From assembly GCF_003918875.1 (NCBI RefSeq), contig NW_025765914.1, positions 310,001-374,000 on the forward strand: a DNA stretch of 64,000 nucleotides. The letters run 5' to 3'. Each line of letters opens with the position of its first letter. Within the stretch, counting starts at the first letter, position 1. The notes under the pieces were generated by a model, which was not told where the DNA came from, did not search any database, and worked only from the letters and a program-made list of their open reading frames with translations. This stretch comes from Haliotis rubra (lineage: Eukaryota). The position numbers were made by a program, and so were the translations under genes. Positions 1 through 64,000 of the stretch are shown in pieces.

Positions 1-367
1 CCGATAAAGGTAGAAATTTGTAGGTCTGTCCTTGGTCAAGAAGCTTCTTGAATGTCGACTGTTGGGTGTACCTGCTCCAACAGTCCTTGACAAACCCAGC
101 CGTGAGGACAACGATTGTGTAGTCCGACCCCTCCACCACCCGGAACAACTCGTTGAAAACATTTCTACCTGGCAAACAGTCCCGGTCGTGGAAGTAACAG
201 TTCACATAGCCTAGCGACTCTAAGGTCGCCACGACCTTCTCAGTAAACGCAAGGGACAGTTTCGTGTCGGGGGTGACTGACAGACGACATCGGGCGTGGT
301 TGTAGATGACATTGAAGTGGTAGATCTTCCCATCAGGCAGAGGACAGCGACTCAAGGCCTCCGCCAT
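1..367 (-). CDS. TIR-domain protein paralogue A, first coding exon (runs off the window edge)
   Basis: Manual translation from the ATG at 367: MAEALSRCPLPDGKIYHFNVIYNH...YFHDRDCLPGRNVFNELFRVVEGSDYTIVVLTAGFVKDCWSRYTQQSTFKKLLDQGQTYKFLPLS. It has the TIR BB-loop (DRDCLPG) and the betaC strand (IVVLT). 42/61 residues are identical to the TIR at 10758-11306 over DRDCLPG..LPL. Not in the ORF track because there is no stop inside the window. Confidence 0.88.
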   Translation of the reverse strand, partial: MAEALSRCPLPDGKIYHFNVIYNHARCRLSVTPDTKLSLAFTEKVVATLESLGYVNCYFHDRDCLPGRNVFNELFRVVEGSDYTIVVLTAGFVKDCWSRYTQQSTFKKLLDQGQTYKFLPLS

Positions 368-405
368 ATTCGATTCGACCCTAGCCTTATGACGGAGGTA
401 CCTGG

Positions 406-470
406 ACTTTCGGTTTAGTCACTAGTGCATATCAGCTACACACAACCGGTGTGACGATAAGGAAATCCCC
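406..470 (-). promoter_or_regulatory. Candidate IRF-E (406-417) and NF-kB (461-470) sites upstream of TIR paralogue A
   Basis: Minus-strand TAAACCGAAAGT is one mismatch from GAAASYGAAASY. GGGGATTTCC fits GGGRNWYYCC exactly. Both lie 40-100 bp upstream of the ATG. Confidence 0.4.
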
Positions 471-1099
471 ATTTAAACATTGAGGCTCCACACACGGGTG
501 TAACAAATTTATCGTTATTGTATTGGATTGCATTGTACAAACGAAACTGTAATCGTTTATCGCCGTCTTAGCAATTAGCCTGTTAGGGGGATTTAACACT
601 GGCTTTGGAAGTATTTGCACCTGTCGGACGGATCTCATAGTAATTCGGGCGGCCACGTGCAAGGACGGGGGGTCTTTTGGATCCTACCGAAAGTGTAAAT
701 TATAAAGTAACAGTGAAAAGTATTTGAATGAAACTTATCCGAATCGTGTTTTTTCCGATGGTTGGTAAATAGCTTTCTCTCCTCTGTATTTGAAAGTTTT
801 CGACACGATCATTGACATTGCTGTAATGAGTAGAAAAGACCAAACTTCCTGTGCGGTTATTTATAACTGTATAAGGAATGGGAATATTCGTACAAGCAGA
901 ATTCTGACCATGTATGGACAATTCCGACAAAAACCTAAAAATACCTTATAAATTTTAAATACTTCTAGTATTACGTTGTAGGTAGCTACACTTTATAAGG
1001 TCAACGTAGGAGGATAAAATAACGGTAAAAATGACATGCATGGACGACGGATAAATCAGTGATGACAACAGAGGTACACATAAGGATAATTCTAGCGTG

Positions 1100-1980
1100 A
1101 GTTCAGTAAATACTGGACTGTGATTGGTTAACTAAAGTCATTCAGAGGAATATAATCATGTTTTATACCTCTGATTTTCCAACACAGTACGTTTATCTCC
1201 TAAGTATGCCCTGCTAAACCGCTAACATCTCACATTTCATTTATGAAGAGTAGATAATCTCCAGGACAATCAAAAGCAGCAAACTTCATATTCTTTATCT
1301 CTACACCGTTGAGATATCAATAGTAAAATACAATGAATCACCATTTCCTGGTTCTCATGGTCCTGACACCTCACCTCATTCGTGATGATATTGAAAAGAC
1401 TGTGCGAAATATATTCGACAATCCAGAAATTGTATTAAACCAGACAATTTCACAAGAAAACGTTATCGTCCGTATTAACGAGTTTTCGCTGAATCTGTGT
1501 ATGTTATTTTAAAGTAGAGACACGGGGTAACCTATCAAAGGGTGTTCTCCTCACCAACAGACAGAGATTATATATCTTCTCCATAATCTCACTGGGCGTA
1601 TGTACATCACCCACATCGACACCCTCCAGAACATGTACATTCGGGTAGTGAATGGATCAATAAGGAAAACGTGCATAGCTCGTATTCCTTTCACAACAGT
1701 CATGGCCATATTGAACGCCCCCAGTCAGTCTAGGCTGTCAGCTATTGGCGACATATCTTACCCCACTTATAGTAACATTTGTTCTCCAATAATGAAGTGA
1801 AGCTGCTATACCACAAATATGTATTATCTCTTGTGCAAGAGTATTTTCCACACGACTTTGCAACACAATGTTTAGCGAATGTAAAGGAATGTTGTTAATC
1901 ACATTAAGGATAATGTTATCGACGTGATAACCCAATCCAATGAAATTAGTATCTGATAAATATGCAAATAACGTCACTTA
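1100..1980. mobile_element. Highly decayed non-LTR retrotransposon (LINE) fragments
   Basis: 1100-1200 resembles 19930-20010, which adjoins the LINE relic. Plus-strand LNQTISQENV looks like a LINE ORF2 linker. Minus-strand ILNVINNIP...HYW looks like a LINE ORF2 C-terminal part. Many stops. Confidence 0.35.
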
Positions 1981-3561
1981 ACAGGAAACATATTGGTTCT
2001 GTCCTCGAAGCATATTAATTTCCCTTCTGCCTGGCCTATCTACAATGCAAAAGTCCTAAATGAAGTAAGTCTAGATTTTCTCCCGAATTGAAGCTCCTAT
2101 GTCATTGGGGCTCCTTTTCAATTTAAATGCTTATTTGTTTCTATCAGAATGATATATTTTCAGAGACTAAGCGTTAGTCTCAGCCGTGTACATCAATACG
2201 CGATGCCGTCCTTCTCAATAAAATACTGACCATATATTCCCATCATGTTTAGAAGAGGGTTCCCAATGAGCAGCCAAACTGTGGCTTCATGTCTATGATC
2301 CTTGTACATGATAGGACACAGCCTCGGATAACAATCACTATAACGTCATAGATAGCTACATTCCAATTCTTTTTCACAGCTTCTAGTAAACAGGTTTGGT
2401 GTAGACAAACCAATCATTGTAAACATTTTTAACGGTTCCACAATCAGGGTATTTCAAGATTCAAGATTCAATATTCAGTGTCTGTGTACATGTGTAAATA
2501 ATTCGGTTAGGTTAATTCAATATCAACAGATAGAAGTACAATAAGACAAATGCATGAATACAATCCAATTGTCAGCAGAGTATTGCAACTGGTTTAAAAT
2601 AATCATTGTAAACAATTCTTAACAGGGCATAAATTCCGCCGTTATAGTTTTACAAAATTACACAAAGTTAGAGACAAGCTACGATAACAGTGATAATACA
2701 CTGTAAAATTATCTAACACCAAGAAAACAAAAACTCTTACAGTTGGGGAATACATATACTGAATGAGTGAATATCAGCATCATTTACCTTACCTGAAGCG
2801 TAAGTGCCTTCTGACAAGTGGTTGTCTCCCCTTTACTGTTAGTATATTTCCAAGATATACAAAACAAACGATTCAGACATGCATCTGCCAGTCATTGCTT
2901 TAACAGACTTGTTCTTTCGGGTTAAATGCACACACTATTGGCCAACTTACTCATTGCCTGACACCCAATCCCCATATTGGTCAGAACTTATGTTTCTTTG
3001 TTCAACGGCAATTCAGCTACACGGTGGCGGGTTGTAAATAATCGGGTCCGGACCACAGGCCCTCATGTCTTTGCGTGGATTAAAGATTTTGAAAATATAC
3101 AAAAATATTGAGATGACCCCCGACTCGAAATACTTCATAGTACAATACATTATGACAAGGCTGGACACCTTAGGTGTACCCCACCCGCCTGCTTTGCCGA
3201 TCGCTACGCTACCGTTGCATGCAATCGATTAAAACGTAATATGAACATAATCATGGGTGATTGGCCTATCGATCACCACTCATGACATCTACCAATTCTT
3301 TATTGTTATTTCTGCAAGTCGATTGAAACCCGATTTTGACGCTCAACTAAACGATCTTAACACAAATGGAAGATGGTATGTCCGCACAAAACGAGGGTGT
3401 GGTCGAAACAAGTCCCAACCCATCTGTAGTGGATCGTGAGGCTTCAGGTGGTTAAACAACTTTATCCTGTGAAATACACAACCAGTAATAGCTGATCTTT
3501 CCCAACCGTGGGTTAATTAATAAACACAGGACACACAATCTTATTTTTAGCCACCGACATT

Positions 3562-3564
<3 letters not shown>

Positions 3565-3617
<53 letters not shown>

Positions 3618-3631
3618 TCTCTCTCTCTCTC
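3565..3631 (+). repeat. (CT)n microsatellite
   Basis: Direct inspection. Confidence 0.95.
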
Positions 3632-3829
3632 ATCCCCAAAGGTAAATGTACGAACATGATTTATAAATTCCTTTATTCATTTCTATACAAAAACAGGTAT
3701 ACATTGTATATATGTGGTGAGTATTTACATAGACACAAACAATATCATGAAATGAATACCAGAAAGATAGTACAAACACCCTTGTGGTGTTGAGGGACCT
3801 ACGCAAGCACTTCGAGTTATTCTAGGTTG

Positions 3830-4565
3830 AATACAACCTCAAAATGTATCGCCTGTCTGGGTCATACAACTACTCAGGTGTTTGGTTCAGACCTGATGTC
3901 AACATGCCTCCATACAACTACTCGCCTGACCTGGATCATACAACTACTCTCAGTTGTCTGGACTTCAGACCTGCCTGATGTCAACTCAGCTATCTCGCCA
4001 ACATATCTCTGCCTGCCCGGATCATACAAATACTCAGTTGTCTGGTTCAGACCTGACTGATGTCAACATATCTCGCCTGCCCGGACCATACAACTACTCC
4101 AGTTGGGTCTGGTGATCATCAAATATCCTGATCTGATGTTGTCAACCTGACTGATCTCAACCTGCCCGGATCATACAAATACTCAGCTGTCTGGTTCAGA
4201 CCTGACTGATGTCAACATATCTCGCCTGCCCGGAACATTCACAACTACTCAGTTGTCTGGGTCGAACCTGCCTGCCCGGAACATACAACTACTCAGTTGT
4301 CTGGTTCAGACCTGACTGATGTCAACATATCTCGCCTGCCCGGATCATACAACTACTCAGTTGTCTGGTTCAGACCTGACTGATGTCAACATATCTCGCC
4401 TGCCTGGACCATACAACTACTCAGTTGTCTGGTTCAGACCTGACTGAATCATACAAACACTCAGTGGTGTGGTTCGGACACGACTGATGTCGGCATATTT
4501 TGCCTACCTGGGTGACACAACCGCTGACTTGTCTGGTTCAAACCTGACATATCTGGCATATCTCG
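3830..4565 (+). repeat. 64-bp minisatellite (CATACAACTACTCAGTTGTCTGGTTCAGACCTGACTGATGTCAACATATCTCGCCTGCCCGGAT)
   Basis: Units start at 4282, 4346 and 4410; the 5' copies are degenerate. It lies in the probable 3' UTR of the TIR gene (AATAAA on the minus strand at about 3672-3677). Confidence 0.9.
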
Positions 4566-4859
4566 ATGTACAAGAACATACCATCCTTCATCTGCTCTTC
4601 TGGAACATTCTTGCATTATTGACCTGACTGAAAACAATTCCACAACATGACGGGGATTAAATATCTTTTTTAAAAAACAAAAGAAAAACGATAAAATGTG
4701 TACAAGCACAACATTCAACATGATTCACTGAATTGATTTGTTTGTTATTCAAGGAAATCGTGTTTTGGTAGCTATTTATCAGTCACATTTAGAGAAAGAT
4801 ATAACTGGAGACGACACACTTCATTGGGATGGTTGTAGAGTCATGTGGCAGTTCATGCG

Positions 4860-7800
4860 TTACTTCCTCACAGGAAACCTACTCAACGAGTCAGCCATGA
4901 AGAGGTTTTCTGCCATGCTGAAGAATAATCCCACCAAAAGCCGTGTTCCACGCGAATCTGTGAAAAGGCACACGAAAAGATGTTGTAAATACAACATAGA
5001 GGTGGTGACTATACATATGCATATATAATTCGGTTCAACGTGAGTTTGAATGAATGACAGATTGATTGATTGATTCAATTTGATTGTAGACTAAAGCCAC
5101 AAACAGGTTGTAAATAAGCAGATCTGTACAAGACAAACCAGATGATGAAAGCATAAGCAACAAATACAGGACTTGACCACCATCCATTTACAGTCAATAC
5201 ACATTGCTAGGTTCACAACAGAGTTTATATACAGTACACACACCTCCAAAAGTTATCGTTTACCGACACAACATATCTCGCCTGCCTGGACCAGACAGGC
5301 ACTCAGTTGCCTAGTCAGACCTGACTGATGTCAACATGTCTCGCCTGCCTGGATCAGACAGGCACTCAGTTGCCTGGTCAGATCTGACTGATGTCAACAT
5401 ATCTCGCCTGCCTGGATCAGACAGGCACTCAGTTGCCTAGTCAGACCTGACCGATGTCAACATGTACACACCTCCAATAGTTATCGTTTGCTGACCATCT
5501 TTATGATACTGCAGGAAGTTATTGACTTGAGACACTGTATATGAGGGCATCTCAGTATGGCATATCAAGGGTATTCGTGTGTATGTGCGTTGTGTACATG
5601 CGTGTTTGTGTGTATGTGTGTACGTGCGCACGTGGATGCCTGCGTGTAACTACAGAATATGACACATCTATGTTGAATTGCGTTGTTCAGACGACAAGTT
5701 GGACTAGAACAGACTAGTGAGTGAGTTAAAAGATAGAGAAAGAACATGTTTACTATTCACTATGAATTTGGAACGCACCTTGAGCTTCATATTCTCCACC
5801 ATGGGTCAGACTCGTCTCTGGATGTGCCTCGTCTGTTTCTCTCCCTGCAACGCCATCTTGAACCCGATCCTCTCCATCAGGGACGAGGCTTGTTCCTTGA
5901 AGTGGCTTTTCTGTTTCTCTCCCTGTAACGCCATCTTTGAACCTGATGTTCATCGTCATAGGATCAGGATTGTTCTTTGGAACAGTCTGATCTGTTTCTG
6001 CCCCCTAACACCGCCATCTTGAACCTGATCCTCTCCATCATGGACGGGGCTTGTTTCTTGAAGTGGCATTCCTCTATTCCTCTCCCTGTAACGCCATCTT
6101 GAACCTGATCCTCTCCATCATAGACGGGGCTTGTTCCTTGAAGTGGCTCTTCTGTTTCTCTCCCTGTAACGCCATCTTGAACCTGATCCTCTCCATCATA
6201 GACGGGGCTTGTTCCTTGAAGTGGCTCTTCTGTTTCTCTCCTGTACCGCCATCTTGAACCTGATCCTCTCCATCATAGACGGGGCTTGTTCCTTGAAGGG
6301 CTCTTCTGTTTCTCTCCCTGTAACGCCATCTTGAACCTGATCCTCTCCATCATAGACGGGGCTTGTTCCTTGGAGAGTGGCTCTTCTGTTTCTCTCCTGT
6401 AACGCCATCTTGAACCTGATCCTCTCCATCATAGACGGGGCTTGTTCCTTGAAGTGGCTCTTCTGTTTCTCTCCCTGTACCGCCATCTTGAACCTGATCC
6501 TCTCCATCATAGACGGGGCTTGTTCCTTGAAGTGGCTCTTCTGTTTCTCTCCCTGTAACGCCATCTTGAACCTGATCCTCTCCATCATAGACGGGGCTTG
6601 TTCCTTGAAGTGGCTCTTCTGTTTCTCTCCTGTAACGCCATCTTGAACCTGATCCTCTCCATCAGGGACGAGGCTTGTTCCTTGAAGTGGCTCTTCTGTT
6701 TCTCTCCCTGTACCGCCATCTAGACCTTGAACCTGATGTTCATCATAATCAGTCAGGGGGCATCCGTGAGTAGATGATCGTCTCTCCATCTGCTGAAGAA
6801 CCTCCTTGAGACAGCCGGTTAACCATGACATCTAGTGTTAAATGTAAAGAAGAGTGACTGGAGTGAGTGAGTGGGTTAAACTTTACGCCGCACTCAGCAA
6901 TATTCCAGCTATATGGAGGTGGTCTGTAAATAATCGAGTCTGGACCAGACAATCCAGTGATCAACAACATGAGCATCGTTCTGCACAATCGGGAACCGAT
7001 GACATGTGAACCAAGTCAGCGAGCCTGACCACCCGATCCCGTTAGTTGCCTCTTACGACAAGCATGGGTTACTGAAGATCAATATTCTAACCCGGACCTG
7101 CAGGGTCAAATGTAAAGAAGAGGCATTTGCATCTTTGGCGTTTTGTAACCCTATATTACAAGATGTAGGAACATGCCTGCAGGAAGTTATTGACTTGAGA
7201 CACTGTATATGAGGGCATCTCTCTAGTATGGCATATCAATGAGTATTCGTGTGTATGTGCGTTGTGTACGTGCGTGTTTGTGTGTAATGTGTGTGTACGT
7301 GCGCATGTGGATGCCTGCGTGTAACTACAGAATATGACACATCTATGTTGAATTGCGTTGTTCAGACGACAAGTTTGACGAGAACAGACTAGTGTAGTGA
7401 GTTAAAAGATAGATAAAGACAAATTCATTATGAATTTGGAACGCACCTGAGCTTCATATTCTCTACCATGGACCAGGTTCGTCTCTGGATGTGCCTCAAA
7501 TCTGTTTCTCTCCCTGTAACGCCATCTTGAACCTGATCCTCTCCATCATCAGGGACGGGCTTGTTCCTTGAAGTGGCTCTTCCTGTTTCTCTCCCTGTAA
7601 GCCATCTTGAGACCTGATCCTCTCCATCATAGACGGGGCTTGTTCCTTGAAGTGGCTCTTCTTCTGTTTCCTGTACCGCCATCTTAGACCTGATCCTCCA
7701 TCATGAGACGGGGCTTGTTCCCTTGAAGTGGGCTCTTCTGTTTCTCTCCTGTACCGCCATCTTGAACCTCGATCCTCTCTCCATCTTAGACGGGGCTTGT

Positions 7801-10800
7801 TGTTCCTTGAAGTGGCTCTTCTGTTTCTTCCCTGTAACCTGCATCTTGAACCCTGATCCTCTCCATCATCATAGACGGGGCTTGTTCCTTGAAGTGGCTC
7901 TTCTGTTTCTCTCCCTGTACTCGCCATCTTGGGCCTGATCCTCTCCATCATAGACAGGGCTTTGTTCGCGTGGCTCTTCTGTTTCTCTCCACCAACGCCA
8001 TCTTGAACCTGATCCCCTCTCCATCATGGAGCGGGGCTTGTTCTGGCAGAAGTAGCTCTTCTGATACCTCTCCCTGTAACGCCATCGCAGACCTGATCCT
8101 CTCCATCATGGGCAGGGCTTGTTCCTTTGAAGTAGAAATGCTTCTGTTCTCTTTCCCTGTACCGCCATCTTGAACCTGATCCTCTCCATCATAGACAGGG
8201 CTTGTTCCTTGAAGTGCTCTTCTGTTTCTCTCCCTGTAACGCCATCTTGAACCTGATCCTCTCCATCATAGACGGGGGCTTGTTCCTTGAAGTGGCTCTT
8301 CTGTTTCTCTCCCTAACGCCATCTTGAACCCTGATCCTCTCCATCAGGGACGAGGCTTGTTCCTTGAAGTGGCTCTTCTGTTTCTCTCCCTGTACCGCCA
8401 TCTAGACCTTGAACCTGATGTTCATAATCAGTCAGGGCATCCGTGAGTAGATGATCGTCTCTCCATCTGCTGAAGAACCTCCTTGAGGACAGCCGGTTAA
8501 CCATGACATCTGAGTGTTAAATGTAAAGAAGTGACTGAGTGAGTGAGTGGGTTAAGCTTTACGCCGCACTCAGCAATATTCCAGCTTATATGGAGGTGGT
8601 CTGTAAATAATCGAGTCTGGACCAGACAATCCAGTGATCAACAACATGAGGCATCGTTCTGCACAATCGGGAACCGATGACATGTGAACCAAGTCAGCGA
8701 GCCTGACCACCCGATCCCGTTAGTTGCCTCTTACGACAAGCATGGGTTACTGAAGATCAATATTCTAACCCGGACCTGCACGGGTCAAATGTAAAGAAGA
8801 GGCATTTGCATCTTTGGCGTTTGTAACCTATATTACAAGATGTAGGAACATGCCTGCAGGAAGTTATTGACTTGAGACACTGTATATGAGGGCATCTCTC
8901 GGTATGGCATATCAATGGTATTCGTGTGTATGTGCGTTGTGTACGTGCGTGTTTGTGTGTATGTGTGTACGTGCGCATGTGGATGCCTGCGTGTAACTAC
9001 AGAATATGACACATCTATGTTGAATTGCGTTGTTCAGACGACAAGTTTGACGAGAACAGACTAGTGAGTGAGTTAAAAGATAGATAAAGACAAATTCATT
9101 ATGAATTTGGAACGCACCTTATGAGCTTCATATTCTCCACCATGGACCAGGTTCGTCTCTGGATGTGCCTCGTCTGTTTCTCTCCCTGTAACGCCATCTT
9201 GATCCCGATCCTCTCCATCAGGGACGAGGCTTGTTCCTTGAAGTGGCTCTTCTGTTTCTCTCCCTGTAACGCCATCTTGAACCTGATCCTCTCCATCATA
9301 GACGGGGCTTGTTCCTTGAAGTGGCTCTTCTGTTTCTCTCCCCTGTACCGCCATCTAGACCTTGAACTTGATGTTCATCGTCACGGATCAGGATTGTCTT
9401 TGGAACTGTCTGATCTGTTTCTGCCGACGTAACACAATCTTGAACCTGATCCTCTCCATCATGGACGAGGCTTGTTTCTTGAAGCATCTCCTCTATTCCT
9501 CTCCTGTAACGACACCTTGACCTTGAACCCGACGTTCATAATCAGTCAGGGGCATGTATTAAAACGCGTTACATCTGAGAAGCGCTAGGAATAGATTTGC
9601 ACCAGAGAATACTCAACATCTGGGCGAAAAGGCAAAAGAGTGGGTACAGAATATTGGTATCAACTGCCCCTAGGCTAATTGCCCCTCGGACAAGGTGATC
9701 CCCATGGAGTGGATTCCAAGTCAGAGAGGGAATGAAAAGTTAGCTTTAGAGGGATTCTTGTATGTCCACCAGAAAGAGTTACAAGGTGGAGTTAACTCTT
9801 ATGAATGTGTGAAGAGGAGACAGTCAGTGTAAGAAGCAGAAGTGGCTAAAGTGAGAAATGCCATTAAATGTAACTTTCTCAAAAATGAGGTCTAAGTGAA
9901 TTTTCATGATTTATATGTTGTGTTGTATAACTTAGTGCTGTAAATTAAAAATTTAAAACTATTACTTTCAGTTTGTGTGTTTTTTGTTTTGATAGGGGGC
10001 AGTTGTCCGGGGGGCAATAAACCCAGGAGGCAGTTGTGTGTGTGTGTGGGCGCAATGGACGGGGGCAGATATCCAGGGGCAGTTGTCGGGGGCAGTTGTC
10101 CGGGGGGCAGTTAGCCTAGACCCAGAATATTACATGAATGGATCGCCGAACATTAGCGATGATAACAGGTGCTCGTGAAAGGGGTAAACATTCCCTGCTC
10201 TAGCGGGAGCACCCACCCAAGAAACATGGTGTTCATTGCCTATCGTATTTAAGAATGACATCAACGAAGAAAAGGCACACTCACCTTCATCCTGTGGGAT
10301 GATCGGATTATGTACAGAGGCTGGGGGATCATTGTCTTCAGCTTGCTGGCCTCCATTTTGGTTGGTTTCTGAATCGCAGTAACAAGATTCAATGAAACCC
10401 GTTGGTTCAGACGATTCTGGATTTAGTGATGTTGTTATTTAGTTGAAGAATCGGTTTCTGGAATATTGAATTGTAGTGTGCCCCTGAGCACAGCGCCATC
10501 CAGAGTAAGGTTTAGAGTTCGGTGATGTAGATTATAGAAATTGGCGAAAGCCTGGATATCAAAGGGAGGCAACTCATGAAAGGTTCGCGTTGTAGTTTCG
10601 CTTTAGCAATGGCAGTTACATTGAGACAACATACGCATGTCAGTCATTTTTATGTAACTCTGGAAAGTATTTCATTGTGGGAGAATGGTAAAAACCTAAG
10701 ACATGTGAATATTTTCTGAAAACTAAAGTCGAAATTGAGACCAAAGTTTGAACTCACCTTCCACAGGGTATTTCCTTGATTCGTTGCATGCATGCTGACG

Positions 10801-11306
10801 TTAGCTATTGGTCTGTGTTTAGTGAACACTCTTCTCAACTTTTGCCATGATGCCTCGTCATTCTCCCAGTCATCAGAAAACTCCAGAGGTGCTTGTGTGG
10901 TCAGCTCTACAGGCACTCGTAAATTCTGGTTCAGTCCGAAACATAACGGAAGTAACCGATGAGAAATGCCCCTCTCCAGAAGCTCCTTAAATGTGGCCTG
11001 TTGTGTATATCGATTCCAACTATCCAGTATAAACCCTGGGGTAAGGACGACGATGATGTACTCGGACGCTTCAACCACCCGGAATAGTTCCTGGAATACA
11101 TTCAAACCCGGCAAGCAATCCCGGTCATAATAGTACGAAGCACGGAGCCCGATAGATGCCAGTGTAGTTGTGATCTTTTTAACAACTTTTAAAGACTTTT
11201 CAATGTCATCTGGGGGATCGGAATCGTAATTGTATAAGATACAAAAATGATATTCTTTCCCGGGCGACACAGGGATACTTTCAACCGCGTCCCCTCCCGT
11301 CGCCAT
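4860..11306 (-). CDS. TIR-domain protein paralogue B with a long acidic 26-aa tandem-repeat linker and short hydrophobic C-terminal tail (spliced model)
   Basis: Exon 1 11306-10758 encodes the TIR (MATGGDAV...YDRDCLPGLNVFQELFRVVEASEYIIVVLTPGFILDSWNRYTQQ...TLWK, donor GTGAGT). Exon 2 10551-10285 (AFANF...ETDSST/TTSLNPESS...PQDE) has one apparent 1-nt loss near 10437. Repeat exons are 9574-9118, 8509-7447 and 6831-5779. The terminal exon is 4957-4860 (DSRGTRLLVGLFFSMAENLFMADSLSRFPVRK*). The TIR exon is secure; the downstream exons are inferred from splice signals and phase and contain scattered indels. Confidence 0.7.
5270..5465 (+). repeat. 63-bp minisatellite, 3 copies, related to the 64-bp array
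   Basis: TCGCCTGCCTGGA at 5278, 5341 and 5404; shares the GACCTGACTGATGTCAACAT core with the 64-bp array. Confidence 0.85.
6855..7107 (-). mobile_element. SINE family A copy with 15-bp TSD (AAATGTAAAGAAGAG)
   Basis: Matches about 12 other copies in the window. TSD at 6840-6854 and 7108-7122; (ACTC)n tail. Confidence 0.85.
8531..8786 (-). mobile_element. SINE family A copy (duplicated together with the module)
   Basis: Near-identical to 6855-7107 including the flanks. Confidence 0.85.
9656..10122. mobile_element. Non-autonomous DNA transposon with 9-bp TSD and GGGGCAGTTGTCC subterminal repeats
   Basis: CAGAATATT at 9647-9655 and 10123-10131; GGT...ACC ends; inverted AACTGCCCC / GGGGCAGTT motifs at both ends. 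Confidence 0.65.
10758..11306 (-). CDS. TIR domain exon of paralogue B
   Basis: Part of ORF 10650..11363. ATG in the context AATATGGCG; TIR boxes YHFCILYN, DRDCLPG, IIVVLTPGF, LLPL; donor AAG|GTGAGT at 10758/10757. Confidence 0.92.
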
Positions 11307-11527
11307 ATTGTATCTAATATTAGTCACTTGCGTTTCCTGAGGACTCAATTGTAAGTGGGTCAAAACTAGCAGTCACGCATGGTGGTGTTGACAATTTTCG
11401 AGAAGTGTTGTTATGTGCTTTAATTATTGATGTGATCATTTTAAGGTCACTTACTGCAGAACTAACATTTTCTGGTGAATTTCTTTCTGAAAATTGGTAG
11501 TCTCGCGCCACATGTGAAGAAATGAGC

Positions 11528-11561
11528 TATATATAAATTTTATGACGTCATGGTAAATCCC
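11528..11561 (-). promoter_or_regulatory. Candidate core promoter of TIR paralogue B: kB-like, CRE, TATA
   Basis: On the minus strand the order is GGGATTTACC (11552-11561), TGACGTCA (11543-11550), TTTATATATA (11528-11537), about 220 bp upstream of the ATG. Confidence 0.4.
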
Positions 11562-12067
11562 ATCCATGACAAAACGAAATAAGGAAGTCAATGATAATGA
11601 CAGCGTGGTACATGTTTTAAATCGTTGCATAGGCCAAACAAACACTGCGGGTCAGAAAATCGCTTGAAAACCACACCATCACCTTCATTCTAGGGAACCA
11701 GTCTGATATAGACAGCTGTCAACAATGTTTGTTTGCACCGGAAACACACTGTTAAAATGTAGGGTATAGTCATTAAAATGGTCTCACAACTCTTCACTTT
11801 CTATATCTTTAATAATATAAATAGTTTAACAGGGACATCTGACATTTGCAATACCCGTTGAATGCAGGTGCCCGACGATTCGGTTAGATGATTGTCCAAA
11901 GCGCCCAGCTGTCCTGAACGTCGTTAGCCATGAACAAGTTAAAATCGGAAATATTGCGTGGATCCGCCTGTATTCTGCCAATCACAGTGATCAAACCTCA
12001 CACCTGTATCCAGACTCCCCAAACGATTGTTCTGACTAACGTTTACGGCATAGTCTGTTGTGCCTAT

Positions 12068-12335
12068 GACCCGTGAAGATCCGGGGTAGAATAGGTCTTC
12101 AGCAACCCATGCTTGCCACAAAAGGCAACTATGCTTGTCGTAAGAGGCAACTAACGGGATCGGGTGGTCAGGCTTGCTGACTTGGTTGACACATGTCATC
12201 CGTTCCCAATTGCGCAGATCGATGCTCGTGCAGCTGATCACTGGATTGTCTGGTCCAGACTCGATTATTTACATACCGCCGCCATATAGCTGGAATATTG
12301 CTGCGTGCGGCGTAAAACTAAACTCACTCACTCAC
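12068..12335 (+). mobile_element. SINE family A, full-length copy
   Basis: GACCCGTGAAGATCCGGG...GGATCGGGTGGTCAGGC...ATATTGCTG..GCGGCGTAAAACTAAACTCACTCACTC. Further copies at about 14052-14227(-), 25445-25768(+), 28476-28700(-), 29850-30049(-), 32479-32668(+), 33022-33262(-), 56152-56315(+), 59906-60163(+) and 60752-60944(+). Confidence 0.85.
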
Positions 12336-12894
12336 TGTTGTGCCTGTCCCGGGAGTCCGAAGTGATTCATCCGAAAACAACGATTGCCCAACCACGGTGG
12401 GTTCGGCGTTGCCGCTTTTGACACCAACGACGTGTTACAGTGATGTGACGGTCCGTCGTGGACGTCGGGCATGCAGGGTCCATGACGTCGGGCATGCAGG
12501 GTCCATCTGTGCAGCTGTTTTCAGAATCGTCTGTCCACTCACCTTTTCACCTTAAACTCTGTGAAGCTAATCTCTGAGAGGCACTTTGACTTTGGTTGAC
12601 CAGATCGACGTCTGTGGTCAATGTTATTGTTTGTCGATATCGCGACTGAAACCTGCTAATTATTGAATGTGAAACGATACGAGCTGGAGCCAAAATGCTC
12701 TGTCATGTTCCAACTTCAAACATGCCAATACACGAAGCCTGACCCCGTTTAATTGAGTTTAAAACAATATCAGAAACAGTTTCTGCTCTATATTACTGAA
12801 ATGTTCAGAACACACTGACGCGTTTCACTGTAAGTTTCGAATTTATCCCGACCATGCTGAGACGCATATCATGAAAAACGCCTGCACGAAATTG

Positions 12895-13060
12895 GTGAGT
12901 GTGAGTGAGTGTGTTCAGTTGTACGCAGCTTTTAGTAATATTCCAGCAAATATCACGGCGGGGAACACAAGAAATGGGCTTCACGCATTGAACCCATGTG
13001 GGGTATCGAACCGGGTTTTCGGCTTTACGAGCGAACACCTCAACCATTTGGCTACACCAC
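12895..13060 (-). mobile_element. tRNA-derived SINE family B copy
   Basis: Box A/B-like head (GGTAGCCTAGTGG / GGTTCGATTCCC consensus) and the same 3' tail as family A. Confidence 0.8.
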
Positions 13061-16000
13061 AGGAAATTGGTAAGTTTGTGTGATAATACGTTGTGAAGTG
13101 AGTAATCTTAATCATGATCTTACTTTTTCTGAATAGTATACTTCCGGGGTGTGCGGTTTCACCATCCCCGAAAACGTACGGTGCAGTAGTGACGCTTGTC
13201 CAGTATTGTCACCAATGGAGTGTTCCCTTTACTACCTCACGTTAGCCAAGTTACACATGTTCAGTGCATGGTGTTACTGAACAGAGTAACTGTTGAAAAT
13301 GGCTATGGTTTGTGTCATGATAGATGCAACAAAAGCACAAATTTGACAAATACGTCTCTAAATCTGAAAATATACATCCGCAACAATATCTGACAAGTTA
13401 TAGGTTCAATTTAAGCAAGCCTCAAAATTCGATAGTTAATTATTCATTTCAGCAATACATAAATTTCAGATCGACTATATCGACATCTTATAGAGCGAAA
13501 ATTATATGTCCACGACTGTGACCTTGACGTAAGCGGGATAACTCTTATTTATCATATTAAGTTCAAGGTAGAACGTACACACGTTGACGATTGTTGCGAT
13601 GACACTTTGACAAAATATTTTGCCTGTAAGTGTTTTGATATAAATTATTCTGTTATCCACACTGACCTTGTCGGCTCCAAGGTGAAGGTAAAGATTATAT
13701 AGGTCATGAGATTTCCAGTATGGTGTAGATAAGAACAAGATAAACCCTTTGATGCATGGAAAACAGTGCCAGTTGTTATTGTCTTCACGAAAGCTATGCT
13801 GTTCACATATTGTTCCCATAAGCGAACCAAAGCTCTAAAACTTGAATGACCCTCAAACCTTGCAGCACTTAGTTTATTTGTAGTTACGTATGCGCAGTGA
13901 ACGTAAACTGCCGCAGTCTGTGTCAAGGCGGAGGTGCGTTATCTTGTTTATACAATACAAACTAGTTGTTGATAGCAAGCGCACCGACTTCACCCCAAAA
14001 GGTCGAAATTTGCATTAAACCATTACCTAGTTGTCAGCGTTAATAATGTCTTTGTTTGGCGCTGCATGTAGCAATGTTGCAGCTATATGACGGCGGTCCA
14101 GACAATTCAGAGACTGACATGATCTACGCAATTGGGATACGATGACATGTGTCAACCAAGTCAGCGAGCCCGACCACCAGATCCCGTTAGTCGCCTCTCA
14201 CGACAGGCATGGATGGCTGAAGACCAGTACCTGTGTAGTACGGTGCAGTGAGATCACCTCTGTGTAAAACGGCTGAGTCATAATGCACAATAAGGATCCA
14301 TCTTTTTCGTTTGCGGGCAAACTAAGTTAACTTTCTATTTTTGGGTGGGGAAAATCTGAAATATCTTAACATGAAGCACCCTTGTTTCTCAACCCTCTCA
14401 ATGGCATCGGGAGCCAAACCCCCACCCACCCCTCTACCATCTAAGTCACATCACACACAAACACACGGATACATGCCTTTCCCTTAGTCAGTCTAAGTCC
14501 CTGAACCGCATTTTTTTAACATCCGCCAAGAACATTCTGCAATGCTAAAGCTCCAAAATGAAGCAAGTCTAGATTTCCTCAGGTTCAAGCTAACTTCTCA
14601 CCTAGGCTCCTTTTAAATTTAATAGGGATTTTATTTTCTATATTCAGGACTAAGCGTTAGTCTAACCTTTAACTCTGACATGAACGATTTTAAGCGAGAT
14701 ATGTCACGTGGCATTCCATGTCATTCAACAACTGACCAATCGACGGAGCAAATCTGGGTCTACAGCTTAAAGGTAAGAGACATGTGCATACACAGCACTT
14801 CCTTTACTATTGAATATACAACGATTAAAAAAGTCAGTGTTATCCCGGATTTACCTGTATAGCACGTAGCGTGAAAAATAACACCTGACACCCTTCGCTC
14901 TGTGTGGCCGTCCAAGGTAGGTCGCTTGTTTCAGTAAGTGCAGCAGAAACTGAATTACATCACATTATAGATTGTTATTTAATATGCATATTGGGCTACA
15001 TAAAATATATATTTACCACGCCTCTAGCAGGAGTTAAATAATACAAACGTCTACATAAACCTTGTCTTTAGCAGTTGTATAAAATGTCTATTAACATTGT
15101 CTGTAGAAGGGTTGTATAAAAGGGTTGTATAAAATGTTTATCAAAGGGTGTCTCTAAACATTGTCTGTAGAAGGGCACATCTCTGTTATATGTCTGTCGC
15201 TTGGTGTACCATGTCTATAGATGGGGGGCATTAACATCATGTCTCTAGCAATGGATGTATAGACATAAATCCTATCTCTAGTAAGGGCCAACATATACTT
15301 TAACTACATCACTAGGTGCTTCGGGATTTGTGCGTTTAAAATGATAGCCTCACAATTTAAAGATCAGCCTATACAATGTAGTACTGAAACATATTGACAT
15401 GTAAAGCAATTTGCCTTGCCACGTGTATATTACAGTGCATTCTGTTTACTACGAGCATAACAGAAAAAGGTGTGTGACAGTTTGAACTCCACATGAGATT
15501 TACAACATTTTATGTACAATAGATTACATCTGATATGCCGATGGTGCAGTAGACACGACGTCCGTCATTTTTTGTTGCATTTACAAACGTGAAACGGTAA
15601 AGTAAACGCACATTTAATCAATGCTTTTTCATAAAGTCTTGTTTTTGATACACTATTTTGCACCGTGACAGCGTTTCTCTATTGATCGTACTGTGCACAC
15701 GTTGGAAGGTCCTACACCTTGTGTCCGTGCCGCCGTGCACGTAGCTCGGTGTAGGTGATGTCATGTCGGGGGAGTCTGAACACTGGGACTCAGTCACTGA
15801 CAACAACCTGACATGCGCAGTGTACACATGCATCCCATGTCCAGGAATAGTCTTGTAATACGTGTACAGGTATTCGAAGCTGATGAAACGTGTTGGAGCA
15901 AGACTATATTCGGGATTAACCTCAATGGCCTCTTCTCGTGTCGTGTCAGCCTGCCCCAGTCGTTCAGTTGTGCGTTCTCTTTCACAAATATTAAGGGAAT

Positions 16001-16811
16001 AAAATATTGTTTACCAATTACAGTTGTCACTCGTGAGGTATGCAAAGGTTTGTTTTGATATAATGTTGATTTACGATTAAGAAAATTGGTTACAAACGCA
16101 AGACAACTATTATTTAAATGTAGCTATGTGTCTAATTCACATTTTAACTCATTCATAGAAAAGTTATAACACGTGTACTTGTAAAACCTATTATGATCAT
16201 GTGATAAATTCCTGTATTATGAAAACTTTAACTACATATATTAATGCACAGCAGCAATTGTTTGCTATTAATGTTCAAATATTTAGACATGCTCTATCGA
16301 AATATAGATGTTACCCACGTGATCTCTTAACTTAGTGAACACCCGGTGCCATCGCTAATTATTAATCATCATTGTAATTTTCATCATTTTGTAACTTTTC
16401 GCCCGTTGAATCTGTTTTGGTACATATTACTTTTCTGTCGGTCACCCGGCATATCTATAACTGAGTTTGTGATGTGCGGAAATATATAAAAAAATATATA
16501 TCATCAATAACTTTTGAAAGCACACTCAGTTGTCTCCCTAACCCATGATTGATGAGTTATCCGCCCCGAGTGTATAAATCCTGTTAATACTGTAACAGTT
16601 GCCTTACTGTTCACCATGACAACATATGTATGTGACATCACAATCCAGAATATATGTACATATACACATACCTACAACCAAGGTTACATAATCAAACATT
16701 CTACAATGTGTGCTCAAGAACGAACTCTCTTTACAAAGGGACGTAACTCTCGTAGGCCTTCTTGCGTACCACAAGCCATATAAAACCTCATCCCAATCCT
16801 CTGATATCTAA

Positions 16812-17219
16812 AGCGGCCTTAGCACGGCAAACTTAAAGTTTGACAACTCGAGTTTGAGAGTGTGAACATTCCACCAACTCGCCACCAACACCAATTTCAG
16901 AGTTGTCAAACTGTTGTCGAGAAATAGAATCGGCGTCTATTATCACCAACTTTTCCATCAAACATTCCGTGTTGTAAAACTCGAGTTTGACATGTGAAGT
17001 GTTGTCAAACTCGTGTTGTTCAGAAGCAACCAATTGCAGTCAACGAACTTGTCACGTGATGTTTTAGTGGTCTGGTCAACTCGACCTACAAAATGGCATC
17101 GCTCAAATGTCACGAAAATTTGACAACATGTGTTTGACGTGTGAAGACGTGAGTTTGACAACTTTTAGAATTTTAACAACATGTGTTGTCAAACTTTAGT
17201 TTACCGTGTGAAGGCCGCT
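16812..17219. mobile_element. MITE with ~35-bp TIRs (PIF/Harbinger-like)
   Basis: AGCGGCCTT..CACGG.AAACT(T)AAAGTTTGACAAC at the left end and its reverse complement at the right end; internal GTTGTCAAACT repeats. Confidence 0.7.
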
Positions 17220-17261
17220 AAATAACACTTCACTGAAGTAAGATAAGCTAACGTCAAACGA

Positions 17262-17572
17262 TGACGTCATATCTACTGTTCCCTACAGCGCAACCCACTG
17301 ACGTCATATATTATACCTTATCTGACCAGGCAGCATTTACAGCAGTTACTACACCCTACATATGGATAACAATCTTTCTTCACACTCATACTAAAGACAC
17401 TTCTAAGATGCTTAGCGGTTAGAACAATCGAAAAAACAAACATTATCAGACAATAAAGGTATAGTTTTTTGATGACGTAACAATTGAATGACGTTATCCC
17501 GTCACTGCACCATTCTAGTGTACCCCTCGTAATCGAACCATTTTACATTACGTCACAATGTAAGCGACGTCA
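17262..17572 (+). promoter_or_regulatory. CRE/ATF-like motif cluster upstream of the AKR gene
   Basis: Perfect TGACGTCA at 17262 and 17299, plus TGACGTAA, TGACGTTA, TTACGTCA and CGACGTCA within 300 bp. A possible 5' UTR exon donor lies at about 17459. Confidence 0.35.
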
Positions 17573-18023
17573 CGATGCATGTCAGTTGTCATCGCCTCTT
17601 ACGGCCTCCTACAGTAAACTACTCCGTTGCACCCCGTTTCTTGGTTTGCAGTTGCTTCACGCAGCTAACAACACTGGTGGAAACATTACGTTTATGTTTT
17701 ACGACGGTTAAAATGTGTCAATTCGACTCACAAGTTTTCAGCGACACGGTAACGTTCGCGATGTTTACATTCCCACAATGCAATCGTGGAATGTCGCTTG
17801 ACAACTCAGCTTCATCTGGATGTACTGATCTAAACTTACGTTGGTAGTAGAAATGCGACGTTCATATTGTCCCATATGGTTTACGTTAATGACAGATGTA
17901 ATTAAAATAATTCAGAGAAGATGATATTATTTTGCTATACGGGGGGCTGTTGCAAGATGACATTGTTATCATGGCTACCATGTGATTATCTTTTTATGCT
18001 ACTGTTGCGATATCTTTCAGATA

Positions 18024-21000
18024 ATGGCGGACCGAATACCCAGAATGCGTCTGAGGAGCAGTTACAACATGCCTATGCTTGGGTTGGGAACGAACAACTG
18101 TTCCAAGGTTTGTGGTGTTTTTGGATTATCTTAGCTTGAACTGTTACAAAATGGACCCAATATCCTACTCAATACAGTATTCCGAATAGACAAGACAATT
18201 TAGTAGATAAAGACGCATATGGCCCAAAATGCAGACCTGTAGCAGTTACTTTTCTGAGGGCTGTAATTAACACCTACCAGAAGGTTGAAGTTGAGAATAT
18301 AATGTGTAATTTTAGCATAAGGTTGACAAATACATGCATGGAAATATAGTATTCATTAAAATTGGTCTATCAAATGCTATTAACCCTATTTCTTGTCTTT
18401 TGCACATAAATTCTGTATTTCTTGAGTGTTAATTATAATTACACAAGTGTTTAATGCGCTGCCAATTCTGACATATTAACTAACATACATCATTTTGCTA
18501 GATGTATATGCATCAATACAAGCAAAATATGAGTTTCATCTTTTTTGTACATTAAGTGCATTATTGTCTCTGTCATCAGTCTAATATTGCCTCATCTTAT
18601 TGCTGTAAAACATATTCTCAGATGTAGTGGAATATCAATCCACGGATATGTTTCCATTTGTAAAACTGTCTTACATAAAATCTCGTTGGAACATTTATGA
18701 GAAGTGTGCAGTGAGGAACACCAATATTGTTTAGGAATGTGAAAAGTCTGGTTTTAGATAATCTGATAAAAGTTGCAGTATTCCCAAAATTTTAGCTTAT
18801 CCATGTGAAACAAAACCCAAACTGAAATTGAACATGTTTGACATGTGGAGCCAATGTGACCCTCCCAGCGTCATGAAAAGACTTTAACATTAAATAGCAT
18901 TGTGAGATAGCATATTTCTATCAAGAGTATTTAATCTGCACCACTACTTAGCTTCCCCTGGCATGTATGCCAGCTGAAGTGGAGCTCTACCACATTCACC
19001 AAGGACCAAATTATTGTACTCATACTAACCTTCAGTAATTTTTTGCAACTTTTATCTGAACATTTTCAACCGTTCTATGGTATTTTATGTTCCACATTTC
19101 TGACCCACTGTTGGTCTTATCAGTGCAGTAGAAATACTGAATGTTCAGTACAATTTATATGATCTACGGTCTTTCGATACCTTTACGTTGCCATAAATGT
19201 TTTATTTGCTGATGATGCAATTCATGAATTATCTTTTGCCCAAATTACGGTGAAAATACTAAACCTAAATATTTATGAAATAACACAACCTCAAACCTTT
19301 GGCAACGAAAATACCAGTGGAAACAACATAACATTTATCTTTTTCTATACCAGTTAATTGAAGATTCAGTAGTATTAGCCACTACTGAAACATCATCCAC
19401 ACATATTAGAGTAAATAGGGCATTTGCATCAGGAGATACATAATACCTGTCTACGATATGCTCCCATCATGCTAACAAGCTGATTGATAAAGATAATAAA
19501 CAGCTGTGGACTCAATATGCAGCCTTGGCTACCAACATTACACCTGTAGTAATTAGACAATCCATTCGCAGTTCTTACACAGTCCGATAGCTTTGAATAC
19601 ATTGATGAAATAATATGAAAGATTTTCCCATTTATGCCCTCATTTAAGTCTTGTCGGTAATACATCATGCTCAACAGTATAAAACATTTTGAAAAATCAT
19701 ATGGCAAGATCAAACGGTTGGCAATGATAAAACCAACAACACTTCGCCATTGTGGGTCACACATGTGAACTGACCTTGCTTATCTTCAAACAGTATGCCA
19801 TTCATACTAAGATGTTCTACATAGTTCAGGACGTTATCTCTGCTTAATCTCAGTGGGTCAATATAGTAAGAGGGACAGTCATCAACGTCCTTATCAATAA
19901 CGTCAATAGTGGCAATTCTACCATGACTTCAGTAAATACTGGATTGTGATTGGTTAATTATAGTCATTCAGAAGTATATAATCATGTTCCAAGACAGTAT
20001 GTTTACCTCCTAAATGTTCAGAAAAGATCCAGTAAACACAAACTGGATGTATAAGTAATACATGGAGACACAGACACTAGTTAGAATATATATACTGGAC
20101 ACAAACAGTTAGGTATCATGAATATTATGGGGATTTTTTGTAGGGAACACTGATCACTCAATGATATAAATATTCATTATGTTTCATTTTCAAAACAACA
20201 TATCTTACAGAATATTAATGACTACTTACCTTTCTGTTTCAGTATGTAATATCTGGAGTGAGCAAGTGAGTTTAGTTTTACGCCGCCTTTAGCAATATTC
20301 CAGCAATATCACGACGGGGGATACCAGAAATGGGCTTCTCACATTGTACTCATGTGGGGAATCGAACCCGGGTCTTCGGCGCTCTAACTACTAGGCTACC
20401 CCGCCGGTCCTGTAATGTCTTGAAATTAGAATACAAATGATGACATTGTTATTTCCTAATTTCTGTTGCTGAATGTCGAAGTAATGTGAATGAAGTATTA
20501 TGTTGATTGTGTCAGGTCAGCGAGGTTGGGAATCTTGTGAGGACGGCCATACAGATAGGGTACCGCTACATCGACACCACCTCGGTCCACGAAACACAGC
20601 AGGAAATAGGAGACATTATTATACAACTGATCAACGATGGAAGGATAAAGCGGGAAGAGCTTTTCATTGTGGCGAAGGTAGGACGTCCAGGCAATATGCT
20701 GCAAGATGTCAAGTAATGTAGAATTATAGCAATATGTATGCAGGATGTTCTTCTTTGTGCAATTATCAAATTGATTAGGGACATGATTTCATGACGTTGC
20801 CAGCTTGTAAAATCTTGTACTTTTTGCGGTTGAGTCCTATCCGGAATTCGAATCCACACACTCAGACGACCAATTAACTTGTCAGAGGGGTACACACAAT
20901 TCGTGATATTGACTACCAGTTATCTCACTTGTTTTGAAGCCCCGTGTCTATGTGGATTAGATCGCAGACCTAGTGTGCTGAAGGTGTAGGTTCGAATCCT

Positions 21001-24000
21001 GTTTGTAACATCCCCGACATACACAGAAGAATAGTTTAGGCAAATGCGTAATCCCCTATATGATATTATATTATAGATACCCATTTTGAAAGGCATCTGT
21101 GTAATCATGAAATACTGTTCACATCAGCATAAACACATATCAGTCACGCCGTCCTAGTTGTGGCTACATTCGCATACATGTAGCTTTAAGTTACAATTAC
21201 AGATTTTCTGCCACTGTCACGAACCGGAGCAAGTCGAGCCAGAGTGCCGAATGTCACTGGAGGCCCTGAACATGGATTATATCGATCTCTATCTGTTACA
21301 GTTTCCCATGGTCCTAACAGTGAGTCAAGAACTCTTTCCTTTGTGTAAATTGTAGTCTAATTTTTTGACAGGATTGAGTATGTGATGTTTCAACAACTGT
21401 ACTTGCCTGTTGTCTTCATATAGTTGCCAGTTTTGAAATATAGGGCCTGTAAGTCTCGCGAGGCTCTACTTCCGGTACTCAGCTGGTTCCCGGCTCACTT
21501 TGCGCGCGCCAGTTTGCTATATGCAAGACGGAGCCCGGCTTACATCCGATGAGGTGAGGTGAGGTGAGGTGAGGTGAGGTGAGGTGAGGTGAGGTGAGGT
21601 GAAATAGCCCATACTTAAGCTGGTTTTATAGTGCTAGCCCACTGAGATACCATGCCGCAGTGAAGCATGAATAGCCCACTCAGACACAATATACTGACTC
21701 CGAGCCGACCAGTCCTTGTTGTACCCATTTATGCCGAGCGCCAGGCAGGGACCAACAAGTACCATATTTTAACGTCTTTTGGTATGACGCGGTCGGGGAT
21801 CGAACCCGCGACCTTCCGCTCTCCGGGCGGACGCTCTAACCACTACACCACAGAGGCGGTCGCTTACATCCGGTACAAGATTTCCGGTGACAAGCGTATA
21901 TTCAATAACCAGTTCTGATTCCAAATTGCGCGACCGCCAAAAATGACTTTACAAGACCGGACCAAGTGTACAACCATGCTTGGCCGTCACAGCTGTTGAC
22001 AGTCGTAATAGTTTGCTAATTTGGGGATGGTTAGATCGGAAATTTGTTATTTCTGAGATGATTATCGGTTCCTTACTGTCAACTGACAACCATGAGACCA
22101 TTCGTGAAGGTATGAAACGTGTTTGTCACAGTGAGGACTAAACAACGCCTCCCGAAGTGCCGTGACCTACTTACAGGCACTATTGGGCTGATTTCTCTAC
22201 ACACTTGTTTGGGTGTTGGTACTCGGTGACTCTGTCACGCGTTTTTCACTGCTTTTTTTTAACTCGCAATCTGTTACCTTAGCGATTTATCGAGACTGAT
22301 TGTTCGCTCGCTAAATATCAATTTAGTCATCGAATATTGTCAGAATATGGCTGAAATTCTTATGGCCTTAGATGAAACTCACTCACTCGAATATTGTCTA
22401 ACATACCTCTAAGCTGATACAATAGCTGCTTAGTAGTAATGAATTTCGCGTCGTATGATATAAGAGTTTGTTGTCGTCAGTCACCTGACACTTCAAGGCA
22501 TCGTCGGTGCACATATCAAGAGTGTGGTAATATTTCATAATTGCATGTAGATTGGCATTCGCAGTGAAGCGGCTGGCAAATCACAGGCATCAGATTCAAG
22601 ATTGCCCATGCCGTTGATGATGTGATAGTGTAACGGACTTATAACCAGATGGCATAATGGCTTCTAACGTCCGGTGCTTACTGTAACTAGATGGCATAAT
22701 GGCCGCTATCATCCGGTGCTTACTGTAACCAGATGGCATAATGGCTTCTAACGTCCGGTGCTTACTGTAACCAGATGGTATAATTGCCGCTATCATCCGG
22801 TGCTTACTGTAACCAGATGGCATAATAGCTTCTAACGTCCGGTGCTTATGCTTCTGGTGCTTACTGTAACCAGATGGCATAATGGCTTCTAACGTCCGGT
22901 GCTTACTGTAACCAGATGGCATAATGGCCGCTATCATCCGGTGCTTACTGTAACCAGATGGCATAATGGCTTCTAACGTCCGGTGCTTACTGTAACCAGA
23001 TGGTATAATGGCCGCTATCATCTGGTGCTTATGTGGTGCTTACTGTTTCCCCAAAATTGTCACCCATCGATATTATGACACTGTCTATTGTAGTTTTTCC
23101 GTATTATGTGTGGACATGTGTGTGTTTCCCCAGGACAAGGAGCGAACCAAGTTGACTACAACCGACTTCCTGGACACTTGGAGGGTAGGTGGCTCTACTC
23201 TACTCAGGGAGAAACAATAAACCGTAACAAGCGATACTTTTCAAATCGTGTATATTTCCAGCCAGCAAAATACAACTTGATGTACATTCCATGATACTTT
23301 GTAAGGTATTCTATGTTTATTTTCTGATGTTTTGCCCACCTGAACATAACAATGCTATCCTAGTTTGTCCATCAAGCAGATCTTGACTGTATTGCGAAAA
23401 TAGAAGCAACATCTTCCTAAGGTCACTGACGCTTTAGAGATGCCCTAAACGTTTAAACTGGTTTACTAAGGTATTGCACATTGTGACCCTTTTGGTGGAT
23501 TCTACACCAGTTAACATACTGGGCTCATGTATGACATCATTTGGTATGATACTTATACCATGCTGTTTTCTAGAAACAATGATAGACAACTGACATTGTT
23601 TGTATGTTCAGGTTCCACCTGAGTATTTTCTTTCCACCCCAACAGGCCATGGAGAAGCTGGTGGACAAGGGCCTTGTCAGGTCTGTCGGCGTCTCCAACT
23701 TCAATAAACACCAACTACCATAATGAGCATCTATGCTGCACAAAATTGTCACCCATCGATATTATGACACTGTCTATTGTAGTTTTTCCGTATTATGTGT
23801 GGACATGTGTGTGTTTCCCCAGGACAAGGAGCGAACCAAGTTGACTACAACCGACTTCCTGGACACTTGGAGGGTAGGTGGCTCTACTCTACTCAGGGAG
23901 AAACAATAAACCGTAACACGCGATACTTTTCAAATCGTGTATATTTCCAGCCAGCAAAATACAACTTGATGTACATTCCATGATACTTTGTAAGGTATTT

Positions 24001-24976
24001 TATGTTTATTTTCTGATGTTTTGCCCACCTGAACATAACAATGCTATCCTAGTTTGTCCATCAAGCAGATCTTGACTGTATTGCGAAAATAGAAGCAACA
24101 TCTTCCTAAGGTCACTGACGCTTTAGAGATGCCCTAAACGTTTAAACTAGTTTACTAAGGTATTGCACATTGTGACCCTTTTGGTGGATTCTACACCAGT
24201 TAACATACTGGGCTCATGTATGACATCATTTGGTATGATACTTATACCATGCTGTTTTCTAGAAACAATGATAGACAACTGACATTGTTTGTATGTTCAG
24301 GTTCCACCTGAGTATTTTCTTTCCACCCCAACAGGCCATGGAGAAGCTGGTGGACAAGGGCCTTGTCAGGTCTGTCGGCGTCTCCAACTTCAATAAACAC
24401 CAACTGGAGAGGATTCTCAAAATGGACGGTCTCAAGTACAAGCCTGCGAACAACCAGGTAGAAGACGTTAGGATTCAACAAAATCCATGAATAGAAATTT
24501 TGCCCCAAATAGGGAAATATATTTTCGATCTGTTGACTGGTTTCAGATGGAGATAACTCCGTCTCTGTCCCAGGACGAGCTTCTACAGTTCTCCTTGCAA
24601 AACGGCATCTCCACTACTGGCTGTGAGCCATTTGCGACTCCAGGACAAGCAAAGTGAGACTCGTCATTTACATCGAAATCATGCAAATTAACAAAACCGA
24701 GCTGCTGTAGATTTGAATAAGATTGCTGTCGTGGGTAATCTAGTCGTGTAACACGGCAAGATTCGATGTGCCGAGTAGCGTCCCTTGTGCATGCCAGGAA
24801 TATGGGTTCTAATCTATGCCATGATGGGAATCACATTCACATAAAGCTGACATTATCTGATAAACCTAAACATTTAGCAGGGCTAAAGAAAACGACCTGT
24901 ATACTGACATTCTAGACACCGCTTTGTAAGATTGTATGACTGGGTGTCTGTTATGGATCAGGCACGCATGGACTCA

Positions 24977-25008
<32 letters not shown>

Positions 25009-28000
25009 CACAAAGTGTTATTTTATGCGTAACCAATTTTATATTCTATAATAATGCCGTTACACAGTCTGCAGATTTCTGTTGCAGAATGCCCATGGAA
25101 TCGCACAGCTGCCAGGAACATCCAACAATTGCTACTATCGCAAATAAATACGGAAAATCAGCCGCACAGGTAGGTTTCTGCCCTGTTATTTTCTGTACAG
25201 GGGCGGTTGCATAAGGTGTTCAACCCCCTGCAGACATCCCTCCCACAGTCTGTGATAGATGTTGTTACTAACTATGCACTACTGATCATAATGTTTCCCT
25301 TGATAGATTTTGTTTCAACTAACTATGCACTACTGATCATAATGTTTCCCTTGATAGATTTTGTTACTAACTATGCACTACTGATCATAATGTTTCCCTT
25401 GATAGATTTTGTTTCAACTATGTACTATTGGTCCCACTGTTTCTACCCGTTAAGATCCGGGTTAGAATTGGTCTTCAGTAACCCATGCTTGGCAGAAAGT
25501 AAGAGAATCTCACGAAATACGGCACGTCGTTTGTCAACGTTAGGCGACTTTGGCTCGAACTTTTACCATTACTTGGAGACCCGTTACAATGCGGATTAGA
25601 ATTGGTCTTCAACAACCCATGCTTGTTGTAAGAGGTGACTAACGGGATCGGGTGGCCAGGCTCGCTGACTTGATTGACACATGTCATTGTATCCCAATTA
25701 CGTAGATCGAGGCTCGTGATGTTGATCCCTGGATTGTCTGGTGCGGACTCGATTATTTATAGACCGCCTACACATGCAAATTTCACGTCATACAGCCATC
25801 ATCTTTCAAGAGCGATTACTGTACAAACAACCATGGTTATGTGGAAGTGCAAGCAGTGATGCACTCTCAAAACATTCATTATTATCATATCAACATTGAT
25901 TGACTCCCATACATCTCCCAATATTTTCAATCGCAAATTACAAATGAAGTTCCCCTATATTCTAAAGAGGATATTTTGTCGTTTGCGGTGGACTACTGAA
26001 CTAAACGTTTTCTGTACACCAGGTGATCCTCAGGTGGGGCATACAGAGAGGCTATGCTGTGGTTCCCAAGGCAACGAATCCATTTTGTCTGGTCCAGAGC
26101 ATGGACGTGAGTGTCTGTGTTGGTATCTTCAATTTATCTGACCTCAGTTCCACGTGTATCAATGTGTCAGGAAAATGTAACGCTGGTGTTTTTCAATTGG
26201 CATTTGGCATTTGTGTTCATACCTTACGGTGTGCTGTTCAGTCATTTGTCAGGTTTAGAGGCTTTCTATAGGGGTACAATCCAGCTCCCTCTATAGTGAA
26301 TTATATATATACACACATACATACATGCATACACATATACTAGCCACATAAATAAACTGTGCATTGTCAAAATATTATCCCAGTTGATAAGTACGATAAC
26401 AATGTCAAAGGTACATATAAACTTTAATGGAGGGATCATGAGACCATAACAAGTCGGGAGAATTTCAATTGAAAAGTCAATCACAATGACGTCACGAGTC
26501 CACAAGCGGGACAGGAGTCAAACGACCATGTCACAAGCTCAATAACGGGTATGTCCACCATCGGCATTGAGAACAGCAGTGCATCGACGACGCATAGAGC
26601 CTATCAAACGTGCAAGGAAGGCTTGTGGGATGTCACGCCAGATTCTCTCAAGTTCTGTTGCAAGGTCAAGGACGTTATCTGGCGGATGAGGAAGACGGCG
26701 TAGACGTCGATCCATCTCGTCCCAAACATGCTCTATCGGGGAGAGATCCGGTGAATTTGCAGGCCAAGGCAGTAAGTCAACGTTGTGGAGTTGCAAGAAA
26801 TCCATAGCAACCCTTGCCGTATGAGGGCGGGCATTGTCCTGTTAGAATGTTAACCCAGGGCCATGACGTTGCAGAAAAGGAACTGGCACAGGTCGAAGAA
26901 TCTAATCCCTGTAGCCCACACCAGTTAAGTTGCCCTGAACAATCACCAAAAGAGTTCTTTGGCGTGCTGTTATTCCACCCCAAATCATCACGGAACCACC
27001 ACCAAAGCGTTTCCTCTCCAAGACACAGGCCTGTGCATAACGTTCTCTCACGCGCCTATAGGCACGTTGACGTCCATCACTATGGGAAATGTTAAACCTG
27101 GACTCATCTGTAAAAACAACATTTCTCCACCAAAACAAGGGTCTGCGGACATGATTTCGGCACCACATTCGGCGAGCTTGTCGATGACGTTGTGTCAGGA
27201 TAGGCCGTATGGCGGGACGTCGTGGTCTGATCCCGTGATGACGTAAACGTTGTCGAACTGTGTTGGGGTGGACACGGCGAAGTCCTGGGATGGTTCGGGC
27301 AGTCATCACTGCAGTCTGAAACCTGTGGCGAAGATGGGTCACCCTTATCCATATGTCCTGTCTTGGCGTTGTTACACGTGGACGTCCAGAACGTGGCCGA
27401 TCGATGACGTCATGTGTGTTCTGGTAGCATCTCACCAGTACAGAAATGGTGTTCCGGTGGCAGTGGAAATGTACAGCCACTTGTCGTTGAGACATATACC
27501 CACGGACCATCCCAATGGCCTCAAGACGTTGTGCAGACGTGAGCCTTGGCATGCTATGCGTTTCAATAGCCGTTTAATTTTTTGAACGATCGCAAGGGCA
27601 GGGATTGAGCTTTCCAAAGTGGCAGTATTATGTGGCATTCGTTTGCTCTGTTTCTCTTTCGTTGAATGCACGTGCAACAACGTAGTGCACGTCTCAAGGA
27701 CGAACCCACTGACGTCACGGAACGTGGCACGTGCATGCATGTTGGATACATGTCACTAATCTCTGAGTTTGAATCCTTATGTGTCTACACAGGTTTGATA
27801 AATTTAGATTTTACAATTTTTGTATGCACATTTTCTTTATGTGCCTAGTATAGTTGGGGAGGAGTTTTGGCAAATGATCTTCAATACAATTTGCTCTTTT
27901 GTCTTGTACCATATGTTTCCTTGTTTCATCAGGTGAACAATTACCTTCCTTTCACATGTGTTTGTGGTGGGGAGTGGGGACCACCGGTGGGCAAGATACG

Positions 28001-28394
28001 CTCACCTTATTGCGAACTATCTCACGGTGATTCATGTCATGTATATGGATTTTTATGATTATGGAAAAGGCTTTGGCGTATTTACAATAATATTCCAAAA
28101 AGCTTTAGTAGACTGTGTCACGCACCTCATAGAAGACTGTCTCATGTATGGGAGCGTTGACTCAAAATGGGATTAAAGTATATAAACTTTCATGTAAACG
28201 AATGCAATAGTACCAATACCCTGTGTTGGAAAGTGCAGAGAGACAGTAATCTTTACTCAAATTTGGTTAAAAAAGTACTGACTAGATATTGTTCTTTGTT
28301 TCAGATATTCAACTTTGAACTCTGCACGGATGACATGCAGGCAATAAAAGCTCTGGACAAGGATACAGAGTACATTTCAACAAATACCAAATAA
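18024..28394 (+). CDS. Aldo-keto reductase (AKR1-like), ~299 aa, 9 coding exons, non-canonical active site
   Basis: Exons 18024-18107 (MPMLGLGT), 20516-20677 (GYRYIDT...REELFIVAK), 21203-21319 ([11 protein letters not shown]), 23134-23184 or 23823-23873 (DFLDTWR), 24335-24457 ([20 protein letters not shown]...PANNQ), 24547-24653, 25088-25169 (KYGKSAAQ), 26023-26106 ([16 protein letters not shown]) and 28305-28394 (IFNFEL...*). All introns are GT-AG with a continuous frame. Confidence 0.93.
18560..19900 (-). mobile_element. Decayed LINE ORF2 (reverse transcriptase plus C-terminal region) in AKR intron 1
   Basis: DFSKCF...[14 protein letters not shown]...[21 protein letters not shown] are RT motifs, with a degenerate CVDD (YADD box) and a downstream [10 protein letters not shown]-type motif. 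Frameshifted. Confidence 0.8.
20257..20406 (-). mobile_element. SINE family B copy
   Basis: Matches the consensus. Other copies at about 29165-29362(+), 31105-31232(-), 46835-47010(-), 50100-50233(-), 50910-51030(+), 58127-58284(+) and 60671-60748(+). Confidence 0.8.
21441..22182. mobile_element. Non-autonomous DNA transposon with TAG...CTA termini hosting a nested SINE
   Basis: TAGGGCCTGTAAGT at 21441 versus ACTTACAGGCACTA ending at 22182 (14-bp TIR, 1 mismatch). Confidence 0.6.
21549..21861 (-). mobile_element. tRNA-derived SINE family C, full length, (ACCTC)n tail, 11-bp TSD
   Basis: Minus strand reads GACCGCCTCTGTGGTGTAGTGG (box A)...GGTTCGATCCCC (box B). TSD GCTTACATCCG at 21538-21548 and 21862-21872. 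A degraded second copy lies at about 52049-52280(+). Confidence 0.88.
22640..23045 (+). repeat. 42-bp minisatellite with alternating A/B units (84-bp higher order)
   Basis: CCGGTGCTTACTGTAACCAGATGGCATAATGGC followed alternately by TTCTAACGT or CGCTATCAT. Confidence 0.9.
23052..24405 (+). repeat. 665-bp near-perfect tandem duplication covering AKR exon 4 and the 5' part of exon 5
   Basis: Copies 23052-23716 and 23741-24405 (offset 689), with a 24-nt filler at 23717-23740. Confidence 0.92.
26338..27850 (-). mobile_element. Tc1/mariner (DD34E) element, full length, in AKR intron 8
   Basis: Imperfect ~27-bp TIRs TACTAG(C/G)CACATAAA.AAA.TGTGCAT; TA target duplication at 26336-26337 and 27851-27852. 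Confidence 0.92.
26539..27552 (-). pseudogene. Tc1-like transposase (337 codons) with two in-frame stops
   Basis: Paired-like HTH and [31 protein letters not shown] (34 residues between the second D and E). Stops TAG 26902-26904 and TAA 26842-26844; no frameshift. Confidence 0.92.
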
Positions 28395-31005
28395 ACACAC
28401 GGTCGACATGTTCAGAGTTTCATCATTATGTGCATGATTTAAGAGTTAAGGATCATCGGATTGTTAACCTGTCTTTGGTTTGGTTTGTTGTTTTATGGAG
28501 CACTCAGCAATCGCGACGGTCTGTAAATAAGCGAGTCTTGACCAGACAATCCAGTGATCAACAGCATGAGCATCGATCTACGCAATCGGGAACGATGACA
28601 TGTGTCAACCAAGTCAGCGAGCCTGACCACCCGATCCCGTTAGTCTCCTCTTACAAGCATAGGTTGCTGAAGACCAATTCTAATCCGGATCTTCACGGGT
28701 CCTTCTTAGGTAGTACAAGAATAGGAATGTTTCGTACTAAAAGTGGCTGTCGTGTTTCATCTTTAAGTACAAACCAATTCTGTTACCTACGTGGAAGTGG
28801 ATATTGCCCTGAGCGCCGCCAATATCAGTTCGTTTGACATTATGGCTGTTTTCTGAATACTTAACACATAACACAGTATGCTTTCATTTGAAAACAAACA
28901 GATAAAACAATTCTAATTTGATATCTAGTGTCTGAAGGTTGTGTTTTGTCAAGGGATATTCATGCGCAAAAGAAATAGTCCCAGGCCGGGGAAACACTCG
29001 ACAACAAGAGAACACGGAAACAATTCGAACAGTCATATCTACTGCCGCTAGCAGATTTGAGCAGATCGTGGTCCTACTAAACTGAGACAAGTCATGCATC
29101 GACATATTTGTCCATATTTCCTTCAGAAAGAAGGCTTAACCTATTCATCCTTTTATGAAGTCCGGTTCGGTGGGGTAGTCTAGTGGTTAAAGCCTTTGCT
29201 AGTCGCCGAAGACCCGAGTTCTATTCTCCGTGTTCTATTCTCATGTGTTCTATTCTCCACATGGGTACAATGTGAGAAGCCCATTTCTGGTGTCCCCCGC
29301 CTTGATATTGCTAAAAGCGATACAATGCTATTGCTACATCGCAAACCAAACTCACTCACTCATTTTAAGTCAACATGTACGAGATAAACAGTCACCAAAT
29401 CTCAGAGTCAGATTAATGTGAACAGTGTTTTGGTTTCCAATCGTGTACTCGACGTTTGACGCACCGATCTCATTGACAAAAGAATCACTGATGACGTGCA
29501 GTGAAACACCCTGGTGTCGAAGTTGACGGGACCTACGTAAATACTTCAACTTATCCGAGCTTCGACAGAACGCAAAATGATGAATAAAGAAGGAATACGG
29601 AGGCACCAAGCTTTCACATGAAAATGATTTCGAGTCGATTGTGTTTGACTGTTCAGTGTTTAGCAACATATACGCATTTGAGCTATATGGATTGCGGGAA
29701 ACAAAGCGCCCCTGTGATCTTTCTGTAATGAGCTAACAGACATCTACATCGCAGAACGTTTTATTCGCTCTTTCTTGGTTTACATGACTAACACCTACCT
29801 TTCAGGCTGTCTTCTCCCATATAAGAGAATGAGTGGTATGTGTTTTGTTAGTTTGTTTGTTGTTTAACGCAACACTTCAGCTGTCTGTAAACAAACCAGT
29901 GATCAACAGAATGAGCACCGATCTACGCAATTGGGATACGATGACATGTGTCAACCAAGTCAGCGAATCTGACCACCCGATCCCGTTAGTCGCCTCTTAC
30001 GACAAGCATGGGTTACTAAGACTAATTCTAACCGGTATCTTCACGGGTAACTAACACAAGTTTCCTGAATCTACTTTCACTTCGGAATTTTACATTACTA
30101 ACAATACAGACTATGTATTATGTGAAACAAAACCCTGTAATACTTAGACTGACTGTACATTTTGACGGAACGTTCTAATACGTGACTACTGGTATCTGTC
30201 TATACCATGATAATCCAGGTAGAATTAGTCCTAAATTAGCAAATTTTTCATAAATGCCACGTTTTAACATGTGAGCATTGTTAAGTGAGGTTTCCTAATT
30301 AAATATGTCCGGACTGTGGAGGTTCGACTGTTTGCAGTGACAAATAATAGCGACAAACCCCGTTCCATACACATAAGAAATCTCTGCTTAAAGGACTTCA
30401 AAATCGATTGTACAATTCCCACTATATTGTTGGCTTGAGTATTTGCTTGTTTGTTAAAGCCGCACTGTCATGAAGGCTTGTCTAGCGAACCCTTGTGTTA
30501 TCACTGATTTCCCGTGATCCGTTTTATCAGCTGATCGAGGCTGATGGTCTTAGTGTTGGCGATTTGACTTCACAACTTCCAAGAACAACCGACTCTCTTG
30601 TTGTCCTCGAGATATGCAAACAGCGACTGGGGCCATGCAACCCCCTCGTGTTGGTGGGGATCAAGGCATGCCCGTCTGTCAACATGGGCTGGGATGGGAC
30701 GTGAGTCTCACACATTGTCCACGGCCACTCGAACATCTGAAACATGGTCCAACTGACAGAACTAACAGTGGAAGCCTACTGCGTCTTAACACAGAACAGA
30801 CTTCACTGACAATGGGGGCGTTAGGCAGACAATGTTTTGCCTGTCACAGCCTTGATCTTGTTCAAGACAAATGCAGGTTTTGAATATTGCTGACTCGAAC
30901 ACACGTCCCTGACCCGGTGTTGCAGACACTCAAGACAGGAGCCGGGTTTGGCCACGGGACTACATCGTCGATTGCAGTCCGGATTAGTTTTATCCTCCTC
31001 CGAAA

Positions 31006-34000
31006 ATGAATGCTCGTTTCACAAAGACATGGTTAAAAGCAGTTCTATTTCACACGCTTATCGGAATATGGCTGTTTCCCGTGAAAGGTAAGTTGTCTCT
31101 CTTTTAGGAAATATTTCCGCAATACCACATCTGGGGACGCAAGAAATGGACTTCACCCATTGTACCCGTGGAGGGAAACAAACCCGAACCTACGGTGTGA
31201 CGAGCGAACGCTTCAACAACTTGTCTACCGCCGTACCTATTGACATGGAGCTATGATAGTTATGAGTACCATTATTGTTTTATATGGCCTGCCATGATAA
31301 ATACCGATGTGTTAATAGAGACACCACACAATCACACTTTGAAAACAGGACGAAAGTCCGCAGTATTTAAATTACCGTAGAAGTGAAAAAGGAGAAAACA
31401 CATGCATAGGTACGACCTCATCAATGTTAGGTGCAGCTGTTCTCAATGACAGTTATTTTTTGAAATATTTAACAAATTTTGACATTAGTTAATGAAGGAT
31501 ATTAAAGGCTCACTATAACGCTGACATTAATAATCGGCGTCAAGTGTTTGATCAAATTCCATCCAAAGGCAGTTTGAGTGATCACTTAAGACACAGAAGA
31601 TGACGATTATCACATGCATGTATAGAAAAATCCTTTTGTCATATAGAGAATTTAGAACCAATGTTTAGGCAGATTGTTTCTGTTCAGAGTCAAACTGTTT
31701 TGACAAATAGTGCCTAACCCCCAAGAGCTATTCCATCACCTAGGGATAACATTTCAACGAAAACCGAGAGAAAATGCTTTTTCTGTCTTCTGTAAAGATG
31801 AAACATTTATGTATATTTGTGTTTTATGTATAAAAGTACTTTTTCGGAAGTATAAAGAAACGCTCGTAAAATATATCTTATCAGGAAGTATATGCTGAAG
31901 GTGGCGTAAGCATCTCTGTCTTATGCTTAGTGTATGACCAAATGGTTAGACAACTACTGGTTTCCATTGCCGTTACGTGTTACGAATAACACTCATGTCT
32001 TCTCTTCAACTTTAGGACTTTGGAGTTCAAACTTAATCTTTCTAAGTAAAGCTTAAAACAGGGGTGATATCTCAAAAGGATACATTAAGTCGATGATCTA
32101 GATTACCAGTTGTCCAACTTCCACTTTTGTGAAAGACTAACTTCGTGCTAGCAATTAGGTGCCTGGCTGAGAGTGTGGGTTCGAATCCCGGACGAGACTG
32201 AACCCAACAAAAGTACAGTATACTATAATCTGTAAATTACTGAGAAAGTGTAATCCCAAATACAACATGTGCACATTTTGTTGTGATCCATGAGTGAGTG
32301 ACTTATGTCGGATTCCTTGTCCGATACTTATACGGAAACACATACTTGGGATGCCATTAATCCAAGATTTATGGTTTGATCTTCAAGGATTTCACTTGTG
32401 GATTGAATGTTCACGATAATGATCGTGGACACGGACCACTGCCAGATGCCAGTCTGGATTAGGGACCACGTGGTAGCTGACCCGTGAAGATCCGGGTTAG
32501 AATTGGTCTTCAGCAACCCATGCTTGGTGTAAGAGGCGACTAAGAGGCGATCGATGCTCATGCTGTTGATCACTGAATTGTCTGGTCCAGACTATTTCCA
32601 GACTGCCCTCATGCAGCTTGCTTATATGCTGAGTGCGGCGTGAAACAAACAAACGACCAAACAAACACAACCTCGTGGTAGCCAGGCGCCGAAATATGCT
32701 GTGTAGAGTTACGTTCCCCACACCACCTCTGAGTCGTACTGTGCTCTGTGATACACTGCTGGAAGCACGTCTCCAAACACGGTTTACTGAAATGCAGACA
32801 AACTCGTCACTGAGGATGGTGAAACGCCATTGTGGCGGTGACTGCTGAACCTTTGACGACTTATTGACTCTACACTTCATGATGACCAATCGACGACGGT
32901 ATGAATACTTTAGCATTTAACAGGTCAATGACTTAATAGCCTTTCTGGTGACCTTGAACACTTTTGTTATAAAACAGCCAAGGCATGGCTTCACATCACA
33001 GTGCAAATCCCATAAACTTGGTGAGTGAGTGAGTTTAGTTTTACGCCGCACTCAGCAATATTCAAGCTATGTGGCGTCCTGTAAATAACCAAGTCTGGAC
33101 CAGACAATCCAGTGATCAACAACATGAGCATCGATCTACGCAATTGGGAACCGATGACATGTGTCAACCAAGTCAGCGAGTCTGACCACCCGATCCCGTT
33201 AGTCGCCTCTTACAAGCATGGGTTACTTAAGATCAATATTCTAACCCGGATCTTCACAGGTCATAAACTTGGTATCACACAAATTGTTTCGATGCGATCA
33301 CGGGGAACAAATATAGATCTCCAGCTTAACCACTGACTAATGCGTGACATTTGAGCGCTAACGTCATGTATTGAATCACCACGGTGACGTCTGTTGTTAC
33401 TACGCAACAATCCGACGAAAAAAGAATGACCCAAATCACTATAACGGGTTCCACGTGCATTGTTCTCGAGTTCTTTCACCCGCAAATTTCATTATCGTTT
33501 ATAGTCTGTTTGCAGTTAAAACGTACCAATGAATTTCACTTTAAACAAAAAAGTAAATCAAATAAAGTGAAATTAAGATTGCGAATCCTCATAATTTTAC
33601 CTTGCCAACTGAACATTTAAATCTCAAAAATTTATTCAAATTAGGATAAAAGTTGTTTAACAAATGATCATAGATTCAAATCGCTATTACTGGTTTTCAT
33701 TACAATGGGGTAAGCGCAATAGTTGGAACAGTGAAACAAATGCACGTGCGGTACGTGAAGAGCGTTAACTTATAACAACCCTTGTCTTTTTCTGTGTTTC
33801 ATTTGATGTGCATACCCCCTTGTAATACAAACCAATAATAGCCATGCGAGACTATGATCGTTTGTTAAACAACTTTTATCCTAAGTCGAATAAAATTCTG
33901 AGATTTTAATGTTCAATTGGCAAGGTAAAATCATGAGGATTCGCAGTCTTAATTTCACTTTATTTGCTTTACCTTTTGGTTTAAACTGACATTCATCGGT

Positions 34001-37000
34001 ACGTTTTCACTGCAAACAGACTATAGTAACTACTGGTTCTTATAACTTCACATCTTTCTATACTATATTTGCAAGAGGATATATTTCCACAAGTTAATCA
34101 TGATATCGTGTAAAAGTAACTGTGCGCCACAAAAATTTCAATAAATAATATTCTGAAATCAAATAATACACATTTTTGAAGACATATACTGACGAACATA
34201 AGAAAGTATACACCTGGTTTTTTGGGACTATTCCCATTAAAACCATAAATATTTTGCTAGCAATGTTGTAATTGGATACAATATGTGTGGTGTTTTGGAT
34301 ACACTTGCACAATGTTTGTGACAAGACAGAATCAAACACTTTTTAAAATATTAATGCTGTTTTAAAGAAAATATTTTACCAAAGAATCAGGTGTGTACTT
34401 TCTTTTGAACGTCGGTTTATATTGTTCAAGATCGTTGTTCCACTTGCTCTTGCGTATTAATACACGGTGATGTTTGCTCCTTTGTTTGCAACACGATACG
34501 CACACATGTCGTTTTCAAAAAGAAGCAGCATGCAGTTATTGTTTATCTGCCAAGCCTTCATAAACAAATACGGCTTGCTGAAAATCAACGTGAACGCGCC
34601 GATGTTATGCCCAAACAGGAAGGTCGCCAACTAAAGCTGTTAGACATTTTCTTGTTTATCGAATGCAATATTTTCTCTGTGGACACGGTATTTACAGTAA
34701 AACTCTAATGACATGAGTCGACTGTACATGTGTGACGTCACGGCGACAAGGTAACCATATTCGGTTGTTGCATCTTTGGCATCAATGCCAGGCTACCACG
34801 TTAACTCGGACACTCCTTCGGACAATGGTGGCAGAGCCGAGTGTAATCGGTTGAGGGAGCACAGTATCCAGGCACATTAACTAGGACAACCCCTTCGAAC
34901 AAAGCCGGCAGAACCGTATGTAATCGGTTGAGGGAGCCCAGCGTCCAGGCCCAACGTCCGGTGACTACATCATCCTGTTCTTCCGTCACCGTCTGGCACG
35001 TCAAGCTTGCTGTAGACACAATACAAGGGCAGTCCAAGTCTCTTCTGAAGAGCTCTGGTAGTCTCTATTTAAGTATGACGTTTTAGCGAGGTTTCCGTTA
35101 CCAAACGTCGTTAGTTTAGGAGCTTCATGGTTAACTCTTAAAAAAACATCTGTGGTAATTTTAATTACCTCGCGAAAACTCGGCAAAATTGACACTTATT
35201 TCACTCTGAATAAAACTCGATAAAACATAGTTTGAAGTTTAATCTTATAAATATTCCCAGGGGAGTTGAGCCTGTCATCTTAGTAGTTTGTTGTTTAACG
35301 CCGCACTATTGCAGCCATTACAGGCCTACTACGTCAGAAGGAGTGTAATTTCAATAGGCCTTGATCCGTAGGCCATAAAGGTATGTATCTTTTGAATGGG
35401 TGTAAGGGACCTACATATTGATAAAACAAGAGTCTTTATTTCTGTTCTACAGGCTGTGAAGAATCATGCCGCTTCTCCTATGACCAGAGCTTTAATGAGT
35501 ACAGCAACAGATGTGACCAAAGCGCCTCTGGCAACATCGTCGTCACCGACCGCGCCCACTTCGACGGCTCGTCGTTCCTATCCCTCCCAATGTTCCAGCA
35601 AAACCCTCTTCGGCCCGCGTTCGCCATGGCATTCATCTTCAAGTATACGGGGCAGCGCACCTTCCGTGACGTCGCCATACTCAGCAACGGCTGCGTAGAT
35701 GCTCCACCCACCATGGAGTTCAAGCTGCGACCGGGACGGCATCATAATCAGTTCGCTACGACGACTTTCAGTCTTAGGATGACAAACGACGAAAGAGATA
35801 TGAACATCAGCGTGAGAAATATCAACGTGGTAAGGTTCATGTTCGTAATAGCGGCGGGGCACGCCGGTATGGTCAGGTGTCCTCTCGTCACGCCGACTGG
35901 CATAGGTTCGAATCCCCATATGGGTAAAATGTGTGAGGCCATTACTTGTGTCCCACCACGCACTCACTTATGGAGGGGCGATGGGGTAGCCTACTGGTTA
36001 AAGCATTCGCTCGTCACACCCAAGACCTGGGTTCGATTCCCCACATGGGTACAAAGTGTGAAGCCCATTTCTGGTGTCCCCCGACCTGATATTGCTGGAA
36101 TATTGCTAAAAGCAGCGTGAAACCATACTCACTCACTTATGGATAATACCAGTCAAGAAACAAAAACTCTGTTAAGTTAGTGAGTATGACAAGCGAACGC
36201 TCAAACCATACCCGGTTCACCCCAAACTTCAATAAAGTAAATAAAGTAGGAGAGGATGGGGTATGGGGATGGGGGTGGTGGTGGGCATCATTTAAAGTGT
36301 TCAACCACATGTGACAGATAACAAGAAAATCTGTATGTTCGATCAGTATGTTCGATATTTACCCATTTTCATTTTAAGAGTGGCAGTCACTCATACCCTT
36401 TTAACCCACATGGGTGATGAAACCACAAAAAGAATCGTACAGATGTGAATGAGGGACCGTCTAGTGGATAGGGCGGCACAGCGTCTGTCCAGACAATGGA
36501 AGGTTGGTACTTCGATCCCCATCCACGCATGCAAACATATGAAAGTGTACGCTCATAAATAGCCTATATGACTAGAACATACCTGAACACGGCGTTAAAT
36601 TCAGTTATATCTCACCTGTCAATTGAAGTTAATTACACATTTTCTCCCTCTCTTGTAGAACGTCCGGGAGGAGGTGTTGGTGCAGATCGCCCAGAACGAG
36701 ACGGCTGTGGAAGTCCAGGTGGCAGGCCAGCCCAAGCAGACATTCGCTAAAGGTGAACTGATACCTCATGGACCTTATACTAACAACATTATTGAATGGA
36801 ACAAAGCTTTCAAAATGTCCCCCTGATCTCGTACAGGTATTACGAGCATATTCCTCGATTTCCTTGTGCAACAAGCAGAGTGTACGGAAAATGCGAGCGT
36901 ATGTTCGAAATCTCCAGAAATTACGTCATGATAAAAACAATGTTTTATCGTCCTCGTTCTTCATCATTCTTTGCGTATAGCTATGTCAAAAGGTCAACCT

Positions 37001-37792
37001 GACCACCGACCAGTCATGTAGTTTCTATATCTAATAATTGACTTTACAAATCGAATCAATGTTGGGAAACCGGATGTGTCACATCGCAGTGAAGAGTTAC
37101 TTCCCTTACATGCCCTTGAGCCATGTATTGTTTGTATCGCTGGTCTACACATTGTTTGTTCTGCAGATATCAACGACTACATCGGGCTCAGTGACTGCCC
37201 ACTACAGATTGGGGCCGGCAAGGGCCTTGAGAACTATGTTGGCGAGTTCGACGAGGTATCTATACCTGTATTCTTACAGAAAATCTGAGATGTACAGCTT
37301 GTTCAGCTTGACCTTTTTATGTGGCTACTAATGCATTGCGTGACCATGTCACAACTGGTTGGGTCTATTATTGTCAAGGGGTGCACCTTTGTCAGTTGAT
37401 TGTCCACATGTCCGAAAAGCCGAGACAAGGTCGCCGTTTGACATCTCAGTGTCGAGAAATCGCCAGCAATGTCCTAACTTTCTTTAAAAAGAAGGAGCTA
37501 CAGATGGTTTAATGTTTCCGATTCGAGATGTAACGAATCCATGCATGCATGTTTCGCACGAACGCAACATTAATAACATTCTCTGCTCCCCTATTTAATG
37601 AAGTTAACTTGACCTGTCGTTTGTGCCATTTGACCTCCCGGGCCATGCATATGTAGAGTAGCTCAGGTCAAGCTGAACAAGCTGTAGTGGTGTAATGGAA
37701 ACAAACATTGAACGTTAACTCCTCAAACCAGTAAAATACATTCCCACTCTCTTACACACAGACGTACACGTGCACACACACTCGCGCGCGCA

Positions 37793-37823
<31 letters not shown>

Positions 37824-39372
37824 GTTCATTTAAAAACGACGGATATGTCCTTTTAGTGAAATGAAATAGATCATGGGACATTGTACCATAAATATTTTTA
37901 TGTTTTTCTCAGTGCTGTTTAAAGTCTAAAACTAAAATTCGCCCGTCACCCATTGCCTCGAGTATACAAACTAACATTTTTACAATGTGATAATACTGAC
38001 CATGGTACGAACATGAAAATACCTTCACACATATGTCATTATATAAGTGAAAACTCTTTGATAAATGTGACACATTGCAATGCACATTTCTAATGATGTA
38101 AAAATGAATGACGATAAGAACGCGTCAAAGTAGGCATGAAGGTACGTAGGTACTTTATTCAGCATGTTAAAAAGGACATGATTACTCATGATGTGTCAAT
38201 ATAGGTGCATCCCATGATAGATGATGCTTTGTTTCCTGCATAATGTCTGCCTAATCTATCTCGTTCCTGCTATAATGCTTGTACCCCTTTGTACACACAT
38301 CCTGGAAGAGGACGAACACTCCTGATTGAGACTGATGTTATAGAATACCGTCACACCTTAGTCATCAAGTGTACATGACTAGAAAATGCATTTCCTTGAT
38401 AAAAAAGACCATATGATGTATCCGTGTATGCAACGTCCATGCACCATACACGTATGTGTACGTGTGCGTGTGTGAGATTTGATGGATATCTGAGTGTTCA
38501 AACATGGATGGCATATCATACTGATTTCACAGCTGCCATTGCAAATAATTGTGATGACGTGTCACTTTATTCCCATAATCTGATACTTCTTCAACGATTC
38601 CTAGATTATCAAGAGTTAGCGAGGTTTCATTTGAAAAGTTTTCAAGAAAGTATTTCGTGGGATTTGTGTATGTTAACTGTCAGATTTTCAAGAAAGTATT
38701 TCGTGGGATTTGTGTATGTTAACTGCCAGATGGAGTGAGTTTGGTTACACTGTTTTGAACAGTATGGAGTGAGTTTGGTTGCACACTGTTTTGAACAGTA
38801 TCCCAGGTTTCATTTAAAAAGATTTTCAAGAAATGTTATTTCACACTGTTTTGAACAGTATCCCAGGTTTCATTTAAAAGATTTTCAAGTATTTGTGTTA
38901 ACTGCCAGATGGAGTGAGTTTGGTTGCACACTGTGAACAGTATCCCAGGTTTCATTTAAAAGATTTTCAAGAAAGTATTTCGTGGGACTGTTAACTTGGA
39001 GTGAGTTTGGTTGCACACTGTTTTGAACAGTATCCCAGGTTTCATTTAAAAGATTTTCAAGAAAGTATTTCGTGGGATTTGTGTATGTTAACTGCCAGAT
39101 GGAGTGAGTTTGGTTGCACACTGTTTTGAACAGTATCCCAGGTTTCATTTAAAAGATTTTCAAGAAAGTATTTCGTGGAATTTGTGTATGTTAACTGTCA
39201 GGTAGAGTGCGTGGTAAACACTGTTGAACAGTTTTTTAGGTATATCACGTCATGATATATGTTTGATATATGTTTGATATGTGTTTGACAATTGTATGTT
39301 TGATATATGTTTCAGTTTGTATATTTCCCGTGTGTCAATCCCGGGTTCTTCAGCATCTCCAGCCTGTTCTGA
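31006..39372 (+). CDS. Secreted stand-alone Pif/BMSP-type laminin G (concanavalin A-like) domain protein, ~232 aa
   Basis: Exons 31006-31087 (signal peptide MNARFTKTWLKAVLFHTLIGIWLFPVKG), 35453-35829 (CEESCRF...AHFDGSSFLSLPMF...ILSNGC), 36659-36752, 37167-37255 (CPLQIGAG...YVGEFDE) and 39316-39372 (FVYFPC...*). Phases 1,0,1,0 are continuous; AATAAA at about 39602 and 39726. Confidence 0.8.
33500..34025. mobile_element. Foldback-type MITE with ~175-bp inverted arms
   Basis: 33500-33674 is the reverse complement, with substitutions, of 33852-34025. Ends are TATAGTCTG...CAGACTATA. Confidence 0.85.
35975..36137 (+). mobile_element. SINE family B, near full-length copy
   Basis: GGGGCGATGGGGTAGCCTACTGG...GGTTCGATTCCCC...ATATTGCTAAAAGCAGCGTGAAACCATACTCACTCAC. 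Confidence 0.85.
38625..39200 (+). repeat. ~103-bp tandem repeat with deletion variants in the last intron of the LamG-only gene
   Basis: GATTTTCAAGAAAGTATTTCGTGG at 39052 and 39155, with partial copies upstream. Confidence 0.85.
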
Positions 39373-39870
39373 TGTCAGGTGCCACATAACCCAAACACGA
39401 CCTAAGCATACAGGGGCGTGTACTGCACGCCGGTCGTGCCCTTCGTATTGAACTGTTGATATATGTCTTGCCATGATAATACAAAATATCCCAGTGTACG
39501 ATTCGCAACGAAGAGTCCTTTTCCACCATCAAATTATTGTTTTTACTTTTCATAACTCAAAAAGGAGAACTGATGTTAGCATCATTGTCAACATATTGCT
39601 CAATAAAATGTCATTTTCTAATGTTTTATATTGAATGGTTTCTCTCTGCCGATCGTGTGTTAACAAGTTACATTATGATGATGGTTTGGATGGTTTGGTG
39701 TGCAGTTGGGGTTGGGGTGAAATGGAATAAATGTTATTACTGTGTGCTAAGCTTTCGTCATACACTACAGAACATCTGCTGTATTCTGTAGTATGTACCT
39801 CTCACACACTACAAGTCGTATTTATGTAGGGTAATGGTATGATATGGACAATCACTAACTGCTCATGGTC

Positions 39871-42800
39871 ACTACAGGTCCTGCACTGTATCTGGCGAGA
39901 TACGGACTGATAGTAACTAGTATATACTACAGATCCTGCACTGTATCTGGCGAGATACGGACTGATAGTAACTAGTATATACTACAGGTCCTGCACTGTA
40001 TCTGGCGAGATACGGACTGATAGTAACTCATATATACTACAGATCCTGCACTGTATCTGGCGAGATACGGACTGATAGTAACTAGTATATACTACAGATC
40101 CTGCACTGTATCTGGCGAGATACGGACTGATAGTAACTAGTATATACTACCGGTCCTGATCCTGCACTGTATCTGGCGAGATACAGACTGATAGTAACTA
40201 GTATATACTACAGATCCTGCACTGTATCTGGCGAGATACAGACTGATAGTAACTAGTATATACTACAGATCCGTCACTGTATCTGGCGATATACAGACTG
40301 ATAGTAACTAGTATATACTACAGGTCCTGCACTGTATCTGGCGAGATACGGACTGATAGTAACTAGTATATACTACAGATCCGTCACTGTATCTGGCGAG
40401 ATACAGACTGATAGTAACTAGTATATACTACAGATCCGTCACTGTATCTGGCGAGATACGGACTGATAGTAACTAGTATATACTACAGATCCGTCACTGT
40501 ATCTGGCGAGATACAGACTGATAGTAACTCATATATACTACAGATCCGTCACTGTATCTGGCGAGATACAGACTGATAGTAACTCATATATACTACGGAT
40601 CCGTCACTGTATCTGGCGAGATACAGACTGATAGTAACTCATATATACTACAGATCCGTCACTGTATCTGGCGAGATACAGACTGATAGTAACTAGTATA
40701 TACTACAGATCCTGCACTGTATCTGGCGAGATACGGACTGATAGTAACTAGTATATACTACAGATCCTGCACTGTATCTGGCGAGATACAGACTGATAGT
40801 AACTCATATATACTACAGATCCGTCACTGTATCTGGCGAGATACAGACTGATAGTAACTAGTATATACTACAGATCCGTCACTGTATCTGGCGAGATACA
40901 GACTGATAGTAACTAGTATATACTACAGATCCTGCACTGTATCTGGCGAGATACGGACTGATAGTAACTAGTATATACTACAGATCCTGCACTGTATCTG
41001 GCGAGATACGGACTGATAGTAACTAGTATATACTACAGATTCTGCACTGTATCTGGCGAGATACAGACTGATAGTAACTAGTATATACTACAGATCCTGC
41101 ACTGTATCTGGCGAGATACGGACTGATAGTAACTAGTACATACTACAGATCCGTCACTGTATCTGGCGAGATACAGACTGATAGTAACTAGTATATACTA
41201 CAGATTCTGCACTGTATCTGGCGAGATACAGACTGATAGTAACTAGTATATACTACACATCCTTCACTGTATCTGGCGAGATACAGACTGATAGTAACAA
41301 GTATATACTACAGATCCTGCACTGTATCTGGCGAGATACAGACTGATAGTAACTAGTATATACTACAGGTCCAGCACTGTATCTGGCGAGATACAGACTG
41401 ATAGTAACTAGTATATACTACAGATCCTGCACTGTATCTGGCGAGATACAGACTGATAGTAACTAGTATATACTACAGATCCGTCACTGTATCTGGCGAG
41501 ATACGGACTGATAGTAACTAGTATATACTACAGATCCTGCACTGTATCTGGCGAGATACAGACTGATAGTAACTCATATATACTACAGATCCGTCACTGT
41601 ATCTGGCGAGATACAGACTGATAGTAACTAGTATATACTACAGATCCGTCACTGTATCTGGCGAGATACAGACTGATAGTAACTAGTATATACTACAGAT
41701 CCTGCACTGTATCTGGCGAGATACGGACTGATAGTAACTAGTATATACTACAGATCCTGCACTGTATCTGGCGAGATACAGACTGATAGTAACTAGTATA
41801 TACTACAGATCCTGCACTGTATCTGGCGAGATACGGACTGATAGTAACTAGTACATACTACAGATCCGTCACTGTATCTGGCGAGATACAGACTGATAGT
41901 AACTAGTATATACTACAGATTCTGCACTGTATCTGGCGAGATACAGACTGATAGTAACTAGTATATACTACAGATCCTGCACTGTATCTGGCGAGATACG
42001 GACTGATAGTAACTAGTACATACTACAGATCCGTCACTGTATCTGGCGAGATACAGACTGATAGTAACTAGTACATACTACAGGTCCTGCACTGTATCTG
42101 GCGAGATACGGACTGATAGTAACTAGTACATACTACAGGTCCAGCACTGTATCTGGCGAGATACAGACTGATAGTAACTAGTATATACTACAGGTCCAGC
42201 ACTGTATCTGGCGAGATACAGACTGATAGTAACTAGTATATACTACAGATCCTGCACTGTATCTGGCGAGATACAGACTGATAGTAACTAGTATATACTA
42301 CAGATCCGTCACTGTATCTGGCGAGATACGGACTGATAGTAACTAGTATATACTACAGATCCGTCACTGTATCTGGCGAGATACAGACTGATAGTAACTA
42401 GTATATACTACAGATCCGTCACTGTATCTGGCGAGATACAGACTGATAGTAACTAGTATATACTACAGATCCTGCACTGTATCTGGCGAGATACGGACTG
42501 ATAGTAACTAGTATATACTACAGATCCTGCACTGTATCTGGCGAGATACAGACTGATAGTAACTAGTATATACTACAGATCCGTCACTGTATCTGGCGAG
42601 ATACAGACTGATAGTAACTAGTATATACTACAGATCCTGCACTGTATCTGGCGAGATACGGACTGATAGTAACTAGTATATACTACAGATCCTGCACTGT
42701 ATCTGGCGAGATACAGACTGATAGTAACTAGTATATACTACAGATCCGTCACTGTATCTGGCGAGATACGGACTGATAGTAACTAGTATATACTACAGAT

Positions 42801-43410
42801 CCGTCACTGTATCTGGCGAGATACAGACTGATAGTAACTAGTATATACTACAGATTCTGCACTGTATCTGGCGAGATACGGACTGATAGTAACTAGTATA
42901 TACTACAGATCCTGCACTGTATCTGGCGAGATACAGACTGATAGTAACTAGTATATACTACAGATCCTGCACTGTATCTGGCGAGATACAGACTGATAGT
43001 AACTAGTATATACTACAGGTCCTGCACTGTATCTGGCGAGATACGGACTGATAGTAACTAGTATATACTACAGATCCGTCACTGTATCTGGCGAGATACA
43101 GACTGATAGTAACTAGTATATACTACAGATTCTGCACTGTATCTGGCGAGATACAGACTGATAGTAACTCATATATACTACAGATCCGTCACTGTATCTG
43201 GCGAGATACAGACTGATAGTAACTAGTATATACTACAGGTCCTGCACTGTATCTGGCGATATACAGACTGATAGTAACTAGTATATACTATAGATCCTTC
43301 ACTGTATCTGGCGAGATACGGACTGATAGTAACTAGTATATACTACATATCCTGCACTGTATCTGGCGAGATACGGACTGATAGTAACTAGTATATACTA
43401 CAGATCCTGC
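39871..43410 (+). repeat. 55-bp satellite, ~64 highly similar copies
   Basis: ACTACAGATCCTGCACTGTATCTGGCGAGATACAGACTGATAGTAACTAGTATAT, period 55 (39871, 39926...). Confidence 0.97.
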
Positions 43411-44379
43411 AAAGTGCTATACATGATCAAACGAGGTATTTACCGTAAGAGACTCTCTGTACCAATGCCCATGCACTGTGGTTTACAGTTCACGACTATG
43501 TAATAACGGTCATATACAACAGATCCTGCACTGTGTACCAAGTATCCTTGCACTATGTTTTAGAGCTCACGACTAAGTAATAACTTTTATGTACAACACA
43601 TCCTATGTACCAAGTACCATAGCAGATAACTGTTATACGCTACAGATATTAGACTGTGACCTACACCCAATGGATACAGACATAGATGCCTTGAATATTT
43701 ACCGCTGTATTCATATCAATTAGATTCCTGACTTTGATCTGTAGAATACATCAAATTTATTCCTCCGTCGTGTTCTCTATTTCGTTTGATTACAGTTGAA
43801 TGAAACAACATCTCTTCTGAAATACTTGTATGAGGATGTTTAGCAGGTGACCACTTCTCCTCATGACTTTTCAGCCCCCCACTGATATTTCACCTCATGT
43901 GTGGGCAAGTTTATGTTCAATTAAACTATAATTATTCTGCAATTATAAGATTACCTTTCAATACATCTGCATCAAGACTTCTACTCGAGATTAAGGTCGG
44001 GATTCACGGTTTGCATGAACAACTTATTGAGCATAATACTCATTGGCGTGTTTATTAAAATGTGAATAGCACAGAAACACTATTTGGCAATCAGATGCTC
44101 ATAAAAAAAGGCGTATTTAACCAAAAATAACGCGTTGGTAATGCCATGACTTGGTCGTAATTATGCTAAGAGTAGGAATGTTGCTTAAAAACGTTGACAG
44201 GCATTTTAATGTTAATCGAAAAAACAAAATTACCCCTTACAAACGTTAAATACAGGAGGGCCACACTCTTCACTTGTCAACCAAGACAACCATATTCGGT
44301 TAGTGCTTCTACGGAATCGATTCTAAACTGCCACATTAAAAGCTCTGACAATTCCTGGGTTGAGACTAAATAGTTGTAG

Positions 44380-44660
44380 AACCGTACGAAACCTGTTGAA
44401 GGAGAACAAAATCCGGCCCCGACCTGATGCCTAATTCTGCTTCCACATCACCGTTAGGCACGCCTCGCTTGGTGAATACAGCATGTTCTTCATAAGATAC
44501 GACTAGGACAGTATACTGTACACAGATGAATCCAGGGTCCATCTGAACAGCTCCGATGGTCATGCAAAGATCTACAAGCGCCCAAGAGAATGTATTAGCG
44601 ACACTTGGATTGCTCCACGTGGTCAGTTCGGGGTGGACGTGTAATGCACCCAAACACATC
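44380..44660 (+). pseudogene. Degraded Tc1-like transposase fragment
   Basis: RNLLKENKIRPR, R*ARLAW, ILYTDESRVHLNSSDGHAKIYKRPRE and FGGGRVM align in order to the Tc1 at 26539-27552. Confidence 0.7.
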
Positions 44661-44880
44661 TCACCATTGTTAATAGGCTAGCAATTTAAATATAATAGTT
44701 CGAAATGATTTTCAACCCTTTTGGCACACAACTGAAAATTGGCCTCCAACACATTGCATAGTTTGGGGTAGCAACAATACTGTGTACTGCTATTGATGGC
44801 TGTTTCTCAAGACCTCTTCAGGTCTTCAAGCAAGTTACATTTACTTCAGTTATTGACCACCAATGGGGTCTGAAGCCCTG

Positions 44881-45245
44881 GGCCGAGAGTTTCGAATCTG
44901 TCTCAGAGCTAAGATAGTCATAAGTTAATGTTAATGTATGGCACTTACGATCATCTTAGCGCTAAGAGAGGTTCGAAAATCTAGGCCCAGGGCCCACTTG
45001 CAGAGAGCAATCTTAGTTACAATCAATCTTAGGGCCTTACAATCAACTTTACAATCACCATATAATTGCCCTAATCCATCTGCACAAAGCCGATCTTAGC
45101 GCGATTGTAAGACGGCATGGATTTAAGATTGGGCCCAGGGCCCCGTTCCTCAAAGCGATCGTAGCGCTACGACTGTCGTAAGTCTATGTTAAAGTATGGG
45201 AGTTACGATCATCTTAGCGCTACGATCGCTTTGAGGAACAGGGCC
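44881..45245. mobile_element. Three abutting GGCC-terminal MITEs (PIF/Harbinger-like) separated by CWG
   Basis: CTG|44881-44987|CAG|44991-45135|CAG|45139-45245|CTG. The third has a ~30-bp TIR, GGCCCCGTTCCTCAAAGCGATCGTAGCGCTA. Confidence 0.75.
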
Positions 45246-46052
45246 CTGGTCATTTACGACGTATCAGGAAGTACAATTCATATTACACACATTTGTTTAT
45301 CATGATTGTCGTTTAGTTCATAAATATTTTAGCATCTAACGAATATTACTTTATGTTCAAAGATGATAATTCTAAACTAAGTGAACTAAGGCACATAAGA
45401 TTCACCTGGCAGAACATAGTTTTAGAAAAAAAACCAACCTGCCTAAAGGTGTATAATTTTTAAAAACTTGGAAAGCACATACATCAGTTGATTGAAGAGG
45501 AATATTGTCATCGACTGCATACTTTAAACGTCGCTTGCTCATTTTAACGACACTTGTCCTCAGCCAAATGTTACATATTTTTTATACAATGGTCTAAGAG
45601 ACAAGCAATATCATGTATATGCGATCTTTTCTGACTGAAATGCAAAATATCTCTTAATCAAATATCATTGAAGAGTATGCGTCATAAATTCGTTTATAAC
45701 ATTAGGAAATCGTTTATAACATTAGGAAATCGTTTATAACATTAGGAAATATTCAAACACATTATATGAATGTATCTTAATAATTTTACTATTTGCTATG
45801 AATAAAAGTATTGAAGTTTTGGAAATTGTTCAATTTCTAGAAAGAACGAACATATCTGAGTCGGTATTGGACGGTGACATCAGCGGCACTACCATCTCGG
45901 TAAAAGACCATCGTAATGCGTATAGAAAGGAAAATAGGTGTCTCCTCATCACAATGGTGGCACGAGATAACACTGAGCCTAAAACAACTGTTTTATAAAA
46001 CATAAACGGTTAGCGAAATGTATATACCATTAGGTATTTCATTGGATTTGAA

Positions 46053-46257
46053 GGTGCGGCGGGGTAGCCTGGTTGTCAAAGCGCTCATCACGTCGAACAC
46101 CCTGGTTCGATTCCCCATATGGGTACAATGTGTGAAGCCCATTCCTGTTGTCCCCCGCAGTGATATTGCTTGAACATTGCTAAAAGCGGCGTAAAACCAT
46201 ACTCACTCACCTACTTTACTTTCATGTATAGTAGAGATGTATATAGTTATATTTAGA
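46053..46257 (+). mobile_element. SINE family B copy with a 3' flank shared with the copy at 55731-55938
   Basis: About 98 bp are identical between 46160-46257 and 55841-55938. Confidence 0.8.
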
Positions 46258-47039
46258 TCTCACTCACTCACACATTGGATATGATATCTAAATTATTTGT
46301 CATCTTTTGAAGTCAATGACACGTATAATGTATAATATTTCACTTTCGACTTTTTAGAGTGACATGTTGCATATTGCAGTTGATGTAAAGCTTTGCTGAT
46401 TCACATGAGAGTTGATTGATTCAGTCAAGTGAGATTTCTTCATATATGTTAACACTGTCACGCCTTTGTGTGGCCCGAGGTGTACAGCTGTCAACGACCC
46501 ATTGCCTGTCTATACCAGGACCTGACCTCAACATGGGTTGCTGTCTCACATGCATGCAATCTCTCACCTGGCAACACGAGATCAAAACAATCATTCACAT
46601 TAATAAATCTCAGATATAGTTTTTGATTCTCGATAGATGCAGATGCCTAGAAAAACAGAACCGTGATTTTAGTTCAAATTCAGTGTTTAGAAAAATTGAA
46701 AAACACGTGAGCGATGACCAAGTTAATCTTTCTGACAGGTATTTTTAAAACAAACATGGCTCTCATAAATCACGTACTTCCCTGTCATGGTGAAATGTAT
46801 CTTAAGGTGGAGTGTGTATTCACACAGTGAAGAATGAGTGAGTGAGTGAGTGTGTGAGTGTGGTTTTACGCCGCTTTTAGCAATATTCCAACAATATTAC
46901 GGCTGGGAACGCCAGAAATGGGCTTCTCACATTGTACCCATGTAGGCAATCGAACCCGGGTCTTCGGCATGACGAGCGAACGCTTTAACTGCTAGGCTAC
47001 CCATCCGCCTTCAAACAGTGAAGAGCCAGCGCAAGGTAT

Positions 47040-48963
47040 TACGTTATATAACCATATCTATGAGTTACGTGGTATAACCATATCCATGAGTTACGTGGTA
47101 TAACCATAGCCGTGAGTTACGTGGTGTTACCATATCCGTGAGTTACGTGGTATAACCATATCCCTGAGTTACGTGGTATAACCATACCCATGACTTACAT
47201 GATATAACCATATCCATGAGTTACGTGGTATAACCATATCTGTGAGTTACGTGATATAAGCATATCCGTGAGTTACATGGTATAACCATATCCGTGACTT
47301 AACGTGGTATAACCATATCCATGAGTTACGTGGTATAACCATATCCATGAGTTACGTGGTATAGCCATATCCGTGAGCTAGGTGGTATAACCATATCCTG
47401 GAGTTACATGGCATAGCCATATCCGTGGTTACGTGGTATAACCATATCCAAGAGTTACATGATATAACCATATCCGTGACTAAACTTGATATAACCATAG
47501 CCACGAGCTACATGATATAAGCATATCCATGAGTTACGTGGTATAGCCATTGCCGTGAGTTACGTGGTATAACCATATCCATGAGTTATGTGATATAACC
47601 ATATCCATGAGTTACGTGGTATAGCCATAGCCGTGAGTTACGTGGTATAACCATATCCGTGAGTTACGTGATATATCCATATGCGTGAGTTACGTAAGAT
47701 AACTATATCCGTGAGTTACGTGATATAAGCATATCCGTGAGTTACGTGATATAATCATATCCGTGAGTTACATGGTATAGCCATATCCCTGAGTTACATG
47801 ATATAACCATATCCGTGAGTTACGTGGTATAACCATATCCTTGAGTTACGTGGCCTGGCCATATCCGTGGTTACGTGGTATAACCATATCCAAGAGTTAC
47901 ATGATATAACCATATCCGTGACTTAACGTGGTATAACCATATCCAAGAGTTACATGATATAACCATATCCATGAGTTACGTGGTATAGCCATAGCCGTGA
48001 GTTACGTGGTATAACCATATCCATGAGTTACGTGATATAACCATATCCGTGAGTTACGTGGTATAACCATATCCGTGAGTTACGTGATATAACCATATCC
48101 GTGAGTTACGTGATATAACCATATCCATGAGTTACATGATATAACCATATCCGTGAGTTACGTGGTATAACCATATCCGTGAGTTACGTGATATAACCAT
48201 ATCCGTGAGTTACGTGGTATAGCCATATCCGTGAGTTACATGATATAACCATATCCGTGAGTTACGTGGTATAACCATATCCATGAGTTACGTGGCCTGA
48301 TATAACCATATCCGTGAGTTACGTGGTATAACCATATCCAAGAGTTACATGATATAACCATATCCGTGACTTAACGTGGTATAACCATATCCAAGAGTTA
48401 CATGATATAACCATATCCGTGACTTAACGTGATATAACCATATCCGTGACTTAACGTGATATAACCATATCCGTGAGTTACGTGGTATAGCCATATCCTT
48501 GAGTTACATGATATAACCATATCTGTGAGTTACGTGGTATAACCATATCCTTGAGTTACGTGGCCTGGCCATATCCGTGGTTACGTGGTATAACCATATC
48601 CAAGAGTTACATGATATAACCATATCCGTGAGTTAACGTGGTATAACCATATCCGTGAGTTACGTGATATAACCATATCCGTGAGTTACGTGATATAACC
48701 ATATCCATGAGTTACATGATATAACCATATCCGTGACTTTACGTGGTATAACCATATCCGTGAGTTACGTGGTGTTACCATATCCGTGAGTTACGTGGTA
48801 TAACCATATCCCTGAGTTACGTGGTATAACCATATCCATGACTTACATGATATAACCATATCCATGAGTTACGTGGTATAACCATATCTGTGAGTTACGT
48901 GATATAATCATATCCGTGAGTTTCGTGATATAACCATATCCGTGAGTTACGTGATATAACCAT
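47040..48963 (+). repeat. 26-bp minisatellite, ~74 copies
   Basis: Consensus CCATATCCGTGAGTTACGTGGTATAA. Confidence 0.96.
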
Positions 48964-49843
48964 CATGTCAACATTTTTAAACGTTAGATTACCACACGTT
49001 TTGCTGTTATACCTCAATAAAATTCAGATGAAACATATATATCGCAAAATATCACATATATCACAAAACAAGAATTCTACTCACTTCTGTTTCTTATAAC
49101 ACTTTTCATTAAAATCCATTTTTCAAATTTGACGATTGCGGAGGGACATCAAATATGGTGACAACCACGTCAAAACGTCATTGCCAGAGAATGATCAGTC
49201 CCTTATCTACCGAAAAATAGTAATGGGGGCATAAAGAGAAACGCGGACAGCACAATTTGGGTAAAAGGTTTAATTTGTTTCCTTGCGTCACCCCGCAGAA
49301 CTGCTGTCATTCGACAGTGGCCTGATGAAAGGGCATGATAATGAGCTTCTCTTCCAGTGAGTATTTATTCATAATTCGTAAGCACATTTTTAAATAACGT
49401 TCAATGTCATTCGACAATCCTATCCCGCCTCCAGATCACATGACGTGACGTCACCATGTGGTCGCTGCCTGATCCAATTATAATCTCCCCTGACAAACAT
49501 TATTGTCTGTAGTATATAGACATATCATATATATATAGACAACTGTCAACCGTCATGGGTTGCAAGGTGATCCATTAGCGGCAGTTCAGTTGTGCAGTAC
49601 ATGTCGTTGCAATACCTCCTGGACGATAATCTCACCAGTGACTGGGATCAATCACGAATCTGACGAGTATTGTCAAGTTGTTCAGAATTGCGGTTCTGAG
49701 ATATGATTTATAGCACACAGAATTAACTTTGATGCTAAGTGTGCCTTTAACTGTGTCACGTGATTGATTCAAGGTATAGTGCAGTACAGAGTTGGAGCGG
49801 CAGGTGAACACATCTCCCGGAGACGTACGGCGATCCCTCCAAC

Positions 49844-52800
49844 ATGGCTCAAGTCAGCCTCACGGTTCTTGTAGCGACATCAGTCCTACTGGGACTTGTC
49901 CACTCACAGGGGCCGAAAGCTTCATATGTGAAAAGTAAGTTCTTAAACACGGCTGATTAACTACTGGCATCATAACTGAAATGACATTAATGCGTTTCCT
50001 TGATCCACACAATTACTCACACAATTACTCTGTGACTTTACTGAAGCTTATACTCCTTAAACATTTTACAATTTATCATGTAACAGAAACATGGGTCAGT
50101 AAGTGTGAATAAGGAAGCTCTTAGCAATATTCCTGCAATATCAAGCCGGGGGACACCAGAAATGATCTTTACACATTTTGGGGAATCGAACCCGGGTCAT
50201 CGGGACGAGCGAACGCTTTAACCACTGGGCTACTTGGGTCATTAAGAGCCCTGCCTGGTTTACTCAGTATCAGCATTAAATGCTGTTTAATATGTTGGTA
50301 ATATGTTACTGATATCGAAACAATAAACGGATAAAGAGTACCATCAAGAACATCTCGGTGGTGTTAGATTTCAAACTTTAATTTGAGAATACGAGTAATA
50401 CGAAAAAAAGGTTTTCAGTCGCTTTGTTTTAGTATGATGAATAAAGATTGATTGATGTAAGTTTTATACATTCCACTTTGATTGACTGAATAATCGGTAT
50501 AGCGCATTCTTTTCTCATTAGGCGAACAGGTGAATCATATAGTGTTTAACTTTTTTATTCATGTGATACTGTACCATCTATATGTGAGCGTGATTTTTAA
50601 GGAGCAATACGCATCCGAAAAAGTAAGTATAGCTTGATGTATATTTAAGACCAAGGTACAATTTATATTTTTGTTTAACCCTTACGACTGAAGTTGATAC
50701 AGATGTTTCATATCTACCATGTGTAATGTTTGCTGAGATCCTAAGCGTTTAAAATATCGTTAGATGATGCCACTCGTTTTTTTCCAGTTAACTATTCATT
50801 AAAACATGCTGATAGAAACGTATTAACGTGCGTTAATAATTTCAGGTTTTAAGTGGTTTTAAGAAAAATTGGTAAAGAGATATTTCACACTTGGTATTAT
50901 ACATCATCGGGGATTGGGGTAGCAGAGAGGTTATAGCGTTCGCTGTACGCGCCTAAAGCCGGGTTCGATTCAACATGGATGCATTGCACGAATCCCATTT
51001 CTGATTTCTGTAATATTGCCCAAATATTCGTAAAGTTCACCTTTTATTTCATCTGGTCAGTGAGGAATATGCTGCAACACGCTCGAAGCGATGTAAACAT
51101 TTATCCCCTCAAACATACAAATTCATGAGGGCGTACTCTTGCCACAATGAAGAAACGTTCTACTTGTTTCTATGTGTTTATGTAGTACTGTGGGTTTGTA
51201 AGAAAAAAGGCTTTGTTAAGTGAGTTTGAAATGGTTCGAATGTCAGTAGACTGTTATGTCCACCTGTATTTGTAGTAACTGTCCATGCTTCTAGTGTTAC
51301 TGCATTGTCTTCTGTGTTGTCGCAGTAGTTTTTGTAGTAGTGCTGTGTAGTTTCAGGAGGAAATAACTCTATTTTCCTTTGCGTTTCAATGTTTCCTTCA
51401 TGTTTTCCTTAACAGTTAAAGTGTTCGTGTGTTAGATGCCAGTGTGTATCGGTTGTAGGATTCTGTGATAAGTGCCTGCTGGAGACGGGACTGGGCTACT
51501 ATAGAGTGCCCGGATATTGCAACGTCTTCGCCCATTGCGCAGCCAAAAGTCATGAGTTGCAGACATGCGCACCGGGGGACTTTCTTTGATGGCAAGAAGT
51601 GTCGCCATGCCGAGGAGGTGGACTGTAAAGACGGTAGGGTCTGATGGAACGGACACCACGCAGTGTCATATGTAGTGTTAATGCGCTTTAACTCTTTTCC
51701 TCAGAATGAGTGTCCTGTCTCACTTGTTCTTAGCGGTAGGCAAGTGGTAGATTTCACCCTCGCAATTCTTGGCTCGTCACGCATGGTCCATTATTGGTAT
51801 GAAATATTGCTGGAATATTTTCATATATTTTGTTATCACTTGTTCGTTCATCTGAAAGGAAGATAAGGGAAATCCTCTTCTCAACAATCAGTTATGAAAT
51901 AAATGAAATGTTTAGTTTATGAGAAACAGACCACTCTCATTTTTGGCATTAATTTAACTCTCGCACTTTCATGAAATGACTCGCATGAATGAACGTTTTA
52001 TCATATACGAAACGTGACAGGTACCCTTTACTTCTCTTATTACTCACCGACCGCCTCCGTGTGTAAGAAAGTAAGGTCGCGGGTTCGATCCCCGACTTTA
52101 TGGTAAAAATATGAACTTGTTTATCGGCATATACAACAAGGACTGGTCGGCTCGGAGTCGTATAATGTGTCTGAGTGGGTATTCATGCTTCATTCTCAGT
52201 GGGCTAGCACTATAAAACCAGCTTGTTAATACAAGCTCTTTACTGCACGTCGTCATATGTATTACTCACCACCTCACTTCTAAACCAACTGCCAGTCAAA
52301 CACAACACCCCATTCCACTGACCACATACACCGAGAATACTCTCTGTGTTGAGTTAATAACGTATTAATTTTACATTGGATACATTTGAAAATTTCAAAA
52401 TTTTACAACAATGTTCTATTTGATTTTAAGAGTATATGAAACAATCAATTAATACTTAACGTTAATCTTGTACTCACAATAGCAAGTTACCCCACAACTG
52501 GAAAGTCTCATCTGAGTTATCAGCTTTTTGTATGTTGTTTAACGCACCCAGCAATGTTCCATCTGTGACGGTGGGCAGCAAATAACCAAGTGTGAACAAG
52601 AAAATCCAGTGATTAACATCATGAAATTCAACGTGCATTAAGTACGTCACTGAGCATAAAGTAAATGGCAACTGTAGCCGACACCTGACATTGCGATCTC
52701 ATGAATGTACAATTGTAGATCTGTTTGTGCACATGGACACACGTGGAAGGCGGCAGGAGATTTCCTAGTGTTTAATGCTAGAGCCTTTTAGGACACTTCA

Positions 52801-55800
52801 TTCACCGTTTGATGTTGTGAGACTTTCAACTTACCTAATTTAGATGTGTTTGATGTTAGGTCTGTGTAAGACCATTTTCTTCTCCATGTTGAATCCTAAA
52901 AAATCGCCAATACCCATTTTGTGTTGAATGCTAGATCCTTGTAAGAGGCACCCCCCTGGCTACGCCTACTCCGACGGCGCCTACTGCTACGGCTACTACA
53001 TCTGTGAGAGGCGACGTTCCGTCTACCGTCGTTGTCGTCAAGGCTTCGCCTTCCGCGGTAAACGATGCATACGGTCTCCCAGCTGTAAACAATATTCGTG
53101 GAAACACAAGGGCTTGGGTGAGTATTATCTTTTACGTCTATATACTGTTCTAATTGGTTTACGGATGATACTGATAGCGGTCGAAATAACCAATAGAATT
53201 ACAAAAAAACAGATTTTCTTTCAAGTCCTGATTTAAAGTGAACCTTGATTATACAAGCTAATGCTGCAAGTACGCCTACAATGTTCTAATATTTACAAAA
53301 TGGCGGACGTTTCCGAAAACATATACATAGAACTCCGTATACAACAAACTAATATCCTTTCTCTTGTAGTTCGTTGTAGTCTGCATTATGTTGTACTAGG
53401 CGATTCTTGTTTCATGGTCTCGTGGTATGTTCATTGGTTCTGGATCAGAAAACAGTAATTAACGTTTGTAATTATACACAGTCCGGGGTTTATGAGTGCA
53501 AATACAAGACCTTTTTTCTGATTGCATTTTCGGGACTTAACAATCTACACATAATTACACACAGCGTTTCTTTTTGTGTAGTTGTATCACAAAGATCGAT
53601 ATTCATTTGTAACGTCAATGCTCAAAGACAGGGTTATTGCCAGATATTTCTGTATTTCACGTGTCATTGCGCTTGCTTGTCCATTGCCAAGGTAGAAAAC
53701 GGCTGCGTTTGCTCGATGCTGTAATGAATAAAAAATAACACTTAAGATAACATGGCAATGAAATGATACATGTGGTGAATAATAGATGCTGAGCTTGACG
53801 GTCTCTGTAACAGATTTACAACAGGACCCTTCTTGAGATTAGTAATATTTTCTTGAATTTTAGTCAGAAAAATAGACTGGGCAACATTGATAACGCCTCT
53901 CTTTCTAATGCATTGCAACGACGTCATTATCAGCCTGATATTTCTGTATTGACCTCCAGGTTGTCCACCCCACGTCAACCCGTACCCCGGGAACCCCACG
54001 AAGTTCTACTTGGCTGGTGCGGGCGGGGTAATATACAAGATGCCCTGCCCAGATGGCCTGCTGTTCAACCCCCGCAAGTGCGCATGTGACTGGGGCTTCC
54101 ACCCTCCAAAACAAAGTAAGTAGGTTTTAAACTGGTCTGGCTAAAGTTTGTGTTGATTAACGCCTCTGTCACCATCAGCCTGGTTCCCGGGGTCTGCTGC
54201 GCTAACGCTTGACACTGACCATGGCAATGACAACCGAATGGCGGCTATGACTGCTGGGCGACGCCATATATTTACTTTTGAAAAATCCGAGAAAGGGTGG
54301 TTCTGAATGAATTTGTCATTCTAATATTTAGCCTATAGATGTTTGTTTATATGAAAAGCCATGTATAAGATAGTCAGTGTCGAAGCGTCAGCGCAGCAGA
54401 CCCAGGGAACCAGGCTGCTGTCACCGTTATCTCAGTCTCCATCACGGCGGCAATCACATAATACAGTTTTATTTTGTTTACGTGTGATTTTTGACGATTG
54501 ACATGTTTAATACTTTTGCTACGAAGACAAATATCCACCAAGGACCACATGAAATGTAAAACTGACGGTATTGTTCACGACCCAATCTTCACAAAGATTC
54601 CGTTCTAAACAACACTTACGTAGAAATATTTGTACCGCTATTTGTTCTGTATATAAACATATTAGGCAGCAGAACAAATGCGTATGATATGATACAATGT
54701 CATATGGGTTCCATGTGGTATGACAAGTTCAAGTTGATTCGGATTAAGAGATATTGGATGCCACCATAGAGCTCATGTCATGTAGTATGGCGTCAGGCAA
54801 CAAAGAGTCAATTAATTTGTTTAATGTAAATTGTGTGTATGTCGGCGTTACCGGTTGAAAAGTTGATATGTTTACTTTTACCTGGAGTCATGATTGATTT
54901 TTAGTTTTTTATTCAAATACTTTCCCCTACAACTTTGCCCTTTACGTCCACTTGAATCTGGATATTAGAAATCTAGAATCGACATTCTCTTACTTTGAGG
55001 TTGTATGCATACAAATATAAACTTTTTTAACGCATAAACGAATTTTGAAAGCTTATACGTGGCATTTCTGTACCAAGTTCACAATACATTTGCATAATTG
55101 ACACGCAATAACATTTCTGGCGTTTCTATTTATTCTGCTCTATTTCATGTCATCCAGACCAGGCTAAATCCCCGTCAATTGTTGTTGGGAGACAAACACA
55201 GTTGGAAATTTTTATTGACACATTAGTACAATGTTGAACGTCAAAAGCATAACGAATAACCTGGTGTAATAAATTTATTGCAGGGTGTTCAGCATTGTTC
55301 AACTTCATGTTCAATGGAAACACCCTGGACGAGTTCAACAAGGCCTCATTGACAACCTGTGGTCCCGTGGCTCCGTCTTATGACAAGGTTCGGTTCGATA
55401 AAGGAGGCTATGCCGTCATCTGGATGATGGACGGTCTTGATCTTGACTCGATGTTTGCCTTGACCTTCTTCTTTCACTATCTTGGTAAAGACAAAGGAGA
55501 AGTAGCTCTCATGGCCAACGATTTTAAGGACGATTTGTACTTCACCTTGAAAATGACCCTTGACACAGTCCGAGGAGAGGTTATTGCACGAATGGAGGGT
55601 AAAGATGGAAGGAAGATGGTCCTTGTTGTGAAGGGCGTGGTGAGTATACGAAAGACATCCCCTGTAACACATTACCATGCATGAAATTTATGGAACCCTT
55701 CCTGTATTATGTTTGAAATGTTTCATGTATGGGGCAGTGAGGTACATTAGTGGTTAAAGCGTTCGCTCGTCACGCCGAACACCCGGGTTCGATTCCCCAC

Positions 55801-58800
55801 ATGGGTATAATGTGTGAAGCCCATTTCTGGTGTCCCCACCGTGATATTGCTTGAACATTGCTAAAAGCGGCGTAAAACCATACTCACTCACCTACTTTAC
55901 TTTCATGTATAGTAGAGATGTATATAGTTATATTTAGACCGTTTGAAACCGTCAATCCATCCATCCATTCATCCATCCATCCATTCATCCATCCATCCAG
56001 GTTGTTCAGAATACTTCGATCCAGACATCTTACTATAAAATACCATTTTGTGTCTTGTTTGTCGTTAGAGGCGGTATCGTGGGAACATGCTTGCTGGGTC
56101 AGATGATGCTGTCATCGTATCCTTGTCGCGTAGATATAGGTTAGAAATGAATATGCTTGTCGTGAGAGGCGACTTACGCGACTGGATGGTCAGGTTCGCT
56201 GTCGTGATTGATGCTTGTAATCGCATCCCAATTGAGCAGATCGATGCTTATGGTATCAATCACTGGGTTGTCTATCCCAGACCTGATTATTTATAGATCG
56301 CCGACATTTAGCTGGACTCCGTAATACTATAGGCGGGCGACAACGTCCAAATATTTCCCAGTGTGACTACGTCGACAATAATCCACAATGTGACTTCACC
56401 TGTAACATATTAACGTCGACAACGTCCAAATATACCCCAGTGTGACTACGTCGACAATAATAAACTGTAAGATATTAACGGTGACGACGTTCAAATGCAT
56501 CACAACTACGTCGACAATAATCCACAATGCGACTTCACCTGTAACAGATTAACGTCGACAACGTCCAAATATACCCCAGTGTGACTACGTCGACAATAAT
56601 AAACTGTAAGATATTAACGGTGACGACGTTCAAATGCATCACAACTACGATGACGTTCAAATACATCACAATGTGACTACGTCGACAATAATCCACAATG
56701 CGACTGCACCTGTAACATATTAACGGTTATGACGTTCAAATGCATCACAATGTGACTACGTCGACAATAATCCACAATGCGACTGCACCTGTAACATATT
56801 AACGGTTATGACGTTCAAATACATCACAATGTGACTACGCCGACAGTAATCCACAATGCGACTGCACCTGTAACATATCAACGGTGACGACGTTCAAATA
56901 CATCACAATGCAATGCATGTGGCTTCGGATCCTAGATCTCTCCTATAATTTTTTGGGGGTTGTCACCAAAACTGGTAAACGTTTGGACCTGCATCGATTC
57001 GGGGTTTTCGACAATGCTCTATATGCAAATTATTTCACCATATATTGGACTATAAAGACTTACTTATTGCTCATTAAACCAGGAAGTATAAGTAACACAA
57101 ATCGAACTGACCGTATAGGAAATGCTAGTAAATGATCATGTTTTTGTCAATCCGAAATCTTTTCAGAAGGCTATTGTAGAGAACTTTGTACAATAAGGCA
57201 GATAGAGAAAAGGTGTACCATTGCATTTTAGTCTAGCAAAGAAATATAATGTGTGTGTGAGTGAGTTAAAATTTATCGCCACATCGGCAATATTTCAGCC
57301 ATGTCGTGACGAGAACAATTAATTTTATACATAGTAATTAATGGTAAATTGTTAAAAACCTGTCAACGAAGGACAGTGAAATAACTAGATTATCACAGAT
57401 TCGAATTTAAAACTAGTAATTAAATCTAAAACAGTTTAACTATATATGACAATACAAGGTAAAAACAGGCTATATATTGCCAACAACTGAAGGTAGATCA
57501 CCATAGTAGGGACCATGGGGACTTACAGTACATTTGCTTCCTGCATGGACCCTAGCTGGATTTACACAATCGCTTCAGCTATTAGCAATGTTAGATAATA
57601 TAGCCACAAATTAAGCGAACATATATTCTAGGATTAAAATGGTAGTAGGTTTACATTTACTTTGAATGTTTTGGGACTTACGTACCCTCTCAGGAGGACA
57701 ATATATAATGTAATATAAAGGGTATCAAAGACACACTACCACTTCCTCCGTACAATAAACACGTTGTGTATGTTTTGTTATCCAGGCACCGCATCTGAAG
57801 CATCGTGTGTGGCTGTCTAAATACAAGAGTGCCATACTATTGAAGGTGGACAACCTGCCGCCCACCAAGGTTGTACACGGTACGTAATCACCGCACTTGT
57901 TGATGTTACAGTAGTGGGCATATGTTACAGTAATTGGCATGTTACAGAAATCTATATATACATATGCATATGTGCGTGTGCGTGTGCGTGTGCGTGTATG
58001 AAGATACTCCCTGACACTCCCCTGACGCAGTATACTGACTTCGAGTTTTATGCCCCTAACAAGCTCTGTAACAATCACCAATTTTAACGTCTTTGGCTCT
58101 GACCATCACCTCTTCTTGCAGACTCAGGGCGGTTTGGTAGCCTAGTGGTTAAAACGTTCGTTTTCGTCACTCCGAAGAACCGGGTTCGATTCCCCATAAA
58201 TGTGCGAATCCCATTTCTGGTGTCCCCCGCAGTGATATTGCTGAAATATTGCTAAAAGCCGCGTAAAACTAAACTCACTCACTCATGCAGACTCTGTATC
58301 CACTGTACCAGAGAGGCGGTATTAGAAGACACATGACATCAGTAGTACATACATTTATCACATATCGTATATATCATAATATGGACATAATACCTATATA
58401 CAGGTGCTGGCATAAAGATCAAGAATTCACCGTTGGTCGTCGGCATGTCGCATGGTACCAAGGGCTTTGTGGGCTTCATGGACAACGTAAGTGCTCCCAG
58501 CAACATATGTTTTCATCAACGTCACAAGAATAATATATATTTTATCTAAAATACCAATACATTCACAGTATAACCGAGTAAATGTTACAGTTCATGTGTT
58601 TAGCAACATAATTTCATGACTGTATTCTTCATGGCTGAAGGAAAACCAAGTTCTATGGACAGTCAACGTCTTTATTGCAATGAGTGAGACGTTTCGGTGT
58701 AGGTACTAACACCGTTATCAAGTATCGATTGGAATAAAGAAGTTGACTATCCGCAGAACTAGCTTTTCCATCATCTGCACAACTTCTAAAATGCCTCTCA

Positions 58801-60497
58801 AAGAAGTTCACGACTGAGTGAACATTGAAAATGGGCTGTACTGCCACTTATAATATCAATTGTACCGCTCAGATATGAATTCAGAAACTTTACTGGCTAA
58901 ATGAGAGCTCATACTTTAGTGGACAAAATATGTATTCGTATCGAAGACGATAGTTTTTCGCCAGTGTATTCTGAGAGTAGTAGATTTTAGTATTTTATTG
59001 GTGTTTCTATAAAGCTCTGAATATTATGTTACATTATGAAGACATTACCTGTCAACTTCAGTGTACTCTCCGTTCAAAATAATTCATAAAACAATCGCAT
59101 TGGCACTGTGAAACATTTTAATCTCCCGATAACAAGAGAAATATATGGAGAAACTTGTCTGGGCGTTCTGTGTAGTTTATTTAAAATCGACACGAAATAT
59201 GACAAAAAGCGACAGTTGAGAATTTTAGGTGTAAACTAATGACTCGTAAAGGATGCCAATATCTGATCCTAACAAACAGTCGTTTAACACAAGAGTTACT
59301 GCTAATACAAAAAGGTTTAACACTCCTTGCAAAGCTTTACGTACTTTGGACTAATGAGTGATAATGACGAGCACGTTGATGTTATTGAGTACAATCCGAT
59401 TAGTTTTTCTGTCTTCTTGGATTTGTCACCAACCGTTTATATTCTGTATTATTTTTGTAAAGGTTATGTTCGAGTACATGTAGCAATTTGCATAATAGAT
59501 CATAGCGTACATCGTCCTCGTAAAATCCTCTGTCAATCATGATTGAGTATATTGCTTTTTGACTATATACTTAAGGTAAGTTGTTAAAAAATGCTGTAAT
59601 ATAGAGAACACAAAGTCAACAATATTGCCGCAATAGAATATTTATTTTTTAAAATGTTTTCGAGGGACAGAATGTCAGGTTTTCAAGCTGTCAAGATACT
59701 GAAACATTCTTCAGAAATATTTTTGAGACACTTGTTGAAAATAGGCCCAGTTCAATCTTTGATACCTTATATAGAATATGTACCTTTCAAGGAAACCCCA
59801 TAGAGCTTGACATGTTTCGCGAACATGTGCTGTCATCATTGATTTTACAGTGATTAATCCATGCAGTCATCATTACTATCTTGATGTTTTGTTCAAGGGA
59901 AATACGACCCGTGAAGATCCGGGTTAGAATTGATCTTCAGTAACGGGTACTAACCCATGCTTGTCGTAAGAGGTGACTAACGGCATTGGGTGGTCAGGCT
60001 TGCTGACTTGGTTGACACATGTCATCGCATCCCAATGGCGTAGATCGATGCTCATGCTGTTGGTCACTGGATTGTCTAGTTCAGACTCGCTTATTTACAT
60101 ACCGTCGAAATATAGCTGAAATATTGCTGAGTGCGGCGTAAAACTAAACTCACTCACTCACTCAAGGAAGAGGCTGTGTATGTTTGATCCACGAAGATAC
60201 AGGTTAGAAATGACCCATGCTGGTCGTAAGCGGCGTTAAATATGGCGTTAAATATGGCGTTAAACAGCAAACAAACTGATTGTTTTCTTTCGTTGATGAA
60301 GACATATTTAAAATATCGTCGTTGTTCTGTTATTAATTGTTGATGTTTGATAACTGTCATTCTGTGCATTTCGGTCATCATTACCTGTTTGTTGCGTGTT
60401 CACTACTTGTCATACTTCCCTGTTGCAGATCAGACTGACCAGGTGCCCGGAAGAGGTGGCCCGACCTTCCCATGTTTTGAAGAGATATGGGGGTTAA
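49844..60497 (+). CDS. Pif-like secreted protein: signal peptide + three chitin-binding type-2 (peritrophin-A-like) modules + laminin G domain
   Basis: Exons 49844-49934 (MAQVSLTVLVATSVLLGLVHS), 51459-51633 (CDKC...CNVFAHC...CAPG/TFFDGKKC...DC; one extra G in GGGGG 51574-51578), 52935-53117 (DPC...CYGYYIC...CRQGFAF...C...C), 53960-54115 (C...KMPCPDGLLFNPRKCACD), 55284-55639, 57786-57879, 58404-58486 (SPLVVG...FVGFMDN) and 60429-60497 (IRLTRC...*). AATAAA at about 60608. Confidence 0.85.
54176..54417. mobile_element. MITE with ~44-bp TIRs and 10-bp TSD (Mutator-like by TSD length)
   Basis: CAGCCTGGTTCCC.GGGTCTGCTGCGCT.ACGCTT... inverted at both ends; TSD CTGTCACCAT (54166-54175) / CTGTCACCGT (54418-54427). 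Confidence 0.85.
55731..55891 (+). mobile_element. SINE family B copy
   Basis: tRNA-like head, GGTTCGATTCCCC box B, (ACTC)n tail. Confidence 0.85.
56340..56910 (+). repeat. ~79-bp tandem repeat with deletion variants
   Basis: GTGACTACGTCGACAATAATCCACAATG at 56673 and 56752, among others. Confidence 0.85.
58657..58752 (-). mobile_element. Penelope-like terminal fragment with hammerhead-type motif
   Basis: Minus strand CTTGATAA-CGGTGT-tagtacct-ACACCG-AAACGTC followed by AATAAA, enclosed in a ~25-bp inverted duplication. Confidence 0.5.
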
Positions 60498-62004
60498 CCT
60501 GTGACGTAGGAGACGTTCCACGACTCTCACAGCATAGAAACTCAAGTTGTGGTGACGTGAAAAGTATTCCTCCACCATCTTTCACGTATGCCCCCTTTAC
60601 GGTTTCAATAAATAAACATATTTGTCTGGTAATGACATTTTGTATTTGGTCGACGAATTTCCATGTACAGAGGGGCGGTGGGGTAGCCAAGTGGTTAAGC
60701 GTTCACTCGTCTTGCCGAAGACCCGGGTTCAATTCCCTACATAGGTACATACACGGGTAAGAACTGATCTTCAGTAACCCATGCTTGTCGTAAGAGGAGA
60801 CTAACGGGATCGGGTCTGTACCCCAATGGCGTAGGTCGATGCTCATGCTGTTGATCACTGGATTGTCTAGTCCAGACTTGATTATTTACAGACCGCCGCC
60901 ATATAGCTGGAATATTGTTGAGTGCGGCGTAAAACTAAACCCACTTACAGAGGTATGGGTCAATTCTTCGGGTACAGCACGGCGTGAGACGTGTGTGTTT
61001 AGAAGTTGCGACAGAGCAGGTTAAGAAAGAGATCCGGACATTGTACTCATATAATGGATACAGTAAGAGGGCATTCTCGCGATCTCAAACCTTTGGGAAC
61101 AAGCTAAATATGCCAAATGTGTGAGGATGCCAGAGCGCGAGAACTAAGGATTTGGCCTAAATGTCGCGTTCTCGCATTCTGGTGATTTTTGTACAAGGCA
61201 CTTCTCGTCAAAACTCGACAATATATTAATGTGACCCTTGGACATGCTGTAAAATCTGGTAATCTAGCAATCGCGATCAGGACACAAATGGATGAAATCG
61301 CGAGAATGCGAGAATACTCACACGTAATGCCATGGTCAAGGCGCATGCGCAGGTTATCAGTGAGAAATTGAACCGGAGTTTCAAAGTGAACTATCAAAGC
61401 TTCAAACACAATTCCACTACGATCTGATCAGAACAGACAACAACTCCCATGCTCCGTGTGAGATCACATCTAATCTGGGTAAAATCACAAGATCTGTGTC
61501 AGAACACAAGTTACTGGAATGATAGTATCTATAAAACTTTATTGATGCAATTATTACAGGTATAACATAACAATCGTTTTCACAATAACGTACGGGTTAC
61601 AACGTACACCGATGGCTGTAAAATCATTATCCATACTAAAAATCACGTTCTTAATTTTCGGAGTTTCATCGACAATAAATAGACAGTTTTCAACTTACTG
61701 GGTGAGAATAAGTAAACCTGAACACTTTCCTGATCATGAGACATGGGGGATGTTGATTTACTTCGTGAAACGCCGGCACTTGTGCCATGAACATGTTGGA
61801 TGTGATGTAAATTGTGATATTGATTTAAATAATTCATCTTTAATGGTTGCGAATGATTTACTGAAGGTTCTACCAGGACCTGCTCGATAATTGCCATAAC
61901 TCGTACCTGACTGAGAAAACCCACGTGTGCCAGAGACAACAGCAAACGCATATGGTTGAAAACACCTGACACGTAGACTGGGTCTGATGCATAACAGAAA
62001 CGAC

Positions 62005-63000
62005 GGTACGTTGATGCATCATTAAAATGACTTACGTTGATGCATCATAGAAAATACTGTACGTTAATGCATCATAGACATGACTACGTTGATGCATCAT
62101 TAAAATGACTTACGTTGATGCATCATTTAAATGACTTACGTTGATGCATCATAGAAAAGACTGTACGTTGATGCATCATAGACATGACTACGTTGATGCA
62201 TCATTGAAATGACTTACGTTGATGCCTAATAGAAATGACTGTACGTTGATGCATCATAGAAGACACTGTACGTTGATGCATCATAGACATGACTACGTTG
62301 ATGCATCATAGACATGACTATATGTTGATGCATCACTGAAATGATAACGTTGATGCATGATTGAAATGACTGTACGTTACGTTGATGCATCATTAAAATG
62401 ACTTACAGGTACGTTCATTCATAATAGAAAAGATTGTACGTTGATGCATCATAGACATGACTGTACGTTGATGCATCATAGAAATGACTGTACGTTGATG
62501 CATCATAGACATGACTACGTTGATGCATCATTGAAATGACTTACGTTGATGCCTAATAGAAATGACTACGTTGATGCATCATAGACATGACTACGTTGAT
62601 GCATCATAGACATGACTATATGTTGATGCATCACTGAAATGATAACGTTGATGCATCATTAAAATGACTTACAGGTACGTTCATTCATAATAGAAAAGAT
62701 TGTACGTTGATGCATCATAGACATGACTGTACGTTGATGCATCATAGAAATGACTGTACGTTGATGCATCATAGAAAAGACTGTACGTTGATGCGTCATA
62801 GACATGACTGTACGTTGATGTATCATAGACATGACTGTACGTTGATGCATCATAGACATAGCTATACGTTAATGCACCATTGAAATGACTACGCTGATGG
62901 ATCATTGAATTGACTGTACGTTGATGCATCATTTAAATGTTTACGTTGATGCATCATTAAAATGACTGTACGTTGATGCATCATAGACATGACTGCACTT
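62005..63000 (+). repeat. 25-27-bp minisatellite built on the palindrome TGATGCATCA
   Basis: Unit GTTGATGCATCATAGACATGACT(GT)AC. Confidence 0.93.
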
Positions 63001-64000
63001 TACTGCATCAGTAATAATGAATTTTTTGATTGGCAGCTTAGTGTCGCATCATAATGGAATAAATATGTTGTTACCTATAATATGTCTTATAAGTTCTATC
63101 TTGAGATATGGGATGGAGTTTTTGTGACTTAAAAAATAGAATAATTTTGTTGAAACAACATAATACATGATAAATGTGAAATACACAAAGACATGGAATT
63201 TCCTGCGCTTACTGTGAATACATCACGAAACCATGTAGAGGAAATACTTCATCAACGACGCAAAGTGAGCACGTAGCTTAAAATGTATCAGGTGTTGGGA
63301 ACAATGACACTCGTTAATCCGTACGGTGCTATTTGGTGTGAAGATGCACATGTAATTAAACTTTGGATTAACAAAATCTGGGTGCGAGATATTGTTAATC
63401 TATATACAGACGCACTGATCTGAATCCGTCCTGGGCTAATAGTATGCAGATGGTTTTATGGTTCAAGTTGAACCCAAAGAGATCCGCCCGGAAAGGATCT
63501 ATTTCAGTCCAAAGGGACGCTCCCTTGGAACTTTTTGGAAATCAGCTTCTGTAGTGATAAAACTCTTCCTCGTTAAGCAACAGCTATAAAATAATATTTG
63601 CAAATGTTAGCTCGTTGCTTGATTTATCAGCGCGAAAAATGAAATATAAATGTAATCACATGTGTATAAGAACAGTACATTTTTCGGGATGTTATATAAA
63701 ACATTTACTTATCGTAATCTTATTAACGTAGCGTCATAACGTCACAGACACCAGGTGTCAATCCTAATACATAGAACTGAACGGTATTGCCCATGATTTG
63801 TGACAATGATTAAAGAAAGTCGCCGTACTCGGGTCAATTGATATTGCTTTGACCTTGACCTCCTTATACGACAGCTGCGCCTAAAGGAAGGGTAATGGGT
63901 TGGGGATTGTGGTGTTGGGGGTACAGTATATTAACAGATTGTCAGGTCGAACATGTGACGGATGTTTTTGTGGCATAGTTATTAGTATAAATACCTAAGG

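Follow-up and report, generated by a model that had tools for sequence, protein, structure and literature searches.

Here, we identify LOC124274612 on the minus strand of Haliotis rubra DNA as a real and moderately interesting orphan TIR adaptor gene. With a probability of roughly 0.6, it represents H. rubra in a family of cytosolic 'orphan' TIR adaptors that is restricted to molluscs, a reading that leaves copy number and the long protein unverified; about the identity and the ancestral architecture of the gene, taken by themselves, there is little doubt. An earlier note had seen in the same sequence a multivalent scaffold with TRAF-binding motifs built into a tandem repeat. This hard-wired TRAF valency is unproven and may in part be an artefact of the assembly, and the motif that follows the TIR domain across the mollusc family is a stronger lead than the motif of the repeat.

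Gene identity, TIR domain and orthologues

The window, i.e., the whole stretch of 64,000 nucleotides analysed here, corresponds to contig QXJH01000192.1, to which the H. rubra RefSeq protein P0003, identical to the window translation, also maps. The TIR exon described earlier was borne out. Exon 1 (10758..11306, minus strand, 549 nt, phase 0 as assembled) carries the start codon and a Pfam TIR_2 domain (score 35.2 bits, threshold 28, E = 2e-8) with 76-80% identity to the TIR of H. asinina, including that of P0001, and the Pfam scan of the gene returned the TIR only, with no N-terminal CARD. In the AF2 model of the orthologue P0001, pLDDT exceeds 90 over residues 15-165 (the TIR) and is below 55 from residue 170 on. 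Foldseek matched this model to TIR structures with a probability of 1.0 (C. gigas TIR-STING, TLR1, MAL and MyD88), and TIRAP was the best solved-structure match by sequence (E = 2e-5). The product is presumed to be cytosolic, with TIR as its sole recognised domain, and to serve as an adaptor or regulator. A NAD-cleaving role of the SARM1 type looks unlikely in a comparison by eye; the catalytic glutamate, which would stand four residues after a conserved Trp, is a Thr here (W-N-R-Y-T). Relatives have Thr, Cys or Lys at this position, again by eye.

The family of mollusc proteins with an N-terminal TIR and a C-terminal motif is defined in the present analysis. A phmmer search gave 109 matches to it; the 57 proteins at E<=1e-10 nearly all have the TIR at residues ~5-170, and the named matches are molluscs without exception (20/20). 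The C-terminal motif comprises ~20 residues of the type hydrophobic/P-[ED], of which the Haliotis tails align as a divergent version. Four orthologues, P0001 (308 aa) and P0002 (424 aa) of H. asinina, P0004 of H. cracherodii and P0005 of H. rufescens, have an exon plan like that of LOC124274612, and common to them are a post-TIR P/S-V-[QE]-E-T, an acidic unit LQETS...HDGEDQ and the C-terminal motif; unlike in the H. rubra assembly, their frames are intact. All four are also credited with the same large TIR gene as a neighbour, and in H. asinina, H. cracherodii and H. rubra alike a large TIR gene lies downstream of the locus. The H. asinina models, which come from a HiFi and Iso-Seq project (PMC11393055), confirm the layout of TIR, acidic repeat and conserved tail, and the gene outline drawn in the earlier note agrees with the orthologues in its TIR, its acidic linker with the same unit and its C-terminal tail. 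We infer an ancestral protein that would have had an N-terminal, scaffold-type TIR (as in H. asinina, H. cracherodii and H. rufescens), P-[VS]-[QE]-E-T about 20 residues past the TIR and across the exon 1/2 junction, a disordered acidic linker of the 26-residue unit in one exon, and then the conserved C-terminal motif of ~20 residues.

The last coding exon (4860..4957, minus strand, phase 1) is intact, encodes DSRGTRLLVGLFFSMAENLFMADSLSRFPVRK and a stop, is 72% identical to the P0001 tail and is covered by RNA-like contigs. The hydrophobic tail claimed to end the gene (RLLVGLFFSM...) is present here, but it is no MAVS-like membrane anchor by Kyte-Doolittle analysis and AF2. Its longest uncharged run is 10 residues and its best Kyte-Doolittle mean over 19 residues is 1.39 (0.95-1.65 in the orthologue tails), and AF2 renders the tail disordered in P0001 and as an 11-residue helix with a pLDDT of ~60 in P0024. 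The membrane-anchor reading was rejected, as the tail is too polar and too short.

The acidic repeat and its motif

TRF resolved three arrays of the 78-bp coding repeat (5824-6721 with 11.4 copies and 3% indels, 7501-8403 with 11.3 copies and 10% indels, 9165-9356 with 2.4 copies and 0% indels), and the consensus unit translates to GRETEEPLQGTSPVYDGEDQVQDGVT, which agrees with the acidic 26-residue unit of 7 D/E and 1 R that had been read from the letters. This acidic frame is the coding frame in the orthologues; a basic alternative frame (GEKQKSHFKEQ...) is open but used by no orthologue. The 24-mer for EEPLQGTS has 15 gapless matches (0 expected), and a fuzzy-anchor scan located 23 repeat units spaced 75-83 nt instead of 78. 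The count of roughly 20 PLQGT units given earlier stands in this sense, although the units belong neither to one frame nor to one array, and the single PLQET unit reported near 6050-6066 lies at 6066..6052. A search with 81 residues of the repeat peptide gave no match among proteins of 45-142 residues, the only ones it covered, and therefore says little. To our knowledge, PVYD and QVQD (P4-P1 at the D-G dipeptides), raised as possible caspase sites, are not classic ones.

At close to even odds, the repeat is a fast-evolving acidic spacer under weak constraint that has no partner of its own, and its match to PLQ[EG]T is coincidental. The linkers across the family point in this direction, being unrelated low-complexity or lineage-specific repeats (e.g., P0006, P0018 and P0025), and close relatives differ in how many units they carry: one in P0001, three (long, 54-residue) in P0002 and two each in P0004 and P0005, compared with about 23 assembled in H. 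rubra. The motif itself varies as well (PLQET, TLQET, MLQET, PLQGT, RLQET, RLEES). It is P/T-LQET in H. asinina and RLQET, RLEES or RLPEA in H. cracherodii and H. rufescens. Presence of the repeat and of PxQxT in orthologues, which the earlier note had named as checks, is mixed: the unit occurs, but in only 1-3 copies, and the proline of the motif, which alternates with T in H. asinina, is gone in H. cracherodii and H. rufescens. Against a mere spacer speak the core LQETS-L-x-HDG-E/D, which is kept across H. rubra, H. asinina and the North-Pacific species, and the resemblance of the unit core to the conserved post-TIR motif. Compared with H. asinina, at least some of the unit expansion seen in H. 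rubra is more likely real than not.

Exon-3 copies, reading frame and assembly

Exon 3, which holds the repeat, is a phase 1-1 exon in the orthologues. In the window, pairwise alignment and an orthology map to the H. asinina introns delimit a tandem duplication of ~1.68 kb with two full copies (5480..8855, minus strand) and a third, truncated copy (8856-9555, minus strand) that contains exon-3 copy 1. In each full copy, exon 3 is flanked by the end of intron 2, which holds a SINE, and by the first 330 nt of intron 3; the alignment of the two has 1550 matching positions, 53 mismatches and 74 gap events. Exon-3 copy 1 (9118..9555, minus strand) lacks its first ~75 nt and a usable acceptor, as judged from translations and tblastn, and contains a long unit with MLQET, two clean ones with PLQGT and the terminal unit with the donor. 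Its similarity to copies 2 and 3 ends at 9549. Copy 2 (7447..8509, minus strand, 1063 nt) has acceptor, donor and about 11 units and is heavily corrupted (43 small indels and 30 substitutions relative to the unit consensus). Copy 3 (5779..6831, minus strand, 1053 nt), likewise with acceptor and donor, has about 9 PLQGT-type units, one long PLQET unit and the terminal unit, and its core differs from the unit consensus by 7 indels and 5 substitutions.

The acidic frame stays open through at most three units before a frameshift, and a C-run common to the exon-3 copies has 4 letters in copy 1 (9550-9553), 3 in copy 2 (8441-8443) and 5 in copy 3 (6739-6743). The H. rubra reference is a ~30x Nanopore meta-assembly, for which one Pilon round, QuickMerge and a heterozygosity of 1.3-1.4% were reported (PMC6774278), and the 1-nt indels that make up most of the differences between exon-3 copies are typical of such an assembly when unpolished. 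Most frame breaks within the arrays are probably sequencing errors. The RefSeq protein of the gene, which draws on the first part of exon-3 copy 3, is a frame-hopping product of these Nanopore indels.

The frame is also broken upstream of the repeat. In its last ~30 nt, exon 1 is a net 1 nt shorter than in H. asinina (exon-end alignment) and ends in phase 0, while the downstream exons need phase 1, so that none of them is in frame with the TIR start codon. The exons are thus not phase-compatible as assembled, contrary to what had been claimed, and a single protein with about 20 motifs is not encoded by the assembled sequence. Given the 1-nt indels and the TIR start that is out of frame, copy number and a single long repeat protein are unverified.

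Contigs from public runs of related organisms were compared over 4870-10869. RNA-like contigs lie on exon 2, exon-3 copy 1 and the last exon, as well as on the end of exon 1 and the start of copy 2. Their depth is almost nil in the intron bins that separate exon 1 from exon-3 copy 1, and one RNA-like contig (8374-8511) ends at the acceptor of copy 2. A MITE-like insertion of ~450 bp in intron 2 (9670..10119), with 24-nt terminal inverted repeats that are 92% complementary, has raised DNA contig depth and no RNA depth. Because no DNA or RNA contig lies on the array bulk (6270-6469 and 7470-8069; traces at most elsewhere in 6070-6670 and 8070-8470), that bulk is without support outside the assembly.

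The triplication of exon 3 may itself be false, at somewhat less than even odds, in that two haplotypes or paralogues that differ in repeat length were stitched together in tandem by the Nanopore, DBG2OLC and QuickMerge procedure and the true exon 3 is single, with 3 to about 11 units. Copies 2 and 3, with 11.3 and 11.4 units, are alike in unit count, and 1-nt indels are almost the only differences between their intron and SINE parts. Copy 1 is without an exon start, yet a relative's RNA-like contig, which matches it up to 9549, continues for 262 letters beyond. The published genome retained haplotigs and merged two assemblies (PMC6774278), and H. asinina has two tandem paralogues at the locus where H. 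rubra has one TIR exon. However, the long PLQET unit is confined to copy 3, which leaves the 3' parts of copies 2 and 3 different in unit content. Moreover, units of 1.7 kb are usually spanned by long reads, assemblers collapse repeats more than they expand them, and real young duplicates would likewise escape short-read polishing.

A third possibility, which we regard as doubtful, is truncation or decay of the gene in the lineage of H. rubra. A loss of 1 nt close to the exon 1 end would then be real and would separate the TIR from the linker, the repeats and the tail, these would be transcribed and spliced but untranslated, and the repeat would expand and drift neutrally. Over 10773-10811, DNA contigs from two relatives are as long as the window, and all are 1 nt shorter than H. 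asinina, the contigs of the two relatives aligning at the exon 1 end with substitutions only; this length match is taken from the displayed indel rows, and one contig piece (X4) has 3 unplaced gap letters. As the net loss of 1 nt is seemingly common to relatives, the downstream exons may truly be untranslated from the TIR start. One relative's DNA contig, as reconstructed, has an in-frame TGA five codons before the exon 1 donor, and exon 2 (10285..10368, minus strand, 84 nt, 79% identity to P0001 residues 184-211, covered by RNA-like contigs) differs from H. asinina by 6 non-synonymous changes and 1 synonymous change in a hand count. Decay sits less well with the intact tail exon, with the predominance of indels among the array differences, which points to sequencing error, and with exon-3 copy 1. 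Contigs of related runs cover 9243-9549 of this copy, and those from 3/4 runs aligned (two DNA-type, one RNA-like) insert a C after 9502, where the window misses a base, which restores the acidic frame.

TRAF-type motifs and the biology of the family

Published TRAF1/2/3-binding motifs comprise a major form, Px(Q/E)E, and a minor form, PxQxT, known from CD40, LMP1 and TANK (PMC7215387), and we tested sequences for Px(Q/E)E, Px(Q/E)xxD or PxQxT. By motif match alone, PVEET, PIQET and PLQET fit the major form, and PLQGT, rightly recognised in the earlier note as PxQxT, fits only the minor TRAF1/2 motif (PMC7215387). The core of CD40 equals the H. rufescens PVQET letter for letter, with the difference that the abalone motifs lie in a TIR adaptor and not in a TNFR-type receptor.

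The end of exon 1 and exon 2 of H. rubra spell P-V-E-E-T at the exon 1/2 junction (CCTGTGGAAG/AAACC), a fit to Px(Q/E)E that, in the assembly, does not share the frame of the TIR start codon; a motif of this type is in frame in all four orthologues (P0001, P0002, P0004 and P0005). In the family, 19/37 proteins have the post-TIR motif within <=45 residues past the TIR, compared with 8.5% expected, and P-[VI]-[QE]-E-T, of the CD40 type, is present in the consensus of the family alignment, with W or T in place of Q/E in some members. Contacts between TIR domains would recruit that of the adaptor to activated Toll-like or other TIR proteins, and the disordered tail would display short linear motifs for binding by downstream partners. 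For the conserved post-TIR motif, our best guess at a partner is a TRAF MATH domain, although TRAF binding by any motif of the LOC124274612 protein, as judged from sequence, is possible but unlikely.

It is still less probable that mollusc TIR adaptors couple TIR signalling directly to TRAF2/3-type proteins via P-[VI]-[QE]-E-T close behind the TIR and a second, C-terminal docking motif, and that another copy of P-[VI]-[QE]-E-T, contained in the 26-residue unit, was amplified in tandem in the H. rubra/H. asinina lineage, with valency varying between species and perhaps individuals. The stronger version, one translated protein with about 20 PLQGT that acts as a high-avidity TRAF2/3 scaffold with a MAVS-like hydrophobic anchor and signalling set by VNTR length, is very unlikely: PLQGT does fit the minor motif, the H. 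asinina unit PLQET fits the major one too, the phase 1-1 exon 3 could be spliced in as extra copies without a change of frame and a related motif is conserved past the TIR, but frame breaks occur at exon 1 and at about 50 sites within the arrays, the tail is no anchor, H. cracherodii and H. rufescens have lost the proline of the unit, the amplified unit has lost the E of Px(Q/E)E, P.Q.[TS] occurs by chance in about 3% of 26-mers of such composition and many motif classes could have matched.

The vertebrate TIR adaptors TIRAP/MAL and TRIF both have TRAF6-type motifs. They resemble LOC124274612 in using the TIR as a scaffold next to a disordered region with short motifs; unlike them, the abalone gene has an N-terminal TIR, a motif of the TRAF1/2/3 type, no lipid-binding N-terminus, RHIM or pLxIS, and no orthology. 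MAVS is similar in its N-terminal interaction domain, its disordered region with TRAF-type motifs and its C-terminal hydrophobic element, but that domain is a CARD instead of a TIR, the C-terminal element here is no transmembrane helix and there is no sequence relationship. Assignment to the TRIF or MAVS family was rejected.

Abalone are subject to viral and bacterial mass mortalities, and the TIR repertoires of molluscs are very large. The locus is a caution that repeat valency may owe as much to assembly as to biology. The family-wide, positionally conserved TRAF-type motif beside an adaptor-type TIR nevertheless offers a testable TIR-TRAF link. If coupling to TRAF2/3-type proteins were true, the family would correspond, among protostomes, to TRIF and MAVS as adaptors that recruit TRAF; abalone genomes are reported to be without MAVS (PMC11103948).

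The TIR gene and its coding repeat

LOC124274612 is a genuine gene for an orphan TIR adaptor, and the tandem repeat in its coding sequence is specific to the lineage. Its minus-strand ORF starting at 11306 encodes a TIR domain (Pfam TIR_2, 35.2 bits versus a cut-off of 28), and the tail exon lies at 4957..4860 (minus strand). Tandem Repeats Finder places 78-bp arrays at 5824-6721 (11.4 copies), 7501-8403 (11.3 copies, 10% indels) and 9165-9356 (2.4 copies). The translated consensus unit is a 26-residue acidic peptide with seven D/E and one R, matching the unit proposed in the earlier note, and the single PLQET reported near 6050-6066 was found at 6066..6052 (minus strand). A gapless 24-mer for EEPLQGTS occurred 15 times versus 0 expected, and a fuzzy anchor recovered 23 units. 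The original observation is confirmed in part: the TIR exon, unit, PLQET and tail exon stand, but the array does not stay in one frame and exon 1 is out of phase as assembled.

With the TIR exon as query, a 308-aa Haliotis asinina protein was retrieved, which in turn retrieved four more. The H. rubra model P0003 is identical to the window translation and maps to QXJH01000192.1 of GCA_003918875.1. Two tandem paralogues are present in H. asinina, whose HiFi assembly carries gene models based on Iso-Seq (PMC11393055), and H. cracherodii and H. rufescens have single proteins. These three species share one plan, i.e., TIR, post-TIR motif, acidic linker, unit exon and last exon, with exons 2 and 3 in phase 1-1. 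In the Haliotis orthologues the post-TIR motif (PVEET, SVEET or PVQET) lies ~20 residues past the TIR and straddles the exon 1/2 junction, one exon carries the unit, and the last exon encodes ...AENLF..DSLSR.P. The H. asinina paralogues P0001 and P0002 have one unit and three 54-residue long units, respectively; H. cracherodii and H. rufescens have two degenerate units each. Because the orthologues share this plan, the gene model and the acidic frame chosen earlier are right for the ancestral gene.

A large TIR gene lies downstream in three species. In the window its first exon is at 364..5 (minus strand; H. rubra proteins P0006/P0112, 774/789 aa; TIR 49% identical). The protein has PIQET past the TIR and its own QNIESQ-type repeats, and the family C-terminal motif is absent from the annotated model.

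Reading frames and exon copies as assembled

Exon 1 (549 nt) ends in phase 0, and its last ~30 nt are short by a net 1 nt relative to H. asinina. Owing to this missing nucleotide, the P-V-E-E-T DNA and everything downstream are out of frame with the start codon, which contradicts the phase-compatible exons described before. Exon 3 is present three times on the minus strand: copy 1 (9555..9118) is missing ~75 nt at its start as well as a usable acceptor, and copies 2 (8509..7447) and 3 (6831..5779) are full. Both full copies sit in a 1.68-kb tandem duplication that begins in the final, SINE-bearing part of intron 2 and reaches 330 nt into intron 3. Units are spaced 75-83 nt apart, versus 78, and no acidic-frame run in the array translations exceeded three units; as assembled, the repeat is not the single coding array of ~20 units supposed before. 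The public model P0003 (LOC124274612, 422 aa; 5779-11306) runs from exon 1 into exon 2 in a shifted frame and on to the beginning of exon-3 copy 3, slips from the acidic into the basic repeat frame and stops within the array, skipping two of the three copies. The model is a chimera in which 1-nt indels have brought together three reading frames.

We read the frameshifts in the arrays as unpolished Nanopore errors for the most part. Copy 2 differs from the unit consensus by 43 small indels and 30 substitutions in 876 nt and copy 3 by 7 indels and 5 substitutions, and the intron and SINE parts of the two differ almost only by 1-nt indels. The same C-run preceding CTGACTGAT has lengths of 4, 3 and 5 in copies 1, 2 and 3. 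In three of the four public runs compared (two DNA-type, one RNA-like), contigs carry an extra C after 9502, which restores the acidic frame of copy 1. Built with wtdbg and DBG2OLC from ~30x Nanopore data, the assembly of this genome (1.3-1.4% heterozygosity) was polished twice with Racon and once with Pilon, merged with QuickMerge and put through haplotig purging (PMC6774278). The exon-3 triplication may be real, or may have arisen by the stitching together of two haplotypes or paralogues.

The exon-1 shift is a separate case from these errors and may be real in the lineage. Across 10773-10811, contigs of two related organisms match with substitutions only among the alignments shown, and there one relative's contig, as reconstructed, has a TGA five codons ahead of the donor. 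Should the shift be real, translation from the TIR start codon would no longer extend to the linker, repeats and tail in this lineage.

Two small RNA-like runs from a related organism cover 10670-10869, 10270-10469, 9070-9669 and 4870-5069, and their depth is almost nil in intron bins 9670-10269 and 10470-10669 (one bin at 0.86). One RNA-like contig ends at the copy 2 acceptor, with 26 more letters upstream. The match of a second ceases at 9549 with 262 letters beyond, consistent with splicing of exons 1 and 2 to a full-length exon 3 in that organism. No DNA or RNA contig from the public runs matched 6270-6469 and 7470-8069, and elsewhere in 6070-6670 and 8070-8470 there were mere traces of contig depth; as de Bruijn contigs are expected to leave such a gap in a tandem repeat, it is uninformative either way.

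Several other elements lie nearby. A very abundant SINE-like element occurs in the duplicated intron (6861-7100, 8537-8790), at about 28430-28840 and 32500-32920, and in the H. asinina and H. cracherodii loci; its summed contig depth reaches 10^6-10^7 in DNA-type runs versus ~10^2 in unique flanks. Intron 2 contains a ~450-bp MITE-like insertion (9670-10119; 24-nt terminal inverted repeats, 92% complementary) directly upstream of the truncated exon-3 copy. A 63-64-bp tandem repeat occupies the last intron (5269-5463) and recurs downstream of the gene (3851-4548), and a related 64-bp array has the same intron position in an H. asinina paralogue (DNA record L001, 6334-6556). At 26902-27552 (minus strand), a 216-aa ORF resembles a Tc1/mariner-type transposase fragment, as judged by eye.

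A mollusc family with conserved motifs and candidate TRAF sites

A phmmer search of 1.84 billion representatives matched 109 proteins of 100-3727 residues, nearly all with an N-terminal TIR; all 20 named matches were from gastropods or bivalves. The motif [PSAT]-x-[QE]-[ED]-[TS] occurred within 45 residues past the TIR in 19 of 37 proteins, versus 8.5% expected from the remainder of the same proteins (e.g., PIQET, PVQET, PMQET, PVQDT, SVQES, PVEET). Its flanks are unconserved, and in some members W or T takes the place of Q/E. Middle regions are unrelated low-complexity sequence, often with their own tandem repeats. The final ~20 residues share a motif, typically ...LLP.Y..ICHAIS[KR]PE.PYF, and tail alignments show a divergent variant of it in Haliotis. 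This motif loosely recalls the x-I-S core of vertebrate pLxIS without matching it. Gastropod and bivalve N-TIR proteins of 226-3299 residues carry ...[IL]-[ST]-[KR]-P-[ED]-x-P-[YF], and C-termini with the motif include those of proteins P0024, P0035, P0045, P0052, P0054, P0058, P0061 and P0063.

In the AF2 model of P0001 the TIR is confident and pLDDT is <55 from residue 170 through the C-terminus; Foldseek returned TIR structures only, and the best solved-structure match by sequence was TIRAP. The tail of the short member P0024 is modelled as an 11-residue helix (pLDDT ~60). As uncharged runs in the H. rubra tail span at most 10 residues, this tail is no membrane anchor, and the MAVS-like hydrophobic anchoring put forward earlier is rejected.

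Accepted TRAF1/2 motifs are Px(Q/E)E (major) and Px(Q/E)xxD and PxQxT (minor) (PMC7215387). Both PLQET and the motif that follows the TIR across the family agree with the major motif, and PLQGT of the amplified H. rubra unit fits PxQxT only. The H. cracherodii and H. rufescens units lack the proline, and P.Q.[TS] is expected by chance in ~3% of random 26-mers of the same composition. Weighing these motif fits, lost prolines and chance rate together, TRAF recruitment by the family is a reasonable hypothesis, and judged from sequence the case appears stronger for the putative post-TIR site than for the repeat. The multivalent scaffold is an unproven reading that hinges on an untrustworthy stretch of the assembly. 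Worth pursuing as leads are two motifs of this mollusc family, the conserved Px(Q/E)ET past the TIR and the one at the C-terminus.

Follow-up and report, generated by a model that had tools for sequence, protein, structure and literature searches.

A candidate aldo-keto reductase pseudoenzyme in the abalone Haliotis rubra, with an active site that appears to have been taken apart in steps

We analysed a 64,000-nucleotide stretch of the Haliotis rubra genome (contig NW_025765914.1, positions 310,001 to 374,000; hereafter the window, numbered from its first letter). On its forward strand, at 18024-28394, lie nine GT-AG exons that together give 900 nt with no internal stop, encoding a product of 299 aa that matches, residue for residue, the automatic NCBI model XP_046565886.1, "AKR1B1-like [Haliotis rubra]". 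The nine clean exons without stops that an initial annotation of the locus had described were thus found as claimed, with canonical AG/GT borders. Database searches were run exon by exon; the exon 2 query led to the orthologue in Haliotis asinina and from there to the protein identifier of the window's own product. No second aldo-keto reductase (AKR) copy was found in the window by tblastn. Residue numbers are those of human aldose reductase (AKR1B1) unless stated, and the features of the locus are as follows.

18024..18107, forward strand: exon 1, aa 1-28, with GLGTNN, in which Trp20 is Asn (AAC, 18093-18095) and Lys21 is Asn, numbered from the PDB alignment
20516..20677, forward strand: exon 2, aa 29-82, with Asp43 kept (20573-20575), Tyr48 replaced by His (CAC, 20588-20590), Glu51 by Gln (20597-20599), and Lys77 kept (20675-20677)
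21203..21319, forward strand: exon 3, aa 83-121, with Trp79 replaced by Phe (21206-21208) and the catalytic His110 by Gln (CAG, 21299-21301)
23058..23717, forward strand: extra tandem copy of the end of intron 3, exon 4, intron 4 and the first 72 nt of exon 5
23823..23873, forward strand: exon 4, aa 122-138, the second of two copies, sitting after the short loop A
24335..24457, forward strand: exon 5, aa 139-179, with Ser159 and Asn160 (24383-24388) and Gln183 (24455-24457) kept
24547..24653, forward strand: exon 6, aa 180-215, with TGCEPFA, in which Tyr209 is Cys (TGT, 24622-24624) and Ser210 is Glu
25088..25169, forward strand: exon 7, aa 215-242
26023..26106, forward strand: exon 8, aa 243-270, the adenosine 2'-phosphate end of the cofactor site, with Lys262 kept (26068-26070), Ser263 replaced by Ala (26071-26073), Arg268 by Cys (26086-26088) and Asn272 by Ser (26098-26100)
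26539..27552, reverse strand: broken Tc1/mariner-type transposon within intron 8, outside the gene product
28305..28394, forward strand: exon 9, aa 271-299 plus TAA, with a C-terminal frameshift inside

The tandem copy, which the initial annotation did not mention, matches 23747-24406 at 656 of 660 positions (99.4%) and makes a 689-bp tandem duplicate. Because an Illumina contig (X7 record 20) goes straight from 22696 to 23717, the copy probably reflects either an artefact of assembly or a duplication particular to one haplotype, and it leaves the AKR protein sequence unaltered. The gene had been called intact, which holds for its frame and splice sites but not for its C-terminus: a 1-nt deletion at about 28363 in exon 9, relative to all paralogues and the North Pacific orthologues and common to H. 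rubra and H. asinina, leaves a frame that reads ...ALDK followed by 10 further residues, and the ancestral exon 9 donor and exon 10 (...DHPFYPFEK) are gone. A candidate exon 10 remnant, HPLYPWRE at 31154-31177 (tblastn E ~0.1), was rejected because, in a side-by-side comparison, it resembles a high-copy SINE-like repeat of intron 1.

Evidence for transcription came from Logan contigs. One contig of 541 nt (X1 record 1, depth 3.9, from a run presumed to be RNA) contains exon 2 and joins it to exon 3 exactly, and its depth pattern fits one copy of exon 4 and of the beginning of exon 5; no transcript contig was found in the second run of the same study. Contigs covering exons 5 and 6 in two other runs (X9 and X13) were set aside, being ~92% identical and probably derived from paralogues or other species.

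The product belongs to the AKR fold. It matched Pfam PF00248 (Aldo_ket_red) with 137.5 bits, the cut-off being 24, over profile positions 2-290 of 291; the H. cracherodii orthologue scored 168 bits and a canonical paralogue 191. An AlphaFold2 model (pLDDT 90.5, pTM 0.90) predicted eight strand/helix repeats forming an (alpha/beta)8 barrel, with low confidence in loop B, just after TGCEPFA in exon 6, and Foldseek placed this predicted model at TM 0.91-0.93 to human aldose reductase with 38-40% identity; at about 0.92, the model agrees with the intact fold that had been proposed. AKR families are defined by at least 40% identity to their members, and subfamilies by more than 60%. At 36-43% identity to non-abalone AKR1B and AKR1-like proteins, the product sits on the edge of the AKR1 family threshold. 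The gene appears to be transcribed and to belong to a set of AKR1-type aldo-keto reductases that expanded specifically in abalone.

Alignment of exon 2 to AKRs in the PDB placed His at the catalytic Tyr48, with Asp43 and Lys77 retained, and alignment of exon 3 placed Gln at the catalytic His110 (DLYLLQFP versus DLYLIHFP); a full-length alignment of the orthologue to the PDB gave the same placement at both sites. In its own numbering the protein therefore has the tetrad Asp48-His53-Lys82-Gln115 (D-H-K-Q), not the D-Y-K-H of a competent AKR. D-Y-K-H was present in 138 of 150 full-length relatives, and the only full-length D-H-K-Q proteins among them were the H. rubra product and its H. asinina orthologue; judged by these alignments, the D-H-K-Q state is not due to chance. 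The initial annotation had read both substitutions correctly, both being borne out by alignment to solved aldose reductases as well as by an Illumina contig. It had also counted Phe at position 111 as part of the damage, but Phe111 is the norm for the abalone clade and for AKR1C.

The remaining altered motifs, GLGTN, TGCEPFA (Tyr209Cys, Ser210Glu), VPKA (Ser263Ala) and CLVQS (Arg268Cys, Asn272Ser), aligned as first described, as did the short C-terminus and the retained Asp43, Lys77, Ser159, Asn160, Gln183 and Lys262. Of the three residues reported lost from the RIAEN motif, Arg268 and Asn272 are indeed replaced, but Glu271Gln is clade-wide in abalone: like Lys21Asn and Asp216Gly, it also occurs in abalone paralogues with intact tetrads. 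Ser263Ala, Arg268Cys and Asn272Ser were found in no tetrad-intact paralogue compared. In human aldose reductase the polar contacts to NADP+ include Ser263, Thr265, Lys262, Arg268, Asn272, Lys21, Ser210, Ser214 and Asp43, together with Gln183, Ser159 and Asn160, the last three being the nicotinamide-carboxamide anchors (PMC5056380, Table 3). Only 5 of the 13 contact side chains in that table are identical in H. rubra (Lys262, Asp43, Gln183, Ser159 and Asn160), and with the stacking residue Tyr209 replaced by Cys the NADPH-binding set is incomplete. More broadly, 85 columns are at least 85% conserved in 94 outside AKR1s; the H. rubra protein departs from 23 of them, the paralogues from 6-14. A loop A about 16 residues shorter than that of AKR1B1 is a feature of the whole abalone clade.

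Synteny (a TIR gene, the AKR and a gene for a 232-aa protein) identified orthologues in H. asinina, H. cracherodii and H. rufescens, and the orthogroup was supported at 100/100 in the tree. The H. asinina orthologue is 86% identical and has the same D-H-K-Q tetrad, with Lys262Gly in addition, whereas those of the North Pacific species H. cracherodii and H. rufescens retain D-Y-K-H. All four nevertheless have Cys209, Ala or Gly at 263 and Cys268, and all lack Trp79 and the last exon, while Asp43, Lys77, Ser159, Asn160 and Gln183 are invariant across all orthologues. Since these altered sites are found in all four orthologues and the loss of the tetrad in only two, the active site was taken apart in steps, and not by the concerted loss first suggested. 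As the comparison with orthologues and paralogues orders the losses, Tyr209, Ser263, Arg268, Trp79 and the C-terminal exon were lost first, in the common ancestor of the four, and Tyr48, His110, Glu51 and Asn272 followed later, on the stem of H. rubra and H. asinina. In all four species the reading frame is intact and each of the 16 splice sites is preserved; exon-skipping isoforms are annotated in H. asinina and H. cracherodii (P0152, P0154).

The check on constraint proposed at the outset could be run on these orthologues. Between H. rubra and H. asinina there were 41.5 nonsynonymous differences at 681 sites and 43.5 synonymous differences at 189 sites (dS ~0.25-0.28), giving a dN/dS (omega) of 0.23-0.27, not near 1 (binomial p = 5.5e-9 against neutrality). 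These values show purifying selection since the two species split, with D-H-K-Q already fixed. Branch estimates were made by fitting pairwise NG86 distances with non-negative least squares and bootstrapping over codons, a rougher method than a codon branch model. They were 0.12 for H. asinina, 0.68 for the H. rubra tip (CI 0.24-8.1) and 0.30 for the stem (CI 0.17-0.61); no gene-wide burst of positive selection was seen on the stem in its branch omega. Given the tip value and the C-terminal frameshift, constraint may have relaxed recently in H. rubra. The rate of superfamily-conserved columns relative to all others was 0.58-0.63 in the orthogroup, compared with mostly 0.17-0.35 in intact paralogue pairs, a contrast that is suggestive only, because the pairs lack independence and the value for one intact pair, P0156/P0158 (0.55), overlaps those of the orthogroup.

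Several observations run against a pseudoenzyme: a canonical paralogue pair from the same two species had an omega of 0.13-0.17, below that of the gene under study, the H. rubra tip estimate is high with a very wide interval, transcript support comes from one contig of low depth, and the frameshift and lost exon look like early decay.

A pseudoenzyme is a homologue of an enzyme family without its essential catalytic residues, which by its sequence this protein appears to be, and one that is selected and expressed; evidence of both was found, with a poorly resolved H. rubra tip branch and low RNA depth. Of pseudogene features we saw only the frameshift at the extreme C-terminus, common to H. 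asinina, alongside canonical splice sites and an omega well below 1. The gene has lost its catalytic tyrosine and histidine and several cofactor contacts, but it is spliced, a second abalone species has it too, and it is under purifying selection, so that its product is probably a "dead enzyme" retained for some different task. We accordingly favour, with moderate confidence, a lineage-specific AKR pseudoenzyme that would have lost canonical NADPH-dependent carbonyl reduction and been kept by selection for another role. The general acid Tyr48 has given way to His, His110 to Gln and the nicotinamide-stacking Tyr209 to Cys; the residues that grip the 2'-phosphate, ribose and adenine, Ser263, Arg268 and Asn272, have become Ala, Cys and Ser, and the C-terminal substrate loop has been lost, all of which the H. 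asinina orthologue has in common. With these changes, NADPH affinity and hydride transfer would be severely reduced, and the retained function may be non-catalytic, such as the binding of a small molecule or a partner. In its most likely form, the open top of the barrel would be used as a binding site, not as a catalytic one.

An AKR that folds but whose canonical active site is disabled implies either a non-enzymatic role or a changed chemistry, as the initial annotation had proposed. That pair of readings fits the shared tetrad, omega, splicing and fold, now qualified by the stepwise and partly family-wide nature of the changes and by possible relaxation. The second reading, that the protein is still an enzyme with altered chemistry or cofactor, we regard as unlikely. 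Here His48, together with Asp43 and Lys77, would serve as the acid/base and the oxyanion site would be reshaped by Gln110; having lost the 2'-phosphate contacts, the enzyme would come to use NADH in place of NADPH, or a cofactor that is bound more weakly and exchanges faster. The residues invariant in all orthologues, Asp43, Lys77 and the carboxamide anchors, might allow some binding of a nicotinamide cofactor and hence some catalysis, and the human aldose reductase Y48H mutant attributed to Bohren et al. in 1994 reportedly keeps a little activity. Persisting purifying selection is likewise consistent with an enzyme, and the losses at 263, 268 and 272 fall at the end of the site that discriminates NADPH from NADH. 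AKR1D1 structures were among the top PDB matches, and in AKR1D1 replacement at the His position (His to Glu) accompanies a different reaction. However, Tyr209Cys, the Lys262Gly of H. asinina and a pyrophosphate loop (209-216) in which the H. rubra and H. asinina proteins disagree at 3 of the 8 positions look like relaxed constraint on the cofactor site. The column rates point the same way, the C-terminal substrate loop is missing, and the 150 relatives included no natural AKR in which His takes the place of the Tyr.

It is improbable, in our judgement, that the gene is a duplicate on its way to becoming a pseudogene, its open frame in H. rubra being left over from a stepwise loss of function. 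The accumulation of losses (exon 10, cofactor residues, catalytic residues and then the C-terminal frameshift) would suit such a course, as would the H. rubra tip omega, the low RNA depth, the exon-skipping isoforms and a second H. rubra-type haplotype with three amino acid differences in 39 codons of exon 3 (F84L, C85G and L120I). Against it stand the pairwise omega, which postdates fixation of D-H-K-Q, the low value on the H. asinina branch, and 290 shared codons without an internal stop or frameshift, with all splice sites kept in four species; moreover, errors in the Nanopore assembly would inflate dN on the H. rubra tip.

Assembly error as the source of the unusual codons themselves, to which the suspicious tandem duplicate lends some colour, is effectively refuted by Illumina contig X7 record 16 and by the same His and Gln in the independently assembled H. 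asinina genome. That contig spans 20450-21473, including exon 2, and, at ~3% divergence, represents another haplotype; none of its 27 itemised differences falls at 20588-20590 or 21299-21301, so that no TAC/CAC-type change appears at either catalytic codon, and five more differences that are not itemised probably lie within the repeat at 21410-21473.

More speculatively, and with little weight attached, the rebuilt pocket of this natural Tyr48His/His110Gln AKR might be a new functional site. His53, acting with the NNCS motif that follows the GLGT turn and with the lineage-specific cysteines that replace Tyr209 and Arg268, would there bind another ligand or a metal, or support a cofactor-independent or NADH-dependent reaction. 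The origin of such a site would lie in the Indo-Pacific/Australasian abalones, in an AKR expansion where the catalytic Tyr has been lost on at least two occasions.

If the pseudoenzyme reading is right, the locus offers a dated, stepwise natural case of an AKR turning pseudoenzyme, with intermediate-stage (H. cracherodii, H. rufescens) and final-stage (H. rubra, H. asinina) orthologues beside intact paralogues in the same genomes: a comparative set for asking whether cofactor binding or catalysis goes first in a retired oxidoreductase. The automatic name "AKR1B1-like" would overstate the protein's ability. The significance of the case is limited by the fact that pseudoenzymes are common in expanded enzyme families. 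New here are the D-H-K-Q match in H. asinina, the stepwise loss, the shared deletion, the dN/dS, the spliced RNA contig and the confident fold model.

Compared with human AKR1B1 (PDB 1ADS, 1US0), the abalone protein shares the barrel and Asp43, Lys77, Ser159, Asn160, Gln183 and Lys262, and differs by Tyr48His, His110Gln, Trp20Asn, Trp79Phe, Tyr209Cys, Ser263Ala, Arg268Cys and Asn272Ser, by the shorter loop A (~16 residues) and by the absent C-terminal loop. The two best PDB matches of the H. asinina orthologue were 2ACU (the Y48H human aldose reductase, ranked first) and 1XGD (the R268A apo form), which rank at the top because they carry His48 or lack Arg268. Those are single laboratory mutations in an intact enzyme, whereas the abalone changes are natural, multiple and fixed in two species, with His110Gln besides, so that a natural protein recombines the classical aldose reductase mutation sites Tyr48, His110 and Arg268. 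The tetrad-intact abalone paralogues (such as P0155 and P0156; ~311 aa, 10 exons) share the abalone-only clade (100/99), the structure of exons 1-9, the short loop A and 61-66% identity with the gene under study, but keep D-Y-K-H, Tyr209, Ser263, Arg268, Asn272 and exon 10, which it does not. In the same expansion, H. asinina P0163 (D-F-K-Q) and P0164 (D-F-K-H) have also lost the catalytic Tyr, and P0163 shares the His-to-Gln change. These were independent events on a separate branch (96/95), to Phe and not His, with exon 10 kept; P0163 keeps residues 209, 262, 263, 268 and 272, and P0164 has Lys262Met and Arg268His. An AKR expansion in Haemonchus contortus retains D-Y-K-H in 17 of 22 members, and AKR16, AKR21 and AKR22 are apparently full-length without it (PMC11296255). 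As far as summarised in PMC8778563, HdRed of Haliotis discus hannai, an alginate-derived DEH reductase (Mochizuki et al. 2015), is an active AKR-superfamily enzyme with the catalytic tetrad, which indicates that abalone AKRs serve algal-sugar metabolism. Kv-beta (AKR6), frog rho-crystallin and AKR1D1, related only at the superfamily level, likewise reuse the AKR barrel with altered or non-classical sites. Kv-beta and rho-crystallin still bind NADPH, whereas in the abalone protein the cofactor site itself is eroded.

Reading the sequence from 17.8 to 28.6 kb and joining the exons in Python, we obtained for the H. rubra AKR gene nine plus-strand exons, every border AG/GT, that sum to 900 nt and encode a product of 299 aa with no internal stops, in agreement with the initial annotation's nine clean exons. 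The gene is already annotated, by name only, as "AKR1B1-like" (XP_046565886.1), and tblastn found no further AKR in the 64-kb window.

Exons of the H. rubra AKR gene
18024-18107, plus strand, exon 1
20516-20677, plus strand, exon 2
21203-21319, plus strand, exon 3
23823-23873, plus strand, exon 4
24335-24457, plus strand, exon 5
24547-24653, plus strand, exon 6
25088-25169, plus strand, exon 7
26023-26106, plus strand, exon 8
28305-28394, plus strand, exon 9

A tandem copy at 23058-23717 (660 bp, 656/660 or 99.4% identical to 23747-24406, with a 689-bp period) holds another exon 4 and a truncated, 72-nt exon 5 and leaves the protein unaffected. Because record 20 of X7, the contigs of an Illumina DNA run, jumps from 22696 to 23717 and omits 22697-23716, this copy, which lies next to a minisatellite, probably arose in assembly or is a structural variant of one haplotype. 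The minisatellite, in intron 3 (22642-23033), has about nine 42-nt units (84-nt higher-order); other simple repeats are (TGAGG)n at 21550-21602, (GCAC)n at 24962-25009, and a 48-nt tandem at 25253-25427. Intron 8 holds a broken Tc1/mariner-type transposon (26539-27552, minus strand), whose open reading frames of 216 and 88 aa match HTH_Tnp_Tc3_2 and DDE_3. SINE-like repeats (~21600-21990, 25440-25830, and also 20262-20400), present in very high copy number and tRNA-like at their ends, have summed contig depths in the millions in the DNA run and in the tens of thousands in putative RNA runs from two organisms.

In exon-wise PDB searches, an exon 2 His (CAC, 20588-20590) aligned with the catalytic Tyr48 and an exon 3 Gln (CAG, 21299-21301) with the catalytic His110 (human aldose reductase numbering), Asp43 and Lys77 being retained and GVSNF…NQ of exon 5 unchanged. 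The full-length H. asinina orthologue could be aligned with human aldose reductase from one end to the other, and the two PDB entries that matched it best were mutants, 2ACU (Y48H) and 1XGD (R268A, apo), a result of the same changes being present in the natural protein. Among 150 full-length relatives, 138 carry the D-Y-K-H tetrad, and only the H. rubra protein and its H. asinina orthologue carry D-H-K-Q. An Illumina-derived DNA contig (X7 record 16, 20450-21473), whose ~3% divergence marks it as coming from another haplotype or individual, has no listed difference at the two codons, and His and Gln are also encoded in the H. asinina genome, which was assembled independently. This agreement excludes sequencing error, so that both catalytic replacements reported initially stand. 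The second haplotype of exons 2 and 3 in X7, ~3% different, has exon changes at 20527, 20536, 21208, 21209, 21220, 21235, 21307, and 21314, most of them also in a contig of the putative RNA run X1; residue changes include F84L, C85G, and L120I, and since Gly85 matches the paralogues, the window allele is derived at residue 85.

A table of aldose reductase positions showed Trp20Asn, Trp79Phe, Tyr209Cys, Ser210Glu, Ser263Ala, Arg268Cys, and Asn272Ser as replaced and Ser159, Asn160, Gln183, and Lys262 as retained; the initial list of altered (Trp20, Tyr209, Ser263, Arg268, and Asn272) and retained (Asp43, Lys77, Ser159, Asn160, Gln183, and Lys262) positions was upheld. Two entries had to be corrected: Phe111 is no loss, being normal in this abalone clade and in AKR1C, and Glu271Gln is not specific to this gene, being common, like Lys21Asn, Asp216Gly, and Thr265Asn, to the tetrad-intact abalone paralogues. 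The H. asinina orthologue has lost Lys262 too and differs from the H. rubra protein at 3 of 8 positions in loop 209-216. Over 85 columns with at least 85% conservation in 94 outside AKR1s, departures number 23 in H. rubra, 20 in H. asinina, 18 in the North Pacific orthologues, and 6 to 14 in paralogues; Pfam bits drop in the same order, from 191 (canonical paralogue) through 168 (H. cracherodii orthologue) to 137.5 (H. rubra). The H. rubra protein lacks the tetrad of a competent AKR; its predicted fold and profile both fit the AKR superfamily, and its identity to AKR1 is at the 40% border.

The AlphaFold2 model is confident (pLDDT 90.5, pTM 0.90), weak only in loop B (residues ~211-220) and the last five residues, and superposes on human aldose reductase with a TM of 0.91-0.93, in line with the intact fold proposed earlier. 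The short C-terminus is likewise a real truncation, now with a specific cause. In the abalone paralogues a tenth and final exon encodes …DHPFYPFEK; none of the four orthologues retains this exon or the donor of exon 9. A 1-nt deletion (window ~28363), found in both H. rubra and H. asinina, also puts the reading frame out of register 10 codons upstream of the H. rubra stop. There is evidence of a spliced transcript: one low-depth, 541-nt contig of X1, a run whose RNA status is guessed, joins exons 2 and 3 exactly at the predicted borders, and its depth in later bins is consistent with one exon 4 and the start of exon 5. In other species, annotated in-frame isoforms (P0152 of H. asinina, P0154 of H. 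cracherodii) skip exon 3 or 4, which encode core barrel strands, and hint at imprecise splicing.

Exon 2 served as the first query for relatives and the H. asinina protein as the second, in a word search. The "AKR1B1-like" genes form an abalone-only clade (support 100/99), 36-43% identical to other AKR1s, within which the H. rubra gene groups (support 100/100) with XP_067656268.1 (H. asinina, 86% identical), XP_071090341.1 (H. cracherodii), and XP_046360548.2 (H. rufescens); annotated orthologues were covered in these four species only. Orthology is backed by synteny: H. rubra and H. asinina each have a TIR-domain gene upstream, and in H. asinina, H. cracherodii, and H. rufescens there is a 232-aa gene downstream. 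All three genes stand in the same order in H. rubra (window 4860-39372) and H. asinina, and the AKR and the 232-aa gene, the LamG/Pif-like gene of the initial annotation, also do so in H. cracherodii and H. rufescens. The located H. asinina paralogues (P0155, P0158, and P0163) cluster ~1 Mb from the orthologue on the same chromosome.

All four orthologues have Cys209, Ala/Gly263, and Cys268 and lack Trp79 and exon 10. D-Y-K-H persists in the H. cracherodii and H. rufescens proteins; Tyr48His, Glu51Gln, His110Gln, Asn272Ser, and the frameshift are confined to H. rubra and H. asinina. Because paralogues bear the canonical residues, polarity is clear without ancestral reconstruction: the first losses were those of the stacking Tyr209, the C-terminal loop, and the adenosine end of the cofactor site, and the catalytic pair followed. 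On a separate branch, the H. asinina paralogues P0163 (D-F-K-Q; locus L005, 10001-17854) and P0164 (D-F-K-H) have Phe for Tyr, P0163 also Gln for His, and lost the catalytic Tyr independently. Both retain exon 10; P0163 keeps the cofactor residues, and P0164 has Lys262Met and Arg268His.

A splice-aware matcher was used to recover exact coding sequences at the genomic loci. In each of the four species the gene keeps an open reading frame, and none of its splice sites is broken.

Estimates of dN/dS (omega); values for the H. asinina tip and orthogroup stem are least-squares estimates
H. rubra vs H. asinina, pairwise: omega 0.23-0.27, dS 0.24-0.28
H. asinina tip branch: omega 0.12
H. rubra + H. 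asinina stem: omega 0.30 (CI 0.17-0.61)
Orthogroup stem: omega 0.24
H. rubra tip branch: omega 0.68 (CI 0.24-8.1), with dS only 0.05; assembly errors would raise dN
Canonical paralogue control (P0156/P0158, H. rubra + H. asinina): omega 0.13-0.17
H. cracherodii vs H. rufescens: omega 0.46, few changes

The pairwise value, the dN/dS check proposed initially, is well under 1 (41.5 nonsynonymous changes at 681 sites, 43.5 synonymous at 189; p = 5.5e-9 against neutrality), and since both species are D-H-K-Q, it reflects selection after loss of the catalytic pair.

In human aldose reductase, polar contacts to the NADP+ 2'-phosphate come from Ser263, Thr265, Lys262, and Val264 N, to the adenine ribose from Arg268, to adenine from Asn272 and Glu271, to the pyrophosphate from Lys21, Ser210, Ser214, and the backbone, to the nicotinamide ribose from Asp43, and to the carboxamide from Ser159, Asn160, and Gln183 (PMC5056380, Table 3); Tyr acts as the acid in the AKR mechanism, as cited in PMC4310174. 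The H. rubra protein keeps its nicotinamide anchors, with Ser263, Arg268, and Asn272 replaced and the stacking Tyr209 a Cys, and has lost the proton donor, the carbonyl-orienting His, and the C-terminal substrate loop. With these losses, canonical NADPH-dependent carbonyl reduction should, given the established AKR mechanism, be lost or lowered by orders of magnitude.

Because the protein is conserved despite its losses, we lean toward a pseudoenzyme whose barrel would serve binding, not turnover. An enzyme with a changed chemistry or cofactor, to which the invariance of Asp43, Lys77, Ser159, Asn160, and Gln183 points, seems rather unlikely. Less likely again is progressive decay of the gene, in H. 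rubra at least; its accumulated losses, its frameshifted tail, the omega of the H. rubra tip branch, and the shallow RNA coverage speak for this reading. An assembly error behind the unusual codons is scarcely credible, as the X7 DNA contig shows no change at them and the independent H. asinina genome has His and Gln as well.

For the favored pseudoenzyme, the closest analogues in kind are Kv-beta, rho-crystallin, and AKR1D1, AKRs reused with nonclassical sites. A further analogue is provided by those AKRs of the Haemonchus contortus expansion that lack the tetrad (PMC11296255), and an abalone AKR enzyme, HdRed, is already known (PMC8778563); we found almost nothing specific on AKR pseudoenzymes in the literature. 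The general phenomenon of AKR reuse with an altered site is not new; what is new in detail is that a D-H-K-Q state exists, that it arose in steps, and that it has persisted under selection.
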